DNA of 64,000 bases, taken from the NCBI GenBank assembly GCA_963716255.1, contig OY970303.1, forward strand, positions 192,001-256,000. Reading direction: 5' to 3'. This stretch comes from an uncultured Gemmatimonadales bacterium (lineage in GTDB: Bacteria > Gemmatimonadota > Gemmatimonadetes > Longimicrobiales > Longimicrobiaceae). The translations under genes and the position numbers were made by a program. The first letter of the stretch is position 1, and each line of letters begins with the position of its first letter. Of the stretch, positions 1 through 64,000 are shown in pieces. The notes under the pieces were generated by a model that saw only the letters and a list, made by a program, of their open reading frames with translations, did not search any database and was not told the origin of the DNA.

Positions 1-1
1 C

Positions 2-1768
2 GCGCAGACCATGCTGGGCGGCGACCTGCGCTGGTCGCCGCTGGACTGGCTGTCGCTGGACGGCAACCTCAGCTACGACCGGCTGGAGGCGGACTACTCG
101 TTCTACCTGCCGCTGGGGACGCTCACGGCCACCAGCGCTCCGTCCACCGGGTCGCTGACGCGCAGCCGCCCCATCAACGACGCCTTCAACGCCTCGGCGG
201 GCGCGAGCCTGCAGCGGCAGTTCGGGAGCCTCACCACCCGGCTCACCGGCCGCGCCCTGGTGGAGCGCCAGACCTTCCGCGGCTTCTCCACCAGCACCAC
301 CGGCCTGAAGCTGTTCGACGTGCCGCAGCTGCAGACCGGGAGCGCCCCCACCCCGCTCTCCAGCGACCAGGAGATCCGCTCCAACGGCTACTTCGTCACG
401 CTGGGGACCGACTACGCGGGCCGCTACATCCTGGACGGGCTGGTACGGCGCGACGGCAGCTCGCTCTTCGGCGCCGAGGAGCGCTACAACACCTACTACC
501 GCGTGAGCGGCGCCTACCGCATGGCCGAGGAGCCGTGGTGGCCGCTGGAGCAGGTGAACGAGTTCAAGCTGCGCTACTCGCGCGGCACCGCGGGGAACCG
601 GCCCAGCTTCGGCGACAGGGACGCAATCCTTTCGCTGGGCGCGGACGGCGTGCTCAACAAGTCCACCCTGGGGAACCCGTTCCTCCGCCCGGAGCACTCC
701 ACCGAGCAGGAGGCCGGGATCGACCTGGTGGCCTGGAACAACCTGTCGGTCCAGGTCACCTACGCCAGCAAGGTCTCCACCGACCAGCTGCACGCCATGC
801 CCGTGGTGGCGGCGTACGGCTACCCCACCCAGTGGCGCAACGTGGGGACGCTGGAGGGGAGCACCCTGGAGGGGTCCGTCGAGGCGCAGATCATGGACCG
901 CGCCAACTTCCGCTGGCGGGCCGGGCTGGTCGCCGACCGCTCGCGCTTCCGCATCACGGAGTGGAACGCGCCCTGTGTGCGGCTCGGCAACTCGTTCCTG
1001 TGCGAGGGCGAGCGCATGGGCTCCATCTACGGCATCAAGATCCTCAACCGCCACGGCGAGCTCCCGGCGCTGCACGCCAACTCGCACGGCGCGTTCGCCG
1101 TCAACGACGACGGCTGGCTGGTCCCGGTGGGCAACGGCGGGAGCCTGGCCGACGCGAAGTGGGGAACCACCGTGAGCATCGACGGCAGGAGCTACGCGTG
1201 GGGGATGCCGCTGGACCTGATGCGCGACGACGGCACCGCGTTCGGGGCCAAGCAGATCGGCGACGGCAACCCCGACTTCCACGTGGGCTTCACCAACACG
1301 CTGAGCTGGCGGGGGCTGACGCTGTACACGCTGCTGGACAGCGAGGGGGGGATGGACCTGTACAACGACACCCGCTCGGCCATGTACAACCCGGCGCTCG
1401 GCGTCCGCCACGGCGACGGCGACCAGAGCGGCAAGGCGCCGGAGGACAAGAAGCCGGTGTCGTACTACTCCACGCTGTACCACGGCTTCGCCACCACCAG
1501 CGCGTTCATCGAGGACGGCACGTACCTCAAGCTGCGCGAGGTGGCGCTGCGGTACGACGTGGGCGGGGCGGGATCGCGGGCGCTGCGCCACTTCGGGGTG
1601 CAGGGAGCCTCCCTGAGCCTGATCGGGCGCAACCTGCTGACCTGGACCCGCTACACCGGGTTCGACCCCGAGGTGGGCCAGCAGTACAACGGCGACTACA
1701 GCCGCATCGACACCTTCGGGTACCCGAACTACCGCACCTACACCGCGGCGATCGAGCTGCAGTTCTGA
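2..1768 (+). CDS. susC: SusC/RagA-family TonB-dependent receptor, C-terminal part (5' truncated by window)
   Basis: RRDGSSLFG, GNPFLRPE, EDGTYLKLREV and GFDPEV motifs; terminal Phe; paralogous to 8088..11216. Confidence 0.92.
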   Translation, partial: AQTMLGGDLRWSPLDWLSLDGNLSYDRLEADYSFYLPLGTLTATSAPSTGSLTRSRPINDAFNASAGASLQRQFGSLTTRLTGRALVERQTFRGFSTSTTGLKLFDVPQLQTGSAPTPLSSDQEIRSNGYFVTLGTDYAGRYILDGLVRRDGSSLFGAEERYNTYYRVSGAYRMAEEPWWPLEQVNEFKLRYSRGTAGNRPSFGDRDAILSLGADGVLNKSTLGNPFLRPEHSTEQEAGIDLVAWNNLSVQVTYASKVSTDQLHAMPVVAAYGYPTQWRNVGTLEGSTLEGSVEAQIMDRANFRWRAGLVADRSRFRITEWNAPCVRLGNSFLCEGERMGSIYGIKILNRHGELPALHANSHGAFAVNDDGWLVPVGNGGSLADAKWGTTVSIDGRSYAWGMPLDLMRDDGTAFGAKQIGDGNPDFHVGFTNTLSWRGLTLYTLLDSEGGMDLYNDTRSAMYNPALGVRHGDGDQSGKAPEDKKPVSYYSTLYHGFATTSAFIEDGTYLKLREVALRYDVGGAGSRALRHFGVQGASLSLIGRNLLTWTRYTGFDPEVGQQYNGDYSRIDTFGYPNYRTYTAAIELQF

Positions 1769-1788
1769 CCCCACGCCCTGGACACACG

Positions 1789-3393
1789 ATGCACATGAGA
1801 CGCATATCGCTCCTCTGCGCCGCGGGCGCGGTCCTGGCGGCCGCCGGCTGCCAGGACCTGGAGGTCACCAACCCCAACGACCCCGAGATCGGGACGGTCC
1901 TCGCCAACGGCGACGCCCTCCAGGCGTACCTCGCGGGCAACTTCCGCAACCTGTGGAGCACGCTCCAGGGGGTGAGGCCCGGCTTCCCCGCCACCACGGC
2001 GGCCGACCAGCTCTCGGGCGTCACCACCTCGTACGCCAACCCCGAGCTTTCCAACGAGCCGCGGGTGGAGCTCCCCAACAACAACAACGTCACCGTCACC
2101 CGCAACGTCCACCGGGAGATGTGGCTGGACCTGTACCGCACCATCTCCATCTCCAACGACGTGCTGCGGGCCATGGACGGCAACCCGCAGCTCCAGGTGG
2201 GCGTCGGCAACGCGGACGCGCCGCGGGCCCGGGCGTACGCCAAGTTCCTACAGGGCGTGGCGCACGGCTACGTGGCCATGTACTACGACCAGGGGTGGAT
2301 CATCGACGAGAAGGTGGCGCTCCCCGCCGACGTGTCGCAGTTCGGCACCGCGGTGCCGCTGCAGCCGCGCGAGGCGGTGCTGGCGGCCTCGGTGGCGCAG
2401 CTCAAGGAGGCCATCGCCCTGTCGCAGACCTCCTTCACCCTCCCCACCACGTGGGTCCCGGGGACCGCGATCAACAACGTGGAGCTGGCCCGGCTGGCCA
2501 ACACCTACATCGCGCGCTTCACCGTGTACGCCGCGCGCAGGCCCTCCGAGCGAAAGGCGACGCCGTGGGCGACGGTGCTCCAGCACCTGGACGCCGGGAT
2601 CGCCCCGGAGGCGGAGAGCAACGCCGTCCGCCACGACTTCGCCCCGGTAGCGGACCCCGCGGCCTCGTTCGCCAGCGCCTTCAAGCAGAACGCGCAGACC
2701 GAATCGCTGCTGCGCGCGGACTACAAGCTGATCGGCCCGGCGGACACCACCGGCGCCTACCAGGCCTGGATCGCCAAGACCCCGGCGACGCGCACGCCGT
2801 TCATCGTCTTCACCCCGGACAAGCGCATCGCCGCCCGGGACAGCACCAACGGCACCTACTTCTCCTTCCGGCGGGTGCAGTCGTTCGCGTCCACGCTGGG
2901 CACGTACCACCAGTCGTTCTACTTCCTGAACCGCTTCAACAACGCTTCGGGGAGCGCGCGCAGCTGGGAGACGGGCCCGCAGCCGGTGGTCACCCGCGCG
3001 GAGCTGGACCTGATCCGCGCCGAGGCGTACCTGAACACCGGCGACCCGGCCCGCGCCGCCGAGCTGATCAACCGCACCCGCGTGCGCAACGGCGGGCTCC
3101 CCCCGGTGACCGCGGCGGGGGTGCCCGCGGGGCGCGCGTGCGTCCCCAGGACCCAGCGGGGCGACTGCGGGTCGCTGTTCGACGCGCTGCGCTACGAGAA
3201 GCGCATGGAGACGGCGGGCGTGGAGGGGAGCACCGCGTACTGGGACGCGCGGGGCTGGGGGACGCTCCTGGTCGGCACGCCGGTGCACTTCCCGGTGCCC
3301 TGGCGCGAGCTGGAGCTGATCGGCGCCCCCCTCTACACCTTCGGCGGGGGCGGGCCGGGGAGCGTCACGGCCGCCGACACCATCCCGCAGTAG
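1789..3393 (+). CDS. susD: SusD/RagB-family lipoprotein
   Basis: Lipobox LAAAGC-QDL; RAELDLIRAEA and YEKRME motifs; directly after susC. True start is internal to the 535..3393 ORF. Confidence 0.88.
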   Translation: MHMRRISLLCAAGAVLAAAGCQDLEVTNPNDPEIGTVLANGDALQAYLAGNFRNLWSTLQGVRPGFPATTAADQLSGVTTSYANPELSNEPRVELPNNNNVTVTRNVHREMWLDLYRTISISNDVLRAMDGNPQLQVGVGNADAPRARAYAKFLQGVAHGYVAMYYDQGWIIDEKVALPADVSQFGTAVPLQPREAVLAASVAQLKEAIALSQTSFTLPTTWVPGTAINNVELARLANTYIARFTVYAARRPSERKATPWATVLQHLDAGIAPEAESNAVRHDFAPVADPAASFASAFKQNAQTESLLRADYKLIGPADTTGAYQAWIAKTPATRTPFIVFTPDKRIAARDSTNGTYFSFRRVQSFASTLGTYHQSFYFLNRFNNASGSARSWETGPQPVVTRAELDLIRAEAYLNTGDPARAAELINRTRVRNGGLPPVTAAGVPAGRACVPRTQRGDCGSLFDALRYEKRMETAGVEGSTAYWDARGWGTLLVGTPVHFPVPWRELELIGAPLYTFGGGGPGSVTAADTIPQ

Positions 3394-3411
3394 CCGGCCG
3401 GCCACAGCGCG

Positions 3412-3455
3412 GAAAAGGAACGGCCGCCTCCTCGCGGGGGCGGCCGTTCCTTTTC
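3412..3455. terminator. Bidirectional intrinsic terminator
   Basis: AAAAGGAACGGCCGCC..GGCGGCCGTTCCTTTT between convergent genes. Confidence 0.8.
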
Positions 3456-3469
3456 GCTTCGCGGGTCGA

Positions 3470-4702
3470 CTAGCTGCCCCGCAGCCGTTTCTCCAGCCTG
3501 AACACCTGCACGTACTCCACACCCAGCTCGTCCTGCGCAACGCCGAGCACGTAGTCCTCCCCGATGTCCGTCGGGCCGAAGCGCGCCGGCATGGCGACCC
3601 CGCCGAGCATTCTCCCGCCCGGGTCGAACACAGTCCACGTCGCGGAACCCTCCATGGGCACGGCGAAGTCCCTCACCCAGAGGTTGCCGCCGCGGTCCGC
3701 GACCAGCGCCGAGTAGAACGGCAGCGTCGCGGGGCGCGGCATCGCCGTGTACACGGCTTCCATCCTCCCGCGCCACTCGCGGCCCATCCCCTCCAGGCTC
3801 GCCTCAACGGCGGCCGCGTAGTCCGCCGCCGTGGCGGGGCGTGGGTCCATTTCCCGGCGGACCCGCCGCTCCAGCCTGCCGTCGAGGGAGTAGACGCCCA
3901 GCTCGTAGGCGCGGTTGGAGCCGACGACCAGCCGCCCCCCTGCAAGGCCGCTCACGGCGTTCTTCCCGAGCAGCAGCGGGGCGGTCGTGAATCCCACCTT
4001 CCCAACGCCGCCCATCACGAACGATTCCCCGCCCGGCAGCACCGCCACCGTGTCGAGCAGGACCCCCGCAGCGGAGTAGCGCAGGTAGTCGATGGAATCC
4101 GCGCGGACGCCCCCGGCAATCTCACCGGGGCCGAACGAGTGCCCCACCGCCACGAGCATCGACCCGTCGGCCAGGCGGCCGAGGAGCTGCGGCGGTGGGA
4201 ACACCGCGTCCGGGAGGTCGAGGAGGCTCACGGATCGGGCGAAGGCGCCCTCCGGGGCGAAGACCGAGATGCGCCGCAGCGTCCAATCGAAAACCAGGAG
4301 CGAGTCGCCCGGCAGGAGCCGGAGCGAGGCCAGCTCCTCGAATTCCCCAGGACCCCCACCCTGTCGCCCGCTGGACCGGAGGAACCTGCCGGCGGCATCG
4401 TAGAAGCGGAGGGCGCGGAGCCCCGCGTCGGCCACGACGATTCCTCCATCGGAGCGGCGGACGGCGCCGATCACGAGTTCGAGCTGGTACTCCGGGGCCC
4501 CTTCCAGCTCCCCGATTCGGAGGACCGGCTCGGTGGAGAGGCGCCAGCCCTCCCCCTCGCGCCACGCGGGTGCCTCGCTCGTGACGACCCGCACCCCCGC
4601 GCTGTCACGCGCCTCCGCGGCCCCGGCGCTCCCACGCGTGTCCCCGCACGCGGCCAGGAGAAGCAGCAACGCCAGTGCGCCCGCGTTGGAGGTCTTGCTC
4701 AT
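3470..4702 (-). CDS. 6-bladed beta-propeller (NHL-like) lipoprotein
   Basis: Lipobox LLLAAC; RDSAGVRVV, GRQGGGPGEF and DELGVEYV motifs; start taken at MSKTSN. Confidence 0.8.
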   Translation of the reverse strand: MSKTSNAGALALLLLLAACGDTRGSAGAAEARDSAGVRVVTSEAPAWREGEGWRLSTEPVLRIGELEGAPEYQLELVIGAVRRSDGGIVVADAGLRALRFYDAAGRFLRSSGRQGGGPGEFEELASLRLLPGDSLLVFDWTLRRISVFAPEGAFARSVSLLDLPDAVFPPPQLLGRLADGSMLVAVGHSFGPGEIAGGVRADSIDYLRYSAAGVLLDTVAVLPGGESFVMGGVGKVGFTTAPLLLGKNAVSGLAGGRLVVGSNRAYELGVYSLDGRLERRVRREMDPRPATAADYAAAVEASLEGMGREWRGRMEAVYTAMPRPATLPFYSALVADRGGNLWVRDFAVPMEGSATWTVFDPGGRMLGGVAMPARFGPTDIGEDYVLGVAQDELGVEYVQVFRLEKRLRGS

Positions 4703-4812
4703 GGGTTCTCGGTTGAAGGTTCGAGCAACCCAATTCCACCGAAACAAAATCGCCTCATCGATTGCTGAGGTTGCAGGATGGTGCGGTGTTGGAAAGGACC
4801 CCAACAGAAGCG

Positions 4813-5334
4813 TCAGATCGGGCGTTCAGGAGTCGTGTCGCTGACAGAGGAGGTGCCAAGTTCCCTCAACAACCTTCGGGCATGCTCCGCAGATTGGATT
4901 TGGTTAAAGGGTGCAATGAACCGGACCCGGTCTGACGCATCGGATATCACGATGATGGGAGTGGTGGTATAGCCGAGAGTCCGAAGGGCCGCGGCTGCCC
5001 TCGGTGACGCCTGCGAGACGATGGGAAAGGCTGCATTCATTTTCCTGGAGACCGCAGTAGCGGCAACTGGCTCCCTCGACAGAACGACGCCGCGCACCGA
5101 CGCAAGCCCCTGCCTGGCAACCTCGTTCCAGATTCGCAGCCTCGTAATTTGGGCATCGCAGTCTTCGGGCTGCAGCAACAGAGTCACGAGCAGGCCAGGG
5201 GTCATGCCCCGGTCCAGTGAACCAGCATGAATTGTCGTCAGAACAGGGCGACTGTTTCCCCTTCTGGCATTCAGCGTCCAACCTGCGATGGCGGCCAGGA
5301 CGACGTAGCAGCTCCCGATGAGCACCGTCCTCAC
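4813..5334 (-). CDS. Membrane-anchored hypothetical protein, possible thioredoxin-like fold
   Basis: N-terminal TM segment; LLLQPEDC at the usual CxxC position (single Cys); GYTTTPIIVISD resembles the cis-Pro motif; low GC. Confidence 0.55.
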   Translation of the reverse strand: MRTVLIGSCYVVLAAIAGWTLNARRGNSRPVLTTIHAGSLDRGMTPGLLVTLLLQPEDCDAQITRLRIWNEVARQGLASVRGVVLSREPVAATAVSRKMNAAFPIVSQASPRAAAALRTLGYTTTPIIVISDASDRVRFIAPFNQIQSAEHARRLLRELGTSSVSDTTPERPI

Positions 5335-5752
5335 CTTGGCGGCTTGGTCTTACGTCAATTTCGGCATGTGAATGGGATTTCCGCGCTCGGGTTGGAGCTC
5401 GAGTCTGAGCGGAGCCGACAGGCTGCTTGTCCATGATGGAAAACCCTTGCATGACCCTCTCATGGACGGGTGGGAACGTGGTCGTCCGTGCAATGGTGGG
5501 AGCACAGACCGTGTCGAAGTCCGGCGGGGCGCCCACCAACCGACCCTCCCGCAATTCATTTCCAGCGTGTTGTGATTCTCGTCAAGCAGATCGGCAGTGT
5601 GACGATGTTGGGTGTTGATCGGGGGCAGTGGCGTCCGCGTCCCGTGGTTCGACATCGCCTGGCTTGCGCAACAACCGACTTGACGTCAGCGCCTAGGCGC
5701 GACGTTCACCTCACGCACCTTGTTGCTTCACGACGAAGTATCCCCGGAGCCA

Positions 5753-5968
5753 TCACCCCGACTGCTCGCCTTCGACCCAATAGCCATAATTGCAGATGTA
5801 ATTCCCCAGGTCCATGTTCATATACGTCAGGGTGCACCTCGTATTCGTACAGAAGTCCGTTCTGCAGGATCCAGCCGCCAGAGCCGTGTTCGGTGTGGAT
5901 AGTTCGACCAAGCCGACCACGATCACCCCGGCAAGTAGAAATCTTAGATGATCTTTCCAGGAAAGCAT
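5753..5968 (-). CDS. Small secreted Cys-rich peptide (71 aa)
   Basis: RBS GAGGTG before ATG; signal peptide ending TALA; mature part AGSCRTDFCTNTRC..ICNYGYW with 4 Cys. Confidence 0.65.
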   Translation of the reverse strand: MLSWKDHLRFLLAGVIVVGLVELSTPNTALAAGSCRTDFCTNTRCTLTYMNMDLGNYICNYGYWVEGEQSG

Positions 5969-6450
5969 CACACCACCTCGCTTATGGAGGATGATAGGGG
6001 TCGACTGAGCACTGCCAAGGTATACGGACACCACGCCGTCGTATCCCCGTGCTATTTACGCGGCTAATCAATTTGCATTGTCACCGCCAACCTCCTTGCC
6101 TGCACATCAAACCCAAAGTCGGGGCTCCGATCAGATCGTCACCGCCACGAAGTGAGACTAGCAGAGGCGCCGCGTCACGCGCCAAGGCTCAGGACGCGAC
6201 TGACCACGATAGCGCGGGCACGGCAGGGCGGTAAGCAATCGCTCGAACTATAATAATGTCTGTTCATCAAAGCCGTGCACCAGGGGCGCACCGGGCAGCG
6301 TAGTGACCCGCCGGCACTTTCAACAAGATTGCGGCAATCCCCTGCGTCCCCTGTTCCAGCACCCTGATCATCCCATGTCGGGCCGGGTGTTCCCAACCGC
6401 CCCAAGATTCGGTAAGTTTCGGGCTCACATCACCCTCTGCCGCCTGAAGC

Positions 6451-7794
6451 ATGCAGACACGTACCGAGCTGATCGAGGGGCTGCTCGCGCGGTTCCCGCA
6501 CATCCCCCGCGAGGCGGTCTTCAAGGAAGACCTGCTGCGCACCGGGATCGCCTTCGACGACTCCGCCCTCACGGACAACCTGGAGGGCGAGGTCAAGCCG
6601 AAGTCCTACTTCATCTTCAGCTTCGACCAGAAGCCGCTGCGCGAGCTGGGGCAGGCCCGGCTGCGCCGCCCGCCCGAGGAGGTCGCGCTCACCGGCGGGC
6701 CGCACGCGCTGCGCCGCACCATCGTTTCCGTGCGCACCAACCCCGATTCGCCGTACCGGGTGTCGCGCGGCGAGGACGGGGGGCTCACGCTGTCGCTGGA
6801 CGGGAGCCTGCTCGCGGACGTGGGGCTGCCTCCCATGCCGGAGTACTACCGGCACGCGCTCGCCAACGGAAAGACGGTGATGGAAACGGCGCCCACCATC
6901 CAGTGGGGCTACCTGATCTACCTCACCGTGCTCCGGCTCTGCCAGTACTTCGGCGCCAAGGAGGAGTGCCAGTACTGCGACATCAACCACAACTGGCGCC
7001 AGCACAAGCAGGAGGGCCGCCCCTACACCGGGGTCAAGCCGGTGGAGGACGTGCTGGAGGCGCTGGCGATCATCGACCGCTACGACACCGGGCGCACCTC
7101 GCACGCCTACACCCTCACCGGCGGGAGCGTGACCTCGCGGGTGGACGGGCTGGAGGAGGCCGACTTCTACGGGCGCTACGCCCAGGCCATCGAGGAGCGC
7201 TTCCCGGGGCGCTGGATCGGCAAGGTGGTGGCGCAGGCGCTCCCCAAAGCCGACGTGCAGCGCTTCAAGGACTACGGCATCAAGATCTACCACCCCAACT
7301 ACGAGGTGTGGGACAAGCGCCTGTTCGAGCTCACCTGCCCGGGCAAGGAGCGCTACGTGGGGCGCGAGGAGTGGCACCGCCGCATCCTGGACGCCGCCGA
7401 GATCTTCGGGCCCCGCTACGTGATCCCCAACTTCGTGGCCGGCGTGGAGATGGCGCGGCCGTACGGCTTCGCCACCGTGGACGAGGCCATCGCCTCCACC
7501 ACCGAGGGGCTGGAATACTTCATGTCGCGCGGGGTGACGCCGCGCTTCACCACCTGGTGCCCGGAGCCGGCCACCCCGCTGGGCCGCGACAACCCGCAGG
7601 GGGCGCCGCTGGAGTACCACATCCGCCTGCTGGAGGCGTACCGCGAGACGCTGGACAAGCACGGCCTGCAGCCGCCGCCGGGGTACGGGCCCCCGGGCCC
7701 CGGCAACGCCGTGTTCTCCGTGAGCTCGTTCATGGACACGATGGCGCCCGTCCCGGAGAACGCGGACGAGCTGATGGCGGTGGGGGCGGACTGA
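6451..7794 (+). CDS. Radical SAM protein with CX8CX2C motif (biotin-synthase-related, COG2516-like)
   Basis: CQYFGAKEECQYC; TLTGG motif; NYEVWD..F...CPGK. Confidence 0.8.
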   Translation: MQTRTELIEGLLARFPHIPREAVFKEDLLRTGIAFDDSALTDNLEGEVKPKSYFIFSFDQKPLRELGQARLRRPPEEVALTGGPHALRRTIVSVRTNPDSPYRVSRGEDGGLTLSLDGSLLADVGLPPMPEYYRHALANGKTVMETAPTIQWGYLIYLTVLRLCQYFGAKEECQYCDINHNWRQHKQEGRPYTGVKPVEDVLEALAIIDRYDTGRTSHAYTLTGGSVTSRVDGLEEADFYGRYAQAIEERFPGRWIGKVVAQALPKADVQRFKDYGIKIYHPNYEVWDKRLFELTCPGKERYVGREEWHRRILDAAEIFGPRYVIPNFVAGVEMARPYGFATVDEAIASTTEGLEYFMSRGVTPRFTTWCPEPATPLGRDNPQGAPLEYHIRLLEAYRETLDKHGLQPPPGYGPPGPGNAVFSVSSFMDTMAPVPENADELMAVGAD

Positions 7795-7844
7795 CCGCGC
7801 GAGGGGGCCGGCGCCGACAGGCACCGGCCCCTTGGTTGCGGCCC

Positions 7845-7873
7845 TTGACAGCACTGACGCAGTCGCCTATCAC
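7845..7873 (+). promoter_or_regulatory. Putative sigma-70 promoter for the second susCD
   Basis: TTGACA-17 bp-TATCAC, just after a GC hairpin at 7802-7832. Confidence 0.45.
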
Positions 7874-8087
7874 TATACGCACCTTAAACCTGCGACAGTA
7901 ACCCGTAGCACCGCCGGGCCGGTCCCGGCGAATCCCCAAGTCTCTGCCGGCGAACTCCGCGCCGGGCTTCACGATCCGGGAATTCCAATGTGCCGGCCGC
8001 GCACCCCTGCGGCCGCGTCGTTGTTTTCCATCCGTTCCACCCGCGGAGCGCCGCTCCGCATTCCCCCCCCCTCGCACGGAGGAACCC

Positions 8088-11000
8088 GTGAGACTTCGAA
8101 CGTCGTTGAAGGGAGCGCTGCTGGCATCGCTGCTGGCACTCGCTCCGGCCTGGGCCGACCCCCTGCTCGCGCAGGACGCGTCGGTCAGCGGCCAGGTCAC
8201 GGACCAGAACACAGGCCGGCCCCTGGCCGGCGCGCAGGTGACCCTCGGCGGGTCCTCGCTCCGCGCCGTGACGGGCGCCGACGGCCGGTACGGGATCGCC
8301 AACGTCCCCGCCGGGAGCTACAACCTGACCGCCTCGCTCATCGGCTACGGCGAGGTGCGGCGCGACGGCATCCGCGTCGCCGCCGGCACGCCGTCCGTGG
8401 TCAACTTCCAGATGACCTCGCAGGCGCTTACGCTGGACGAGCTGGTGGTCACGGGCGTGACCGACCCCACCTCGCTCACGCGGGTCCCGTTCACCGTCGG
8501 CAAGATCAACGAGGACAAGCTGGTCGTCCCCGCCGCCGGCTCGCCCATCGCGTCGCTGCAGGGCAAGATGGCGGGCGTGCAGGTGGTGCGCGGCAGCGGC
8601 CAGCCCGGCTCCGACGTCGCCGTGCAGCTCCGCAGCCCCACCAGCATCCAGCGCTCCACCGCGCCGCTCCTGGTGGTGGACGGGGTGATCCTCGGCTCCA
8701 GCTCGGTCGACATCGAGTCGCTGGACGTGGAAAGCATCGAGGTGCTCAAGGGCGCCGCCGCCGCCGGCCTGTACGGCTCGCGCGCCGGCTCGGGCGTGAT
8801 CCAGATCCGCACCCGCCGCGGGCGCAGCCTGCAGGACGGGACGCTGCGCCTCAACGCGCGCCAGGAGTTCGGCGTCAACTCGCTGATGCGCGACGTGCCG
8901 CTCTCCGGCAGCCACGAGTTCAACATCAACGGCGCCGGCCAGTACCTGACCTCCACGGGCGCGATCGCCACCACCCGCGCGCAGCGCACCGCCACCGAGG
9001 CGCGCTTCCAGGACCAGGCCTTCCCGGGGACCATCTACAACCCCATCAAGCAGTTCTTCGACCCGGGCAACTTCTCCAACACCTCGGTGTCGCTGTCGCA
9101 GAACCTCACCAACACGAACTACTACGTGTCGGCGATCGCGGCCCGCGAGGCCGGCGTCCTGCTCGAGAACGAGGGGCTGCGCCGCTACGACTTCCGCATC
9201 AACCTGGACCAGCGGGCTTCCGACAAGCTCAACTTCCAGGTGTCGGCGTACCACATGCGGTCGCACCGCGACGACCTGTCCGGGTCTCCGTTCCAGGACC
9301 TGCTGCTGATGCCGCGCGACGTGGACCTGCTGTCCAAGAACGAGAACGGCGAGTACCTGTACCAGCCGGATCCCACCGCGCCGCTGGAGAACCCCATCTG
9401 GCGCCAGACCAGCCGGGACAACAACTCCAAGCGCGAGCGGACCACCGCCTCGGTCGCGGGCCGCTACCAGCCGCTCGGCTGGCTCTCCTTCGAGGGCGAC
9501 TTCGCGTACGACCGGTCCAACCGCTTCTCGGACCAGTACGTCCCCAAGGGCACGCCCTTCCTCAGCGGGACCGACCCGCAGGGAACGCTGCAGAACGACC
9601 AGACGTCGGCGGACGCGATCAACGCCTCCTTCGGCGCCACCCTGCGCGGCGACATCGGCGCGCTGAGCACGCGCACTGTGCTCCGCACGCAGGCGGAGAA
9701 GGAGGACGAGTACTTCTTCCGCGCCTACGGCGAGGGTTTCGTCACGCGCGGCGTGCCGGACCTGGACCAGGCCCGCACCCGGACGGTGAGCTCGGCGTCC
9801 GAGGACATCCGCTCCAACGCGTACCTGCTCAACACCAACTTCGACTACGCGGGCCGCTACATCCTCGACCTGGCCGGGCGCCGCGAGGGCAGCTCGCTCT
9901 TCGGGCCCGACGAGCGCTGGCAGAACTACTACCGCGCGAGCGCCGCCTGGCGCATGGCGGAGGAGTCGTGGTGGCCGGTCTCCTGGATCCAGGAGTTCAA
10001 GCCGCGCTACTCCGTGGGCACCGCCGGCGGCCGCCCCAACTACGCGGACCAGTACGAGACCTACGCGGTCACCAGCAGCGGCGCCATCTCGCTGGGTGAC
10101 AAGGGCAACCGCGAGCTCCGCCCGGAGCACGCCCGCGAGCAGGAAGTCGGCGTCGACATGATCGGCTTCAACGGCCGCGTGTCGCTGCAGCTGTCCTACG
10201 CCAACGTGGTCACCACCGACCAGATCATCCAGCTCCCGCCCAAGGGCGCCACCGGGTTCTTCTCCCAGTGGGCCAACGGCGGCACCATGACGGGCAACAC
10301 CCTGGAGGCCACCCTGGAGGCGCAGCTCGTCCAGCGCGGCGACATGAGCTGGAGCGTAGGACTCATCGCCGACCGCTCCCGCCACAAGATCACGGAGTGG
10401 GACCGCAGCTGCTTCGTATCGGGCGTGACCTACCGCTGCCTCAACGAGACGCTCGGCATCTACTACGGCCGCCGCTTCCTCTCCGGGATGGACCAGCTGC
10501 CGGCGAACCTGCAGCCGTTCGCCGACCAGTTCACCGTGAACGACGACGGCTACGTGGTGTGGGTCGGCCAGGGGAACAGCGCCGCGGACGGCACCAAGCG
10601 CAACACCGCCGGCCAGCTCCTGTGGAACACCTCCGGCACGGTCGCCGGGCGCGCGGTCCGCTGGGGCCACCCGCTGGTGCAGCTCGACTCGCTGGGCGCG
10701 CCGGCGCTGGTCCGCATCGGCGACGGGCTTCCCCGGTTCCACTGGGGCCTGACCAACTCGTTCCGCCTGGGCGGGCTGTCGGTGTTCGGCGTGCTGGACT
10801 CGCAGGTGGGCGCCGAGGTGTACAACAGCACCAAGCAGCGCATGTACCAGTACTTCCGCCACGCGGACGTGGACCAGGCCGGCAAGGCCGAGGAAGACAA
10901 GAAGCCGATCGACTACTACTTCACGGTCTACAACGGCAACAACCCCACGGAAAGCTTCGTGGAGGACGCCTCGTACGTGAAGCTGCGCGAGCTCTCGGTG

Positions 11001-11216
11001 CAGTACCAGATCTCGCCGCGCCGCTTCCGCCTGCTCCGCGGCGTGGGTGCGGAAACCGCGACGATCGGGCTGGTGGGCCGGAACCTGTTCACGTGGACCA
11101 ACTTCACCGGGTACGACCCCGAGGTTTCCGCGGGCAGCGACACGCAGCTGCTCGAGGACAACTTCGTGTACCCGAACTACCGGACCGTGACCGCCCTGAT
11201 CGAGTTCAGCTTCTAG
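8088..11216 (+). CDS. susC: SusC/RagA-family TonB-dependent receptor
   Basis: Signal peptide, N-terminal carboxypeptidase-regulatory-like domain, plug (IEVLKGAAAAGLYGSRA), barrel, terminal Phe; RBS GGAGG. Confidence 0.95.
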   Translation: MRLRTSLKGALLASLLALAPAWADPLLAQDASVSGQVTDQNTGRPLAGAQVTLGGSSLRAVTGADGRYGIANVPAGSYNLTASLIGYGEVRRDGIRVAAGTPSVVNFQMTSQALTLDELVVTGVTDPTSLTRVPFTVGKINEDKLVVPAAGSPIASLQGKMAGVQVVRGSGQPGSDVAVQLRSPTSIQRSTAPLLVVDGVILGSSSVDIESLDVESIEVLKGAAAAGLYGSRAGSGVIQIRTRRGRSLQDGTLRLNARQEFGVNSLMRDVPLSGSHEFNINGAGQYLTSTGAIATTRAQRTATEARFQDQAFPGTIYNPIKQFFDPGNFSNTSVSLSQNLTNTNYYVSAIAAREAGVLLENEGLRRYDFRINLDQRASDKLNFQVSAYHMRSHRDDLSGSPFQDLLLMPRDVDLLSKNENGEYLYQPDPTAPLENPIWRQTSRDNNSKRERTTASVAGRYQPLGWLSFEGDFAYDRSNRFSDQYVPKGTPFLSGTDPQGTLQNDQTSADAINASFGATLRGDIGALSTRTVLRTQAEKEDEYFFRAYGEGFVTRGVPDLDQARTRTVSSASEDIRSNAYLLNTNFDYAGRYILDLAGRREGSSLFGPDERWQNYYRASAAWRMAEESWWPVSWIQEFKPRYSVGTAGGRPNYADQYETYAVTSSGAISLGDKGNRELRPEHAREQEVGVDMIGFNGRVSLQLSYANVVTTDQIIQLPPKGATGFFSQWANGGTMTGNTLEATLEAQLVQRGDMSWSVGLIADRSRHKITEWDRSCFVSGVTYRCLNETLGIYYGRRFLSGMDQLPANLQPFADQFTVNDDGYVVWVGQGNSAADGTKRNTAGQLLWNTSGTVAGRAVRWGHPLVQLDSLGAPALVRIGDGLPRFHWGLTNSFRLGGLSVFGVLDSQVGAEVYNSTKQRMYQYFRHADVDQAGKAEEDKKPIDYYFTVYNGNNPTESFVEDASYVKLRELSVQYQISPRRFRLLRGVGAETATIGLVGRNLFTWTNFTGYDPEVSAGSDTQLLEDNFVYPNYRTVTALIEFSF

Positions 11217-11241
11217 CCTTCACTCAACGAGACCAGAGCCG

Positions 11242-12849
11242 ATGAGAAATAAATTGAAGAAGGGGCTGGCCGCCGCGGGTGCGGCGCTGCTCCTCGCCGG
11301 GTGCCAGGACCTCACGGTCCCCAACCCGAACGCTCCGGACATCGACCGGATCTACCAGGACCCGGTCGACGTGGAGGCGCTGGTGGCGAGCGCGTGGCGC
11401 CCCTACTGGAACTACACGCAGGGGATGATCGACGCGAGCCTGGGCGTGGCGGCCATGGGCGACGAGATGACCGCCACCTTCACCAACGTGGGGGTGCTGG
11501 ACCTGAACACCGAGCCGCGCGCAACGTTCAACAACGACCCGGCGTACGCGAACCGCTTCGTCAACCAGGGCCCGTGGTACGCCTGGTACGGCGCGATCAA
11601 CAACGCCAACAACGGGCTGCGCTACGTCAACGGCATCGGCGGCCCGGCGCAGAAGCTGATGATCGAAGGGGTGGACCGTTCGGCGCGGGGACGTGCCTTC
11701 GCCAAGTTCACCCAGGGGCTGCTGCACGGCTACTACGCCATGTACTACGACAAGTCGTACGTGGTGTCCGAGGACCGTGACATGCAGGACCCGGAGGTGC
11801 TGCGCCAGCTCCAGCTCAAGCCGTACGCGGAGGTCCGCGACTCGGCGGTGGCCATGCTCGCCGAGGCGGCGCGCCTGGCGGCGGCGGACACCTTCACGCT
11901 GCCGATCACCTGGATCAACGGGCTCACGCTCCGCAACACGGACCTGGTCCGGCTGGCCAACAGCTACGCGGCGCGCACCCTGGCGTACTCCGCCCGCACC
12001 CCCACGGAGCGCGCGGCGGTGAACTGGGCCGAGGTGATCCGCCTGGTGGACGCGGGGATCACGGCGGACCACGCGCCCGTGGGCGACGTGAACCTGCTGT
12101 CCAGCCTGTACAAGGCCTACACCCAGTGGTCGGTGAACACCGCCGCCGGGATCCGCGCCTGCGACGGCGGCACCACCATCTCCATGCGGATCGACACCAA
12201 GATCATCGGGCCGGCGGACACCACCGGGCAGTACCAGGCGTGGCTCGCCAAGCCCGTGGCGCAGCGGACCAAGATCACGATCCGCACCCCGGACCGCCGC
12301 GTGGAGGGGGCGGCCGCCCCGGTGGCCGGCGTGCCGGCCAACGGGAGCTACTTCCGCTACTGCACCAGCGACGGGCAGTTCAACACCGGGCGCGGACTCT
12401 ACAACTTCTCCAACTACCAGTGGTTCCGCCTGGGCGGCAACTACCGGGCGGGCGCGCTTCCCATCGTGACCCGGGCGGAGATGGATCTGCTCAAGGCCGA
12501 GGGGCTCCTGCGCAGGGGTGACGCGGCCGGCGCCGCGGTGGCCATCAACCGGAGCCGGGTGACCAACGGCCAGCTCCCGCCGGTGACCGCCGCCGGGGTT
12601 CCGGTGAGCAGCGGCTGCGCTCCGCGCAACGCCGCGGGCGCCTGCGGCAGCCTGATGGACGCGATCATGTACGAGAAGGGGATCGAGGGGGCCGGCGTCG
12701 ATCCGTTCGTGCGCTGGTTCGACAACCGCGGGTGGGGGCAGCTTCCCAAGGGGACGCCCCTGCACTTCCCCGTCCCGGGCCGCGAGCTGGCCGCCATCCA
12801 GATTCCGTTCTACACCACGGGCGGCAGCAACCCCGGCAGCGCCGAGTAA
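11242..12849 (+). CDS. susD: SusD/RagB-family lipoprotein
   Basis: Lipobox LLAGC-QDL; RAEMDLLKAE; paralog of 1789..3393. Confidence 0.9.
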   Translation: MRNKLKKGLAAAGAALLLAGCQDLTVPNPNAPDIDRIYQDPVDVEALVASAWRPYWNYTQGMIDASLGVAAMGDEMTATFTNVGVLDLNTEPRATFNNDPAYANRFVNQGPWYAWYGAINNANNGLRYVNGIGGPAQKLMIEGVDRSARGRAFAKFTQGLLHGYYAMYYDKSYVVSEDRDMQDPEVLRQLQLKPYAEVRDSAVAMLAEAARLAAADTFTLPITWINGLTLRNTDLVRLANSYAARTLAYSARTPTERAAVNWAEVIRLVDAGITADHAPVGDVNLLSSLYKAYTQWSVNTAAGIRACDGGTTISMRIDTKIIGPADTTGQYQAWLAKPVAQRTKITIRTPDRRVEGAAAPVAGVPANGSYFRYCTSDGQFNTGRGLYNFSNYQWFRLGGNYRAGALPIVTRAEMDLLKAEGLLRRGDAAGAAVAINRSRVTNGQLPPVTAAGVPVSSGCAPRNAAGACGSLMDAIMYEKGIEGAGVDPFVRWFDNRGWGQLPKGTPLHFPVPGRELAAIQIPFYTTGGSNPGSAE

Positions 12850-12904
12850 GGCGTGAAGCCGGTCCGGGCCCCGGCCCGGACCGGCCGACCGGGCAGGCAG
12901 CAAG

Positions 12905-12945
12905 AAAGAGGGGGCTCCCGCGATCCGCGGGAGCCCCCTCTTTTC
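12905..12945 (+). terminator. Intrinsic terminator
   Basis: AAAGAGGGGGCTCCCGCG..CGCGGGAGCCCCCTCTTTT. Confidence 0.8.
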
Positions 12946-12989
12946 GCCTCCGGACAAGGGGATGGACGGCCGGCGCTTCGAATGGTGCG

Positions 12990-13145
12990 GTGTTCGGGGT
13001 CGGCCGGGCGAGGCTCCTCCGGCGGTGCGACACCCGAAGGGACTCGCAGAGCACTCGCCCACTGGTGGAGCAGGTCCGCAGGATCACGCTGGCTTCGAAC
13101 AAACGCACCGCCTGCGGACCCTCCCCCGACCTCCCGGCGCAGATC
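12990..13145 (+). repeat. Repeat family C, copy 1 (~155 bp, structured)
   Basis: Near-identical to the reverse complement of 62061..62214. Confidence 0.85.
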
Positions 13146-13161
13146 CCAGTACGACAGGAAA

Positions 13162-13214
13162 CCCTCCCCCAGAATTGGGGGAGGGTGGCGAGCCTAAGCG
13201 AGCCGGGTGGGGGC
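13162..13214 (+). repeat. REP-like family B (CCCTCYCCCAGAATTGGGRGAGGG..GCGAGCCGGGTGRGGG)
   Basis: Other copies at 22315-22368, 30360-30413(-), 35105-35133 (partial, -), 41028-41082, 41127-41180 and 61975-62027(-). Confidence 0.85.
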
Positions 13215-13240
13215 CTCCCGCGGACGCCAGCACGATGCCC

Positions 13241-13369
13241 GCGTGAGGGATTTCGGCCCGAAGGGGCGAGACCCGCGGGCAGTTTCGCGGGGCTCGACTC
13301 CGTTACGCACGGTTGTTTCGTGCGTTACGGAGCCGAAGCCCGACCCCGGCGCCAGCCGGGGGCACGCCC
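13241..13369 (-). repeat. Structured repeat family A (Flavo-1-like ends), copy 1
   Basis: GGGCGTGCCCC..GTCGGGCTTCGGC..GCCGAAATCCCTCACGC on the minus strand. Confidence 0.9.
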
Positions 13370-13415
13370 GAACCCCGCCCTTTAAAAACCCGTCGTTCCA
13401 ACCGGAGTTCCGGAA

Positions 13416-13874
13416 TCACGCCCCCTCGCGCGAGGTGGAGACCATGATCGCCCCCTCCACGCGAAAGGATGCAAGACCCGGGAGCGACTTGGCCGCCGCG
13501 GCGTCCATGTAGCGTATGGAGGTGATGGGGATCACTTCCAGGCGCCGCAGCATGTCGATGCTGCCCAGCCGGCTTCCGTTGAGGTACACGAGGATGGAGG
13601 GCGGGACCCCGCGGCTGGAGGTGGCGTTGCGGCTGCGCAGCCAGAACGGGCGCAGGCGCTCCACCGCCTCGTAGGCGTTCATGGCGCCGGAGCGCTGGAT
13701 CTCCTCCACCGTGATCACCGTCATGTCGCGCCGCGTCCCCGACGTCCGGACCACCGTCCCCGAATCCGCCGCGATGCCGGCGGATGCCGCGCCCGGCGCG
13801 CTCCCGCCCGACGCGCACCCCGCCGCGGCGGCAACGAGCGCCAGCGACAGGGTCCCCGTTCGCACTCGGCTCAT
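13416..13874 (-). CDS. Small lipoprotein with a stand-alone TonB-receptor plug-like domain
   Basis: Lipobox AAAGC; VITVEEI, VYLNG and GAIMVST plug-like motifs; start overlaps the upstream stop. Confidence 0.7.
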   Translation of the reverse strand: MSRVRTGTLSLALVAAAAGCASGGSAPGAASAGIAADSGTVVRTSGTRRDMTVITVEEIQRSGAMNAYEAVERLRPFWLRSRNATSSRGVPPSILVYLNGSRLGSIDMLRRLEVIPITSIRYMDAAAAKSLPGLASFRVEGAIMVSTSREGA

Positions 13875-16800
13875 CTGCGCTCCTCCTGTTGCTGGGTTTC
13901 CGCGCGGCCGGAGTCCGGGTCCGTCCCGGCTCTCTCCACCCGCACCGTCCTGCGCATCCGCTCCCCGCCCGCCTCGATGGTCACCAGGTACTCGCCCGGG
14001 CGCACGATCGCTCCCTGCCGCCCGAAGCCGCCGCCTCCCCCCTGCCCTCCCCCGCCGCCCTCCTGCTCCGCCGCGAAGGGCACCTCCGCCGGGCGCAGGT
14101 TGGGCTCGTCGGCGCGCCGGCGACCCGCCGCCGGGCGGGCCTGCGTGGTGTCCGCCCGCGGGGCGCGCGTGGTGTCGGCGCCGGCCGCCGGGGCGCGCGC
14201 GGTGTCCGGGCGCTGCGCCCTGCGGCGTGCCGCGAGGGCGCTGTCGCGCGCGGCGGCGGGGCCCAGCGGCCGCGGCCCGGCGCGCAGGTCCCAGAACACG
14301 CGGTGCGTGCCGGCGCTCCCCGGCGCGCGGAAGACGCGCACCGTGTCGCCGCGCACGTCGGTGACGACGACGCGGGCGCTGTCGCGCTGCCCGCCGCGAG
14401 CGAGGCGGTACGCCAGCGACGCCCCGAAGGGCGGGTTCTCGCCCGTGAACAGCTTGTTGCCCGTGTTCCCGCCCTGGAAGGTGGGGGCGTACAGGTACGC
14501 CGGAGGGATTGAAAAGAAGAACGCGGGCCGGGCCGCCACGCTGTCGGCCATCTCCTGGAGCGGGGCCACGTCCACCACCCACACCGAGCGGCCGTGCGTG
14601 CCGGCGATCAGCTCGCGGTCGCGCGGGTGCACCCGCAGGTCGTGCACGGGGACGGTGGGGAGCCCGTTCATGAAGCGCTGCCACGTGCGCCCGCGGTCGG
14701 TGGACACGTACGCCGCCACGTCGGTGCCCACGTACAGCAGGTCCCGGTTGCGCGGGTCCTCGCGCACCACGTGCACGAACGCCGGGCCCTCGCCGGGGAG
14801 CCCGCCGGCGATGGAGCGGAAGCTGCGCCCGCCGTCGCCGGAAGCGTACAGGTACGGGGTGAAGTCGTTGGTGCGGTGCCCGTCGAAGGCCACGTACACG
14901 GTCGCCGAGTCGAAGCGCGACGGCTCGATCCGGCTCACGTACGTTCCCTCGGGGAGCCCCGGGAAGCGCCCGGTGAGCTCGGTCCAGGCGCCGCCGTCGT
15001 CGCGCGTCGTCCACACCCTGCCGTCGTCCGTGCCCGCCCACAGCACGCCGGGCCGCAGCGGCGACTCGGCGAGCGCCACCACGGTGCCGTACGTCTCCGC
15101 TCCGGTGGCGTCGCGGGTGATCCCGCCGGTGGTCTCGGTGCTGACGCGGATCCTGTCCATGTCCTGCCGGGACAGGTCCGGAGAGATGGGGACGAACACG
15201 TCGCCACGGTTCACCGACCGGAGCACGCGGTTCCCGCCCGCGTACACCACCGAAGGCGAGTGCGCCGACAGGAAGAAGGGGGTGTTCCAGTTGAAGCGCA
15301 TGGACCCCGCGGAATCGGCCCGTGCGCGCTCGCGCAGGGCGGCCAGGCGCCGGCTCACCTCGGGGGTGGCGGGCAAGGCCGTGTCGCCGCGGGCGACCAC
15401 CAGCGAGTCCTCGAACATCTGCCGCCGGCCGCGCCAGTTGCCGCTGCGGATCGCGGTGCGCTCCCCGGTGCGCAGGTCCAGCCGCGAGATGTTTCCGCCC
15501 TGCGACTCGCTGTAGACGATGTCCGGGTCGACCGGGTCGTTGGCCGTGTAGAAGCCGTCGCCGCCGCCCACGTTGAACCAGTCGGCGTTGGTGATGCGGT
15601 CGCGCGTGCGGCTGGGCCCGCACCAGGAGCCGTTGTCCTGCAGGCCGCCGCATACGCGGTAGGGCTTCTGCATGTCGTGGCTGACGGCGTAGAACTGCCC
15701 CAGCGGCAGGGTGTTGACGAAGTCGAAGGTCCCGCCGCGGTCCCAGGTGACCCCCACGCCGCCGTCGCTCCCCAGGATGAAGTGCTCGGGGTCGGACGGG
15801 TCGATCCACATGGCATGGTAGTCCACGTGCAGCCCGCGCCCGCCGGTGCGAACCGTCCTTCCCCCGTCGTCCGAGAAGCTGAACTGCGTGGCCAGCCAGT
15901 AGACGCGGTCGGGGTTCCGGGGGTCCACCCGCACCTGCGAGTAGTAGAACGGCCGGTTGTTGCGGTCGTTCATCCGCCGCCACGTGCTCCCCCCGTCGTC
16001 CGAGCGGTACAGCCCGCTGGGCGACCGCTGCCTCACCGTATCGCCCCGTGCGCGGCGGAATTCGGCGCGCGGCAGGGTGTCCGCCTCCACCATGGCGTAC
16101 ACCACGTCCGGGTTGCTGGGCGCGATTGCGATGCCGATGCGCCCCTTGGTCGTGGCGGGAAAGCCGCCTCCCCGCACCTCGGTCCAGCTGCGCCCCGCGT
16201 CCGTGCTCTTCCACAGCCCGCTCCCCGGCCCGCCGCTGCGCAGGAAGTACGGCCCCCGCACCCGCTCCCAGCTCGCCGCGAACAGCGTGCTGGGGTCGCG
16301 CGGGCTCATGGCCACGTCCACGAACCCGGCCCGGTCGCTCACGAACTTGACCCGCTGCCAGGTGGCGCCCCCGTCCGTGGTCTTGTACAGCCCGCGCTCC
16401 GGGTTTGCGTCCCAGATGTGCCCCAGCGCCGCCACGTACGCGGTGTTTGGGTCGGTGGGGTGCACCACGATCCGGCCGATCGCCTCCGTCCGCTCCAGCC
16501 CCACGCGCGTCCAGCTGCGCCCGCCGTCCCCGGACCGGTACACGCCGCCCCCCGGCGAGATGGAGTTGCGCGAGTCCTCCTCGCCGGTGCCCGCGTACAG
16601 CACCTCCGGGTCGGAGGGGGCGATGGCCAGGTCGCCCATGGAGATCACCGCCTCGCGGTCGAAGACGGGCTGGAAGGTGGTGCCGCGGTTGGTCGTCTTC
16701 CAGATCCCGCCGGCCGCGGCCACCACGTAGAAGGTCTTGGGGTCGGAGGGGACGCCCTCGATGTCGGTGACGCGCCCGCTCATGTTGGCGGGGCCGATGG

Positions 16801-16912
16801 AGCGCCAGCGGAAGAGCGCCAGGGAAGCCGAGTCGAGCGGGGTGGTGAGCTGTGCGTGGAGCGGCGCGGCCGCGAGCAGGAGCGCCGCGGCCGCCAGCGG
16901 GGGAAATCGCAT
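13871..16912 (-). CDS. Secreted BNR/Asp-box (VPS10-like) beta-propeller glycosyl-hydrolase-like protein
   Basis: WRSIGPANMSGR; many SxDGGxxW Asp-boxes; signal peptide. Confidence 0.88.
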   Translation of the reverse strand: MRFPPLAAAALLLAAAPLHAQLTTPLDSASLALFRWRSIGPANMSGRVTDIEGVPSDPKTFYVVAAAGGIWKTTNRGTTFQPVFDREAVISMGDLAIAPSDPEVLYAGTGEEDSRNSISPGGGVYRSGDGGRSWTRVGLERTEAIGRIVVHPTDPNTAYVAALGHIWDANPERGLYKTTDGGATWQRVKFVSDRAGFVDVAMSPRDPSTLFAASWERVRGPYFLRSGGPGSGLWKSTDAGRSWTEVRGGGFPATTKGRIGIAIAPSNPDVVYAMVEADTLPRAEFRRARGDTVRQRSPSGLYRSDDGGSTWRRMNDRNNRPFYYSQVRVDPRNPDRVYWLATQFSFSDDGGRTVRTGGRGLHVDYHAMWIDPSDPEHFILGSDGGVGVTWDRGGTFDFVNTLPLGQFYAVSHDMQKPYRVCGGLQDNGSWCGPSRTRDRITNADWFNVGGGDGFYTANDPVDPDIVYSESQGGNISRLDLRTGERTAIRSGNWRGRRQMFEDSLVVARGDTALPATPEVSRRLAALRERARADSAGSMRFNWNTPFFLSAHSPSVVYAGGNRVLRSVNRGDVFVPISPDLSRQDMDRIRVSTETTGGITRDATGAETYGTVVALAESPLRPGVLWAGTDDGRVWTTRDDGGAWTELTGRFPGLPEGTYVSRIEPSRFDSATVYVAFDGHRTNDFTPYLYASGDGGRSFRSIAGGLPGEGPAFVHVVREDPRNRDLLYVGTDVAAYVSTDRGRTWQRFMNGLPTVPVHDLRVHPRDRELIAGTHGRSVWVVDVAPLQEMADSVAARPAFFFSIPPAYLYAPTFQGGNTGNKLFTGENPPFGASLAYRLARGGQRDSARVVVTDVRGDTVRVFRAPGSAGTHRVFWDLRAGPRPLGPAAARDSALAARRRAQRPDTARAPAAGADTTRAPRADTTQARPAAGRRRADEPNLRPAEVPFAAEQEGGGGGQGGGGGFGRQGAIVRPGEYLVTIEAGGERMRRTVRVERAGTDPDSGRAETQQQEERR

Positions 16913-17053
16913 CGCTTTCCCTGACGTGCGGGTGGAATACGGAGCCATCGCCGCGCGGGGGGAACGTGCGCGCCGACGTACGGGGGATGCCAGGAACATC
17001 TTATGCGGCGCGCCGGCCCCGCGCCATGGTTCCGCGGGCGCCCGGGGCCCGGC

Positions 17054-17860
17054 CTATTTGCGCAGGTCGGCGGCGTAGGCGAGCACCTCCGGGTCCGCTT
17101 CGGGGATCTGCGGGTCCATGTGCTCCAGCGTGTCCGCCACGATCCCCGCCACCAGGTAGTCGCGGGTCGTCTTGTCGTCCGCCGGCACCACGTACCAGGG
17201 CGCGTGCTTCGTGCTGCAGCGGGCGAAGACGTCGCGGTACGCGTCCGTGTACTCGTCCCAGAGCATCCGGTCCTGGAGGTCGGTGGGATCGAACTTCCAG
17301 CGCTTCTCCGGCTTGTCCAGCCGCTTGAGCAGGCGCTTGCGCTGCTCGCCGCGGGAGATGTGCAGGAACAGCTTGACCACGGTGATCCCGCTCTGGACCA
17401 GGATCTTCTCGAAGTCGTTGATCTGCTCGAAGCGCGCCCGCCACACCTCCTCCGGCACCAGGCGCCGGACGCGGGCCGCGAGCACGTCCTCGTAGTGGGA
17501 GCGGTTGAACACCCCCACCTGCCCGAACTCCGGGACCGCGCGGTGCACGCGCCACAGGAAGTCGTGCTTCCGCTCCTCGCCCGCCGGGGCCGCGAAGGAG
17601 GTGAGCGCCATGCTCTGCGGGTTCACCGCCCCGAAGACGCGGCGGATGGTGCCGTCCTTGCCGCCGGTGTCGCGGGCCTGGAGGACGAAGAGCGCCGCCC
17701 GCTTCCCCTCGGCGTACAACGCCGCCGCCGCCTCGTCGATGCGCTCCAGCCGCGCGGCGAGCTCCTCCTTGAGCTTCGATCCGTCGGGAACGCCGTCGGG
17801 CGGGGCGGCGTCGTTGCCGGACAGGGGGGGGACGGCATCGGGGTCGACGGGGCGCAGCAT
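17054..17860 (-). CDS. ppk2: Polyphosphate kinase 2 family protein
   Basis: QARDTGGKDG Walker A, FNRSHYEDV, APWYVVPADDK. Confidence 0.92.
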   Translation of the reverse strand: MLRPVDPDAVPPLSGNDAAPPDGVPDGSKLKEELAARLERIDEAAAALYAEGKRAALFVLQARDTGGKDGTIRRVFGAVNPQSMALTSFAAPAGEERKHDFLWRVHRAVPEFGQVGVFNRSHYEDVLAARVRRLVPEEVWRARFEQINDFEKILVQSGITVVKLFLHISRGEQRKRLLKRLDKPEKRWKFDPTDLQDRMLWDEYTDAYRDVFARCSTKHAPWYVVPADDKTTRDYLVAGIVADTLEHMDPQIPEADPEVLAYAADLRK

Positions 17861-18073
17861 GGGCTCGTGGGGGTCGGGGTGAACGGGGGCGCGAGCGGGA
17901 CGCCGGCCGTGTCCGCAGCATGCGCGCCAGCGCGGGCGGCGGGGCGGATTCCGGGGGGCGTGTCCGGTTCCGTCCGGGTTCCGCGCATGACGGTGTGGAC
18001 GGGACGCGCTCCCGCCCGGCGCGGGACCTCGCCCGCGCCGACCCCATCTTCCCGGACCGGAGGGATTCGCACC

Positions 18074-19075
18074 ATGATCCAGGGCACCGCACTCCTGCGT
18101 GGCGCGCTGCTGGCCGCGATGCTGTCGTCTGCCGCCTGCGCCGACGCCGTCACCGACGCCCCCGCCCCGGCCGCGCCCCGCGCCGACCTCACCGTCTCGG
18201 CGCTCGCGTCGGTCAACATCCGCAGCCTGATCGACACCGTCACCAACACCATCATCGCCGATTCCACGAACCAGTACGACGTGCCGACGGCGACCCACAC
18301 CCTGCACTTCCGCACGGCGGTGGACCGCGTGCTGGCCGGCCGCGTCGCCGGCGCGGACTCCCTGCTGGACGCGTACGCCTACGACGTGTACTCCATCCGC
18401 GACGCCACGAGCGGCGACTCCATGGTGGTCTTCCGCGAGCGCAAGGCCTCCGGCAGCACCAAGGTGGCGCGCGGCTGGGGGACGTACATCTTCAACCCGG
18501 CCCCGGCGCGGCGGGTGGACGTGCACGTCAACCACCCCATCGACGACCAGCACACCGAGGACATCGGCTCCGAGCTGTTCCGCGACGTCAACGGCCGGTG
18601 GTTCATGATGGCGGGGGCGCGGCGCCTGGCCAACTTCAACGGCGACGCGGACGTGGCGCACCAGGCCGGGAGCGTGTTCAACCAGATGCACACCCGCGTA
18701 GCCGCGGCCAACGTGCGCACCGTCTCCATCCACGGCTTCCGCGAGAGCAACAACACCAGCCTGCCGGACGACGTGGACCAGGTGCTCAGCAACGGCGCCT
18801 CCGCCACCAGCGCCACGCCGGTGTACACCGCGGCCGAGACGACGCTGCGCACGCGGCTGGTGAACGGCGGCTTCGTGGCGGGGCTGTTCAACGTCACGCC
18901 CAGCTACAACGTGCTGGGGGCCACCACCAACGTGCAGGGGCTGCACTCCAACAACGGCTTCGGCTTCGGGCGGTGGATCCACGTGGAGACCGAGAAGAAC
19001 GTGCGCGACGACACCACCGCGTGGAGGTCCATGAACACGATCCTGCGGCAGTGGATCATCGACTTCCCCACCTGA
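18074..19075 (+). CDS. Lipoprotein, putative Zn-dependent hydrolase
   Basis: Lipobox SSAAC; HPxxDxxTE, SIHGF and IHVE motifs suggest a Zn-exopeptidase-like fold. Confidence 0.6.
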   Translation: MIQGTALLRGALLAAMLSSAACADAVTDAPAPAAPRADLTVSALASVNIRSLIDTVTNTIIADSTNQYDVPTATHTLHFRTAVDRVLAGRVAGADSLLDAYAYDVYSIRDATSGDSMVVFRERKASGSTKVARGWGTYIFNPAPARRVDVHVNHPIDDQHTEDIGSELFRDVNGRWFMMAGARRLANFNGDADVAHQAGSVFNQMHTRVAAANVRTVSIHGFRESNNTSLPDDVDQVLSNGASATSATPVYTAAETTLRTRLVNGGFVAGLFNVTPSYNVLGATTNVQGLHSNNGFGFGRWIHVETEKNVRDDTTAWRSMNTILRQWIIDFPT

Positions 19076-19106
19076 CGGAACGGCTGTACGGATTACGGCT
19101 GGGTCC

Positions 19107-19239
19107 GGGCGTGACCCCCGCTGGCGCGGGGGTCGGGCTTCGGCTCCGTAGGGCTGCAAACAACGCAGCCCAACGGAGTCGAGACCCGGCGGAAACTGCC
19201 CCGCCGGGTCTCGCCCCTTCGGGCCGTAATCCCTCACGC
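19107..19239 (+). repeat. Structured repeat family A, copy 2
   Basis: Same frame as other copies, with compensatory variants in P2 and P4. Confidence 0.9.
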
Positions 19240-19414
19240 AACGGCTCACGACAACCCCAACGACGCGGCCCCGGGCGAGATCTCGTCCGGGGCCGCTTGC
19301 CGTTTCCCCGCGCCCGGGCTTGTCAGGCGCCGCGGCGGCGCGTACGCTTCCGCGATCGCCTGCCCTTTCCGGCTTCTCTTCCCCGCCCGCCCGACTGCCT
19401 CCGGAGACGCTGCC

Positions 19415-20731
19415 ATGCGCGACCTTCGTGTGCCCGTCCGCCCGTTCGCCGTCACCTTCCTGCTGACCGCGCTCCTCGCCGGGTGCACGACCGCGGCGAA
19501 GCGCTACGAGCAGGGAGTGGAGCTGGAGCAGCGGGGCCGCCCGGTGGACGCCGCGCTCCGCTACGTGGAGGCCCTCCGCAAGGAGCCGGGGCTGGCCGAG
19601 GCGCGCGCGCGCCTCGCCGAGACCGGCGCGCGCGCCGTGGACGGGCTGCTGGGCGAATCCGCCGCGCTGGACGCGAGCGGGCGTCCGGCCCAGGCCGCGG
19701 AAACGCTGCTGCGGCTGGACGCGCTGCGCCGCGACGCGGCGGGGGTGGGGGTGCCGCTCGGCGCGCCGGACGACTACGCCGGGCGCCGCCGCGCCATCTT
19801 CGACCGCGCCATCGACGCCGCGGTCGCCGGAGCTCCCGGCGCCGGCGGCTGGGACGACGCGCTGCGGCGCCTGGAGCGGGCGGGCGCCGCCTTCGGGCCG
19901 TCCGCCGACCAGCGCGAGCGGCTGGCGCAGGCGCGCTCCGGCGTGTACCTGGCCTGGGGCGAGTCCGAAGCCTCGCGCGGGCGCTACCGCGAAGCGTATG
20001 GTGTGGCCGAGCGGGCGCTCCGCGCGCTGGGGAGCGGCGGCCCCGGCGCCGCCCGCCTGGCCGAGTTCCAGGCGGACGTGCTGCGCCGCGGCACCGTGGT
20101 CGTCGCCGTCCTCCCCATCACCGCCGACGACGACCTCCTCCGCCGCCTGGACGAGAAGCTGGTCCGCGAGGTCGAGGACGTTCTGGCGGAGCGTCACTGG
20201 GGGGGCGCGCCGGCCTTCGTGGAGGTCGCGGACCCGCAGCGCGTGGGCCGCGACGCGCGGCGCGAGGGGTATGGCCGCCGCGCGGCCACCCCCCGGGAGG
20301 CGGCGCGGCTGGCGCGCGAGGCGGGCGCGGACTTCGCCGTGATCGCCGAGCTGGACAGCGTCCGCGTGGAGGAGCGCGACGTGCGCGAGTCGCGGCGGCA
20401 CGTCCGCACCGGCGAGGGCGCCGACACGGCGTACACGCTGCGGGAGGGGCGCGTCCAGGGCTGGGCGCGGGTGTCGCTCACCCTGGTGGACGCCCGCGAC
20501 GCCGGGGTTCTGGACCGCGCCACGGCGACCGCCGACCGCTCCGGCTCCTTCCGCCGCGGCATCTTCGCCGGCGACTGGCGCACCCTCGCCCTCCCCCGGG
20601 CCGACCGCGAGCTGTTCGCGCTCCCGGGCGAGACGCGCGACCGCCGCGAGCTCACGCTGGACCTGGCCGGTGACCTCGCGGAGCGGGTCGCGCGGGAGGT
20701 GTTCGACGCCGTGCTGCGCCAGGTGCCGTAG
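19415..20731 (+). CDS. TPR-like lipoprotein
   Basis: Lipobox LLAGC; helical Ala-rich N half; CsgG/TolB-N-like C-terminal part. Confidence 0.7.
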   Translation: MRDLRVPVRPFAVTFLLTALLAGCTTAAKRYEQGVELEQRGRPVDAALRYVEALRKEPGLAEARARLAETGARAVDGLLGESAALDASGRPAQAAETLLRLDALRRDAAGVGVPLGAPDDYAGRRRAIFDRAIDAAVAGAPGAGGWDDALRRLERAGAAFGPSADQRERLAQARSGVYLAWGESEASRGRYREAYGVAERALRALGSGGPGAARLAEFQADVLRRGTVVVAVLPITADDDLLRRLDEKLVREVEDVLAERHWGGAPAFVEVADPQRVGRDARREGYGRRAATPREAARLAREAGADFAVIAELDSVRVEERDVRESRRHVRTGEGADTAYTLREGRVQGWARVSLTLVDARDAGVLDRATATADRSGSFRRGIFAGDWRTLALPRADRELFALPGETRDRRELTLDLAGDLAERVAREVFDAVLRQVP

Positions 20732-20843
20732 GCCGATCCAACCCCCGTCGAACCGCTCCCGCAAGGATCCCAACAGATCCTTTACAGGAGGAACGAGGCT
20801 TGATACGGTTGAGCGACGGGAACAGCCCCACGGGAGAGCTTCG

Positions 20844-21104
20844 ATGACGACCCTGCAGCTCCAGCTGAGCGACGAGATGGCGCGGGCGATCGACCGCCTG
20901 GCCGGCGAGGCGGGGCAGGACCGCGAGGAGTTCATCGCCGACGCGCTCCGCCGCCGGATCGAGGACGCCGGGGGAGTCTATCGGGCCCGCATGAGCACCC
21001 GGTCTTTCGAGATGGTGAGGGACCAGCTCCGGCCGTACGCGGAGGAAGCTGGGTTCACGATGGAAGAAGACATCCTGGACGACCTCCGGACAGCAGCGCC
21101 CTGA
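20844..21104 (+). CDS. Ribbon-helix-helix (CopG-like) protein, orphan antitoxin-like
   Basis: MTTLQLQLSDEMARAIDRLA..REEFIADALRR; RBS GGGAG. Confidence 0.7.
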   Translation: MTTLQLQLSDEMARAIDRLAGEAGQDREEFIADALRRRIEDAGGVYRARMSTRSFEMVRDQLRPYAEEAGFTMEEDILDDLRTAAP

Positions 21105-21164
21105 AAAGCGCCGGTACCGAGCGACTGCGGGCCCACACCGGGCATGCTCGAAGTTCGGATTAAG

Positions 21165-21204
21165 GATGAGGGGCACCGGCGCGCTGCCGGTGCCCCTCGT
21201 TTTC
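21165..21204. terminator. Intrinsic terminator between convergent genes
   Basis: GAGGGGCACCGGC..GCCGGTGCCCCTCGTTTT. Confidence 0.7.
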
Positions 21205-21221
21205 TCGACCTACCCGCCAGC

Positions 21222-22103
21222 TCACACCAGCTTCATCGCCGCCGGCTTCTCGCCCGAGTAGTCGTAGAAGCCCTTCCCCGTCTTCCGCCCGAAGTACCCC
21301 AGCGAGATCATCCGCTTGAGCAGCGGCGGCGACGCGTAGCGCTTCTCCTTGTACTCCTTGAACATGATGTCGCCGATCTTGTCCAGCGTGTCCAGCCCCA
21401 CGAAGTCGCTGAGCACGAACGGCCCCATGGGGTAGCCCGTCCCCAGCTGCATCCCCTTGTCGATGTCCTCGATGGTGGCGACGCCCTGCTCCAGCGCGCG
21501 GATCGCGTCCATCATGTAGGGCACCAGCAGCAGGTTCACCACGAAGCCCGAGTTGTCCTTGCAGACGATGGGCTCCTTGCCCAGCGACTTCGCGAAGGCG
21601 AAGGCCGTGTCGAACACCGCCGCGTCCGTGGCGATGGTCTTCACCACCTCCACCAGCTTCATCACCGGCACCGGGTTGAAGAAGTGCAGCCCCACCATCC
21701 GCTCCGGCCGCTTCGTGGCCGCCGCCATGTCCGCGATGGTGAGCGACGACGTGTTGCTGGCGAAGATGGTGTCCGGCCCGCACACCCCGTCCAGCGTCCG
21801 CCACATCTCGTTCTTGAGGTCCAGGTTCTCCACCACGGCCTCGATGATGATGTCGCAGTCCTTCAGGTCCTCCAGGCGGGAGGTCCCGCGCAGACGTCCC
21901 AGGGTCGCGTCGCGGTCCTCCGCGGCCATCTTGCCCTTCTCCACCGCCTTGCCCAGCTGCTTGCCGATGCCGCCGATGCCGCGCTCGCACAGCTCGTCCG
22001 AGACCTCGCGGACGAGGGTGTCGTAGCCCGCCGCCGCGCACACCTGCGCGATCCCGCTCCCCATGAGCCCGCACCCGAGCACGCCTACCCGCTTGATCTC
22101 CAT
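21222..22103 (-). CDS. hbd: 3-hydroxybutyryl-CoA dehydrogenase
   Basis: GCGLMGSGIA, ASNTSSL, HFFNPVP, PMGPF. Confidence 0.93.
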   Translation of the reverse strand: MEIKRVGVLGCGLMGSGIAQVCAAAGYDTLVREVSDELCERGIGGIGKQLGKAVEKGKMAAEDRDATLGRLRGTSRLEDLKDCDIIIEAVVENLDLKNEMWRTLDGVCGPDTIFASNTSSLTIADMAAATKRPERMVGLHFFNPVPVMKLVEVVKTIATDAAVFDTAFAFAKSLGKEPIVCKDNSGFVVNLLLVPYMMDAIRALEQGVATIEDIDKGMQLGTGYPMGPFVLSDFVGLDTLDKIGDIMFKEYKEKRYASPPLLKRMISLGYFGRKTGKGFYDYSGEKPAAMKLV

Positions 22104-22150
22104 CGAGCTTTTCCTCCGCCGTGGTTTGAAAAGATTGAACTACCGGGTTC

Positions 22151-22279
22151 GGGCGTGCCCCCGGCTGACGCCGGGGTCGGGCTTCGGCTCCGTAAGCCCG
22201 CAAACAACGCGGGCTAACGGAGTCGAGCCCCGGCAAACCGCCGCCGGGTCTCGCCCCTCCGGGCCGAAATCCCTCACGC
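22151..22279 (+). repeat. Structured repeat family A, copy 3
   Basis: Direct sequence match to the family. Confidence 0.9.
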
Positions 22280-22401
22280 AGCTTCATACGTGGCTGCAAA
22301 AACCAGCAGTCGTCCCCTCTCCCAGAATTGGGAGAGGGTGGCGAGCCTAAAGCGAGCCGGGTGAGGGCCGCCGTTGAAGGCTGTTCCCTGTTCCCTGCCG
22401 T

Positions 22402-23217
22402 TCAGATCCCCAGCCGCTTCCGCCAGTCCGGCGCGCGCTGCGGGAGCCGCAGCTCGCCGTGCTCCAGGCGGTCCAGGAACGCCTCCAGCTTCTCCTGCGT
22501 GGAGCGGGAGACCGCGCCGAAGATCCCCCGCATCCCCAGGTACACCCCGCCGAGCACCGGCAGCGCGACGAGCGCCAGCGGGTCCACGATGGGCGTGGCC
22601 AGCACGGCCGTCACGATCGCCGCCGCGCCCCCGCCGCCGCCCAGCGCCGCGCCCGCCGCCAGGCCGCCGCGCACGTTCCCCAGGTCCGTGGACACCTCCA
22701 CGAAGCAGGTGTCCGCGTCGATCACAGACACCGCCACGTCCAGCGGCGTCACGTCCAGGAACGCCTGCCGCTCCTGCACCTTCCGGTAGGCGCGGCCCAT
22801 CACCGCGCCCATCCCCGTCCCCGCCACGTAGCGCGTGCGGTCCGGGAACCGGCGCTGCACCACCATGTACTCCACCGTCGTCAGGTACTGCTCCACCAGC
22901 AGCCCCACCGCGGCCGCCGGGCGGCGCACCGTGCGCGCCGCGAGCACCGTGCGCGGGCCCATCGTCCGGGCGAGCACGCCGCGCTCCGCGGGGGCGCGGC
23001 CGCGCACGTCGGCGATGGCGCGGCGCACCGTCGCCGGCTCCAGCCCCAGCTCCTTGCCGATGCGCAGCACCTCCGCCTCGGGGATCCCCTCCGGCTCGTC
23101 CGCCTCGCCGGCCGCCGTCTGCAGCTCCACGGCGCGGCGGATGATGGCCTCCAGCTCCTGGCTGGAGACCCGCCGCACCGGGAGGTTGCCGCCGGGGGGA
23201 GGAGTGCCTTCGCTCAT
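22402..23217 (-). CDS. Hypothetical membrane protein
   Basis: IIRRAVELQ and IGKELGLEP N-terminal helices; C-terminal TM pair; overlaps the end of the upstream region in operon-like fashion. Confidence 0.75.
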   Translation of the reverse strand: MSEGTPPPGGNLPVRRVSSQELEAIIRRAVELQTAAGEADEPEGIPEAEVLRIGKELGLEPATVRRAIADVRGRAPAERGVLARTMGPRTVLAARTVRRPAAAVGLLVEQYLTTVEYMVVQRRFPDRTRYVAGTGMGAVMGRAYRKVQERQAFLDVTPLDVAVSVIDADTCFVEVSTDLGNVRGGLAAGAALGGGGGAAAIVTAVLATPIVDPLALVALPVLGGVYLGMRGIFGAVSRSTQEKLEAFLDRLEHGELRLPQRAPDWRKRLGI

Positions 23218-23281
23218 CGCGTCTTCAGGAACGGAACGAGGAGGGCCGCCGCGCCCGGAACCCGCGCGGCGGCCCGCCCAC

Positions 23282-24493
23282 CTACGCCGGGAACGCCTCC
23301 ACCACCACCGCGATCCCCTGCCCCCCGCCGATGCAGGCCGTCCCCAGCCCGAAGCGCTTGCCCTGGCGCCGCAGCTCGTGCAGGAGGTGCACGGTGATGC
23401 GCGCCCCCGAGGCGCCCAGCGGGTGCGACACCGCGATGGCGCCGCCGGACACGTTGGTGCGCTCGCGGTCCAGACCCAGCTCCTTCTCCACCGCGCAGTA
23501 CTGCGAGCCGAAGGCCTCGTTGACCTCCACCAGGTCCATCTGGCCCACGTCCATCCCCGCCTTCTGGAGGGCCACGCGCGACGCCGGCACCGGGCCGATC
23601 CCCATGTGCTTGGGCTCCACCCCCGCGATCCCCCAGCTCACCAGCCGGCCCAGCGGCTTCACGCCGTTGCGGTCCGCCCAGGCGCCGCTGGCGATCACCA
23701 CCGCCGCCGCCCCGTCGCCGATCCCCGAGGCGTTGCCGGCCGTCACCGTGCCGCCCTCCTTGAAGTACGGCTTCAGCCTGCCCAGGCTTTCCAGCGTCGT
23801 GTCCGGGCGAATGTGCTCGTCCGCCGCGAACTGCGTCTCGCCCTTGCGGCTCCTGAGGGCGATGGGGACGATCTCCTTCTCGAAGCGCCCCTCCTGCCAC
23901 GCCTGGTGCGCGCGCTGCTGCGAGCCGTGCGCGAACTGGTCCACCGCCTCGCGGGTGATCCCGTAGTGGTCCGCCAGGTTCTCCGCGGTCACCGCCATGG
24001 AGCACCCCGCGAAGGTGTCCGTGAGCGCCTCCCACAGCGAGTCCTCGTAGAACTTGCCGGCCGGCCCCAGGCGCTGGTCGCCCCAGCGGGCGCCGCGGAC
24101 CACGTGCGGGGCCTGGCTCATGGACTCGGTGCCGCCGCACAGGGCGACCTCCGCCTCGCCCAGCATGATCTCCATGGCGCCGCTCACGATGGCCTGGAAG
24201 CCCGAGCCGCACAGCCGGTTGAGGGTCAGCGCCGGGACGTCGATGGCGAGCCCCGAGCGCAGCCCCACGTGCCGCGCCAGGTAGATGGCGTCGGCGGAGG
24301 TCTGCAGCGCGTTGCCGAAGACGACGTGGTTCACCTCCCCGGCGGGGACGCCGGAGCGCTCCAGCGCGCCCTTGGCGGCGAACACGCCCAGGTCGGTGGC
24401 GCTGAAGTCCTTGAGGGCGCCCCCGAAGGTGCCCATGCCGGTGCGCGCGGCGGAAAGGAAGACGACGTCGATGTCCTTGCCCTGGGTGCCCAT
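23282..24493 (-). CDS. Acetyl-CoA acyltransferase (thiolase)
   Basis: NRLCGSG, NEAF, HPLGASG, CIGGGQG. Confidence 0.95.
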   Translation of the reverse strand: MGTQGKDIDVVFLSAARTGMGTFGGALKDFSATDLGVFAAKGALERSGVPAGEVNHVVFGNALQTSADAIYLARHVGLRSGLAIDVPALTLNRLCGSGFQAIVSGAMEIMLGEAEVALCGGTESMSQAPHVVRGARWGDQRLGPAGKFYEDSLWEALTDTFAGCSMAVTAENLADHYGITREAVDQFAHGSQQRAHQAWQEGRFEKEIVPIALRSRKGETQFAADEHIRPDTTLESLGRLKPYFKEGGTVTAGNASGIGDGAAAVVIASGAWADRNGVKPLGRLVSWGIAGVEPKHMGIGPVPASRVALQKAGMDVGQMDLVEVNEAFGSQYCAVEKELGLDRERTNVSGGAIAVSHPLGASGARITVHLLHELRRQGKRFGLGTACIGGGQGIAVVVEAFPA

Positions 24494-24801
24494 GCGGGAT
24501 CTTCTCCCTTGAGTGCGAGTACAAGTGAAAGGTTTCACAATATGACCGGCGCGGGGGCGGCTCGCAAGCCGCGGCCGGGTGGCGGAGGCGCACGGGAGGC
24601 GGGGGGTGGAACGATCCGCCCGACGCCCTTATCTTTCGACACCGCCGCATCATCCGGCGTGGCACCGGCCCATGGGGAGGCCGGTGTTTTTTGATTCCGC
24701 CTCCCCGCGTTTCACCGGCCGGCCGCCCCGGCCGATCCTTGATGAATGGCAGTCGCCCGCACCCGCGGCCTGCCTCCGCAAATCTGCATCGCAGTGCCCC
24801 C

Positions 24802-26751
<1,950 letters not shown>

Positions 26752-26955
26752 AACCCGAGCGGACGGCGGGCACGACACGGAGGCCCCGGGCGCCCTGCGT
26801 CCGGGGCTTCCGCGCGTCCGGCACCCCGGTGCTTGTGCCCGGCGCCCCTCCGGGATTACCGTTGATGCTCGGGGCGGCCCTCGCGGCGCGCCCCGCCCCC
26901 GCCCCGGCCGGACCCCGGCCCCGCCATCGATCCTCCCCCCAGAGGAGCTGGAACC

Positions 26956-27768
26956 ATGAGAGCCAGCAGCATCCCCGCGTACGAGGCCGGATTCAGCACC
27001 ACCCCCAGGGACTCGGACGGCAAGGCGTTCACGCTGAGCCCCTTCCAGGTCCAGGTCCCCGGCACCTCCGAGTCGTTCCAGGCGGTGTCGTGCCGGCCGG
27101 CCAGCGGCGACGAGAGCTACTTCTACAAGGAAGTCTTCCCCAAGAAGCGCATCGTCGTCCACTACACCGCCGGCTACCTCAAGGGCGACATCGCCGCCCT
27201 GACGAAAAAGGACAACCACGTTTCCGTGCCCTTCGTGGTGGCGCGCGACGGCACCGTGTACAACCTGTGGTCGTCGCGGTACTGGTCGTACCACCTGGGC
27301 AAGGGCGCCCAGGGCGGCAACCCCGAGATGAGCCGCAGCAGCATCGCCATCGAGCTGTCCAACCTGGGCTACCTGTGCCCCAAGGGCGACACCCTGGCCA
27401 CCTGCTCCGGCGACCCGTACTGCACGCTGGACGAGACCGACGCGTACCGCAAGCTGGACAAGCCCTTCCGGAGCTACAGCCACTACGCCACCTTCACCGA
27501 CGCGCAGTACCGCAGCCTGGGGAGCCTGCTGCGCTACCTCACGCGCACCTTCGACATCCCCGCCGAGTTCCTGCCGGAGCCGCAGCGCTACGACGTGTAC
27601 CCGGGGGTGGACAAGTTCCGGGGGATCACCACCCACGTGAACTACCAGCCCGAATCGTACGGCAAGTGGGACATCGGCCCGGCGTTCGACTGGGCGCGGG
27701 TGATCGCCTCGCTCACCACGGTGCCGCTGGCCGGCGTGGAGATTCCCGGGGGCGCGCCGGCGGTCTGA
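26956..27768 (+). CDS. N-acetylmuramoyl-L-alanine amidase (Amidase_2)
   Basis: IVVHYTAG, SIAIE, TDAQY, TTH..KWD. Confidence 0.8.
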   Translation: MRASSIPAYEAGFSTTPRDSDGKAFTLSPFQVQVPGTSESFQAVSCRPASGDESYFYKEVFPKKRIVVHYTAGYLKGDIAALTKKDNHVSVPFVVARDGTVYNLWSSRYWSYHLGKGAQGGNPEMSRSSIAIELSNLGYLCPKGDTLATCSGDPYCTLDETDAYRKLDKPFRSYSHYATFTDAQYRSLGSLLRYLTRTFDIPAEFLPEPQRYDVYPGVDKFRGITTHVNYQPESYGKWDIGPAFDWARVIASLTTVPLAGVEIPGGAPAV

Positions 27769-27885
27769 GGCGAGGGTGTGCTTGCCGGGCGGGCCACGGC
27801 GTTCTAGCTTGCGGCGCGTGACAGGCCCGGACTCTGGAATCCAGGGTCCGGGTTTTTCGTTCGAACGGCATTTAACTGCGGAGTT

Positions 27886-28014
27886 GGGCGTGCCCCCGGC
27901 TGGCGCCGGGGTCGGGCTTCGGCTCCGTAGGGCTGCAAACAACGCAGCCCAACGGAGTCGAGCCCCGGCAAACGGCCGCCGGGTCTCGCCCCTTCGGGCC
28001 GAAATCCCTCACGC
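27886..28014 (+). repeat. Structured repeat family A, copy 4
   Basis: Direct sequence match. Confidence 0.9.
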
Positions 28015-28061
28015 GGGTTTCCGTCTGCGTCCTCCAACGTCAACGGCTCGGTCGCACCGGC

Positions 28062-29162
<1,101 letters not shown>

Positions 29163-29175
29163 GCGGGAGGACCGC

Positions 29176-30264
29176 GTGATCCGCGCGGCCCGGTTCCTGG
29201 GCGGGTACCTGCGGCAGGAGCGGGTGCGCGTGCGCGAGGAGGAGGTCATCATCCCCATGCCGGACGGCGGCGAGGTGGAGGGCACCTTCTACCTCCCGCG
29301 CGGCGCGCGGCGGGCGCCCGGCTGGGTGGTGCTGCACGGGGTGAGCGTTCCCGGGCGCCGGCACGAGTCGCTGCTGCGCTTCTCGCGCGCCATGGCGGCC
29401 TCGGGCGCGGCGGTGCTGGTGCCGGACGTGCCCGCCTGGCGCGCGCTCCGGGTGCGCTCGGAAACGGCGCGCGCGGCGCTGATCCCGGCGACGGCGTACC
29501 TGCGCGGGCGGCCCGAGGTGCTCCCGGGCGGCGTGGGCGTGGTGGGCTTCTCGTTCGGCGCGACGCACGCGCTGATCGCCTCCACCGATCCCGGGCTGCG
29601 CGACGTGGTGCGCACGGTGGTGGGGTTCGGCGGCTACTGCGACCTGCGCCGGGCGATCGGCTGCATGTTCACGGGCGAGCACGAGTGGGACGGCCGCCGG
29701 TACGCGCTGGACCCGGACCCCTACGGCCGCTGGATCCTGGCGGCCAACTACCTCGCGGCGGTGCCGGGGATGGAGGGGATGGGCCGCGTCGCCCACGAGG
29801 CGCACGAGCTGGCGGCGGAGGCGGGGCGGCGCCGCACCTTCGCGGGCGAGGCGGACTACGACCCGCTCAAGGCCGCGGCGCGCGAGCGCCTTGGGGCGGA
29901 GGAGCGGGAGGTGTGGGACCTGCTGGCCCCGCCCTTCGGCGCGCCGGTGGGCGACCCGGACCGGGCGCGCGCCCTCGCGGACGCCCTGTCCGACGCGGTG
30001 CTGGCCGCCGACCCGGACCTGGACCCGCGCCGCGCCATGCCGGAGCTGCGCGCCCGGGTCGTCCTGGCCCACGGCGAGGCGGACCGGCTGATCCCCTTCA
30101 CCGAGTCGCTGCGCACGTACGCGGCGCTCCCGGAGCGGCTGGACCGCTCGGTCACCATCACGCGCCTGTTCGCGCACTCCACCGGCAGCTCCGCGGTGCG
30201 CGCAGTGGAGTACGGGGTGGAGGGGCTGCGCTTCTTCCAGCTGCTGCGGCGCGCGTTGCGGTAG
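29176..30264 (+). CDS. Alpha/beta hydrolase
   Basis: VVLHG, GFSFG nucleophile elbow, HGEAD, FAH. Confidence 0.75.
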   Translation: MIRAARFLGGYLRQERVRVREEEVIIPMPDGGEVEGTFYLPRGARRAPGWVVLHGVSVPGRRHESLLRFSRAMAASGAAVLVPDVPAWRALRVRSETARAALIPATAYLRGRPEVLPGGVGVVGFSFGATHALIASTDPGLRDVVRTVVGFGGYCDLRRAIGCMFTGEHEWDGRRYALDPDPYGRWILAANYLAAVPGMEGMGRVAHEAHELAAEAGRRRTFAGEADYDPLKAAARERLGAEEREVWDLLAPPFGAPVGDPDRARALADALSDAVLAADPDLDPRRAMPELRARVVLAHGEADRLIPFTESLRTYAALPERLDRSVTITRLFAHSTGSSAVRAVEYGVEGLRFFQLLRRALR

Positions 30265-30479
30265 GGGGAACGGCAGTGCGGGCGTGCGGGAGTGAACGGC
30301 AGTACGAAGTACGCAGTACGTGAAAGCGCCCCGGCCGGGATCTCCCGGCGGGGGCGTCGGCCCTCACCCGGCTCGCTTGAGGCTCGCCACCCTCTCCCAA
30401 TTCTGGGAGAGGGGGTCAACAGCGTGTGCTTCGACAGGCGCCCGGAGTTGGGGGTCGGCCGGGGGAGGGGCCTGCCGTC

Positions 30480-30608
30480 GCGTGAGGGATTTCGGCCCGA
30501 AGGGGCGAGACCCGGCGGCAGTTTGCCGGGGCTCGACTCCGTTGCAGACGGTTGTTTCGTCTGCTACGGAGCCGCAGCCCGACCCCGGCGCCAGCCGGGG
30601 GCACGCCC
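30480..30608 (-). repeat. Structured repeat family A, copy 5
   Basis: Reverse-complement match. Confidence 0.9.
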
Positions 30609-30636
30609 GAACCCGCAGTTCAGGCAGTCGCAGTCG

Positions 30637-30873
30637 TCAAGACCCGCCCTTGCCGAACATCCCGCCCAGCCCGCCCGCGATGTCCCCGAGGTCGGGCATC
30701 CCGCCGCCCCCTGCCCCGCCCCCCTCCACCAGCCGCTTCAGGTTCCCGCCGACGGGCGGGGGGAGCCGGCCGTCCAGAAAGCTCACCGCGGCGAGCGCGG
30801 CCGCGCGGGCCTTGTCCTCCGGGATCCCGGCCCGATCGGAGATCTGCTGCACCAGCTCGTCGATCATCGCCAT
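30637..30873 (-). CDS. Small hypothetical protein (DUF2267-like)
   Basis: DELVQQISDRAGIPEDKA; Gly-rich tail; RBS GGAGG. Confidence 0.7.
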   Translation of the reverse strand: MAMIDELVQQISDRAGIPEDKARAAALAAVSFLDGRLPPPVGGNLKRLVEGGGAGGGGMPDLGDIAGGLGGMFGKGGS

Positions 30874-30927
30874 CTCGTCCTCCGCTGCCCGTCGTGGAAA
30901 GGAGCCCTTCCTCGGCGCGGAGTCGCG

Positions 30928-30942
30928 GCAAGGAGCGGTCCA
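30928..30942 (-). promoter_or_regulatory. Putative sigma-54 -24/-12 promoter
   Basis: TGGACCGCTCCTTGC (GG-N10-GC) about 55 bp upstream of the small gene. Confidence 0.5.
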
Positions 30943-30961
30943 CGGCGGCGCGGGCGCGTCC

Positions 30962-31291
30962 TCAGTGCCCCGCGGGGCCGGCGCTCAGCCGCAGCCCCAC
31001 GATGCCGGCGATCACCAGGGCGATGCTCGCCAGGCGCAGCGTGCTCGCGGGCTCGCGGAAGAGCACGATGCCGAGCGCCGCCGCGCCCACCGCCCCGATC
31101 CCGGTCCACACCGCGTAGCCGGTGCCGATGGGGATGGTGCGCAGCGCCTGAGAGAGCAGCGCGAAGCTGGCGACCATCGCCGCCGCCGTGCCCACGCTTG
31201 GCCAGGGGCGCGTGAAGCCCTCAGTGTACTTGAGCCCGATGGCCCACGCCACCTCCAGCAGCCCGGCGAGAAAAAGGTAGGTCCACGCCAT
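30962..31291 (-). CDS. sugE: SMR-family exporter SugE/Gdx
   Basis: [29 protein letters not shown]. Confidence 0.92.
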
Positions 31292-31360
31292 CGGTACGAC
31301 CCTGGTCTGGTGACTGGCCGGCCCTTGGCGGCCGGGGCCGGAGCGGGTCCCCGCGCCCGT

Positions 31361-31948
31361 CTACCCGGAGTGCTCCGCGAGGTAGCGCGCGAGCGCCGCG
31401 GCCTCGTCGCGCAGCGGATCGGGCGCAGCGGCGGGCGCTGGCGCGAGCGCGGCCTTCATCGCCGCGACCACGGCGGCGAGCAGGAGCAGCGAGCCCGCGA
31501 ACCGGATTCCCTGCGCGATCGCCTGGTCGCTTTCCAGCAGCCCGAGCGTGCCCAGAAGGTACGCCCAGTCGTGCTGCGTGCCGTCGCCGCCGACCAGCGG
31601 GAGCTCGCGCGCCCGCGCGTCGGCCAGGTAGCGCGCGACGTTGAACAGGCTCTCCCCCAGCCACGCCAGCGACACCGCCGCGGCGAACGGCTGCCGCGCG
31701 CGGCCGAAGTGGACCGCGAAGGCGAGCGGGAAGAGCAGCTGCATCAGCGTGCCGCCCAGCGCGGTCACGAACTCGCCGCCGAAGATGCCGAAGACGGGGT
31801 GCCCGGCCTCGTGCAGCAGCAGGTTGACCCCGTCGACGAAGCGCCATGCGTCGGGATCGCGGACGACGGACACGGCCCACACGCCGAGCAGGACGACGCC
31901 GGCCCAGCGGAGCGGCCGCGAAGCGGCGAGCGAGAGCGGAAGATTCAA
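31361..31948 (-). CDS. Membrane protein with HExxH (M50-like)
   Basis: LLHEAGH, GGTLMQL, HDW. Confidence 0.7.
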   Translation of the reverse strand: MNLPLSLAASRPLRWAGVVLLGVWAVSVVRDPDAWRFVDGVNLLLHEAGHPVFGIFGGEFVTALGGTLMQLLFPLAFAVHFGRARQPFAAAVSLAWLGESLFNVARYLADARARELPLVGGDGTQHDWAYLLGTLGLLESDQAIAQGIRFAGSLLLLAAVVAAMKAALAPAPAAAPDPLRDEAAALARYLAEHSG

Positions 31949-31995
31949 CGGAGTGGCCGAAGCGGAAGGATGCCGAGGACGTAAAAGGGGTTTGT

Positions 31996-32137
31996 TCCCA
32001 GAAGATGTCGCGGAGGGAGACCGCCGGCAGTTTGGCGGTCTCCCGCAGCCGGAGCGGAGACGGCGGGGCAGTTACCGCTGGCTCCGCGACCCGCGCAGGA
32101 GACGGACAGTAGTATCGTCCGGCTCCGGAGCGGCCCC
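31996..32137 (-). repeat. Structured repeat family D, copy 1 (subtype a)
   Basis: GCCGCTCCGGAGCC..TCTCCTGCGCGGG followed by hairpin arms. Confidence 0.85.
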
Positions 32138-32161
32138 AAGCCCGCCGAAGCAGCGAAAACG

Positions 32162-33130
32162 TCAGTGCGAGTGCCCGCCGCCCGTCATGTCGTGCTCGAC
32201 CATGGCCGCCATGCGCGCCCGCTGCTCCGGGGTGAGCGCCGCGTCCCGCGCCCGCACGAACCCCCGCCACGCATCCGCCGCCGCCGCGTTCAGCCGCTCC
32301 CGACCCGCCCCCGCCGCCCGCTCCCGCCCCACCGCCGCCGCCGCCGCGTCGCATGCCCGCCGCACCTCGCGCTCCACCGCGCGCCCCGGCCGCGCCAGCA
32401 GCTTCACCCGCCCCGTCTCCTGCCCGCACGTGGCCGGGTCCAGCAGCGCCACCCCCCGCGCCGCGTCCGCATCGCCGGGTTCCGCGAACGACGCCGGAAG
32501 CCCCGCGCGCAGGTAGGGGAGCGCCGTGTGCTCCTGCGCGAACAGCCCCTGCGGGTTGTCCAGCCACACCCAGGCGTGCACCATGGTCAGCCGCGTCCGC
32601 CCGTCCCCCGCCCCCGCCTTTCCCTCGCGGATCCGCCGCTCCGACACCCAGCGCAGCACGGGCCGGTCCTCCGTGAGCATGCGGGCGATGCGGACCACGT
32701 CGTGCGCGTGCCACCGGTCCGCGTCCCCCGCGAACCCCGCCGGGAGCGGCTCGCCGGGCCGCTGGTACACCGTGTAGGCCACCCCCACCAGCACCCGCTC
32801 CCCGCCGACCGTGGCGTACTGGAGCGTGGAGGGGCGCGCCAGGTCGAGCGGGCGCCGCACCCGGTCGGGGTGGTACCAGTGCTCGCCCATCAGGGCGCCT
32901 TCCCTGCCGAAGCGCCGGAAGCCGTCCCGCTCCGCGGCGCGGGGGTCGCGGTAGCGGGCGGTGGCGGCGCGCACCGCCTCCACCTCGCCGGCCAGCGCGG
33001 AGCCGGGCGCCGGCCGCGCGTCCGCACCCGGCGCCGGGGCGGCGTGGCCGTGCCCGGGGTGCTGGGCGGCGAGCGGGGCGGCGGGGGCGGACGCCAGCAG
33101 CACGGCGGCCGCGAGGGCGAGGCGCTTCAT
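32162..33130 (-). CDS. Secreted hypothetical protein
   Basis: Signal peptide; MGEHW, WHAH and MVHAWVW His/Trp motifs. Confidence 0.75.
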   Translation of the reverse strand: MKRLALAAAVLLASAPAAPLAAQHPGHGHAAPAPGADARPAPGSALAGEVEAVRAATARYRDPRAAERDGFRRFGREGALMGEHWYHPDRVRRPLDLARPSTLQYATVGGERVLVGVAYTVYQRPGEPLPAGFAGDADRWHAHDVVRIARMLTEDRPVLRWVSERRIREGKAGAGDGRTRLTMVHAWVWLDNPQGLFAQEHTALPYLRAGLPASFAEPGDADAARGVALLDPATCGQETGRVKLLARPGRAVEREVRRACDAAAAAVGRERAAGAGRERLNAAAADAWRGFVRARDAALTPEQRARMAAMVEHDMTGGGHSH

Positions 33131-33223
33131 GGGACGTGTCCTTGCTCCCGGGGTGGGCGGGCGGGGCGCGCGGCGCGTCCGGGCGCCCCGCTCTCGTACA
33201 CCCGGCGCGGCCGGATCGTTTGG

Positions 33224-33628
33224 CTACTTCGCCTCGGGGTTCTCGATCAGGTGGAGCATCGCCACGCGTTCCCGGTGCGCGCCGATGACCAGCTCGAACT
33301 GGTACGTCCCCTCCGAGGGGAAAACCACGTCGTCCAGCCCCATCACCAGGCGGGTCTGCTGGGGCGGCTCCATGGGGCGGGGGGCGCCCACCTCGGTGTG
33401 TCCGTTGATGGTGCCCACCGGCGCCGCGGCGGGGTCCAGCAGGTCGATCTTGAAGTCCACGCGCCCCGCCTCGTCCGCGTTCCACTCCATCGCCACCACC
33501 AGCGTCATGCGGTCCTGCCGCGCGGGGAAGCCGGGGGCGAAGAGGTGGTGGAAGACGCCGTGCAGGTCCACCCGGCCGTCCGGGCGCATGGAGGCATCCT
33601 CGCAGAGCAGCGCGTACATGACCTTCAC
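33224..33628 (-). CDS. Hypothetical protein (DUF6941-like)
   Basis: ALLCEDA..DGRVDLHGVF; FPSEGTY. Confidence 0.7.
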   Translation of the reverse strand: MKVMYALLCEDASMRPDGRVDLHGVFHHLFAPGFPARQDRMTLVVAMEWNADEAGRVDFKIDLLDPAAAPVGTINGHTEVGAPRPMEPPQQTRLVMGLDDVVFPSEGTYQFELVIGAHRERVAMLHLIENPEAK

Positions 33629-33857
33629 GATCACTCCCTGGTCTTTTTGTCCGTGTGTGGCGGCCGGAGCCATCGGCCGGAAAGCGCGGAATGATAGCCG
33701 CGCGCGGGGTGGCGGGCAACGCGCGGGCCGCGCTCGCGCCCGGGGCGGTCGCGCTGTACCTTCGTCGCGCTCCGGAGCCCCCGGCCCACCCCGGCCGGCA
33801 TCCCGCCCACGGCGGCGGCGACGGCTCCCGGACCCGACACGACCCACGCGCACGAGC

Positions 33858-34928
33858 ATGACGCACCCCATCGCGGTCCGCCGCGCCGAAGAGCTCCGGC
33901 CCCGCCCCTCCGAGGACTCGCTGGGCTTCGGGCGCCACTTCACCGACCACATGTTCCGCATGGACTACGCGCCCGGGCGGGGGTGGCACGACGCGCGGGT
34001 GGAGCCGTACGCCCCGCTCGCCCTGGACCCGGCCGCCGGCGTCCTGCACTACGGGCAGACGGTGTTCGAGGGGCTCAAGGTGTTCCGCGGCGGCGACGGC
34101 GTCGTGCGCGCCTTCCGCATCGACGACCACTGCCGCCGCCTCGCCGCGAGCGCGGCGCGCGTCTGCATCCCCCCGGCGGACCCCGCCGCGGTGCGCGCGG
34201 GGATCGCGGCCGTGGTGCGCGAAGACCTGGAGTGGGTGCCGGCCGCGGCGGGGACCTCGCTGTACGTGCGCCCCACCATCATCGCCACCGAGGGGTTCCT
34301 GGGGGTGCGCCCCGCGGCCGAGTACGCGTGCTTCGTCATCCTCACCCCGGTGGGCGGGTACTTCGCCGCCGGGGTGGCGCCGGTGCGCATCTGGGTGGAG
34401 GAGCACCACATCCGCGCGGCCCCCGGCGGGCTGGGCGCCGCCAAGACGGGGGCCAACTACGCGGCCAGCCTCGCCGCCGCCGTCGAGGCGCGGGAGCGCG
34501 GCTACGCGCAGGTGCTCTGGCTGGACGCGTGCGAGCGGCGCTGGCTGGAGGAGGTGGGGACCATGAACCTGTTCGTGCGCATCGGCGACGAGGTGGTCAC
34601 CCCGCCGCTGGGCGACACGCTGCTGGCCGGCATCACCCGCGACAGCGTGCTGGTCCTGCTCCGCGACTGGGGCGTCCCGGTGAGCGAGCGGCCGCTCTCC
34701 GTCGACGAGATCCGCGACGCGCACCGCCGCGGCGAGCTGCGCGAGGCGTTCGGCACCGGCACCGCCGCGGTGATCTCGCCCGTGGGCACGTTCGGCTTCG
34801 CGGACGGCGAGCTCCAGGTGGGCGACGGCGGGGTGGGCGGGCTGTCGCAGCGCCTGTACGACGCCATCACCGGCATCCAGTTCGGCAGCGTGCCGGACCG
34901 CTTCGGGTGGATGACGCCCATCGCCTGA
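33858..34928 (+). CDS. ilvE: Branched-chain amino acid aminotransferase
   Basis: LHYGQTVFEGLK, AKTGANY, EEVGTMN, GTGTAAVI. Confidence 0.95.
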   Translation: MTHPIAVRRAEELRPRPSEDSLGFGRHFTDHMFRMDYAPGRGWHDARVEPYAPLALDPAAGVLHYGQTVFEGLKVFRGGDGVVRAFRIDDHCRRLAASAARVCIPPADPAAVRAGIAAVVREDLEWVPAAAGTSLYVRPTIIATEGFLGVRPAAEYACFVILTPVGGYFAAGVAPVRIWVEEHHIRAAPGGLGAAKTGANYAASLAAAVEARERGYAQVLWLDACERRWLEEVGTMNLFVRIGDEVVTPPLGDTLLAGITRDSVLVLLRDWGVPVSERPLSVDEIRDAHRRGELREAFGTGTAAVISPVGTFGFADGELQVGDGGVGGLSQRLYDAITGIQFGSVPDRFGWMTPIA

Positions 34929-34953
34929 CCTTTACGGCGTGAACGGCTTGGTT

Positions 34954-35081
34954 GGGCGTGCCCCCGGCTGGCGCCGGGGTCGGGCTTCGGCTCCGTAAAG
35001 CACGATACAACTGTGCTTAACGGAGTCGAGCCCCGGCAAACTGCGCCGGGTCTCGCCCCTTCGGGCCGAAATCCCTCACGC
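34954..35081 (+). repeat. Structured repeat family A, copy 6
   Basis: Direct match; followed by GCTCGCGCTGGCGTCCGC and a partial B element. Confidence 0.9.
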
Positions 35082-35200
35082 GGGGCTCGCGCTGGCGTCC
35101 GCTGGGCCCCCACCCGGCTCGCTTGAGGCTCGCACGGCTTGCCCCTATGTCCCCCGTTCCGAGGGAGGGCTTCCTGTCCCTCAGCTTCGCCGTGTCGTGC

Positions 35201-35240
35201 TCCCCCTCTCCCCTTGCGGGGAGGGGCCGGGGGAGGGGGT
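35201..35240. repeat. REP-like family E (CCCC-CTTGC/GCAAG-GGGG hairpins)
   Basis: Related hairpins near 40941-40990, 50280-50335, 61910-61937 and 63328-63352. Confidence 0.6.
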
Positions 35241-35273
35241 CGCCGTCGCGGTTCAATGGCAGGAGGGCCGCCC

Positions 35274-36560
35274 CTACAGGCGGACGCGCACCGCCTCCGC
35301 GTGCCCGTGCAGCCCCTCCGACTCCGCCAGCCGCACCACGTCCGCCGCGTCGCGCCGCAGCCGCTCCGCCGAGTAGCCGATCAGGCTGGTGCGCTTCAGG
35401 AAGTCGTACACCCCCAGCGGCGAGGCGAAGCGCGCCGTGCCGCCCGTGGGGAGCACGTGGTTGGGGCCCGCGAAGTAGTCGCCCACCGGCTCCGGCGACC
35501 AGCTTCCCAGGAAGATCGCCCCCGCGTTGCGGATGCGCCCGGCCAGAACCAGCGGCTCCATCACCAGCAGCTCCAGGTGCTCCGGGGCGCGCAGGTCCGC
35601 CAGCTCCGCGGCCGCGGCGAGGTCGGGCACCTGCACGATGGCGCCGTTGGCCTCCAGCGCCGCCCGCGCCACCTCGCGGCGGGGGTTGGCCTCCAGCAGC
35701 CGCTCGATCTCGCGCGGCACCTCCGTGAGGTGCGCGGCGCAGGTGGTCACCAGCCAGGCGATCGCGTCCGGGTCGTGCTCCGCCTGCCCGATCAGGTCCG
35801 CGGCGACGTGGCGCGCGTCCGCCAGCTCGTCCGCGATCACCAGGATCTCCGAGGGGCCCGCCACCATGTCGATGTCCACCCGCCCGAAAACCTGCCGCTT
35901 GGCCTCCGCCACCCACTTGTTCCCCGGCCCCACGATCTTGTCCACCCGCCCCACGCTCGCCGTCCCGAAGGCCAGCGCCCCCACCGCCTGCGCCCCGCCC
36001 GCGCGGATCACCTCCGTCACCCCGGCCACGTGCGCCGCCGCCAGCACCACCGGCGCCACCTCGCCGTCCGGCGCGGGCGACACCATGACGATCTCCTCCA
36101 CCCCCGCCACCACCGCGGGGATCGCGTTCATCAGCACCGTGGAGGGGTACGCCGCCCGCCCGCCGGGAACGTAGATCCCCACCCGCCGCAGCGCCGTCAC
36201 CCGCTGCCCCAGCAGCGAGCCGTCCGGGAGCAGGTCCACGAAGCCGTGCTCCCGCTGCCGCTCGTGGAAGCGGCGGACGTTGTCCGCCGCGCGGCGCAGC
36301 GAGGCCAGCAGCGCCGGGTCCAGGGAGGCCGCGGCGCGCTCCAGCTCCTCCCGGGGCACGCGCAGCTCGTCCACGCTCGCCGCGTCCAGGCGGTCCAGGC
36401 GGCGGGTGTGCTCCAGGAGCGCCGCGTCGCCCCGCTCCGCCACGTCGCGGAGGATCCCCGCCACGGCCTCGCGCAGCTCCGGGTCGTCGGTGGAGGCCGC
36501 GGAGGCCAGCCCGCGCAGCTCCGCGAAGGGCGGGCGGCTGTAAAAGGTGCGGATGTTCAC
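35274..36560 (-). CDS. hisD: Histidinol dehydrogenase
   Basis: YVPGGRAAYPST, AGPSE, QAEHD, APEHL, GPNHVLPT. Confidence 0.95.
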   Translation of the reverse strand: MNIRTFYSRPPFAELRGLASAASTDDPELREAVAGILRDVAERGDAALLEHTRRLDRLDAASVDELRVPREELERAAASLDPALLASLRRAADNVRRFHERQREHGFVDLLPDGSLLGQRVTALRRVGIYVPGGRAAYPSTVLMNAIPAVVAGVEEIVMVSPAPDGEVAPVVLAAAHVAGVTEVIRAGGAQAVGALAFGTASVGRVDKIVGPGNKWVAEAKRQVFGRVDIDMVAGPSEILVIADELADARHVAADLIGQAEHDPDAIAWLVTTCAAHLTEVPREIERLLEANPRREVARAALEANGAIVQVPDLAAAAELADLRAPEHLELLVMEPLVLAGRIRNAGAIFLGSWSPEPVGDYFAGPNHVLPTGGTARFASPLGVYDFLKRTSLIGYSAERLRRDAADVVRLAESEGLHGHAEAVRVRL

Positions 36561-37231
36561 GGCTGCGAAGCGTTCGGGGCCGGCCGGGCGCCGCCGTCCA
36601 GCGCGCGCTCCAGGTCGGCGATGAGGCGCTGGTGCTCCTCCAGGCGGAGCTTGTGGCTGGCGCGGTTCACGATGAGCCGCGCCGTGGAGCGCGACACCTC
36701 GTCCACCACCACCAGCCCGTTCTCCTCCAGCGTGCGCCCGGTCTGCACCAGGTCCACGATCCAGTGCGAGAGGCCCAGCAGCGGCGCCACCTCCACCGAG
36801 CCGGAGATGTGGATCAGGTCCGCCTGCAGTCCGCGTGAGGCGAAGAAGCGCCGCGCCGACTCCACATACTTGGTCGCCACCCGCGGCGTCACCCCGCCCG
36901 CCAGGTGCGGGTACGGCGTCCCCACCGGCGCCGCCACCGCCAGGCGGCAGCCGCCGAAGCGCAGGTCCAGCGGGTGCAGCACATCCGGCTCCCGCTCCCC
37001 CAGCACGTCCAGCCCCACCACCCCCGCGTCCGCCACCCCCGCCTCCACGTAGGTGGGCACGTCGATGTTCTTGACCGGCAGGAACTCGAACCGGCCGTCG
37101 CGCGAGGGAAGGATCAGCCGGCGCGACTCCAGCACCGCCGCCTCCACCCCCGAGCCCAGCCGCTCGAAGAGCCCCAGCGCGTCCTCCATGATGCGGCCCT
37201 TGGGAAGGGCCACGCGCAGCGGGCGGCTCAC
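36557..37231 (-). CDS. hisG: ATP phosphoribosyltransferase, short form
   Basis: [30 protein letters not shown] overlaps. Confidence 0.93.
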
Positions 37232-38211
37232 CGGTCCTCCGCGGGGAGGAGCTCCGCCAGCGTGTCCGTTTCCAGCGCGAAGCCCACCGCCGGCCGGTCC
37301 GCGCCGTAGAGCCCCAGCAGGTGGTCGTAGCGCCCCCCGAAGCCCACCGCCCGCCCCGCACCCGCCACGAACACCTCCCACTGCACCCCCGTGTAGTAGC
37401 CCAGCCCGCGGATCTCCCCCAGGTCGTACACCACGTGCGCCCGCTCCTCCGGGGTGAGCAGCGCGTCCACCGCACGCAGCCGCTCGATCGCCGCCTCCGC
37501 CTCAGGGCCGGAGGCCAGCGAGCGCGCCCGCGCCAGCACCTCCCCCCGCCCGATCAGCTCCGGCAGCTCCACCAGCGCCCGCGCCACCGCCGCCTGCGCC
37601 CCCAGCTCGCGCGCGCCCTGCGCCAGCGCCGCGCGGTCCTTGCGGTCGATCGCCACGCGAAGCCGCTCCGCCGCCTCCGGCTCCAGCCCGGCCAGCAGCG
37701 GGCGGATGAAGCGGATGTCGCCCAGGTTCACCTGGAAGTCGCGGATGCGGAGCGTCCGCAGGAACCCCAGCGCCATGCGCAGCGTTTCCACGTCCGCCTC
37801 CGCCCCCCCGTCGCCGATCAGCTCCGCGCCCAGCTGGAACGACTCGCGCCGCCGCCCGCCCCCCTCCGGCTCCTGACGGTACACCTTGCCCGCGTACGAC
37901 AGGCGCAGCGGGAGCGGCGCCGCCGCCAGCTTGCTCCCCGCCATGCGCGCGATGGACGAAGTGAAGTCCGCGCGCAGCGCCACCATGCGCCCGTCGCGGT
38001 CCACGAAGCGGATCAGCCGCGCCGCCAGCTCCGGGCCGCCGCTCCGGGTGAACACCTCCTCGTACTCGAAGGTGGGGGGGATCACCTCGTCGTAGCCGTG
38101 CGCCTCGGCGAGCGCGAACCACGCCGCCTGCACCCGGCGGCGGCGGCGGACATCGTCCGAAAGGAGGTCCTGCGACCCCGGGGGAACCTGTGCGAGCGTG
38201 GTGGTCGGCAT
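37228..38211 (-). CDS. hisZ: ATP phosphoribosyltransferase regulatory subunit
   Basis: [23 protein letters not shown]; adjacent to short hisG. Confidence 0.92.
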
Positions 38212-38284
38212 GGGCGCAAGTATACCGGGAGCCCCGCCGGGCTGGCAACCGCGCGCGGCCGGGGAGGAACAGTTCCGCGGATCG

Positions 38285-38300
38285 CGGCACGCTGCTTGCT
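38285..38300 (+). promoter_or_regulatory. Putative sigma-54 -24/-12 promoter
   Basis: CGGCACGCTGCTTGCT versus consensus TGGCACG-N4-TTGCW. Confidence 0.6.
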
Positions 38301-38359
38301 AATTCACGCCGAACGAGAGAGTTGGAATCGGCATAGCCACTTCGACCAGCGAGGGATCC

Positions 38360-38518
38360 GTGGACATCATCCTCATCATCGGTATCATTCTTCTGGTACT
38401 CGGGATCCTTGGCTTCACGGGGATCTTCGCGGCCCTGAAGAGCATCGCCATCTTCTTGGTGATCATCGCCGTCATCGTGATCGCCTGGCGCGTCATCACC
38501 GGCCGCCGCCCCGTCTGA
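38360..38518 (+). CDS. Small membrane protein, DUF1328/YtjA-like (52 aa; absent from the ORF track)
   Basis: [67 protein letters not shown] motif. Confidence 0.8.
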
Positions 38519-38635
38519 CGGACGCGGCAGACAGCTCGGGCAGTACGGATCGGCGGAGCGGGGAGCCTTTTTCGGGCTTCCCGCTCCGCGCTTCGTTTGG
38601 GCACGCCGGTTTCGGACGGGGGAAGACCTGGGGGT

Positions 38636-38794
38636 GGGGCCGCTCCGGAGCCCGGCGATACGGCCGCCGGTCTCCTGCGCGGGTCGCGGAGCCAGCCGAA
38701 ACTGCCCGGCTGTCTCCGCTCCGGCTGCGGGAGCCTCGCCAAACCGCCGGCGAGTCTCCCTCCGCAAACGATTTGGGGGGTACTGCGGAACTGC
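38636..38794 (+). repeat. Structured repeat family D, copy 2 (subtype a)
   Basis: Three GAG-C-stem-loop-stem-T-CTC arms. Confidence 0.85.
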
Positions 38795-38832
38795 GGAACT
38801 GCGACGGCACGGCGGACGGCACCATCGCTTCC

Positions 38833-39219
38833 CTACGGCGCCAGCGCCTCGAACCGCGCCGCCACCTCGTCGGGGGAGCGCAGCCACGCCCGCGCCGCCG
38901 CGTGCACCCGACGAAGGCCCGGTCCCTCCATCTCCATCCCGTGGTTCCCCGCGTAGGCGATCCCCGGGATCCCGGCGCGCTCCCGGACGTCCGCCATCCC
39001 CCACCCGCTCACGACCGCCGCCCACACCCCGGGCGCGCCCAGCAGCCGGTCCAGCGCCGCGCGGGTCCGCTCCGGGATCGCCGCCAGCTCCGGCCGGGCC
39101 GCGATGGGCGCCAGCGTCCCGTCGAAGTCCAGCAGCAGCACCAGGCCCCCGCTCCGCCGCCAGGCCCCGCCCCACTCCGCCGCGCGCTCCAGCGCGTGCG
39201 GGAGCGCGCTTCCGCTCAC
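38833..39219 (-). pseudogene. otsB: Trehalose-6-phosphate phosphatase with a large internal in-frame deletion
   Basis: [12 protein letters not shown](W) and AGNHG are followed directly by the C-terminal tail; no cap domain or GDD motif; only 128 aa. Confidence 0.75.
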
Positions 39220-39303
39220 CGCCGCGCCCCGGTTGACCCGTGCGAGCGCGCCCCGCTAGCTTCCCGCCCCGGAGCCACCCCCCACCGCGGAAGCGCAGTC
39301 GCC

Positions 39304-39987
39304 ATGTCGTCCTGGATCGATCGGTTGAAGTTCGACGAGCGCGGCCTCGTCGCCGTCGTCGCGCAGGAAGCCGCCACGGGCGAGGTGCTCATGCTGGCCT
39401 GGGCCGACCGCGAAGCGCTGGAGCGCACCCAGGCGACCGGCCGCGCGCACTACTGGAGCCGTTCCCGCGGCGCGCTCTGGCAGAAGGGCGAGACCAGCGG
39501 CCACGTGCAGGACGTCCGCGAGGTGCGGGTAGACTGCGACGGCGACGCCGTGCTGTACCGGGTCGCGCAGAGCGGCCCCGCCTGCCACACCGGCCAGGGG
39601 AGCTGCTTCCACCGGCGCGTCGAGGACGAGGGCCTGGCGCCCGCCGGCGGCGCGGGCGACGTCCTGTCGCGCATCGAGGAGATCGTCCGCGCCCGCGAGG
39701 CCGGGCGCCCGGAGGGCTCGTACACCACCTACCTGTTCGACCAGGGGGTGGACAAGATCCTCAAGAAGCTCGGCGAGGAAAGCGCCGAAACCATCGTCGC
39801 AGCAAAGAACCCCGGGACGGACGAGCTGCGCTCCGAGAGCGCCGACCTGCTCTTCCACCTGCTCGTCCTGCTCCGCGCCCGCGGCCTCTCCCTGGCCCAG
39901 GTGTACGCCGAGCTGGAGGGACGCTTCGGCGCCCCTCCTCGCGACCTCGACCGGCTGGCGTCGAAGCGGCCGCCCGATCACTCCTGA
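39304..39987 (+). CDS. hisIE: Bifunctional PR-AMP cyclohydrolase / PR-ATP pyrophosphatase
   Basis: WSRSR, KGETSG, DCDGD, ACHTG, GSYT, KKLGEE. Confidence 0.95.
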
Positions 39988-40712
39988 GCCGCGGCCCGCC
40001 CCGGCGCCCCCATCGTCCCGGAAGCGCCCGGGCGCCCGTCGGCCGCCATCCCCAGCGGCATCGCCACCGGGGCCTGCGCCCCGCCGCGCGCATCCTCCCG
40101 CGCGTCCGTCCCCCCGCCGGCCCGCCGTCTCCCCCGCGCCTGCGCCGGCCTCGCCAACGGCCGGGCCCCCTCCACGAGGAGGGCCGCGTCCAGGATCATC
40201 TCCTCCTCGCCCGGGTCGCGCCACCCGCCCTCCAGAGGCTCGTCCCAGCGCAGCTTCCCCTCGACCGACCGGTACGGCTGCATCCAGAACAGCCGCGTCC
40301 CCGCCGCGTCGCGGGCCTCCGCCACCAGAACCGGGCCGGGCCCCGAGCCCGCGTCCAGCACCAGGTCCAGCGCCAGCAGGAGCGCCGCGGGCGGCTTCGC
40401 CTCCGCGAAGCGCGCGATCGCCCCCGACAGGATCTCGGGCGACGAGCCCACCAGCCCCACCGGCACGGGGATGGCCAGCGTCCGGTACTCCGGGGTGGCG
40501 TGCCCCGGCCGCTCGTGTACGCTCCTCAGGCGGGGGGGCACCGCGCCGCCGTCCGCCGCCGCGCGCTCGAGCTCCTCGCGCATCTCCTCAAGGAACCGGG
40601 TCGCCGCACCCAGTGTCCGCTCCAGACGGGCGATCTTGCTGCACGTCAATGTACCCCCATCGCCGGGCGTTACCGCTTCCCGTCGCGCCCTCCGGGTGGC
40701 GCGTGCCGGCAT
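39978..40712 (-). CDS. Hypothetical protein (start uncertain)
   Basis: Plausible core [30 protein letters not shown]. Confidence 0.6.
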
Positions 40713-40780
40713 CCTGGCCGACGGGTTTCAGGGTATGCAAACCTTCTGCCACGGGAGAAGAGGGAGTGAAGAGCGGGTTC

Positions 40781-40909
40781 GGGCGTGCCCCCGGCTGGCG
40801 CCGGGGTCGGGCTTCGGCTCCGTAAGCCCGCAAACAACGCGGGCTAACGGAGTCGAGCCCCGGCAAACAGCCGCCGGGTCTCGCCCCTTCGGGCCGAAAT
40901 CCCTCACGC
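40781..40909 (+). repeat. Structured repeat family A, copy 7
   Basis: Direct match; nearly identical to copy 3. Confidence 0.9.
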
Positions 40910-41199
40910 TGGGTTCGCGCTGGCGTCCGCGAGTGCAGACCCCCTCACCCCCCCGGCCCCCTCTCCCCCGCAAGCGGGGGTAAGGGGGAGCACGACAAAG
41001 ACACGTGACAAGGCGAGGGTCAGGAAGCCCTCCCCCAGAATTGGGGGAGGGTGGCGAGCCTAAAGCGAGCCGGGTGGGGGCGCCCCCGCGGACGCAGCCC
41101 GATGTAAGCTCCGAGCACGAAAAATCCCCTCTCCCAGAATTGGGAGAGGGTGGCGAGCCTCAAGCGAGCCGGGTGAGGGCCGTGGTTGCAGGCTGCTCC

Positions 41200-41511
41200 C
41201 TATTCCCTGTTCCCTGGCTTTCCCGCCGCCTCCTCCACGGCGCGCCGGTGCCGCGGCCACACCGCGGTGGCGTAGCGCAGGAAGTTGGCGCGCTCCTCGG
41301 GGAGGTCGGCGAGGAACGACCAGGCGGCGCGGGAGGCCTTGCGCGTGTTGCAGGCCGCGCAGGCGGTCACCAGGTTCCCGGGCGTGTTGTCGCCGCCGCG
41401 CATGCGGGGCTGCACGTGGTCCAGGGTGAGCTGCTCCGCGGGAAAGACCCGGGCGCAGTAGACGCAGCGGAAGCCGTCGCGCGCGAAGACCCCCTCGCGG
41501 CCGGCCGCCAT
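41200..41511 (-). CDS. Small HNH endonuclease
   Basis: RDGFRCVYC, DHVQPR, NLVTACAACN. Confidence 0.85.
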   Translation of the reverse strand: MAAGREGVFARDGFRCVYCARVFPAEQLTLDHVQPRMRGGDNTPGNLVTACAACNTRKASRAAWSFLADLPEERANFLRYATAVWPRHRRAVEEAAGKPGNRE

Positions 41512-41512
41512 C

Positions 41513-42721
41513 TCACTCGCGCCCCACCGCGTACCCCTCGCGGGCCAGCACCCGCACCAGCTCCGCCACGTGGTCGCGGCCCCGCGTTTCCAGCGCCAGG
41601 TCGATCTCCGCCTCCGTCAGCCACAGCCCCTGCACCCCGCGCCGGTGCTCCAGCGTCAGCACGTTGGCGCCCTGCGCGGCCAGCAGGGCCGTGAGCGTCG
41701 CCAGGGCGCCGGGGCGGTCGTCCACCCGCACCCGCAGGTGGGCCAGGCGGCCGTCGCGGATCAGCCCCCGCTCGATGATGCGCGACAGCAGGTTGACGTC
41801 GATGTTGCCCCCGCTGATCACCATCACCACGTTCTTCCCCTCCAGCCCCGCCACGTGCCCCCCCACCACCGCGGCCACCCCGCTCGCGCACGCGGCCTCC
41901 GCCACCGTCTTTTCCCGCTCCAGCAGCAGCAGCACCGCGCTGGCGATCTCCTCCTCGTCCACCGTCACCAGCTCGTCCACGTAGCGCTCGATCAGCCCGA
42001 AGGTGTTGTCGCCGATGCGGCGCACCGCGATCCCCTCCGCGATGGTCTGCGCCGGGGGGATGGTCACCGGCTCCCCGGCCTCGCGCGCCCGCAGCGCCGC
42101 CGGGAGGACCGACGCTTCCACCCCCACCACCCGTACCTCCGGCCGCAGCTCCTTGACCGCCATCGCGATCCCGGAGATCAGCCCGCCGCCGCCCACGGGG
42201 ACCACCACCACGTCCATCTCCGGCACCTGCTCCAGCAGCTCCAGCCCCACCGTGCCCTGCCCCGCGATCACCAGCGGGTCGTCGAAGGGGTGGATCAGCG
42301 TCTGCCCCTCCGTCGCCATCATCCGCCGGGCCTCCTGCATCGCCTCGTCGTACACCGAGCCGTGCAGCACCACCCGGGCGCCGTAGCGCTCCGTGTTGGC
42401 CACCTTCACCAGCGGCGTCCGCTCCGGCATCACGATCGTCGCCGGGATCCCCAGCGCGCGGGCGTGGAAGGCCACCCCCTGCGCGTGGTTGCCCGCGCTG
42501 GCCGCGATCACCCCGCGGCCGCGATCCTCGGCGGGAATGGCGAGCATGCGGTTCAGCGCCCCGCGCTCCTTGAACGAACCGGTGCGCTGCAGGTTCTCGA
42601 ACTTGAACCAGGCGCTCCCGCCGAACATCTCCCCGAACGCCTCCGACGGGGTGCAGGGGGTGTGGACCACGTGTCCCGCCACGCGCTCGCGGGCGTCGCG
42701 GATGTCCTGGAGAGTGAGCAT
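41513..42721 (-). CDS. ilvA: Threonine ammonia-lyase with C-terminal ACT domain
   Basis: ENLQRTGSFKERG, SAGNHAQG, SGGNID, DRPGAL. Confidence 0.93.
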   Translation of the reverse strand: MLTLQDIRDARERVAGHVVHTPCTPSEAFGEMFGGSAWFKFENLQRTGSFKERGALNRMLAIPAEDRGRGVIAASAGNHAQGVAFHARALGIPATIVMPERTPLVKVANTERYGARVVLHGSVYDEAMQEARRMMATEGQTLIHPFDDPLVIAGQGTVGLELLEQVPEMDVVVVPVGGGGLISGIAMAVKELRPEVRVVGVEASVLPAALRAREAGEPVTIPPAQTIAEGIAVRRIGDNTFGLIERYVDELVTVDEEEIASAVLLLLEREKTVAEAACASGVAAVVGGHVAGLEGKNVVMVISGGNIDVNLLSRIIERGLIRDGRLAHLRVRVDDRPGALATLTALLAAQGANVLTLEHRRGVQGLWLTEAEIDLALETRGRDHVAELVRVLAREGYAVGRE

Positions 42722-42846
42722 GGCTGCCGCCCGAGAGTGCCGCTGGTGGATTGCCGTCGCGAGCCGAATGTGATAACCTCCCGTCTCCCGGCGGGCAAGA
42801 GACCGGCCCGTCCGGGCCGCCCCGTTCCCAGACCGCCACGGCCCGA

Positions 42847-43464
42847 GTGCACGACCCCCGGCTGCAGCTCATCCGCGACGCGCTCGCCCGCCGCCCGGGG
42901 CACCGCGCCGGGGACGCCCCGGGGACGCCGCGCGCCTCGGTGGCACTCGTGTTGCGGCCCGCACACGCGGGGCTGGAGCTGCTGCTCATCAAGCGCGCCG
43001 AGCGGGAGGGCGACCCCTGGTCCGGTCACATGGCCCTCCCCGGCGGGCGGAGCGACCCGGGAGACCCGGACGAGGAGGCGACCGCCGTGCGGGAAACGCT
43101 CGAGGAGGTGGGAATCGACCTCGCCGGGCGGGGAGTCGCGCTGGGGTCGCTGGACGACCTGGTCCCCCGCGGGGGAGCCCCGCGGATCGTGGTCTCGCCC
43201 TTCGTGTTCGGCGCCCCCACGGGGACCGTCGCCACCCCCAACCTCGAGGTCGATGCCGCCGTGTGGATCCCGCTGCGCGAGCTCGCGCACCCGGACGCCG
43301 CCACCGAGTTCCTGCTGGAGGCGGTGACCGGCGAGGGCTCGCCGCCGCGCCGCTTCCCCGCCATCGGGACGCGCGGCTACGTGATCTGGGGGATGACGCA
43401 CCGCATCCTGGACGACTTCCTCGCCCTGGCGCTGCCGCTGGTGGAGCCCGGGGGCGCGGAATGA
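42847..43464 (+). CDS. NUDIX CoA pyrophosphatase
   Basis: SGHMALPGG, RETLEEVG, IWGMT. Confidence 0.88.
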   Translation: MHDPRLQLIRDALARRPGHRAGDAPGTPRASVALVLRPAHAGLELLLIKRAEREGDPWSGHMALPGGRSDPGDPDEEATAVRETLEEVGIDLAGRGVALGSLDDLVPRGGAPRIVVSPFVFGAPTGTVATPNLEVDAAVWIPLRELAHPDAATEFLLEAVTGEGSPPRRFPAIGTRGYVIWGMTHRILDDFLALALPLVEPGGAE

Positions 43465-44360
43465 GCGCCCCGCGCGCGCTGGTGCTGGGGTGCGGGTACG
43501 TGGGCCGGCGCCTGGCCCGCGCCCTGGCCGCTCGCGGCATGGAAGTGGTGGGAACCACCCGCAGCCCCGCGCGGGCCGCCGAGGTCGCCGCCGCCGGCGC
43601 GCGCCCCGTCCTCGCCGACGTGATGCGCCCGGAGACGCTGGCCCCGCTCGTGGAGTGGCGGCCTGCGGTGGTGTTCGACCTGGTGCGCCCCCAGGTCGCC
43701 GGCGAGGACGCCTACAGCGTGGAGGGGACGAGCAGCGTGGCGCGGGCCTTCGCCGGCGCCCCGCCCGGCGCGCTGGTGTACGTGAGCAGCACCTCCGTGT
43801 ACGGCCGGCGCGGGGGAGAGTGGACCGACGAAGCCACCCCCGTGAACCCTTCGTCGGCGGTGGGCGGCGCGCGCGTGGAGGCCGAGCAGGTGTACCTGGA
43901 CGCCTGGCGCGGGCGGGGGCTCCCGGTCCGCATCTGCCGCGTGCCGGGGATCTACGGACCCGGGCGGACGCTGCGCGAGCGGCTGGAGCGCGGCGCGTAC
44001 CGCCGGCTGGGCGACGAGGACCACTGGGTGTCGCGCATCCACGTGGACGACCTGGTGGAGGGGCTGATCGCCGCCTGGGAGCGGGGCCGCCCCGGCGAGA
44101 CCTATCTGCTGTGCGACGACGAGCCGGTCACCGGCGCCGAGTACGCCGAGCTGACCGCCGAGCTGCTCGCGCTCCCGCTGCCTCCCGCGGTGTCGCGCGC
44201 CGACATCCGCGAGGAGCTGTCCGGGAGCGCCTTCGAGCGCCGCATCGGGTCGCGGCGGTGCTCCAACCGGCGGATGCGCGACGAGCTGGGGGTGGTTCCC
44301 CGCTACCCCTCCGTCCGCGAGGGCGTCCCCGCCGCCCTGCGCGAGGAAGGAGCCCTGTAG
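43461..44360 (+). CDS. NAD-dependent epimerase/SDR (YeeZ-like)
   Basis: GCGYVG, SSTSVYG, GIYGPGR, SRIHVDD. Confidence 0.88.
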   Translation: MSAPRALVLGCGYVGRRLARALAARGMEVVGTTRSPARAAEVAAAGARPVLADVMRPETLAPLVEWRPAVVFDLVRPQVAGEDAYSVEGTSSVARAFAGAPPGALVYVSSTSVYGRRGGEWTDEATPVNPSSAVGGARVEAEQVYLDAWRGRGLPVRICRVPGIYGPGRTLRERLERGAYRRLGDEDHWVSRIHVDDLVEGLIAAWERGRPGETYLLCDDEPVTGAEYAELTAELLALPLPPAVSRADIREELSGSAFERRIGSRRCSNRRMRDELGVVPRYPSVREGVPAALREEGAL

Positions 44361-44364
44361 ACCC

Positions 44365-44577
44365 ATGGCGAGCGAGCGGTTCACGCTGTCCCTGACCCCG
44401 CGCCAGGCGGAGGCGCTGCGCGCCCTCGCGGCGCTGGAAGAGCTTCCGCCGGAGGTGTACGCCGCGGAAGTGCTGGTGAAGCACCTGTACCACGCCTACA
44501 CCCCGGAGGTCGCCCGCCGCGCGGCGCAGGCGTCCGCAGCCTCCACGACTCCCGAGGACGGCGCGGGGGCACGCTAG
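44365..44577 (+). CDS. Small hypothetical protein
   Basis: Fills the operon gap; RHH-like N-terminus. Confidence 0.55.
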   Translation: MASERFTLSLTPRQAEALRALAALEELPPEVYAAEVLVKHLYHAYTPEVARRAAQASAASTTPEDGAGAR

Positions 44578-44626
44578 CCCCCGCCGGCCGGTTCGGCCCG
44601 GGACCCCGATACCCGATCCACACCGC

Positions 44627-45700
44627 ATGGAAGACAGCTCATTCGAGTTCCTCAAGCGCCTCCTGGACGCCCCGGGCCCCTCCGGCTTCGAGGTGGTGCC
44701 CGCGCGCATCTGGCGCGAAGAGGCGGAGCGGATCACCGGCCGCGTGGAGGCCGACGTCGCCGGCAACTCCGCGGCGACGCTGAACCCCGGGGGCACCCCC
44801 CACGTGATGCTGGCCGGCCACATCGACGAGATCGGGCTGATGGTCACGCACGTGGACGACGACGGCTTCCTGTACTTCGACGGGATCGGCGGGTGGGACC
44901 CGCAGGTCCTGGTGGCGCAGCGCATCCGCGTGCTCACGCGCCGCGGCGAGGTGATCGGGGTCGTCGGCAAGAAGCCCATCCACCTCCTCAAGGGCGAGGA
45001 GAAGGAGAAGGCGGCGAAGATCTCCGACCTGTGGATCGACGTGGGCGCCCGCAGCCTGGCCGAGGCGACCGAGCGGGGAATCCGCGTGGGCGACCCCGCG
45101 GTGGTGGACGCGCGCCTGGTGGAGCTGGGCAACGGGCTGATCGCCTCGCGCTCCGTCGACAACCGCATCGGAGCCTTCATCGTGCTGGAAGCGCTCCGCC
45201 TCCTCCAGGGCGGACCCGCCTTCGCGGCGCAGGTGACCGCCGCGGCCACCACCCAGGAGGAGATCGGCTTCAGCGGCGGCGGGGCGCGCGTCTCGGCGTA
45301 CACGCTGGACCCTCAGGTGGCGCTGGTGGTGGACGTGTCCTTCGCCACCGACTGCCCGGGGATGGAAAAGAAGGAGATCGGCTCGCACCGGCTGGGGGGC
45401 GGTCCCATCCTGGCGCGCGGCTCCGCCATCCACCCGCTGGTGTTCGAGCGCCTTGCCGAGACGGCCGAGGCGGAGGGGATCCCCTACACCATGCAGGCGA
45501 ACCCCAGGCACACCGCCACCGACGCCGACGGCATCTTCCTGTCGCGCGCGGGCGTCGCCACGGGGGTGGTCTCCATCCCCAACCGGTACATGCACTCTCC
45601 GAATGAGATCGTGGCGCTGGACGACCTGACCGCCGCCGCCCGCCTGATCGCCGCGTTCTGCCGCGGCCTGCGGGGCGGGGACGAGTTCGTCCCGCGCTGA
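44627..45700 (+). CDS. M42 family aminopeptidase
   Basis: GHIDEIG, DNRIG, QEEIG, RYMHSP. Confidence 0.92.
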   Translation: MEDSSFEFLKRLLDAPGPSGFEVVPARIWREEAERITGRVEADVAGNSAATLNPGGTPHVMLAGHIDEIGLMVTHVDDDGFLYFDGIGGWDPQVLVAQRIRVLTRRGEVIGVVGKKPIHLLKGEEKEKAAKISDLWIDVGARSLAEATERGIRVGDPAVVDARLVELGNGLIASRSVDNRIGAFIVLEALRLLQGGPAFAAQVTAAATTQEEIGFSGGGARVSAYTLDPQVALVVDVSFATDCPGMEKKEIGSHRLGGGPILARGSAIHPLVFERLAETAEAEGIPYTMQANPRHTATDADGIFLSRAGVATGVVSIPNRYMHSPNEIVALDDLTAAARLIAAFCRGLRGGDEFVPR

Positions 45701-45719
45701 CGCGTCCGGGGAAAGCCGC

Positions 45720-46205
45720 GTGTACACCGTGGACGAGATCACCATGCGTGCCCCCGTGGAAGCGTGCTTCCGCGCCGGGGCCGACGTGGAGCGCTGGCCC
45801 GAGTGGCTCCCGCACTACCGCTGGGTGCGCTTCCAGCGCAGGGACGGGTTCGCCACCGGGCGCGTGGAGATGGCCGCCCGCCGCGACTTCGGGCCGCTCC
45901 CCTACCCCGTCTGGTGGGTGTCGGAGATGCACGTGGACGAGGCCCGTCCCGCGGTGATCTACCGCCACGTGGACGGCGTCACCACCGGGATGGACGTGGA
46001 GTGGACCTTCGAGGACCGCGGCGACGGCACCACGCACGTCCGCATCGTCCACGCCTGGGACACCGGCCCGCGCTGGCCCCTCCCCGGCCCGATGCGCCGC
46101 GCGATCGGCAGCGCCGTGATCGGCCCCGTGTTCATCCACCACGTGGCCAGCCGGACGCTGGCGGGGATCCGGAGGGCGGCCGAAGGCGGAGTGATCCCTG
46201 TGTAG
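45720..46205 (+). CDS. SRPBCC/START polyketide cyclase-like protein
   Basis: DVERWPEWLPHY, GMDVEW. Confidence 0.8.
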   Translation: MYTVDEITMRAPVEACFRAGADVERWPEWLPHYRWVRFQRRDGFATGRVEMAARRDFGPLPYPVWWVSEMHVDEARPAVIYRHVDGVTTGMDVEWTFEDRGDGTTHVRIVHAWDTGPRWPLPGPMRRAIGSAVIGPVFIHHVASRTLAGIRRAAEGGVIPV

Positions 46206-46315
46206 GGATCTGCAGCCCCCGTTCTTGCGGGAACGTAGTCGAGACTCGTCGGTACCGATGCCGGCGAGTCTTCCGTTTTTTCCGGACACACGGCGAGCAA
46301 GGACGCAGGGAGCGC

Positions 46316-47590
46316 ATGAGGGGCACCACCCGGGATCCTTTGGACGAGAACACCCCCCGCCGCGTGGTGGTGACGGGGATCGGCTGCATCACCCCCATCG
46401 GGACGGGCGTGGAGGGGCTGTGGGACGGGCTGCAGCGGCGCGAGTCCGCGGTGCGCCGCATCTCGCGCTTCGACCCCTCGCCCTTCCGCTCGCACATCGC
46501 CGCGCAGGTGGACGACTTCGAGCCCACCGACTACATGGACCGCAGCCGGGCGCGGCGCATGGAGCGCTACGCCCAGTTCTCCGTGGCCTCCGCGCGGATG
46601 GCGTTGGCGGACGCGGCGCTCGATCCCGCCTCGGTGGACCCGGACCGCGTGGGCGTGCAGATGGGGAGCGCGCTGGGCGGGGTGGCGTACGGCGAGGGGC
46701 AGTTCAACTCGTACCTCACCCACGGCGTGCGCGGCGTGGACCCCATGCTCGCCCTGGCCGTGTTCAACGGCTCGGCCTCGTGCAACGTGGCCATCGAGTT
46801 CGGCTTCACGGGTCCCAACTCCACCAACGGGATGAGCTGCGCCTCCGGCGCCATCGCCATCGGCGACGGGTGGCGGCTGATCCGCGAGGGCGAGGCGGAC
46901 GTGGTGGTCTCCGGCGGCGTGGAGGCCCCCCTGGCGCCGCTGTGCTACGGCGCCTTCGCCATCATCCGCGCCATGTCCACCCGCAACGACGACCCGGAGC
47001 ACGCCTCGCGCCCCTTCGACGCCGGCCGCGACGGGTTCGTGATGGGCGAGGGCGCCGCCACGCTGGTGCTGGAGGAGCTGGAGCACGCGCGCCGCCGCGG
47101 GGCCCGCATCTACGGCGAGGTGCTGGGCTACGGCACCTCCAACGACGCCCACCACATGACCGCCCCGCGCCCCGACGGGAGCCAGGCGGCACGCGCCATG
47201 CGGTCGGCGATGCGGACCGGCGGGATCCGGCCGGAAGAGGTGGACTACGTCAACGCGCATGCCTCGTCCACGCCGCTGAACGACTCCACCGAGAGCCGGG
47301 TCATCCGCGAGGTGATGGGGGAGCACGCCGACCGGGTGGTGGTGAGCGGGACCAAGGGGTACCACGCCCACTGCCTGGGGGCCACCGGCGCGATCGAGGC
47401 GGCCATCTCCATGCTGACCCTCCAGCGGGGGTGGATCCCGCCCACGCTCAACCTGGAGAGCCCGGGCGAAGGGTGCGACCTGAGCTACGTGACCGGCGAG
47501 GGCGCCTGCGTCCCGGTGCGGCGCGCGGTGTCCAACTCCTTCGGGTTCGGGGGGATCAACGCGGCGCTCGCGTTCGGGAGCCTGTCGTAG
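46316..47590 (+). CDS. fabF: Beta-ketoacyl-ACP synthase II-like
   Basis: SCASG, DGFVMGEG, NAHASST, HCLGA, NSFGFGG. Confidence 0.88.
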   Translation: MRGTTRDPLDENTPRRVVVTGIGCITPIGTGVEGLWDGLQRRESAVRRISRFDPSPFRSHIAAQVDDFEPTDYMDRSRARRMERYAQFSVASARMALADAALDPASVDPDRVGVQMGSALGGVAYGEGQFNSYLTHGVRGVDPMLALAVFNGSASCNVAIEFGFTGPNSTNGMSCASGAIAIGDGWRLIREGEADVVVSGGVEAPLAPLCYGAFAIIRAMSTRNDDPEHASRPFDAGRDGFVMGEGAATLVLEELEHARRRGARIYGEVLGYGTSNDAHHMTAPRPDGSQAARAMRSAMRTGGIRPEEVDYVNAHASSTPLNDSTESRVIREVMGEHADRVVVSGTKGYHAHCLGATGAIEAAISMLTLQRGWIPPTLNLESPGEGCDLSYVTGEGACVPVRRAVSNSFGFGGINAALAFGSLS

Positions 47591-47682
47591 CACGCCGGGG
47601 CGTTCCCGATCGGGAACATAGGCGTTACATTGGGGTGACAGAGGGACCGTCCACGACCGGCGACGAACCGGGCACAAAAAGT

Positions 47683-47711
47683 TTGACTTTCAAGGGGGAG
47701 CGGCTTACATT
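47683..47711 (+). promoter_or_regulatory. Sigma-70 promoter of the sigma factor gene
   Basis: TTGACT-17 bp-TACATT with an upstream A-tract. Confidence 0.65.
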
Positions 47712-47834
47712 GCTCGGTTATGAATTTGTCTTTTCTAGGACAAGACGCCGGCACCGGTTGATCTGAGAGCAGAGGGCCTCGCACGCCAACGAGGCTCCTG
47801 CTCTCATCTTTTTTTCCCTGGATGAGCCGAACCC

Positions 47835-48695
47835 ATGTTCCTGAGCTCCCGAGCGCTTGACTCCTTCGACCAGTACCTGCACGACGTCGAGAAGTACCCG
47901 CTGATCGACGATCCCGCCGAGGAGCGGGCGCTCGCCCGCAAGGCCAGGGCGGGCGACAAGGAGTCGGCGGAGCGCCTGGTGACCGCCAACCTGCGCTTCG
48001 TGATCTCCTACGTGAAGAAGTACCAGGGCCGCGGCCTGGGGCTGGCGGAGCTGGTCTGCATCGGCAACGAGGGCCTCCTCAAGGCGGTCAAGAAGTTCGA
48101 TCCCGACAAGGGGGTGAAGTTCATCTCCTACGCCGTGTGGTGGATCCGCCAGACGGTGCTCCAGGCGCTCGCCGAGCAGACGCGCTCGGTGCGCATCCCG
48201 CTGAACCAGAACTCCAACCTGGTTCGCCTGTCCCGGGTGGACACGGCGCTGACGCAGTCGCTCGGCCGCTCGCCCACGGACGAGGAGATCGCCAACGAGA
48301 TGGGCGAGCCGGTGGACACCATCCGCGCCCTGCGCCGGGTGGCCGCCAGCGAGCTCTCGCTGGACGCCCCGCTGGACCGCGGCGACCGCGACTCGGCTTC
48401 CTTCGGGGAGCGCTTCGCCGGCGCCGAGGCGGACGAGATCGAGGAGGAGGTGGAGTCGCAGGCGCGCCGCGAGTTCCTGGAGCGCATGTTCGAGAAGTAC
48501 CTCACCGAGCGCGAGCGGAAGATCCTCTACCTCTACTACGGCCTGGACGAGGGCGAGGAGCGGACGCTGGAGGAGATCGGGTCGCTGCTCGGCGTCACCC
48601 GCGAGCGGATCCGCCAGATCCGCAACCGGGCCTTCGAGAAGCTCCGCGAGAGCCCGGACGGGTCGGCGCTCGAAGGGTTCTGGGCCGTGTCCTGA
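47835..48695 (+). CDS. RpoD/RpoS-like sigma-70 factor lacking region 1.1
   Basis: ANLRFV, SYAVWWIRQ, TLEEIG..TRERIRQI. Confidence 0.9.
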   Translation: MFLSSRALDSFDQYLHDVEKYPLIDDPAEERALARKARAGDKESAERLVTANLRFVISYVKKYQGRGLGLAELVCIGNEGLLKAVKKFDPDKGVKFISYAVWWIRQTVLQALAEQTRSVRIPLNQNSNLVRLSRVDTALTQSLGRSPTDEEIANEMGEPVDTIRALRRVAASELSLDAPLDRGDRDSASFGERFAGAEADEIEEEVESQARREFLERMFEKYLTERERKILYLYYGLDEGEERTLEEIGSLLGVTRERIRQIRNRAFEKLRESPDGSALEGFWAVS

Positions 48696-48726
48696 GCCGT
48701 CGTCGTCGAAGCCGCTCGGAAATGCC

Positions 48727-48764
48727 GAAGAGGGAGGGACCCGCCGCGGGTCCCTCCCTCTTTC
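48727..48764 (+). terminator. Intrinsic terminator
   Basis: AGAGGGAGGGACCCG..CGGGTCCCTCCCTCTTT. Confidence 0.8.
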
Positions 48765-48859
48765 GTCGCCCCCGGTACGGAGGGTGGCGGCCTCCCCCGC
48801 CGCCGCGGTAAGATGTGGCTCCCCTTTCCCCGGTCACCCGCCGCACGGTCGCACAGCGC

Positions 48860-50110
48860 ATGTCACAGTCGTTCGCGGAATCCGTCCGCTCCCACTTCCC
48901 GGTATTCGAGCGCCGCTTCGACGGCCGGCCGCTGGCCTTCTTCGACGGTCCCGGCGGGAGCCAGGTGCCCAGGCAGGTGGCGGACGCCGTGGCCGGGACG
49001 CTGCTCCTTCACAACGCCAACGTGCACGGGTCCTTTCCCACCAGCCGGGAGGTGGACGGGATCCTCGCGGCCGCGCGTGAGGCCGCCGTGGACTTCCTGG
49101 GCGCGGGCGGGGCGCGGGAGATCGCCTTCGGCGCCAACATGACCACGCTCGCCTTCGCCTTCGCCCGGTCGCTGAGCCGCGGCTGGGAGCCGGGCGACGA
49201 GGTGGTGGTCACCGACCTGGACCACCAGGCCAACGTCGCGCCCTGGCGCCGCGCCGCGGAGGACCGCGGCGTCGTGGTGCGCAGCGTCCCCTTCGACCCC
49301 GCGACCATGCAGCTCGACCTTGGCGCGCTGGAGGCGATGCTCGGGCCCCGCACTCGGCTGGTGGCGGTGGGCGCGGCCTCCAACGCCGTGGGCACCGTGA
49401 GCGACGTGGCGCGGGTGGCGGAGATGGCGCACCGGGTGGGCGCGCTGGTATTCGTGGACGCGGTCCACTACGCGCCGCACCGCCTGGTGGACGTGCGGGC
49501 GCTGGGGTGCGACTTCCTGGCCTGCTCCGCCTACAAGTTCTTCGGGCCGCACGTGGGGCTGCTCTGGGGAAAGCCGGAGCACATGGAGGCGCTGGTCCCG
49601 TACAAGGTGCCGCCCTGCGCCGACACCCTCCCCGACCGCTGGGAGACGGGGACGATGAACCACGAGGGGATGGCCGGGGTGGCGGCGGCGATCGACTGGA
49701 TCGCCTCGCTGGCGCCCGGGCCCGCGGCCTCCCGCCGCGAGGCGCTGCGCGCCGCCATGGAGCGCATCGAGGAGCACGAGACGCGCATCTTCGGCCTGCT
49801 CCTGGACGGGCTGGAGGCGATCCCCGGCGTGCGCGTCTTCGGACCGCCGCGGGGAGCGCCCCGCACCCCCACGGCCGGCTTCACCGTGCGCGGCGTGCAC
49901 GCGGACGAGGTGGCGCGCCGCCTGGGCGGCGAGGGCGTCTGCGCGTGGAGCGGGAACTTCTACGCGACCGGCGTCACGGAGGGGCTGGGGATCGTGCAGG
50001 GGGGCGGGCTGGTGCGCGCCGGGGTGGCGCCGTACTGCACGGAGGACGACGTGCGGCGGCTGCTGGAGGGGGTTTCTCGGATTGCAGACGACGGCGGGCG
50101 GGAGGGCTGA
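48860..50110 (+). CDS. Cysteine desulfurase-like protein (class V aminotransferase)
   Basis: DGPGGSQVP, DAVHYAPH, CSAYKFFGPH, ETGT. Confidence 0.9.
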   Translation: MSQSFAESVRSHFPVFERRFDGRPLAFFDGPGGSQVPRQVADAVAGTLLLHNANVHGSFPTSREVDGILAAAREAAVDFLGAGGAREIAFGANMTTLAFAFARSLSRGWEPGDEVVVTDLDHQANVAPWRRAAEDRGVVVRSVPFDPATMQLDLGALEAMLGPRTRLVAVGAASNAVGTVSDVARVAEMAHRVGALVFVDAVHYAPHRLVDVRALGCDFLACSAYKFFGPHVGLLWGKPEHMEALVPYKVPPCADTLPDRWETGTMNHEGMAGVAAAIDWIASLAPGPAASRREALRAAMERIEEHETRIFGLLLDGLEAIPGVRVFGPPRGAPRTPTAGFTVRGVHADEVARRLGGEGVCAWSGNFYATGVTEGLGIVQGGGLVRAGVAPYCTEDDVRRLLEGVSRIADDGGREG

Positions 50111-50122
50111 ACGGCTGGATCT

Positions 50123-50253
50123 GGGCGTGCCCCCGGCTGGCGCCGGGGTCGGGCTTCGGCTCCGTAACGCACGATAAAACTGTGCGTAACGGAGTCGAGC
50201 CCCTGCGAAACTGCCCGCGGGGTCTCGCCCCTTCGGGCCGAAATCCCTCACGC
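50123..50253 (+). repeat. Structured repeat family A, copy 8
   Basis: Direct match with variant stems. Confidence 0.9.
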
Positions 50254-50342
50254 GGGGCTCGCGCTGGCGTCCGCGGCTGCCCCCTCCCCCCGGCCCCCTC
50301 CCCCCTTGCGGGAGAGGGGGCCGGGGGGAGGGGGGTCGGCCG

Positions 50343-51272
50343 TTACCGGGACGGTGGGGTGCCGTACAGCAGCTTGCGGATCACACCGGCGACCAGCGGG
50401 GCCACGGTGGCGACGCGGACGGGGGACGCTTCCGAGGAAGGCGGCAGCGGCACGGTGTCCGTGACCAGGACCTCGGCCACGCCCTCGGCGGCGAGGCGGC
50501 CCAGCGCGTCCCTGAGGAGGAGGCCGTGGGTGGCCGCCACCCGGAACTCCGTGGCGCCGGCCTCGCGTAGCGCGCGGACGCTCTGCACCAGCGTCCCCCC
50601 CGTGGAGATGATGTCGTCCACCAGCAGGCAGGGGCGCCCCTCCACCTCGCCCACCAGCTGCGTCACCTCCGTCTCCGACCCGCTCTGCCGGCGCTTGTGC
50701 AGCACGGCGAGCGGGGCGTCCAGCTCCAGCGCGTACTCCGTGGCGAGCTTCACCCGCCCCGCATCCGGCGACACTACCACCGTCGCCGGGTCCAGCCGGC
50801 CGCGCAGGTCGTCCACGAGCGCGCCCACCGCCGAGAGCGTGTCCACGGGAATGGAAAAGAACCCCTCGATCTGGGGGGTGTGCAGGTCCACGGTGACCAC
50901 GTGGGCGATCCCCGCCGCCTGCATCAGCGCCGCCACCAGGCTGGCGGTGATGGGCTCGCGCCGCTGGTTGCGCCGGTCCGCCCGCGCATAGCCGAAGTAC
51001 GGCACCACCGCGGTGATGCGCCCCGCCGCCGAGCGCCGCGCCGCGTCGGCGAAGGCCAGCAGCTCCATCAGGTGGTCGTTCACCGGCGGGCAGGTGGACT
51101 GTACGATGAACACCTCCTTGCCCCGCACCGATTCCTCCAGCCGCACCGTCAGCTCTCCGTCCGGGAAGCGCTCCACCTCCGCCGCCCCGGTGGCGCCTCC
51201 CATCTCGCGCGTGACGGCGTCCGCCAGCCGCGGGTTCGCGGTGCCGCCGAAGACGACGAAGCCTGTGTTCAC
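50343..51272 (-). CDS. prs: Ribose-phosphate pyrophosphokinase
   Basis: FPDGE, YFGYARAD, DLH, SPDAG, VDDIISTGGT. Confidence 0.93.
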   Translation of the reverse strand: MNTGFVVFGGTANPRLADAVTREMGGATGAAEVERFPDGELTVRLEESVRGKEVFIVQSTCPPVNDHLMELLAFADAARRSAAGRITAVVPYFGYARADRRNQRREPITASLVAALMQAAGIAHVVTVDLHTPQIEGFFSIPVDTLSAVGALVDDLRGRLDPATVVVSPDAGRVKLATEYALELDAPLAVLHKRRQSGSETEVTQLVGEVEGRPCLLVDDIISTGGTLVQSVRALREAGATEFRVAATHGLLLRDALGRLAAEGVAEVLVTDTVPLPPSSEASPVRVATVAPLVAGVIRKLLYGTPPSR

Positions 51273-51321
51273 GAGTGTGCCGGGAGGGAGGTGATGAACG
51301 ACGGACTGAACGGGCGCGTTC

Positions 51322-51449
51322 GGGCGTGCCCCCGGCTGCGCCGGGGTCGGGCTTCGGCTCCGTAGCAGACGAAACAACCGTCTGCAACGGAGTCGAGCCC
51401 CGGCAAACTGCCGCCGGGTCTCGCCCCTTCGGGCCGAAATCCCTCACGC
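51322..51449 (+). repeat. Structured repeat family A, copy 9
   Basis: Direct match; same P4 as copy 5. Confidence 0.9.
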
Positions 51450-51616
51450 AGCATCGAGCCGCGTCCGCAGGGAGCAGGGACCGTGCCCGTCACCACGGCT
51501 CCCGGCCGGCCCGCACCCACGCCGGCGCCTGCCCTGAACGGCGAACGGCGCCCCGTGAAGGCGCCGTCCCGTACTGCGGTTCTACTTTCGCGCTCCCGCG
51601 CTCCCGCACTCCGCCG

Positions 51617-52258
51617 TCAGGCCGCCGCCACCTTGAGCCCGTCGGGGATGGGGCCGCCCTCGCGGCACCAGCGCACGAAGATCCGCTGGCACTCCAGCAG
51701 GTCGGGCGAGACCAGGTCCCAGCGCGAGGGCTCCAGGGGAATGCCGTGGAGCACCATCCCCGCCTCCTCCGGCGTGCGTCCGCCCTTGCGGTTGTTGCAC
51801 TGCAGGCAGGCCAGGGCCAGGTTCTCGTAGCGGTGCGACTCGCGCGGATGCCGGAACTTCCACCGGGGGACGATGTGGTCCATGGTGAAGAAGTTCCAGG
51901 GCTCCAGCTCGTCGGCCGTGCGCAGGCAGTACAGGCAGCGCCCGTTGTCGCGCTTGATGAGCGCCGGCAGGCTGGGCGTGCCCGTGGGAATGTTGTGCAG
52001 GTCGAATAGCGGGCTGTGCATCTTGCGCAGCGCCACCACCAGGGGCACGGCGAACTCCTCCCGGACGCTCCGCCACACCTTCATGTGGTCCGGGATCTCG
52101 CCGGTTCCCACCTCCAGCGCGCTCAGGACGACGTCCACCTTGCCCGCGCCGCCGCCCACGTCGTCGTCCTCGAAGAACAGCGAGAAGGCGCGCTCCACGG
52201 GGATCACCGCGCGCGGCTGGAAGTTGGCGTTGAGGAGGAGGGTGCGGATCTTTCTCAT
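51617..52258 (-). CDS. HNH endonuclease (McrA/COG1403-like with LLLNAxF N-terminal domain)
   Basis: RDNGRCLYC, DHIVPR, NLALACLQCNNRKG. Confidence 0.88.
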   Translation of the reverse strand: MRKIRTLLLNANFQPRAVIPVERAFSLFFEDDDVGGGAGKVDVVLSALEVGTGEIPDHMKVWRSVREEFAVPLVVALRKMHSPLFDLHNIPTGTPSLPALIKRDNGRCLYCLRTADELEPWNFFTMDHIVPRWKFRHPRESHRYENLALACLQCNNRKGGRTPEEAGMVLHGIPLEPSRWDLVSPDLLECQRIFVRWCREGGPIPDGLKVAAA

Positions 52259-52499
52259 CCCGCCCTCCCCCGGCCCCGCGGTTCACCGCCCCCCCCGTCC
52301 TCCACCCCACCCCGGCAGACCGGACCGAACGCCGGCATGCAGACAGACGGATCCGTCATACGCGAACGCCCTTTCGGTGGTTGTGAGCAGCTGCGCCTTC
52401 CGCACCGGCCGGATGCGGATGCCGCCCGTTCAAATGCCGTGCGAACCGGTGCGGGCCGCGCGAGCAGCCCGGCACGGTCCGGTCACGAGCCGGAACCAC

Positions 52500-52541
52500 G
52501 GAAAACACGAAGCCCACGCGCTCAGATGGCGCGTGGGCTTC
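52500..52541 (-). terminator. Intrinsic terminator or attenuator upstream of the HNH gene
   Basis: GAAGCCCACGCGC..GCGCGTGGGCTTC-GTGTTTT on the minus strand. Confidence 0.7.
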
Positions 52542-52745
52542 CGTTGTCGTCGCGTGGATGCGGGGCGCTACCCCTGGTGTCGCCGCTGGAGGCGACACCC
52601 GCCCCGGACCCCCTCTCGGGAGAGAGGGGCCCGCGGCCGGACCGTCGGCTGGTACTGTGGTAGGGGCTCGCCGGGACCATGTCCGCATCCTCGCGCGGTG
52701 AACCGGGCGTACGGCACCGGACATTTCTCCGGTGCTCCTTCTCTG

Positions 52746-52774
52746 AAGATATTGCGCGCCGCGAGATTGGTCAA
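52746..52774 (-). promoter_or_regulatory. Sigma-70 promoter
   Basis: TTGACC-17 bp-TATCTT on the minus strand. Confidence 0.65.
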
Positions 52775-52813
52775 ACCTCGGATGGAGGCCCTGCGCCGGA
52801 TGCGATCTCCAGA

Positions 52814-53128
52814 TCAGCTGCCGCCTGTCATATCGAACAGGTCCGACCGTAACTCGCGTTTTCCGTGGAGAACTCGCGCGACCTCGACCGTTTCCCCGGC
52901 AAATCGGAAATAGACGACGTGCGGCGGAACTGGAAAGCTGCGAAGTCCCGGTTCGATCTCGTTCCGACGCTGACCTATGGTACCGGGCGTTTCCGCGATC
53001 AGCCGGAGCTTGTGAAGGATCCGGGAGATCGTGCGGCGCGCCGCGGCTTTCCCGGCGTTCACACGATAATACGTGGCGATCTCCGCCAGGTCTTGTCGCG
53101 CCGCGACGGCGAGCACATACCGCCTCAG
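52814..53128 (-). CDS. parE: ParE/RelE toxin (probable CTG start)
   Basis: RRYVLAVAARQDL..GLRSFPV..VARVLHGKR. Confidence 0.85.
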   Translation of the reverse strand: MRRYVLAVAARQDLAEIATYYRVNAGKAAARRTISRILHKLRLIAETPGTIGQRRNEIEPGLRSFPVPPHVVYFRFAGETVEVARVLHGKRELRSDLFDMTGGS

Positions 53129-53385
53129 AGATCTTCGTCCCGCTCCAGAGACCTGAGGATCTCCGCGAATGCCTCTTCACCATCGACAGACTCCCCGCGA
53201 TCCAGCTGAGCGAGACCCAACCCGACCTCATACCGGAGTGCCGCCAGGCGGGCAGCCCGGTCCTCCTCCACGCGCTGCAGGAGCCGGACGCTCTCGCGGA
53301 CGACCTCGCTGGCCGAACGGTAGCTGCCGGCCTCGACCTTTTCGTTGATATAGCGCTCGAGCTCCGGCGTCAGCGAAACGTTCAT
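53125..53385 (-). CDS. parD: ParD-like RHH antitoxin
   Basis: MNVSLTPELE..GSYRSASEVVRE. Confidence 0.9.
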   Translation of the reverse strand: MNVSLTPELERYINEKVEAGSYRSASEVVRESVRLLQRVEEDRAARLAALRYEVGLGLAQLDRGESVDGEEAFAEILRSLERDEDL

Positions 53386-53471
53386 CGCTTCTCTCCTGTG
53401 CGTGACGGATTACCTTCCTACACTAATCCGGATAACAGGATTTGTCAAAGCCTGACATCTGGATACGCCAG

Positions 53472-55952
53472 CTACAGCAGCGACACCGGGTCGCGGTCCA
53501 CGGCGACGCGCAGGTCCAGCTTTCCCCTGGGCACGTCGAAGCGCTCGTAGAAGAAGCGCGACACCTCGCCCAGCATCTTCGCGCTCTCGGAGCGGAGGAG
53601 CAGGTGCCAGCGCCAGCGGCCCCGGATGCGGTCGATGGGGCACGGCGCGGGGCCCACGATGGCCACGGAGTCCAGCCGGCGCGAGCGGAGCAGCCCGTCC
53701 AGCCACCCGGCCGCGCGTACCGCCGCCTCCTGCGTCCCGGCCTCATCCAGGCCGCTGACCACGATGTTCACCAGGCGGCAGTGCGGCGGGTACTGCGGCT
53801 CGCGGCGCGCGTCCAGCTCGCGGGCGGCGAAGCCGACGAAGTCGTGGTCGGTGGCGGCGGTGATGGCGTAGTGGTCGGGGAGCGCCGTCTGCACGAACAC
53901 CTCGCCGCCCCGGGGACCGCGCCCGGCGCGCCCCGCCACCTGGGTGATGAGCTGGAAGGTGCGCTCGGTGGCGCGGAAGTCGGGGAGGTTGATCCCCACG
54001 TCCGCGCTGATCACCCCCACCAGCGTCACGTTGGGAAAGTCCAGCCCCTTGGCGATCATCTGCGTGCCCAGCAGGATGTCCACCTCGCCGCGCTCCACCC
54101 TGCCCAGGATCTCGTGGTGCGCCCACTTTCCGGAGGTGGTGTCCACGTCCATGCGGGCCACGCGCGCGCTGGGGAACGCCTCGCCCACGGCGCGCTCCAC
54201 CTGCTCGGTGCCCACGCCGCGGAAGCTGAGGTCCTCCGAGCCGCATGCGGAGCAGCGCGAGGGCGCCGCCTCCTCGTGCAGGCAGTAGTGGCAGGTGAGC
54301 CGCGCCCGCCGCCGGTGGTAGGTGAGCGACACGTTGCACTCCGGGCAGTGCCACACCTGGCCGCACTCGCGGCACTGCACGAAGGTGGCGTAGCCGCGGC
54401 GGTTGAGGAGCAGGATGGTCTGCTCGCCCACCCTGAGGCGCTCGCCCACGGCGGCGGCGAGCGCGTCGGCGATGATGACCGGGGCCTTTTCCTGGAGCGG
54501 GCCGCGGGAGGCGGCCTGCTTCTTCCGCTCCACGCGCAGGTCCACCACGCGGATGGGGGGCATGGGCCGTCCGCCCACCCGGTCCGGCAGCTCCAGCAGG
54601 CGGAACTTGCCGGACTTCGCCGCGGCCCAGCTTTCCAGCGACGGCGTCGCGGAACCCAGCACGCACACGGCGCCCTCCGTCTGCGCGCGGACCACGGCCA
54701 CCTCGCGGGCATGGTAGCGCGGCGCCTCGCCCTGCTTGTACGACCCCTCGTGCTCCTCGTCCACCACGATCGCGCCCAGGTCGTCCAGCGGCGCGAACAC
54801 GGCGGAGCGCGCCCCCACCACGATGCGCTTTTCCCCGGCGCGCAGCGAGCGCCACTCGTCGTAGCGCTCGCCGTCGGAAAGGGCGGAGTGCAGCACGGCC
54901 ACCCGGTCGCCGAACACCGCCTTGAAGCGCCCCACCGTCTGCGGGGTCAGCGCGATCTCGGGGACCAGGACGATCGCGGTGCGCCCCTGCCGCTCCACCA
55001 CCTCGCGGAGGAGCTCGATGTACACCAGCGTCTTGCCGGAGCCGGTGACGCCGCGGAGCAGAAAGGTGCCGGGGCTCGCGGTGCGCGACGCCGCCGTCAG
55101 CGCCTCGATGGCCGCGGCCTGCTGGTCGGTCGGCCGGAACGACGTCGCCTCCGGGGACACGATGCTCGCGTACGGGTCGCGGGAGAACTCCTCCTCCTCC
55201 ACCACGGCCAATTCCTTCTCCACCAGCGCGTTGACGACCGGGTACGAGAAGCCCAGCGGCCCGGCGAGCTGCGCGGTCTCGGCCTTGCCGCCCATGCTCT
55301 CCACCAGCTCGAAGCACTCGCGCTGCCGCTTCGCCCGCCCGAAGACCCGCTCGCGCTCGGTGATGCTGGGGATCTCGGCGACCAGGCGGAGCACGCGCCG
55401 GGTGCGCACCGCCGGCTCGGCGCGCGGCGCCTCGGTGACCACGCGCACCGCCCCCGCCTCCTCCAGCCGCCGGATGGTGGGCCACCACACCCGGTCGCCG
55501 CACTCGCGCCGCAGCCGCGACACCGCCTGCGGTCCCTCCCTGCCCCGCAGCCAGGCGAGCACCCTGGCGTCCAGCTCCCCCGTCGGCTCGTACGGCCGCT
55601 CTTCCGGCGACTCGACGAGCTCCACGTAGTCGGTGGACGAGTCGCAGAGCGCGGCCGGGAGCGCGGTGCGCAGCACCTGCCCCAGCGGCGCCACGTAGTA
55701 GTCGCCGATCCAGCGCCCCAGCTTCAGCAGGCTGGGCGGTACCGACGGGACGGCGTCGAGAACCCCGTTGATGGGGAGGATGCGCCCCGCGGGCGGGGTC
55801 CCGGCCACCCGGTCGATCCACCCGATGCGCTCCTTGCGCCCGAAGGGCACGAGCACGCGCGCCCCCGGCACCGCCGCCCCGCGCATCCCCTCGGGGACGG
55901 CGTAGGTGAAGGTGTGGAGGACGGGGAGCGGGAGGGCGACTTCTACGAACAC
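53472..55952 (-). CDS. priA: Primosomal protein N'
   Basis: GVTGSGKT, VPEIALTPQ, DEEH, LGSATP, Cys-rich region, QVAGRAGR. Confidence 0.96.
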   Translation of the reverse strand: MFVEVALPLPVLHTFTYAVPEGMRGAAVPGARVLVPFGRKERIGWIDRVAGTPPAGRILPINGVLDAVPSVPPSLLKLGRWIGDYYVAPLGQVLRTALPAALCDSSTDYVELVESPEERPYEPTGELDARVLAWLRGREGPQAVSRLRRECGDRVWWPTIRRLEEAGAVRVVTEAPRAEPAVRTRRVLRLVAEIPSITERERVFGRAKRQRECFELVESMGGKAETAQLAGPLGFSYPVVNALVEKELAVVEEEEFSRDPYASIVSPEATSFRPTDQQAAAIEALTAASRTASPGTFLLRGVTGSGKTLVYIELLREVVERQGRTAIVLVPEIALTPQTVGRFKAVFGDRVAVLHSALSDGERYDEWRSLRAGEKRIVVGARSAVFAPLDDLGAIVVDEEHEGSYKQGEAPRYHAREVAVVRAQTEGAVCVLGSATPSLESWAAAKSGKFRLLELPDRVGGRPMPPIRVVDLRVERKKQAASRGPLQEKAPVIIADALAAAVGERLRVGEQTILLLNRRGYATFVQCRECGQVWHCPECNVSLTYHRRRARLTCHYCLHEEAAPSRCSACGSEDLSFRGVGTEQVERAVGEAFPSARVARMDVDTTSGKWAHHEILGRVERGEVDILLGTQMIAKGLDFPNVTLVGVISADVGINLPDFRATERTFQLITQVAGRAGRGPRGGEVFVQTALPDHYAITAATDHDFVGFAARELDARREPQYPPHCRLVNIVVSGLDEAGTQEAAVRAAGWLDGLLRSRRLDSVAIVGPAPCPIDRIRGRWRWHLLLRSESAKMLGEVSRFFYERFDVPRGKLDLRVAVDRDPVSLL

Positions 55953-55978
55953 GTTTTAGAAGATGAACTTCGGGGTTC

Positions 55979-56106
55979 GGGCGTGCCCCCGGCTGCGCCG
56001 GGGTCGGGCTTCGGCTCCGTAAGGCAGCAAACAACGCTGCCTTACGGAGTCGAGCCCGCGCAAAAAGCCGCGCGGTCTCGACCCTTCGGGCCGTAATCCC
56101 TCACGC
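55979..56106 (+). repeat. Structured repeat family A, copy 10
   Basis: Direct match with unique P4 AGGCAGC/GCTGCCT. Confidence 0.9.
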
Positions 56107-56124
56107 GTGGGTGCGTCGGGTGGC

Positions 56125-57168
56125 TCAGGCTCCCTCGCGCCGGGTCACGCCCAGGCCGGGCGCGGCGTTGAAGCGGAGGCGGCCGTCGGGCTCCAGGCCG
56201 GGGCCGGAGAAGGGGTCGGCGGCGAGGAGGGCGGCGCCGTCCAGGTCCACGTAGTCCACAAGCGGGGCGAGCTGCACGGCGGCGGCGATGCCCAGGGTGG
56301 ATTCCACCATGCAGCCCAGCATGACGCGCATGTCGTGGGCGCGGGCGGCGTGCACGATGCGGACGGCCTCGCGCAGGCTGCCGCACTTGGCGAGCTTGAT
56401 GTTCACGCCGTCCACCACGCCCACCAGCCTGGCGACGTCGGCGGCGGTCTCGCACGACTCGTCGGCGATGACGGGGAGCGGGGAGCGCCGGCGCACCTCG
56501 CGCAGCCCCGCCAGGTCGTGCTTGGGGAGCGGCTGCTCCACGAACTCCACCCCGAACTCCGCCAGCATGGGCATGGCGGCGAGCGCCTGCCGGGCGGTCC
56601 AGCCGGTGTTGGCGTCCACGCGCAGCGTCTTATGGGGCGCCTCGTCGCGGATCATGCGCAGGATCTCCTCGTCGCGCGGCGAGCCCACCTTGATCTTGAG
56701 GATGGGGTACGACGCGGCCTCGCGGACCTTGTCCCGCATCACGTCCAACTCGTCGATGCCGATGGTGAAGGACGACAGCGGCGCGGCGGCGGGATCCAGC
56801 CCCCACAGCTTCCACACCGGCACCCCCAGCCGCTTCCCCACCAGGTCGTGCAGCGCGGCGGAGACCGCCGCCTTGGCGGCGGGGTTCCGCCCGATGGCGG
56901 CGGCGAGCGCCGCGTCGATGCGCTCCAGCGCGAACGGGTCGCCGTCGGCGGCGCACTCCAGCGCCGCGCCCAGGAGCGGGAGCACGGCCGTCACCGTGTC
57001 CGCGGTCTCGCCGTAGAACGGGGTCGCGGGGGCCTCGCCCCACCCCTCGAAGCCGTCGCCGTCGCGCAGGCGCACCCACACGTCGCGCCTTTCCGGCGGC
57101 GCCGCCTGCCGCGCGATGTGAAAGGCGTGGCGGGTGCGGAGGACGAGGACTTCGGCTTCCAGGCGCAT
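56125..57168 (-). CDS. Dipeptide (L-Ala-D/L-Glu) epimerase, enolase superfamily
   Basis: KIKVG, DAN, EQP, ADES, IKLAK, DLDG. Confidence 0.9.
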   Translation of the reverse strand: MRLEAEVLVLRTRHAFHIARQAAPPERRDVWVRLRDGDGFEGWGEAPATPFYGETADTVTAVLPLLGAALECAADGDPFALERIDAALAAAIGRNPAAKAAVSAALHDLVGKRLGVPVWKLWGLDPAAAPLSSFTIGIDELDVMRDKVREAASYPILKIKVGSPRDEEILRMIRDEAPHKTLRVDANTGWTARQALAAMPMLAEFGVEFVEQPLPKHDLAGLREVRRRSPLPVIADESCETAADVARLVGVVDGVNIKLAKCGSLREAVRIVHAARAHDMRVMLGCMVESTLGIAAAVQLAPLVDYVDLDGAALLAADPFSGPGLEPDGRLRFNAAPGLGVTRREGA

Positions 57169-57248
57169 GGGCGGTCAGCTCGCGGTGGACGGGACGATCC
57201 GGGCGCCCAAAGATGGCGGGGGTGTCAAGGGGAGGGCGGCGCCCGGGG

Positions 57249-58697
57249 CTACCGGGCGCGCGACCTCCGCGGCGAGCAGCCGACCGAGGCGGGGGGTGCC
57301 TCGCCGCGGCCGCCGTGCCAGCTGCGGCACTCGGGGAGGCTGTCCGCGGGGAGCAGGTCGACGTTCAGGTAGTCGGGGACGCGGTACGCCACCCGCTGCC
57401 CGGGCCGGTACCGCTTCCACGTGGCGGAGTCCACCCGGATCTGGACCCGCTCGCCAGCCCCGTTCACCACCGTGACCAAGATCCATTCCTTGCGGTCGTA
57501 GAGCCGGTAGCGGGTGCTGTCCCGGGGCGGGAGCGCGGGCCAGGCGGGCACCGCCGTCCGGCTGGTGGACACGACCGAGTCGGAGATGTGCCACCGCGGC
57601 ACCCGGTAGACGTACCAGTCGGCGTACACCGGCCGGTCCTCGTACACCGGCACCCGGTCGGTGACGGTCTCGTAGGAGGTCACCTCGCGCTCGCGCGCCC
57701 GGCGCTCGGTGCGGGTGGCGGTGCGGCTCTCGTACACGGGCCGGCTGCAGGTGACGTCCTCGAAGTACCCGTTCCCCAGGTCCCGCTGTCCGCAGGTGTA
57801 CGAGGCGCTCCCCGTCTGCACCCTCTCGGTGACCGGCGCCTCCACCTCGTCGTACCCGTCCTGCACCGTCGTCGTGGTGGGCACGCTGCGGGTGGACTCG
57901 CGGTAGCCGGTCTGCACCCGCTCCGTGTGGTGCACCTGCTTTTCCTTGCGCACCACCACGGCGCTCTCGGGAAGCGTCCAGTACGCCTCCTCCACGGTGT
58001 CGTGGCGCTCCATCCAGAGCGACCGTCTCCACTCCTTGTCCACGACCACCGCCGGGTGGATGCGGATGGCCTCCCGGTACCGCGCCACCTGCACGATGCC
58101 GACCCACACCGCGAGCAGGATGAGCGGTAGCGTGACCGCGTAGTCGCGCTTCCGCGCGCGCGCCAGCCCCAGCGGCCACGTGGGGGGACGCGGCGGCGCG
58201 GCGCCCCGGTCGGGCGGGACCTCGGCGACCGGGAGCGCCGCGATGGCCGCCTCGAGCCCGATCGGAGCGGACACGGTATCCGCGGCATCCGCGGCGTCGG
58301 GCGGAGTGGACGCGGCTTCCGCGGCGGCCGCCGGGAGGTCGGCGGCATCGGCCGGGAAAGGGGGCGTGGCGGCCACGGGGGCGCGGGGCTCCCCGGACGG
58401 GCCGGGCGGTGCGGGCTCCGGGGGCGCGGGGGTGGCGCCCGCGCGCGGGGCGCCGCAGCCGCCGCACTCCGTGAGGGAGGCGCGGCTGGTGCCGCCGCAC
58501 CGGGCGCACGCCCAGTCCGCCCCGGCGCGCGCTTCCGCCAGGCGCTCGGGATCGGCCATCACGGGCGCGTCGTCGCCCAGGTAGAAGCGGGTGCCCTCGG
58601 GACGCGGCCTGCCGCAGCCGGGGCAGTCCACGTGCCGGCCGGGAACGCCGGTGGAGCCGCAGCTGGTGCAGTCCCAGCGGCCTTCGCGAATGGCCAT
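57249..58697 (-). CDS. Membrane protein with two N-terminal RanBP2-like Zn ribbons
   Basis: WDCTSC..CPGCG and WACARC..CGGCG; Pro/Ala linker; TM; DLGNGYFE motif. Confidence 0.75.
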   Translation of the reverse strand: MAIREGRWDCTSCGSTGVPGRHVDCPGCGRPRPEGTRFYLGDDAPVMADPERLAEARAGADWACARCGGTSRASLTECGGCGAPRAGATPAPPEPAPPGPSGEPRAPVAATPPFPADAADLPAAAAEAASTPPDAADAADTVSAPIGLEAAIAALPVAEVPPDRGAAPPRPPTWPLGLARARKRDYAVTLPLILLAVWVGIVQVARYREAIRIHPAVVVDKEWRRSLWMERHDTVEEAYWTLPESAVVVRKEKQVHHTERVQTGYRESTRSVPTTTTVQDGYDEVEAPVTERVQTGSASYTCGQRDLGNGYFEDVTCSRPVYESRTATRTERRAREREVTSYETVTDRVPVYEDRPVYADWYVYRVPRWHISDSVVSTSRTAVPAWPALPPRDSTRYRLYDRKEWILVTVVNGAGERVQIRVDSATWKRYRPGQRVAYRVPDYLNVDLLPADSLPECRSWHGGRGEAPPASVGCSPRRSRAR

Positions 58698-58726
58698 GGG
58701 CGGAGAGAAGGTGAAGGGTGGGAGGT

Positions 58727-58882
58727 GCAGTTTCCGCAGTATCCCCCAGAATCCGGTCGGGGGGAGACAGCCGGGCGGTTTCGGCTGGCTCACCCCGGCG
58801 GAGGGAAACCCGGGGGCGGTTTCCCGGGGTTCCCGGAGCCCGCGCAGGAGACGGACGGCTGTATCGTCCGGCTCCGGAGCGG
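58727..58882 (-). repeat. Structured repeat family D, copy 3 (subtype b)
   Basis: Reverse-complement match to 61741..61899. Confidence 0.85.
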
Positions 58883-58901
58883 TCCGTACCCGCAGGAGAC
58901 C

Positions 58902-59564
58902 CTAATCCTCGAACCGAACGTGCACGAAGTCGTAGGCGGGCCAGGGACCGGTGGCGTCCAGCGACAGGTCCGGGCTGGCGCGGTCCAGCTCCTCCACCTT
59001 TTCCAGGAAGGCCCGCGTCCCCACCCGGTCCACCAGGAACGCGGCGCTGAACGACCCCGGCTCGCCGCGCGGAAAGGGGAGCGCGGCGTGCGAGGCCCTG
59101 CGCAGCTCGGCGTACGCGTGCGTCGCCAGGTCCAGCGCCAGCGCCTCGGGAAAGTCCCTGGCGTCGGGGACCATGTGCAGCCGGAACTCCCACCGCCCCT
59201 CCACGAACCCCAGCGCGTCCACCAGCGCGTCGTGCTGCTCGCGGAGGAAGCGCACCACGTCGCGCTCCTCCTCGAAGCCGATGCCGAAGGGCGCGGGGAC
59301 CACCGTTTCGCGCTGGAGCATGGCGTCCAGGCGGCGGTGGTGCGCCAGCACGTCGTCGTGGGCCACGGCGTCCACCCGCAGCAGCGCGGGGTACACCAGC
59401 GCGGCCAGGTCGCGGTAGCGGACCACCTCGGCCTCGTAGCGCGCCGCGGTGGTCCCCTCCCAGAGCCCGCCGCGCCGCCGGTCGCCGTGGGCGACCCCCA
59501 GCAGCCGGAGCCCCCGGGCCTCCGGGTCGACCGGCGCGCGCGGGGCCGACCTCCGGTCCGCCAT
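58902..59564 (-). CDS. GvpL/GvpF-family protein
   Basis: HHRRL..TVVPAPFG, SAAFLVDR, TGPWPAYDF; TGATG coupling to the upstream gene. Confidence 0.8.
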   Translation of the reverse strand: MADRRSAPRAPVDPEARGLRLLGVAHGDRRRGGLWEGTTAARYEAEVVRYRDLAALVYPALLRVDAVAHDDVLAHHRRLDAMLQRETVVPAPFGIGFEEERDVVRFLREQHDALVDALGFVEGRWEFRLHMVPDARDFPEALALDLATHAYAELRRASHAALPFPRGEPGSFSAAFLVDRVGTRAFLEKVEELDRASPDLSLDATGPWPAYDFVHVRFED

Positions 59565-60787
59565 CAGGCCGCCGGCTGCCCCGCGAGAAGGGCGTACACC
59601 TCCCGCTGCGGGCGCGGGGTGGTCACCTCCGGCCCGTCGGGCCCCATGAACACGTCCACCTCGGTGCGGAAGCCCACGTCGCCGGGAAAGTACAGCCCGG
59701 GCTCCACCGAGAAGCCGACGCCGGGGATGAGGAGGCGGGTGTCGCGGGTCTCCAGGTTGTCGATGTTGGGGCCGGAGCCGTGCAGCTCCCGGTCGATGGA
59801 GTGGCCGGTGCGATGGATGCACTGCTCGGCGTACCCGCCCGCGGCGATGACGTCGTGCGCCGCCTGGTCCACCTCCCAGCCGAACACCTCGTCCCCGGCC
59901 TCCCAGCGCTCGCGCAGGAGCGCCACGGCGGCCTCGCGGGCGTCGCGCGCCACGGCGAAGATGGCCGCCAGCCGCTCGGGCACCTCCTCGCCCACGTAGC
60001 CCATCCAGGTCTGGTCGGCGTAGACGGCGTCGGCCGCGGCCTCCTTGCCCCACAGGTCGATGAGCACCAGGTCGCCGCGGCGGATCTCGGCGTGGTCGTC
60101 GGCGCTGGGTCCGTAGTGCGGGTTGGCGGCGTTGCCGTTCACCGCCACGATGCTGTCCGCGCCCACGACGAGCCCGCGGCGCGCCAGCTCGCCCTGGATC
60201 CACTCGCGCACCTGCCACTCGGTGACGCGCTCGTCCGCCCCGATCGCGGCGGCGATGCGGCGGAAGGCGGCGTGCGCCGTCTCCTGCACCGCCACGGCGC
60301 CGCGGCGGTGGGCGGCCTCGCCCCCGGGGCTCCAGCGCGCGTAGAAGGTGCTCACCAGGTCGGCGGAGGTGACGGGCTCGACGCCGGTGGCGCGGATCAT
60401 CTCCAGCACCCCGGCGGGGACGCGGTCCACGTAGGGCACGGCGTCGCCCGGGCTGTATTCCAGCGCCACCCGGCCCACCCCGCGAAGCAGCTCGCCCAGG
60501 CCGGCCTCCAGCTCGCGCCAGGTGCTGTACGGACGGTTCTCGCCGATCCACCCGCGCCAGGGCTGCTGCTCGATGCGGTGCGTCATGGCGATGGGCCTGC
60601 CCTCCGCCGGCACCAGCACGAAGTAGCGCCGGGTCATGGCGGGGAGCCCCAGCATGTCGGAGGCGACGGGGTTGTTCCCGCGGAAGTTGTACAGCAGCCA
60701 GCCGTCCAGCCCGCGCTCCCGCAGCTCCTGCTGCACGTGAGCCACGGTGTCGGCGGTGAGCGATACGGTCTCTTCTACGACGGCCAT
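59564..60787 (-). CDS. M24 (Xaa-Pro) peptidase
   Basis: ANPHY, IDLW, YADQT, HRTGHSI, SVEPGLY, RTE. Confidence 0.9.
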   Translation of the reverse strand: MAVVEETVSLTADTVAHVQQELRERGLDGWLLYNFRGNNPVASDMLGLPAMTRRYFVLVPAEGRPIAMTHRIEQQPWRGWIGENRPYSTWRELEAGLGELLRGVGRVALEYSPGDAVPYVDRVPAGVLEMIRATGVEPVTSADLVSTFYARWSPGGEAAHRRGAVAVQETAHAAFRRIAAAIGADERVTEWQVREWIQGELARRGLVVGADSIVAVNGNAANPHYGPSADDHAEIRRGDLVLIDLWGKEAAADAVYADQTWMGYVGEEVPERLAAIFAVARDAREAAVALLRERWEAGDEVFGWEVDQAAHDVIAAGGYAEQCIHRTGHSIDRELHGSGPNIDNLETRDTRLLIPGVGFSVEPGLYFPGDVGFRTEVDVFMGPDGPEVTTPRPQREVYALLAGQPAA

Positions 60788-60825
60788 CGGGCGGTTCCGG
60801 TTGTGGGTCGTGTGGGGGCGGGCGG

Positions 60826-61665
60826 CTACCCCTGGGGGGCGGCGGGCCCGGCGTCGGGAATCCAGCGGGTGCCCTTGATGAGCGACAGCCCCAGGGCGCG
60901 CTCGCGCGTGAGCAGGTTGTGGACCTCGCGCTCGCGGACCAGGGCGCCACGCACCCCGCTCCACCCCCAGCGCCCCAGCGCGCGCCGCAGGATGCGCACC
61001 TTCTCGCGCAGGGTGAACATCTCCGCGAAGTCGTGGAAGGGCGCGGCCGGACGAAAGGGCGAGGGCGCGTCGGACCAGTCCTCCACCACAAGGTCCACCA
61101 CGCCCGCGTCGCGCAGCAGCTGCTTCCACTCCACCAGGATCATGGGCCGGGCGCCCACGTGCCGCACCAGGATGTCGCGGCGCCGGGGGTCCACGTTTCC
61201 CGTCCAGATCAGCTGCACCAGCACCACGGAGCCCAGCGGCCGGGTCACCCGCACCAGCTCGCGCACGGCGGCGCCGGGGTCCACGGAGGCGGCCAGCCCG
61301 ATCTCGCCGATGGTGACGTCGAAGATGGCGTCGCGGTACGGCAGGTCGTCCAGCGAGCCCGCCTGGAAGTTGACTCGCCCCTCCGTGCCCTGCCCGCGCG
61401 AGCGCTCGTCCGCCTCGCGGATCAGGCTCTCGTCCGGGTCCACGCCGGTGGCGTCCACGCCGTAGGTGGAGCTGAGGAAGAGCGTGGAAACGCCCCGTCC
61501 GCACGCCACGTCCAGCACCTCCTTGCCCGGCTCCAGCTCCACCAGGCGGGCGATCTGGCGGTACAGGTCCTCCCCTCCGGGCGGAAACACCGGCGCGGGG
61601 CTCAGACGCACCAGGTCGAGCATGGAGGGGCCGCCCGGCGTGTCGGTGGCGCGGAAGAGGGGCAT
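60826..61665 (-). CDS. Class I SAM-dependent methyltransferase (start 61665 or 61623)
   Basis: VLDVACGRG, DLPYRDAIFD, RVTRPLG. Confidence 0.85.
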   Translation of the reverse strand: MPLFRATDTPGGPSMLDLVRLSPAPVFPPGGEDLYRQIARLVELEPGKEVLDVACGRGVSTLFLSSTYGVDATGVDPDESLIREADERSRGQGTEGRVNFQAGSLDDLPYRDAIFDVTIGEIGLAASVDPGAAVRELVRVTRPLGSVVLVQLIWTGNVDPRRRDILVRHVGARPMILVEWKQLLRDAGVVDLVVEDWSDAPSPFRPAAPFHDFAEMFTLREKVRILRRALGRWGWSGVRGALVREREVHNLLTRERALGLSLIKGTRWIPDAGPAAPQG

Positions 61666-61740
61666 GCGGGAAAGTATACCGGGAGCGATTTGGGCTCGCC
61701 AGTCGTTGTGCTCGGGGCGGGGCTGGAGGGTGGCTCGACG

Positions 61741-61899
61741 GGCCGCTCCGGAGCCGGACGATACTGCCGTCCGTCTCCTGCGCGGGCTACGGGAACCCCG
61801 CCAAACGGCCGGCGGGTTTCCCTCCGCCGGGGTGAGCCAGCCGAAACCGCCCGGCTGTCTCCCCCCGAACAGACTGTGGGGGGTACTGCGGGAACCGCA
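61741..61899 (+). repeat. Structured repeat family D, copy 4 (subtype b)
   Basis: Three hairpin arms; arms 2 and 3 in swapped order relative to copies 1-2. Confidence 0.85.
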
Positions 61900-62060
61900 A
61901 CGGCGGGCGCCCTCCCCCGCAAGCGGGAGAGGGGGAGAACGACGTCGCGGACGGTGGGCTGGCATCCGCGGGAGGCCCCCACCCGGCTCGCTCAGGCTCG
62001 CCACCCTCCCCCAATTCTGGGGGAGGGCTTCCTGTCGGTGCGGGGTCCTTGCCGTTCTGC

Positions 62061-62214
62061 GATCTGCGCCGGGAGGTCGGGGGAGGGTCCGCAGGCGGTG
62101 CGTTTGTTCGAAGCCAGCGTGATCTCGCCCTCGCTCCAGCGGTCGGCGAGTGCTCTGCGAGTCCCTTCGGGTGTCGCTCCGCCGGAGGAGCCTCCCCCGG
62201 CCGACCCCAAACAC
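62061..62214 (-). repeat. Repeat family C, copy 2
   Basis: Matches 12990..13145 and is followed by the same B element. Confidence 0.85.
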
Positions 62215-62297
62215 GGAGCCAACCGGAGCACACGTAGTTCAGCCCGCCTCAGACTCGAGAGCGAGTCGCGAGCCTCCGGCGAGCCGGGTGGGAGCCG

Positions 62298-63248
62298 TCA
62301 CGCCGCGGGCAGCCCCGCGAGGGCGCGCAGGTGCTGCACGACGGCAAGTCCCGTCGCGGCGGGGTCGTAGCCGCCCTCCAGGACGGAGACCAGGCGGCCG
62401 CCGCAGAGGCGGTCGGCGGCTTCGCGGAGAAGGAGGGTGAGGCCGTGCACGTCGCGGGGGGCCACGGCGAGACCGCCGAGCGGGTCGCCGGCCAGGACGT
62501 CGAAGCCGGCGGACAGGAGGATCCACTCCGGGGCCCAGGCGGCGGCCTCGTCCAGGGCGGCGCGCAGGGCGGCGGCGAACTCCTCGCCGCCGGCGCCGGC
62601 CGGGACCGAAAAGGAGCGGAGCGAGGGCGGGGCGGCGGGGGCATCGCCGGCCAGCGCGGGCGCGGGGTGCTGGTGGATGGCGAGGACCCGGGTACCGGCG
62701 TCGGCGGCGAGGACCGCGCCGGTGCCCAGGGGGGCGCGGGCGCCCCAGTCCATCACCAGCACGCGGCCGGCGCCGCGGCGCTCGCGCAGGTGCCGCGCGG
62801 CGATGGCGACGCTGTTGAACAGCGAGTGCCCGCCCGCGCGGCCGGCGGCGGCGTCGCGCCCCGGCGGCCGCGCCGAGCAGAAGGCGTTGCGCGCCTCCCC
62901 CGCGAGCACCGTCTCCACGCCGGTGAGCGCCGCCCCGGCCGAAGCCACGGCGGCGTCCCAGGACGCGTCGGAGACCACCACGTCGGCCTGGAAGGGGACC
63001 GGGCGCCCCTCCGCCGCGGCGCGCGCGACGGCCTCCCGCACGGCCCGGACGTACGCCGGGGTGTGCGCCAGGAGGAGGTCGTCGTCCGTGGCGGGGACGG
63101 CCTCCACCTGCACCAGGTGGCCGTGCAGCGCCGGCATGTCGCGGTACACGGCGCGCACCAGCGCGGGGATGCGCCCCTGGTGGTCCGGGTGGCTCCACCC
63201 GGTGTCGTGCCGGGGGCTGTCGTGGTGGCTGACGAACGCGGTGCTCAT
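62298..63248 (-). CDS. Histone deacetylase-family protein with degenerate active site
   Basis: Fold motifs RPPG, LFN, SAGFD and LEGGY are present; RPPGHH is RPPGRD and DxDxHH is DWGARA. Confidence 0.85.
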   Translation of the reverse strand: MSTAFVSHHDSPRHDTGWSHPDHQGRIPALVRAVYRDMPALHGHLVQVEAVPATDDDLLLAHTPAYVRAVREAVARAAAEGRPVPFQADVVVSDASWDAAVASAGAALTGVETVLAGEARNAFCSARPPGRDAAAGRAGGHSLFNSVAIAARHLRERRGAGRVLVMDWGARAPLGTGAVLAADAGTRVLAIHQHPAPALAGDAPAAPPSLRSFSVPAGAGGEEFAAALRAALDEAAAWAPEWILLSAGFDVLAGDPLGGLAVAPRDVHGLTLLLREAADRLCGGRLVSVLEGGYDPAATGLAVVQHLRALAGLPAA

Positions 63249-63374
63249 TCGGAATCCGTGTGAATCGGGCGCCCTGCATCGTCAGCGAGGCGCTGAAGGC
63301 AAGGATGCCGTGCGGTTCTCCCCCTATTCCCCCGCTTGCGGGGGTGAGGGGGCCCACCCCAGCGGACGCCAGCG

Positions 63375-63410
63375 CGAAGCCCGACCCCGGCGCCAGCCGG
63401 GGGCACGCCC
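63375..63410 (-). repeat. Family A 5' fragment
   Basis: GGGCGTGCCCCCGGCTGGCGCCGGGGTCGGGCTTCG fused to the CGCTGGCGTCCGC element. Confidence 0.8.
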
Positions 63411-63480
63411 GAACCGGTCGTACCAAGCCGGACGGAGCGGAATCTACGGCGGAGCGCCCCGCGTGGGGAGCGGCCACGAA

Positions 63481-63518
63481 AAAAGCGGAGCCGGGAAAGA
63501 GTCCCCGGCTCCGCCTTC
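63481..63518 (-). terminator. Intrinsic terminator
   Basis: GCGGAGCCGGG..CCCGGCTCCGC with a T-tract on the minus strand. Confidence 0.7.
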
Positions 63519-63538
63519 ACCGATGAACGCCGCCGCGG

Positions 63539-64000
63539 CTACCGCAGCGGACAGTTGCGGTCGTTGAACTTCTTGAGGATGTACGTGGCCAGGTCGTACT
63601 TCCGGTAGCGGACCGCCGCCTGCACGATCTTCACGACCTGCTCCGGCGAGGGGCCGTAGGACACCTTGGGGTTCGCCGCGTTGAGCAGCGCCGCCACCGC
63701 CTCGCGCGCCAGGGCGTCATCCGCGTCGCCGCCCGGCTTCAGCGCGTCGAGCAGCGTGACGTTGGCGCCCACCAGGTTCACCCCGAACACCTGGTTGAAC
63801 TTCTGGCCGGTCTGGTAGCCCGTCCAGCTCCCCGTCTTCGACTTCCAGTAGCTGGCCGAGCAGCCGTTGACGCAGGGCCGCGAGTAGCCGTCCACCACGA
63901 TCTTGTCCCCGGCGAGGACGTGGTCGTGGTTGTCGGCCCACACCTTGACCACGTTGATGTAGATCCCCTTGCTCATCACGTCGGTGGGGCTGACCACCTG
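63539..64000 (-). CDS. C-terminus of a probable secreted protein (5' truncated)
   Basis: GCSASYWK and LAREAVAALLNA motifs. Confidence 0.65.
   Translation of the reverse strand, partial: QVVSPTDVMSKGIYINVVKVWADNHDHVLAGDKIVVDGYSRPCVNGCSASYWKSKTGSWTGYQTGQKFNQVFGVNLVGANVTLLDALKPGGDADDALAREAVAALLNAANPKVSYGPSPEQVVKIVQAAVRYRKYDLATYILKKFNDRNCPLR

Follow-up and report, generated by a model that had tools for sequence, protein, structure and literature searches.

A hairpin arm with a conserved mismatch is common to two chromosomal repeat families of Longimicrobiaceae and to an element of conjugative plasmids and Pf phages

Results

Two different repeats of the window carry the same hairpin module

Inspection of the window, the 64,000-nucleotide stretch of DNA analysed here from the genome of an uncultured Longimicrobiaceae bacterium (G000; 8.42 Mb, 73% GC), revealed a spacer between convergent genes that holds a repeat of a family termed D (38639..38765, plus strand in the AAAC-loop reading; the strand predicted to fold is the opposite one). 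Each of its three arms is a hairpin module that a descriptor search recognises on the plus strand, at 38648..38674 (with a 7-nt loop, ATACGGC), 38689..38716 and 38731..38758. On its 3' side the element is followed by an unpaired tail (38781..38820, +) in which WACNGC, the motif of the loops, is repeated. A repeat of a second family, A, is found at 40781..40909 (+; model match on the minus strand, 50.4 bits) and is homologous to an element of plasmids and Pf phages. Its P5 hairpin is another copy of the module (40855..40882, +). The GTC of this module, which reads GAC on the minus strand, does not vary in the superfamily alignment and is the point at which IS481-like elements are inserted at other sites in the genome. 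Two family-B (DUF559-type) hairpin repeats lie at 41026..41183 (+). Two side observations concern the same window: the trehalose-phosphatase gene (38833-39219) is ~400 bp shorter than in the relatives G002, G005 and G006, through either an internal deletion or an assembly error, and heptamer-type tandem repeats between genes (41194-41216 and 30270-30325) form a further class beside the A/D/B clusters.

A sequence-only reading of the window had described the module as a GAG/CTC base, a C·T mismatch, a 6-bp stem of free sequence and a fixed loop, reused by two otherwise different repeat families. All four modules that it quoted exist (starting at 38648, 38689, 38731 and 40855), and its estimate of roughly 20 instances in 64 kb agrees with the 19 hits of a strict descriptor (perfect 6-bp stem, 7-8 nt loop) and the 20 of a relaxed one. 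The reuse of one module on different scaffolds also holds, the module being present in family A as well as in family D. The remaining A copies of the window lie on the plus strand at 19107..19239 (with an 8-bp stem and an A-T pair replacing the mismatch), 22151..22279, 27886..28014, 34954..35081, 50123..50253 (7-bp stem), 51322..51449 and 55979..56106, and on the minus strand at 13241..13369 and 30480..30608; at 63375..63415 (-) there is only the 5' part of an A copy, from which P4-P6 are deleted. Further D copies occur at 32010..32134 (-), 58764..58874 (-; the span of three arms, one of them GAA/TTC) and 61742..61861 (+; one arm with a GAA/TTC base), and the GAA/TTC variants that had been reported for family D were located at 58805 and 61793.

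Across the genome, the strict descriptor finds 921 modules, as opposed to 0, 0, 0, 1 and 0 in five 3-mer block shuffles, and 888 of the 921 have an A[AT]ACN[GA]C loop. The mismatch is kept, as had been proposed: 1265 of the 1341 relaxed hits read GAGC/TCTC or GAAC/TTTC (1186 with a GAG/CTC and 79 with a GAA/TTC base around the C·T), and 53 read GAGA/TCTC. The module is genuine, and the original observation is confirmed in part; stem length, said to be fixed, is 6 bp in 958 hits, 7 in 153, 8 in 171 and 5 in 59, and the supposedly free stem sequence is limited to 23 distinct perfect 6-bp stems, which are common to both families.

The repeats are intergenic and follow a fixed order

Repeats that bear the module lie between genes at ~1,000 places in the G000 genome. 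By pattern, these comprise 769 copies of family A, nine of a variant termed A2 and 164 of family D (~200 in round figures); clustering of the modules themselves yields 213 multi-module groups. Together, the A, A2 and D elements make up 1.4% of the genome, and 940 of the 942 lie outside called genes, although the gene calls come from a codon model that misses atypical genes, so that counts of genomic context are approximate. A and D elements avoid divergent spacers and have their 5' end close to a gene, which in 510 A copies is at a median of 27 nt past a sense stop codon. Family B, with 441 hairpins of its type in the genome, follows within 300 nt 3' of 263 of the 769 A and 37 of the 164 D copies, and lies 5' of none. 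As a separate observation, the density of WACNGC per 60 nt is 0.97 5' of A and 2.04 3' of D against a background of 0.11, with no enrichment around lone B hairpins. All eight other genomes of the genus have family A, as do 4 of 16 further genera in the family, and near-identical A copies were found in Longimicrobiaceae and Gemmatimonadota records.

Family A has relatives on plasmids and in Pf phages

An HMM trained on 19 copies from outside Longimicrobiaceae (plasmid, phage and other phyla, none of them from F) has exactly ten hits in the window, which are the ten family-A copies, and recovers 710 of 769 A and 9 of 9 A2 copies of the genome, all on the reverse strand. The same model finds two copies on plasmid F and three on R46, and matches a Pf inovirus with an E-value of 1.7e-6. 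A second model, CM R1, whose structure string has one helix off by one column, gives full-length scores of 45-57 bits for the A copies of the window, 53 and 57 bits for those of F and 36 bits for Pf. These matches show family A to be homologous to the plasmid and Pf element; as a side observation, the nine A2 copies (e.g. C1:6138872) look nearer by eye to the Pf phage form (L377:4005-4091) than family A does. Neither the HMM nor CM R1 matched family D, which has no more than three weak matches on plasmids and which we tie to the plasmid element only through its shared arm, tips and mini-hairpins. Neither model matches phiX174 (NC_001422). CM R1 found no hit among the best 36 candidates of each of 120 other genomes of the phylum, in a search that also missed the divergent copies of G021 and so does not speak for absence.

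BLAST searches with the F copy matched 4401 plasmids (3391 conjugative) and with an IncN2-type copy 1858 (1606 conjugative), both as raw counts; a compact copy from a viral contig matched 743. In 13 annotated plasmid records, picked by hand from the BLAST lists and including many MOBF relatives, its surroundings are ssb, ard/klcA, DUF932, TrfB-like, radC or unnamed genes, or else tra genes adjoin it. Its position is syntenic across diverged plasmids: IncN1 and IncN2 have it after stbC, three records have it behind the TrfB-related gene, and in F it heads both Frpo repeats. All 13 records have the arm, with C·T in 12 and T·T in one, and among plasmid, phage and genome copies the base covaries (AAG/CTT, GTG/CAC, GAA/TTC) with the mismatch kept. 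On the reverse strand, G-A-C is invariant in 19 of 19 aligned copies. The Pf copy is carried by 21 Pseudomonas phage records and overlaps the end of a coding sequence. The loop, by comparison, had been taken for a conserved determinant and was seen only in Longimicrobiaceae: no AAACNGCC loop was seen outside this family, and the copies of G021, plasmids and phages keep the base and have other tips. In these alignments, the conserved part of the module is the mismatched base rather than the loop.

The matches listed for a pattern of the 5' end of family A come from Longimicrobiaceae, from numerous Bacteroidota, from some few Proteobacteria and Actinobacteria, and from 14 viral contigs. The 3' block of A, which was absent from the query, is also present in 51 of 53 matches with low-GC flanks, in all 14 viral ones and in 66 of the 78 others. 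CM R1 hits 26 of 30 Bacteroidota-type loci at E<=0.01, a partly circular result, since some training copies came from the same pattern. Of 51 Bacteroidota copies, 4 contain the module itself, 11 contain an AAGTCC/GGGCT arm instead and 36 are without either; the neighbours of the Bacteroidota copies are unrelated housekeeping genes, with no shared partner among them. When viral contigs were searched by loop pattern, the full module was present in 0 of the first 80 of 120 loci, which are chance matches, and a second viral-contig pattern gave two real elements. One copy of the element in a viral contig has a near-threshold hit to the pistol ribozyme (L223:3300-3379; 33 bits, cut-off 34.5) ~1 kb away.

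The strand that folds is probably single-stranded DNA

Examination of the plasmid and phage records indicates which strand may be functional. All HMM hits within one record have one orientation, and in 8 of 8 records in which the relaxase, T4CP, traM or stbABC fix the direction of transfer, the AAAC reading is co-oriented with the leading genes; the direction is ambiguous in L358, L359, L364, L365, L368 and L369. Leading-region genes are read from the T-strand (PMC11541004, available text), and therefore the T-strand would carry the reverse complement of the AAAC reading. The published ssiD and Frpo* candidates are printed in the orientation with the A·G form of the module. In Pf, it is the coding strand that bears the A·G form, and in inoviruses this is the virion strand. 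The folded strand is accordingly the antisense one on plasmids but the sense one in Pf, so that single-strandedness is the factor common to both, and the functional strand is likely to be the reverse complement, folded as DNA, because it is the presumed T-strand on plasmids and the virion strand in Pf. We infer that this is the plasmid strand that is transferred and that it folds in vivo. The strand quoted in the sequence-only reading would then be the opposite of the functional one, on which its C·T mismatch is an A·G pair.

The loops are consistent with this assignment. On the reverse strand, 671 of 765 P2 loops read C-GN(N)A-G, CGNAG occurs 5.0 times in each family-D copy on average, its N being free, and 1092 of 1101 eight-base loops can be closed by two G·T pairs. 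Mini-hairpins of the GNA type are far more stable in DNA than in RNA, bind SSB poorly and are present at the G4 origin, ssiA and N4 promoters (according to the available part of PMC13037366). Folding energy favours the reverse strand in 149 of 150 A and 119 of 120 D copies, partly as an effect of the G·T parameters. Against the reverse strand stand an A·C mismatch in P4 on that strand, 49 G·T stem pairs, mostly loop-closing, that favour the AAAC strand, and P6, for which the AAAC strand also offers a UNCG loop. In the chromosome, family A is not biased in replichore orientation (405 vs 364, p=0.15), and family D leans the opposite way in replichore orientation.

A structured RNA, whether a Flavo-1-like ncRNA or a 3'-UTR stabiliser in which the module provides a tertiary contact or a protein site, would account for compensatory change at 11 of 49 pairs in the ten window copies and for the short distance from sense stop codons to the 5' end of A, and would fit both the listing of Flavo-1 as an sRNA by Rfam and the sense bias of family D in co-directional spacers (63 vs 37, p=0.012). 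Family A, however, has no strand preference in such spacers (240 vs 216, p=0.28), the sense of the folded strand differs between plasmids and Pf, and the loop variants obey the DNA rules for GNA/GNNA. Flavo-1 hits in Flavobacterium psychrophilum are themselves indistinctly sense or antisense, with many outside transcribed regions (PMC9723704, in the text available). We consequently judge a structured RNA improbable, and the RNA tertiary contact that the sequence-only reading had offered is not borne out, as the folded strand tracks single-stranded DNA and not transcription.

Transposases single out the module, and no partner gene is flanked by A or D

An IS481-like element is inserted at the invariant base of the module in all eight of its copies, four of them full-length (C1:639708, 3218996, 4250341 and 4403782) and four short, ~270-bp non-autonomous derivatives (C1:443472, 1742883, 3578007 and 4484538). 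The insertions have a single orientation and a 3-bp duplication, with the right junction of one of them unlocated; the encoded protein scores 215 bits, just below the NF033577 cut-off of 224. Among 25 related IS481-like loci examined, insertion at this site recurs in five (54-95% identity), the remaining 20 lack a junction of this kind, and distant relatives adjoin family-B or heptamer repeats instead. An IS4 element lies in the P5 tip in four of four copies, with a 10-11-bp duplication that spans the loop. Both the base and the loop of the module are thus targeted by IS elements. An IS5-family element lies inside family-B hairpins in eight of nine listed copies (nine loci, e.g. C1:109537-110652), and IS5, which targets family B, is the only neighbour family enriched around the repeats. 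A further IS occupies the P4 loop of one A copy (C1:7602860-7604000). The IS481-like element was considered as a mobiliser of A and rejected: it is present in only three of nine genus genomes, and its ends are unlike those of A.

The suggestion that the module is a recognition unit for a protein therefore fares unevenly: two transposases single it out, and no cognate transposase or binding protein was found in partner searches of the genus genomes. A single DUF559 gene (C1:125190-125560) lies between inverted family-B hairpins, an arrangement that is REPtron-like with a nuclease other than Y1. The screen that recovered this gene as a positive control detected no gene family flanked by A or D, the 107 inverted A/D pairs enclose nothing or unrelated genes, and the uncalled ORFs between repeats are DUF559 and ISs only. 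Y1_Tnp (PF01797) is absent from G000; one of the eight other genomes of the genus has it, in an IS200-type gene that D adjoins on one side only, and DUF932 occurs in none of the nine. GIY-YIG gave two hits, within long ORFs, and the only reverse transcriptase of the genome is not flanked by repeats among the listed elements. As an observation in its own right, this reverse transcriptase (locus L215, C1:1014551-1018153; 520 aa, AT-rich) lies beside a small membrane-protein-like ORF of 260 aa, an arrangement that we take to resemble a defence locus.

Tips differ at orthologous sites

Alignment of orthologous copies in two relatives, over ~200 kb of G001, whose neighbouring genes are 95% identical, and over 395 kb of G008, shows that the scaffold is constant and the tips have changed. 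The P5 stem of A is different in all five pairs with G001 and in six of the seven with G008, and P4 in three of five and seven of seven, respectively. D arms differ in 11 of 15 and 18 of 21 pairs by automated comparison, which parsing offsets inflate, and in ~10 of 15 by eye for G001. Within copies, the P4 and P5 tips are almost independent of each other despite being 13 nt apart (Cramer's V 0.15, n=574, p=0.004), and tip cores are common to A and D. At one orthologous site, a rare P2 variant (11 of 769 copies) is common to both genomes and both other tips are different; exchange in place is favoured over re-insertion because this rare variant is shared while the other tips differ.

Concerted evolution without function, in which a degenerate plasmid relic was amplified by chance and its features copied by gene conversion or hairpin-templated repair, would explain the few stem variants, the high identity among copies and the confinement of the expansion to part of one family. 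We find it scarcely credible: the mismatch and the GAC persist from enterobacterial plasmids to Longimicrobiaceae as stems, loops and flanks turn over, and the loops keep the GNA rules.

Relatives also have empty sites, including that of the D element of the window, which is absent in G002, G005 and G006. The ends of the repeats are unlike the IS ends seen, and the empty sites are too diverged to display a target-site duplication; in contigs of four sequencing runs, in which repeat depth is high, a clean empty-site joint was not seen. Presence and absence at orthologous sites, sharp ends and unrelated flanks are what would be expected of a selfish, non-autonomous element that inserts into single-stranded DNA, with a nuclease acting in trans (DUF559 or another protein) that disseminates A/D+B units in a set orientation and recombines the tips through nicks at the module. 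Such an element would also explain the uniform strand on plasmids and in Pf, as insertion into exposed ssDNA, the lone DUF559 gene between inverted B hairpins with B never 5' of A or D, and a nearly free shuffling of tips over a 13-nt spacer that ordinary homologous recombination would achieve only with difficulty. The screen for flanked genes, with DUF559 as its control, found none for A or D, however; Y1_Tnp and DUF932 are present in one and none of nine genus genomes, and the plasmid copies are syntenic, by stbC, by the TrfB-related gene and at both Frpo heads. On balance, we think a selfish element of this kind unlikely, if a serious competitor.

As a side observation on the assembly, successive genes in C1:4878000-4913000 have high-identity paralogs at other places of the genome, reflecting either a duplicated segment or strain mixture.

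Discussion

Our preferred interpretation, which we consider probable, is that the repeats derive from a cis-element of conjugative elements and inoviruses that folds as single-stranded DNA, and that this element has expanded in the chromosome as a REP-like repeat homogenised tip by tip. The module would be one arm of a multi-hairpin DNA element that folds when the reverse-complement strand is single-stranded; on this strand, the arm would read GAG-A...G-CTC with an A·G pair and a loop that can be closed by G·T, flanked by C-GNA-G mini-hairpins. Family A would represent a ~770-copy chromosomal expansion of an element that conjugative plasmids and ICEs carry in their leading regions and that Pf inoviruses carry too, and family D a lineage-specific, three-arm array built of the same arm and mini-hairpins. 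On plasmids and phages, the element would resist coating by SSB and recruit a host priming or transcription protein, for which we infer that it serves as a landing site; the chromosomal copies may be REP-like passengers whose structure is kept. The earlier interpretation is thus supported in part, its reusable unit on varied scaffolds being upheld and the remainder not.

Several known systems adjoin the plasmid copies. A homolog (NC_002483, 58091-58172 and 63479-63560) forms the distal head of both ~535-bp repeats of F that contain Frpo1 and Frpo2 (ssiD), on the presumed T-strand (available text of PMC9849209, PMC11541004 and PMC12672017), and the F candidates Frpo*2 and Frpo*6 run into the homolog at their end, where it carries no annotation in the available text (PMC11541004). 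Plasmid homologs in eight records share the leading-region, T-strand location of class 1 Frpo/ssi sequences, but no sequence overlap with the published Frpo/ssiD fragments was found; in a comparison by eye, the F homolog lies ~95 nt outside the published ssiD fragment. Unlike Frpo and the ssDNA promoters of classes 1-3, the element is GC-rich and multi-branched, has no obvious -35/-10 on inspection of the alignment, and also occurs without a downstream gene (after stbC, beside IncP-1 trfA), in Pf and in chromosomes. With the CUP-controlled regulon of IncN1 and IncN2 (PMC5371602, in the portion available) the element may share part of its setting: in an IncN2-type plasmid, copies begin two ~400-bp leading-region repeats, and in R46 they lie upstream of ccgAI and ccgD; in contrast to that regulon, there is also a single copy per plasmid standing alone, after stbC.

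An n'-pas is a strand-specific ssDNA hairpin priming signal; no similarity in sequence or structure to a phiX174-type primosome assembly site was found. The priming signals of the G4 origin and of RSF1010 (ssiA) are strand-specific ssDNA hairpins with GNA/GNNA mini-hairpins, as here (PMC13037366, as available). Flavo-1 (RF01705) has three terminal blocks and the strand in common with the element (PMC2864571, text available in part), and among 20 Bacteroidota loci recovered through family-A ends, two reach the Rfam cut-off for Flavo-1, on the opposite strand, CM R1 finding both. The interior of family A differs from that of Flavo-1, and the evidence favours DNA over RNA. At the 42-bit gathering threshold, Flavo-1 has no hit in the window, and none in G000 at E<=10 among the best 150 of 200 candidates; Rfam otherwise yields no relevant hit in the window, the region or the plasmid loci.

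REP/BIME sequences, with their TnpA-REP (RAYT), are intergenic imperfect palindromes with a conserved mismatch, mosaic clusters and dedicated IS targets. The repeats described here resemble them in their hundreds of intergenic palindromes near stop codons, their conserved mismatch, their mosaic clusters and their specific targeting by IS elements. They differ in that no Y1 (HUH) transposase flanked by the repeats and no GTAG tag was seen, in their 130-nt branched fold, and in having a plasmid and inovirus homolog.

A broader proposal, which we find conceivable but would not back at even chances, is that one ssDNA cis-element, an A·G arm between GNA mini-hairpins, acts as a general start or landing signal, recognised by the host, on the single strands with which F, IncN, IncP-1, Tn4371-type ICEs and Pf inoviruses enter a cell, with Flavo-1 as its Bacteroidota form; Longimicrobiaceae would have amplified it to ~1,000 copies whose tips are swapped one by one by a dedicated mechanism, and a clade of IS481 would have specialised on the invariant base. 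The element is not named in the available portions of PMC2864571, PMC9723704, PMC5371602, PMC6294495, PMC12672017, PMC9849209, PMC13037366, PMC11541004 or bioRxiv 10.64898/2026.01.09.698686, and keyword searches returned no publication that links the plasmid, phage, Flavo-1 and Longimicrobiaceae pieces. In F, IncN and Pf it thus appears undescribed in the literature searched, although older ssi and CUP papers might describe the F or R46 copy, as might bioRxiv supplements. A defined element of ~82 nt would sit inside two well-studied systems, the Frpo repeats of F and the leading region of IncN, and in Pf phages, and its role in complementary-strand synthesis and early post-conjugation expression can be tested directly in Escherichia coli. 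If the proposal is true, Flavo-1 would be reassigned from ncRNA to structured DNA, and an origin would be suggested for a class of REP-like repeats without a Y1 transposase. The ~1,300 natural variants of the module, together with the IS481-like transposase, offer ready probes of the bases that are read.

As for how tips are exchanged in place, gene conversion may be the cause. Separately, nested hairpins are seen in some tips (e.g. in the regions of C1:109200 and 2690251), with loops like the upstream flank of A (TGAACTG), which suggests fold-back capture.
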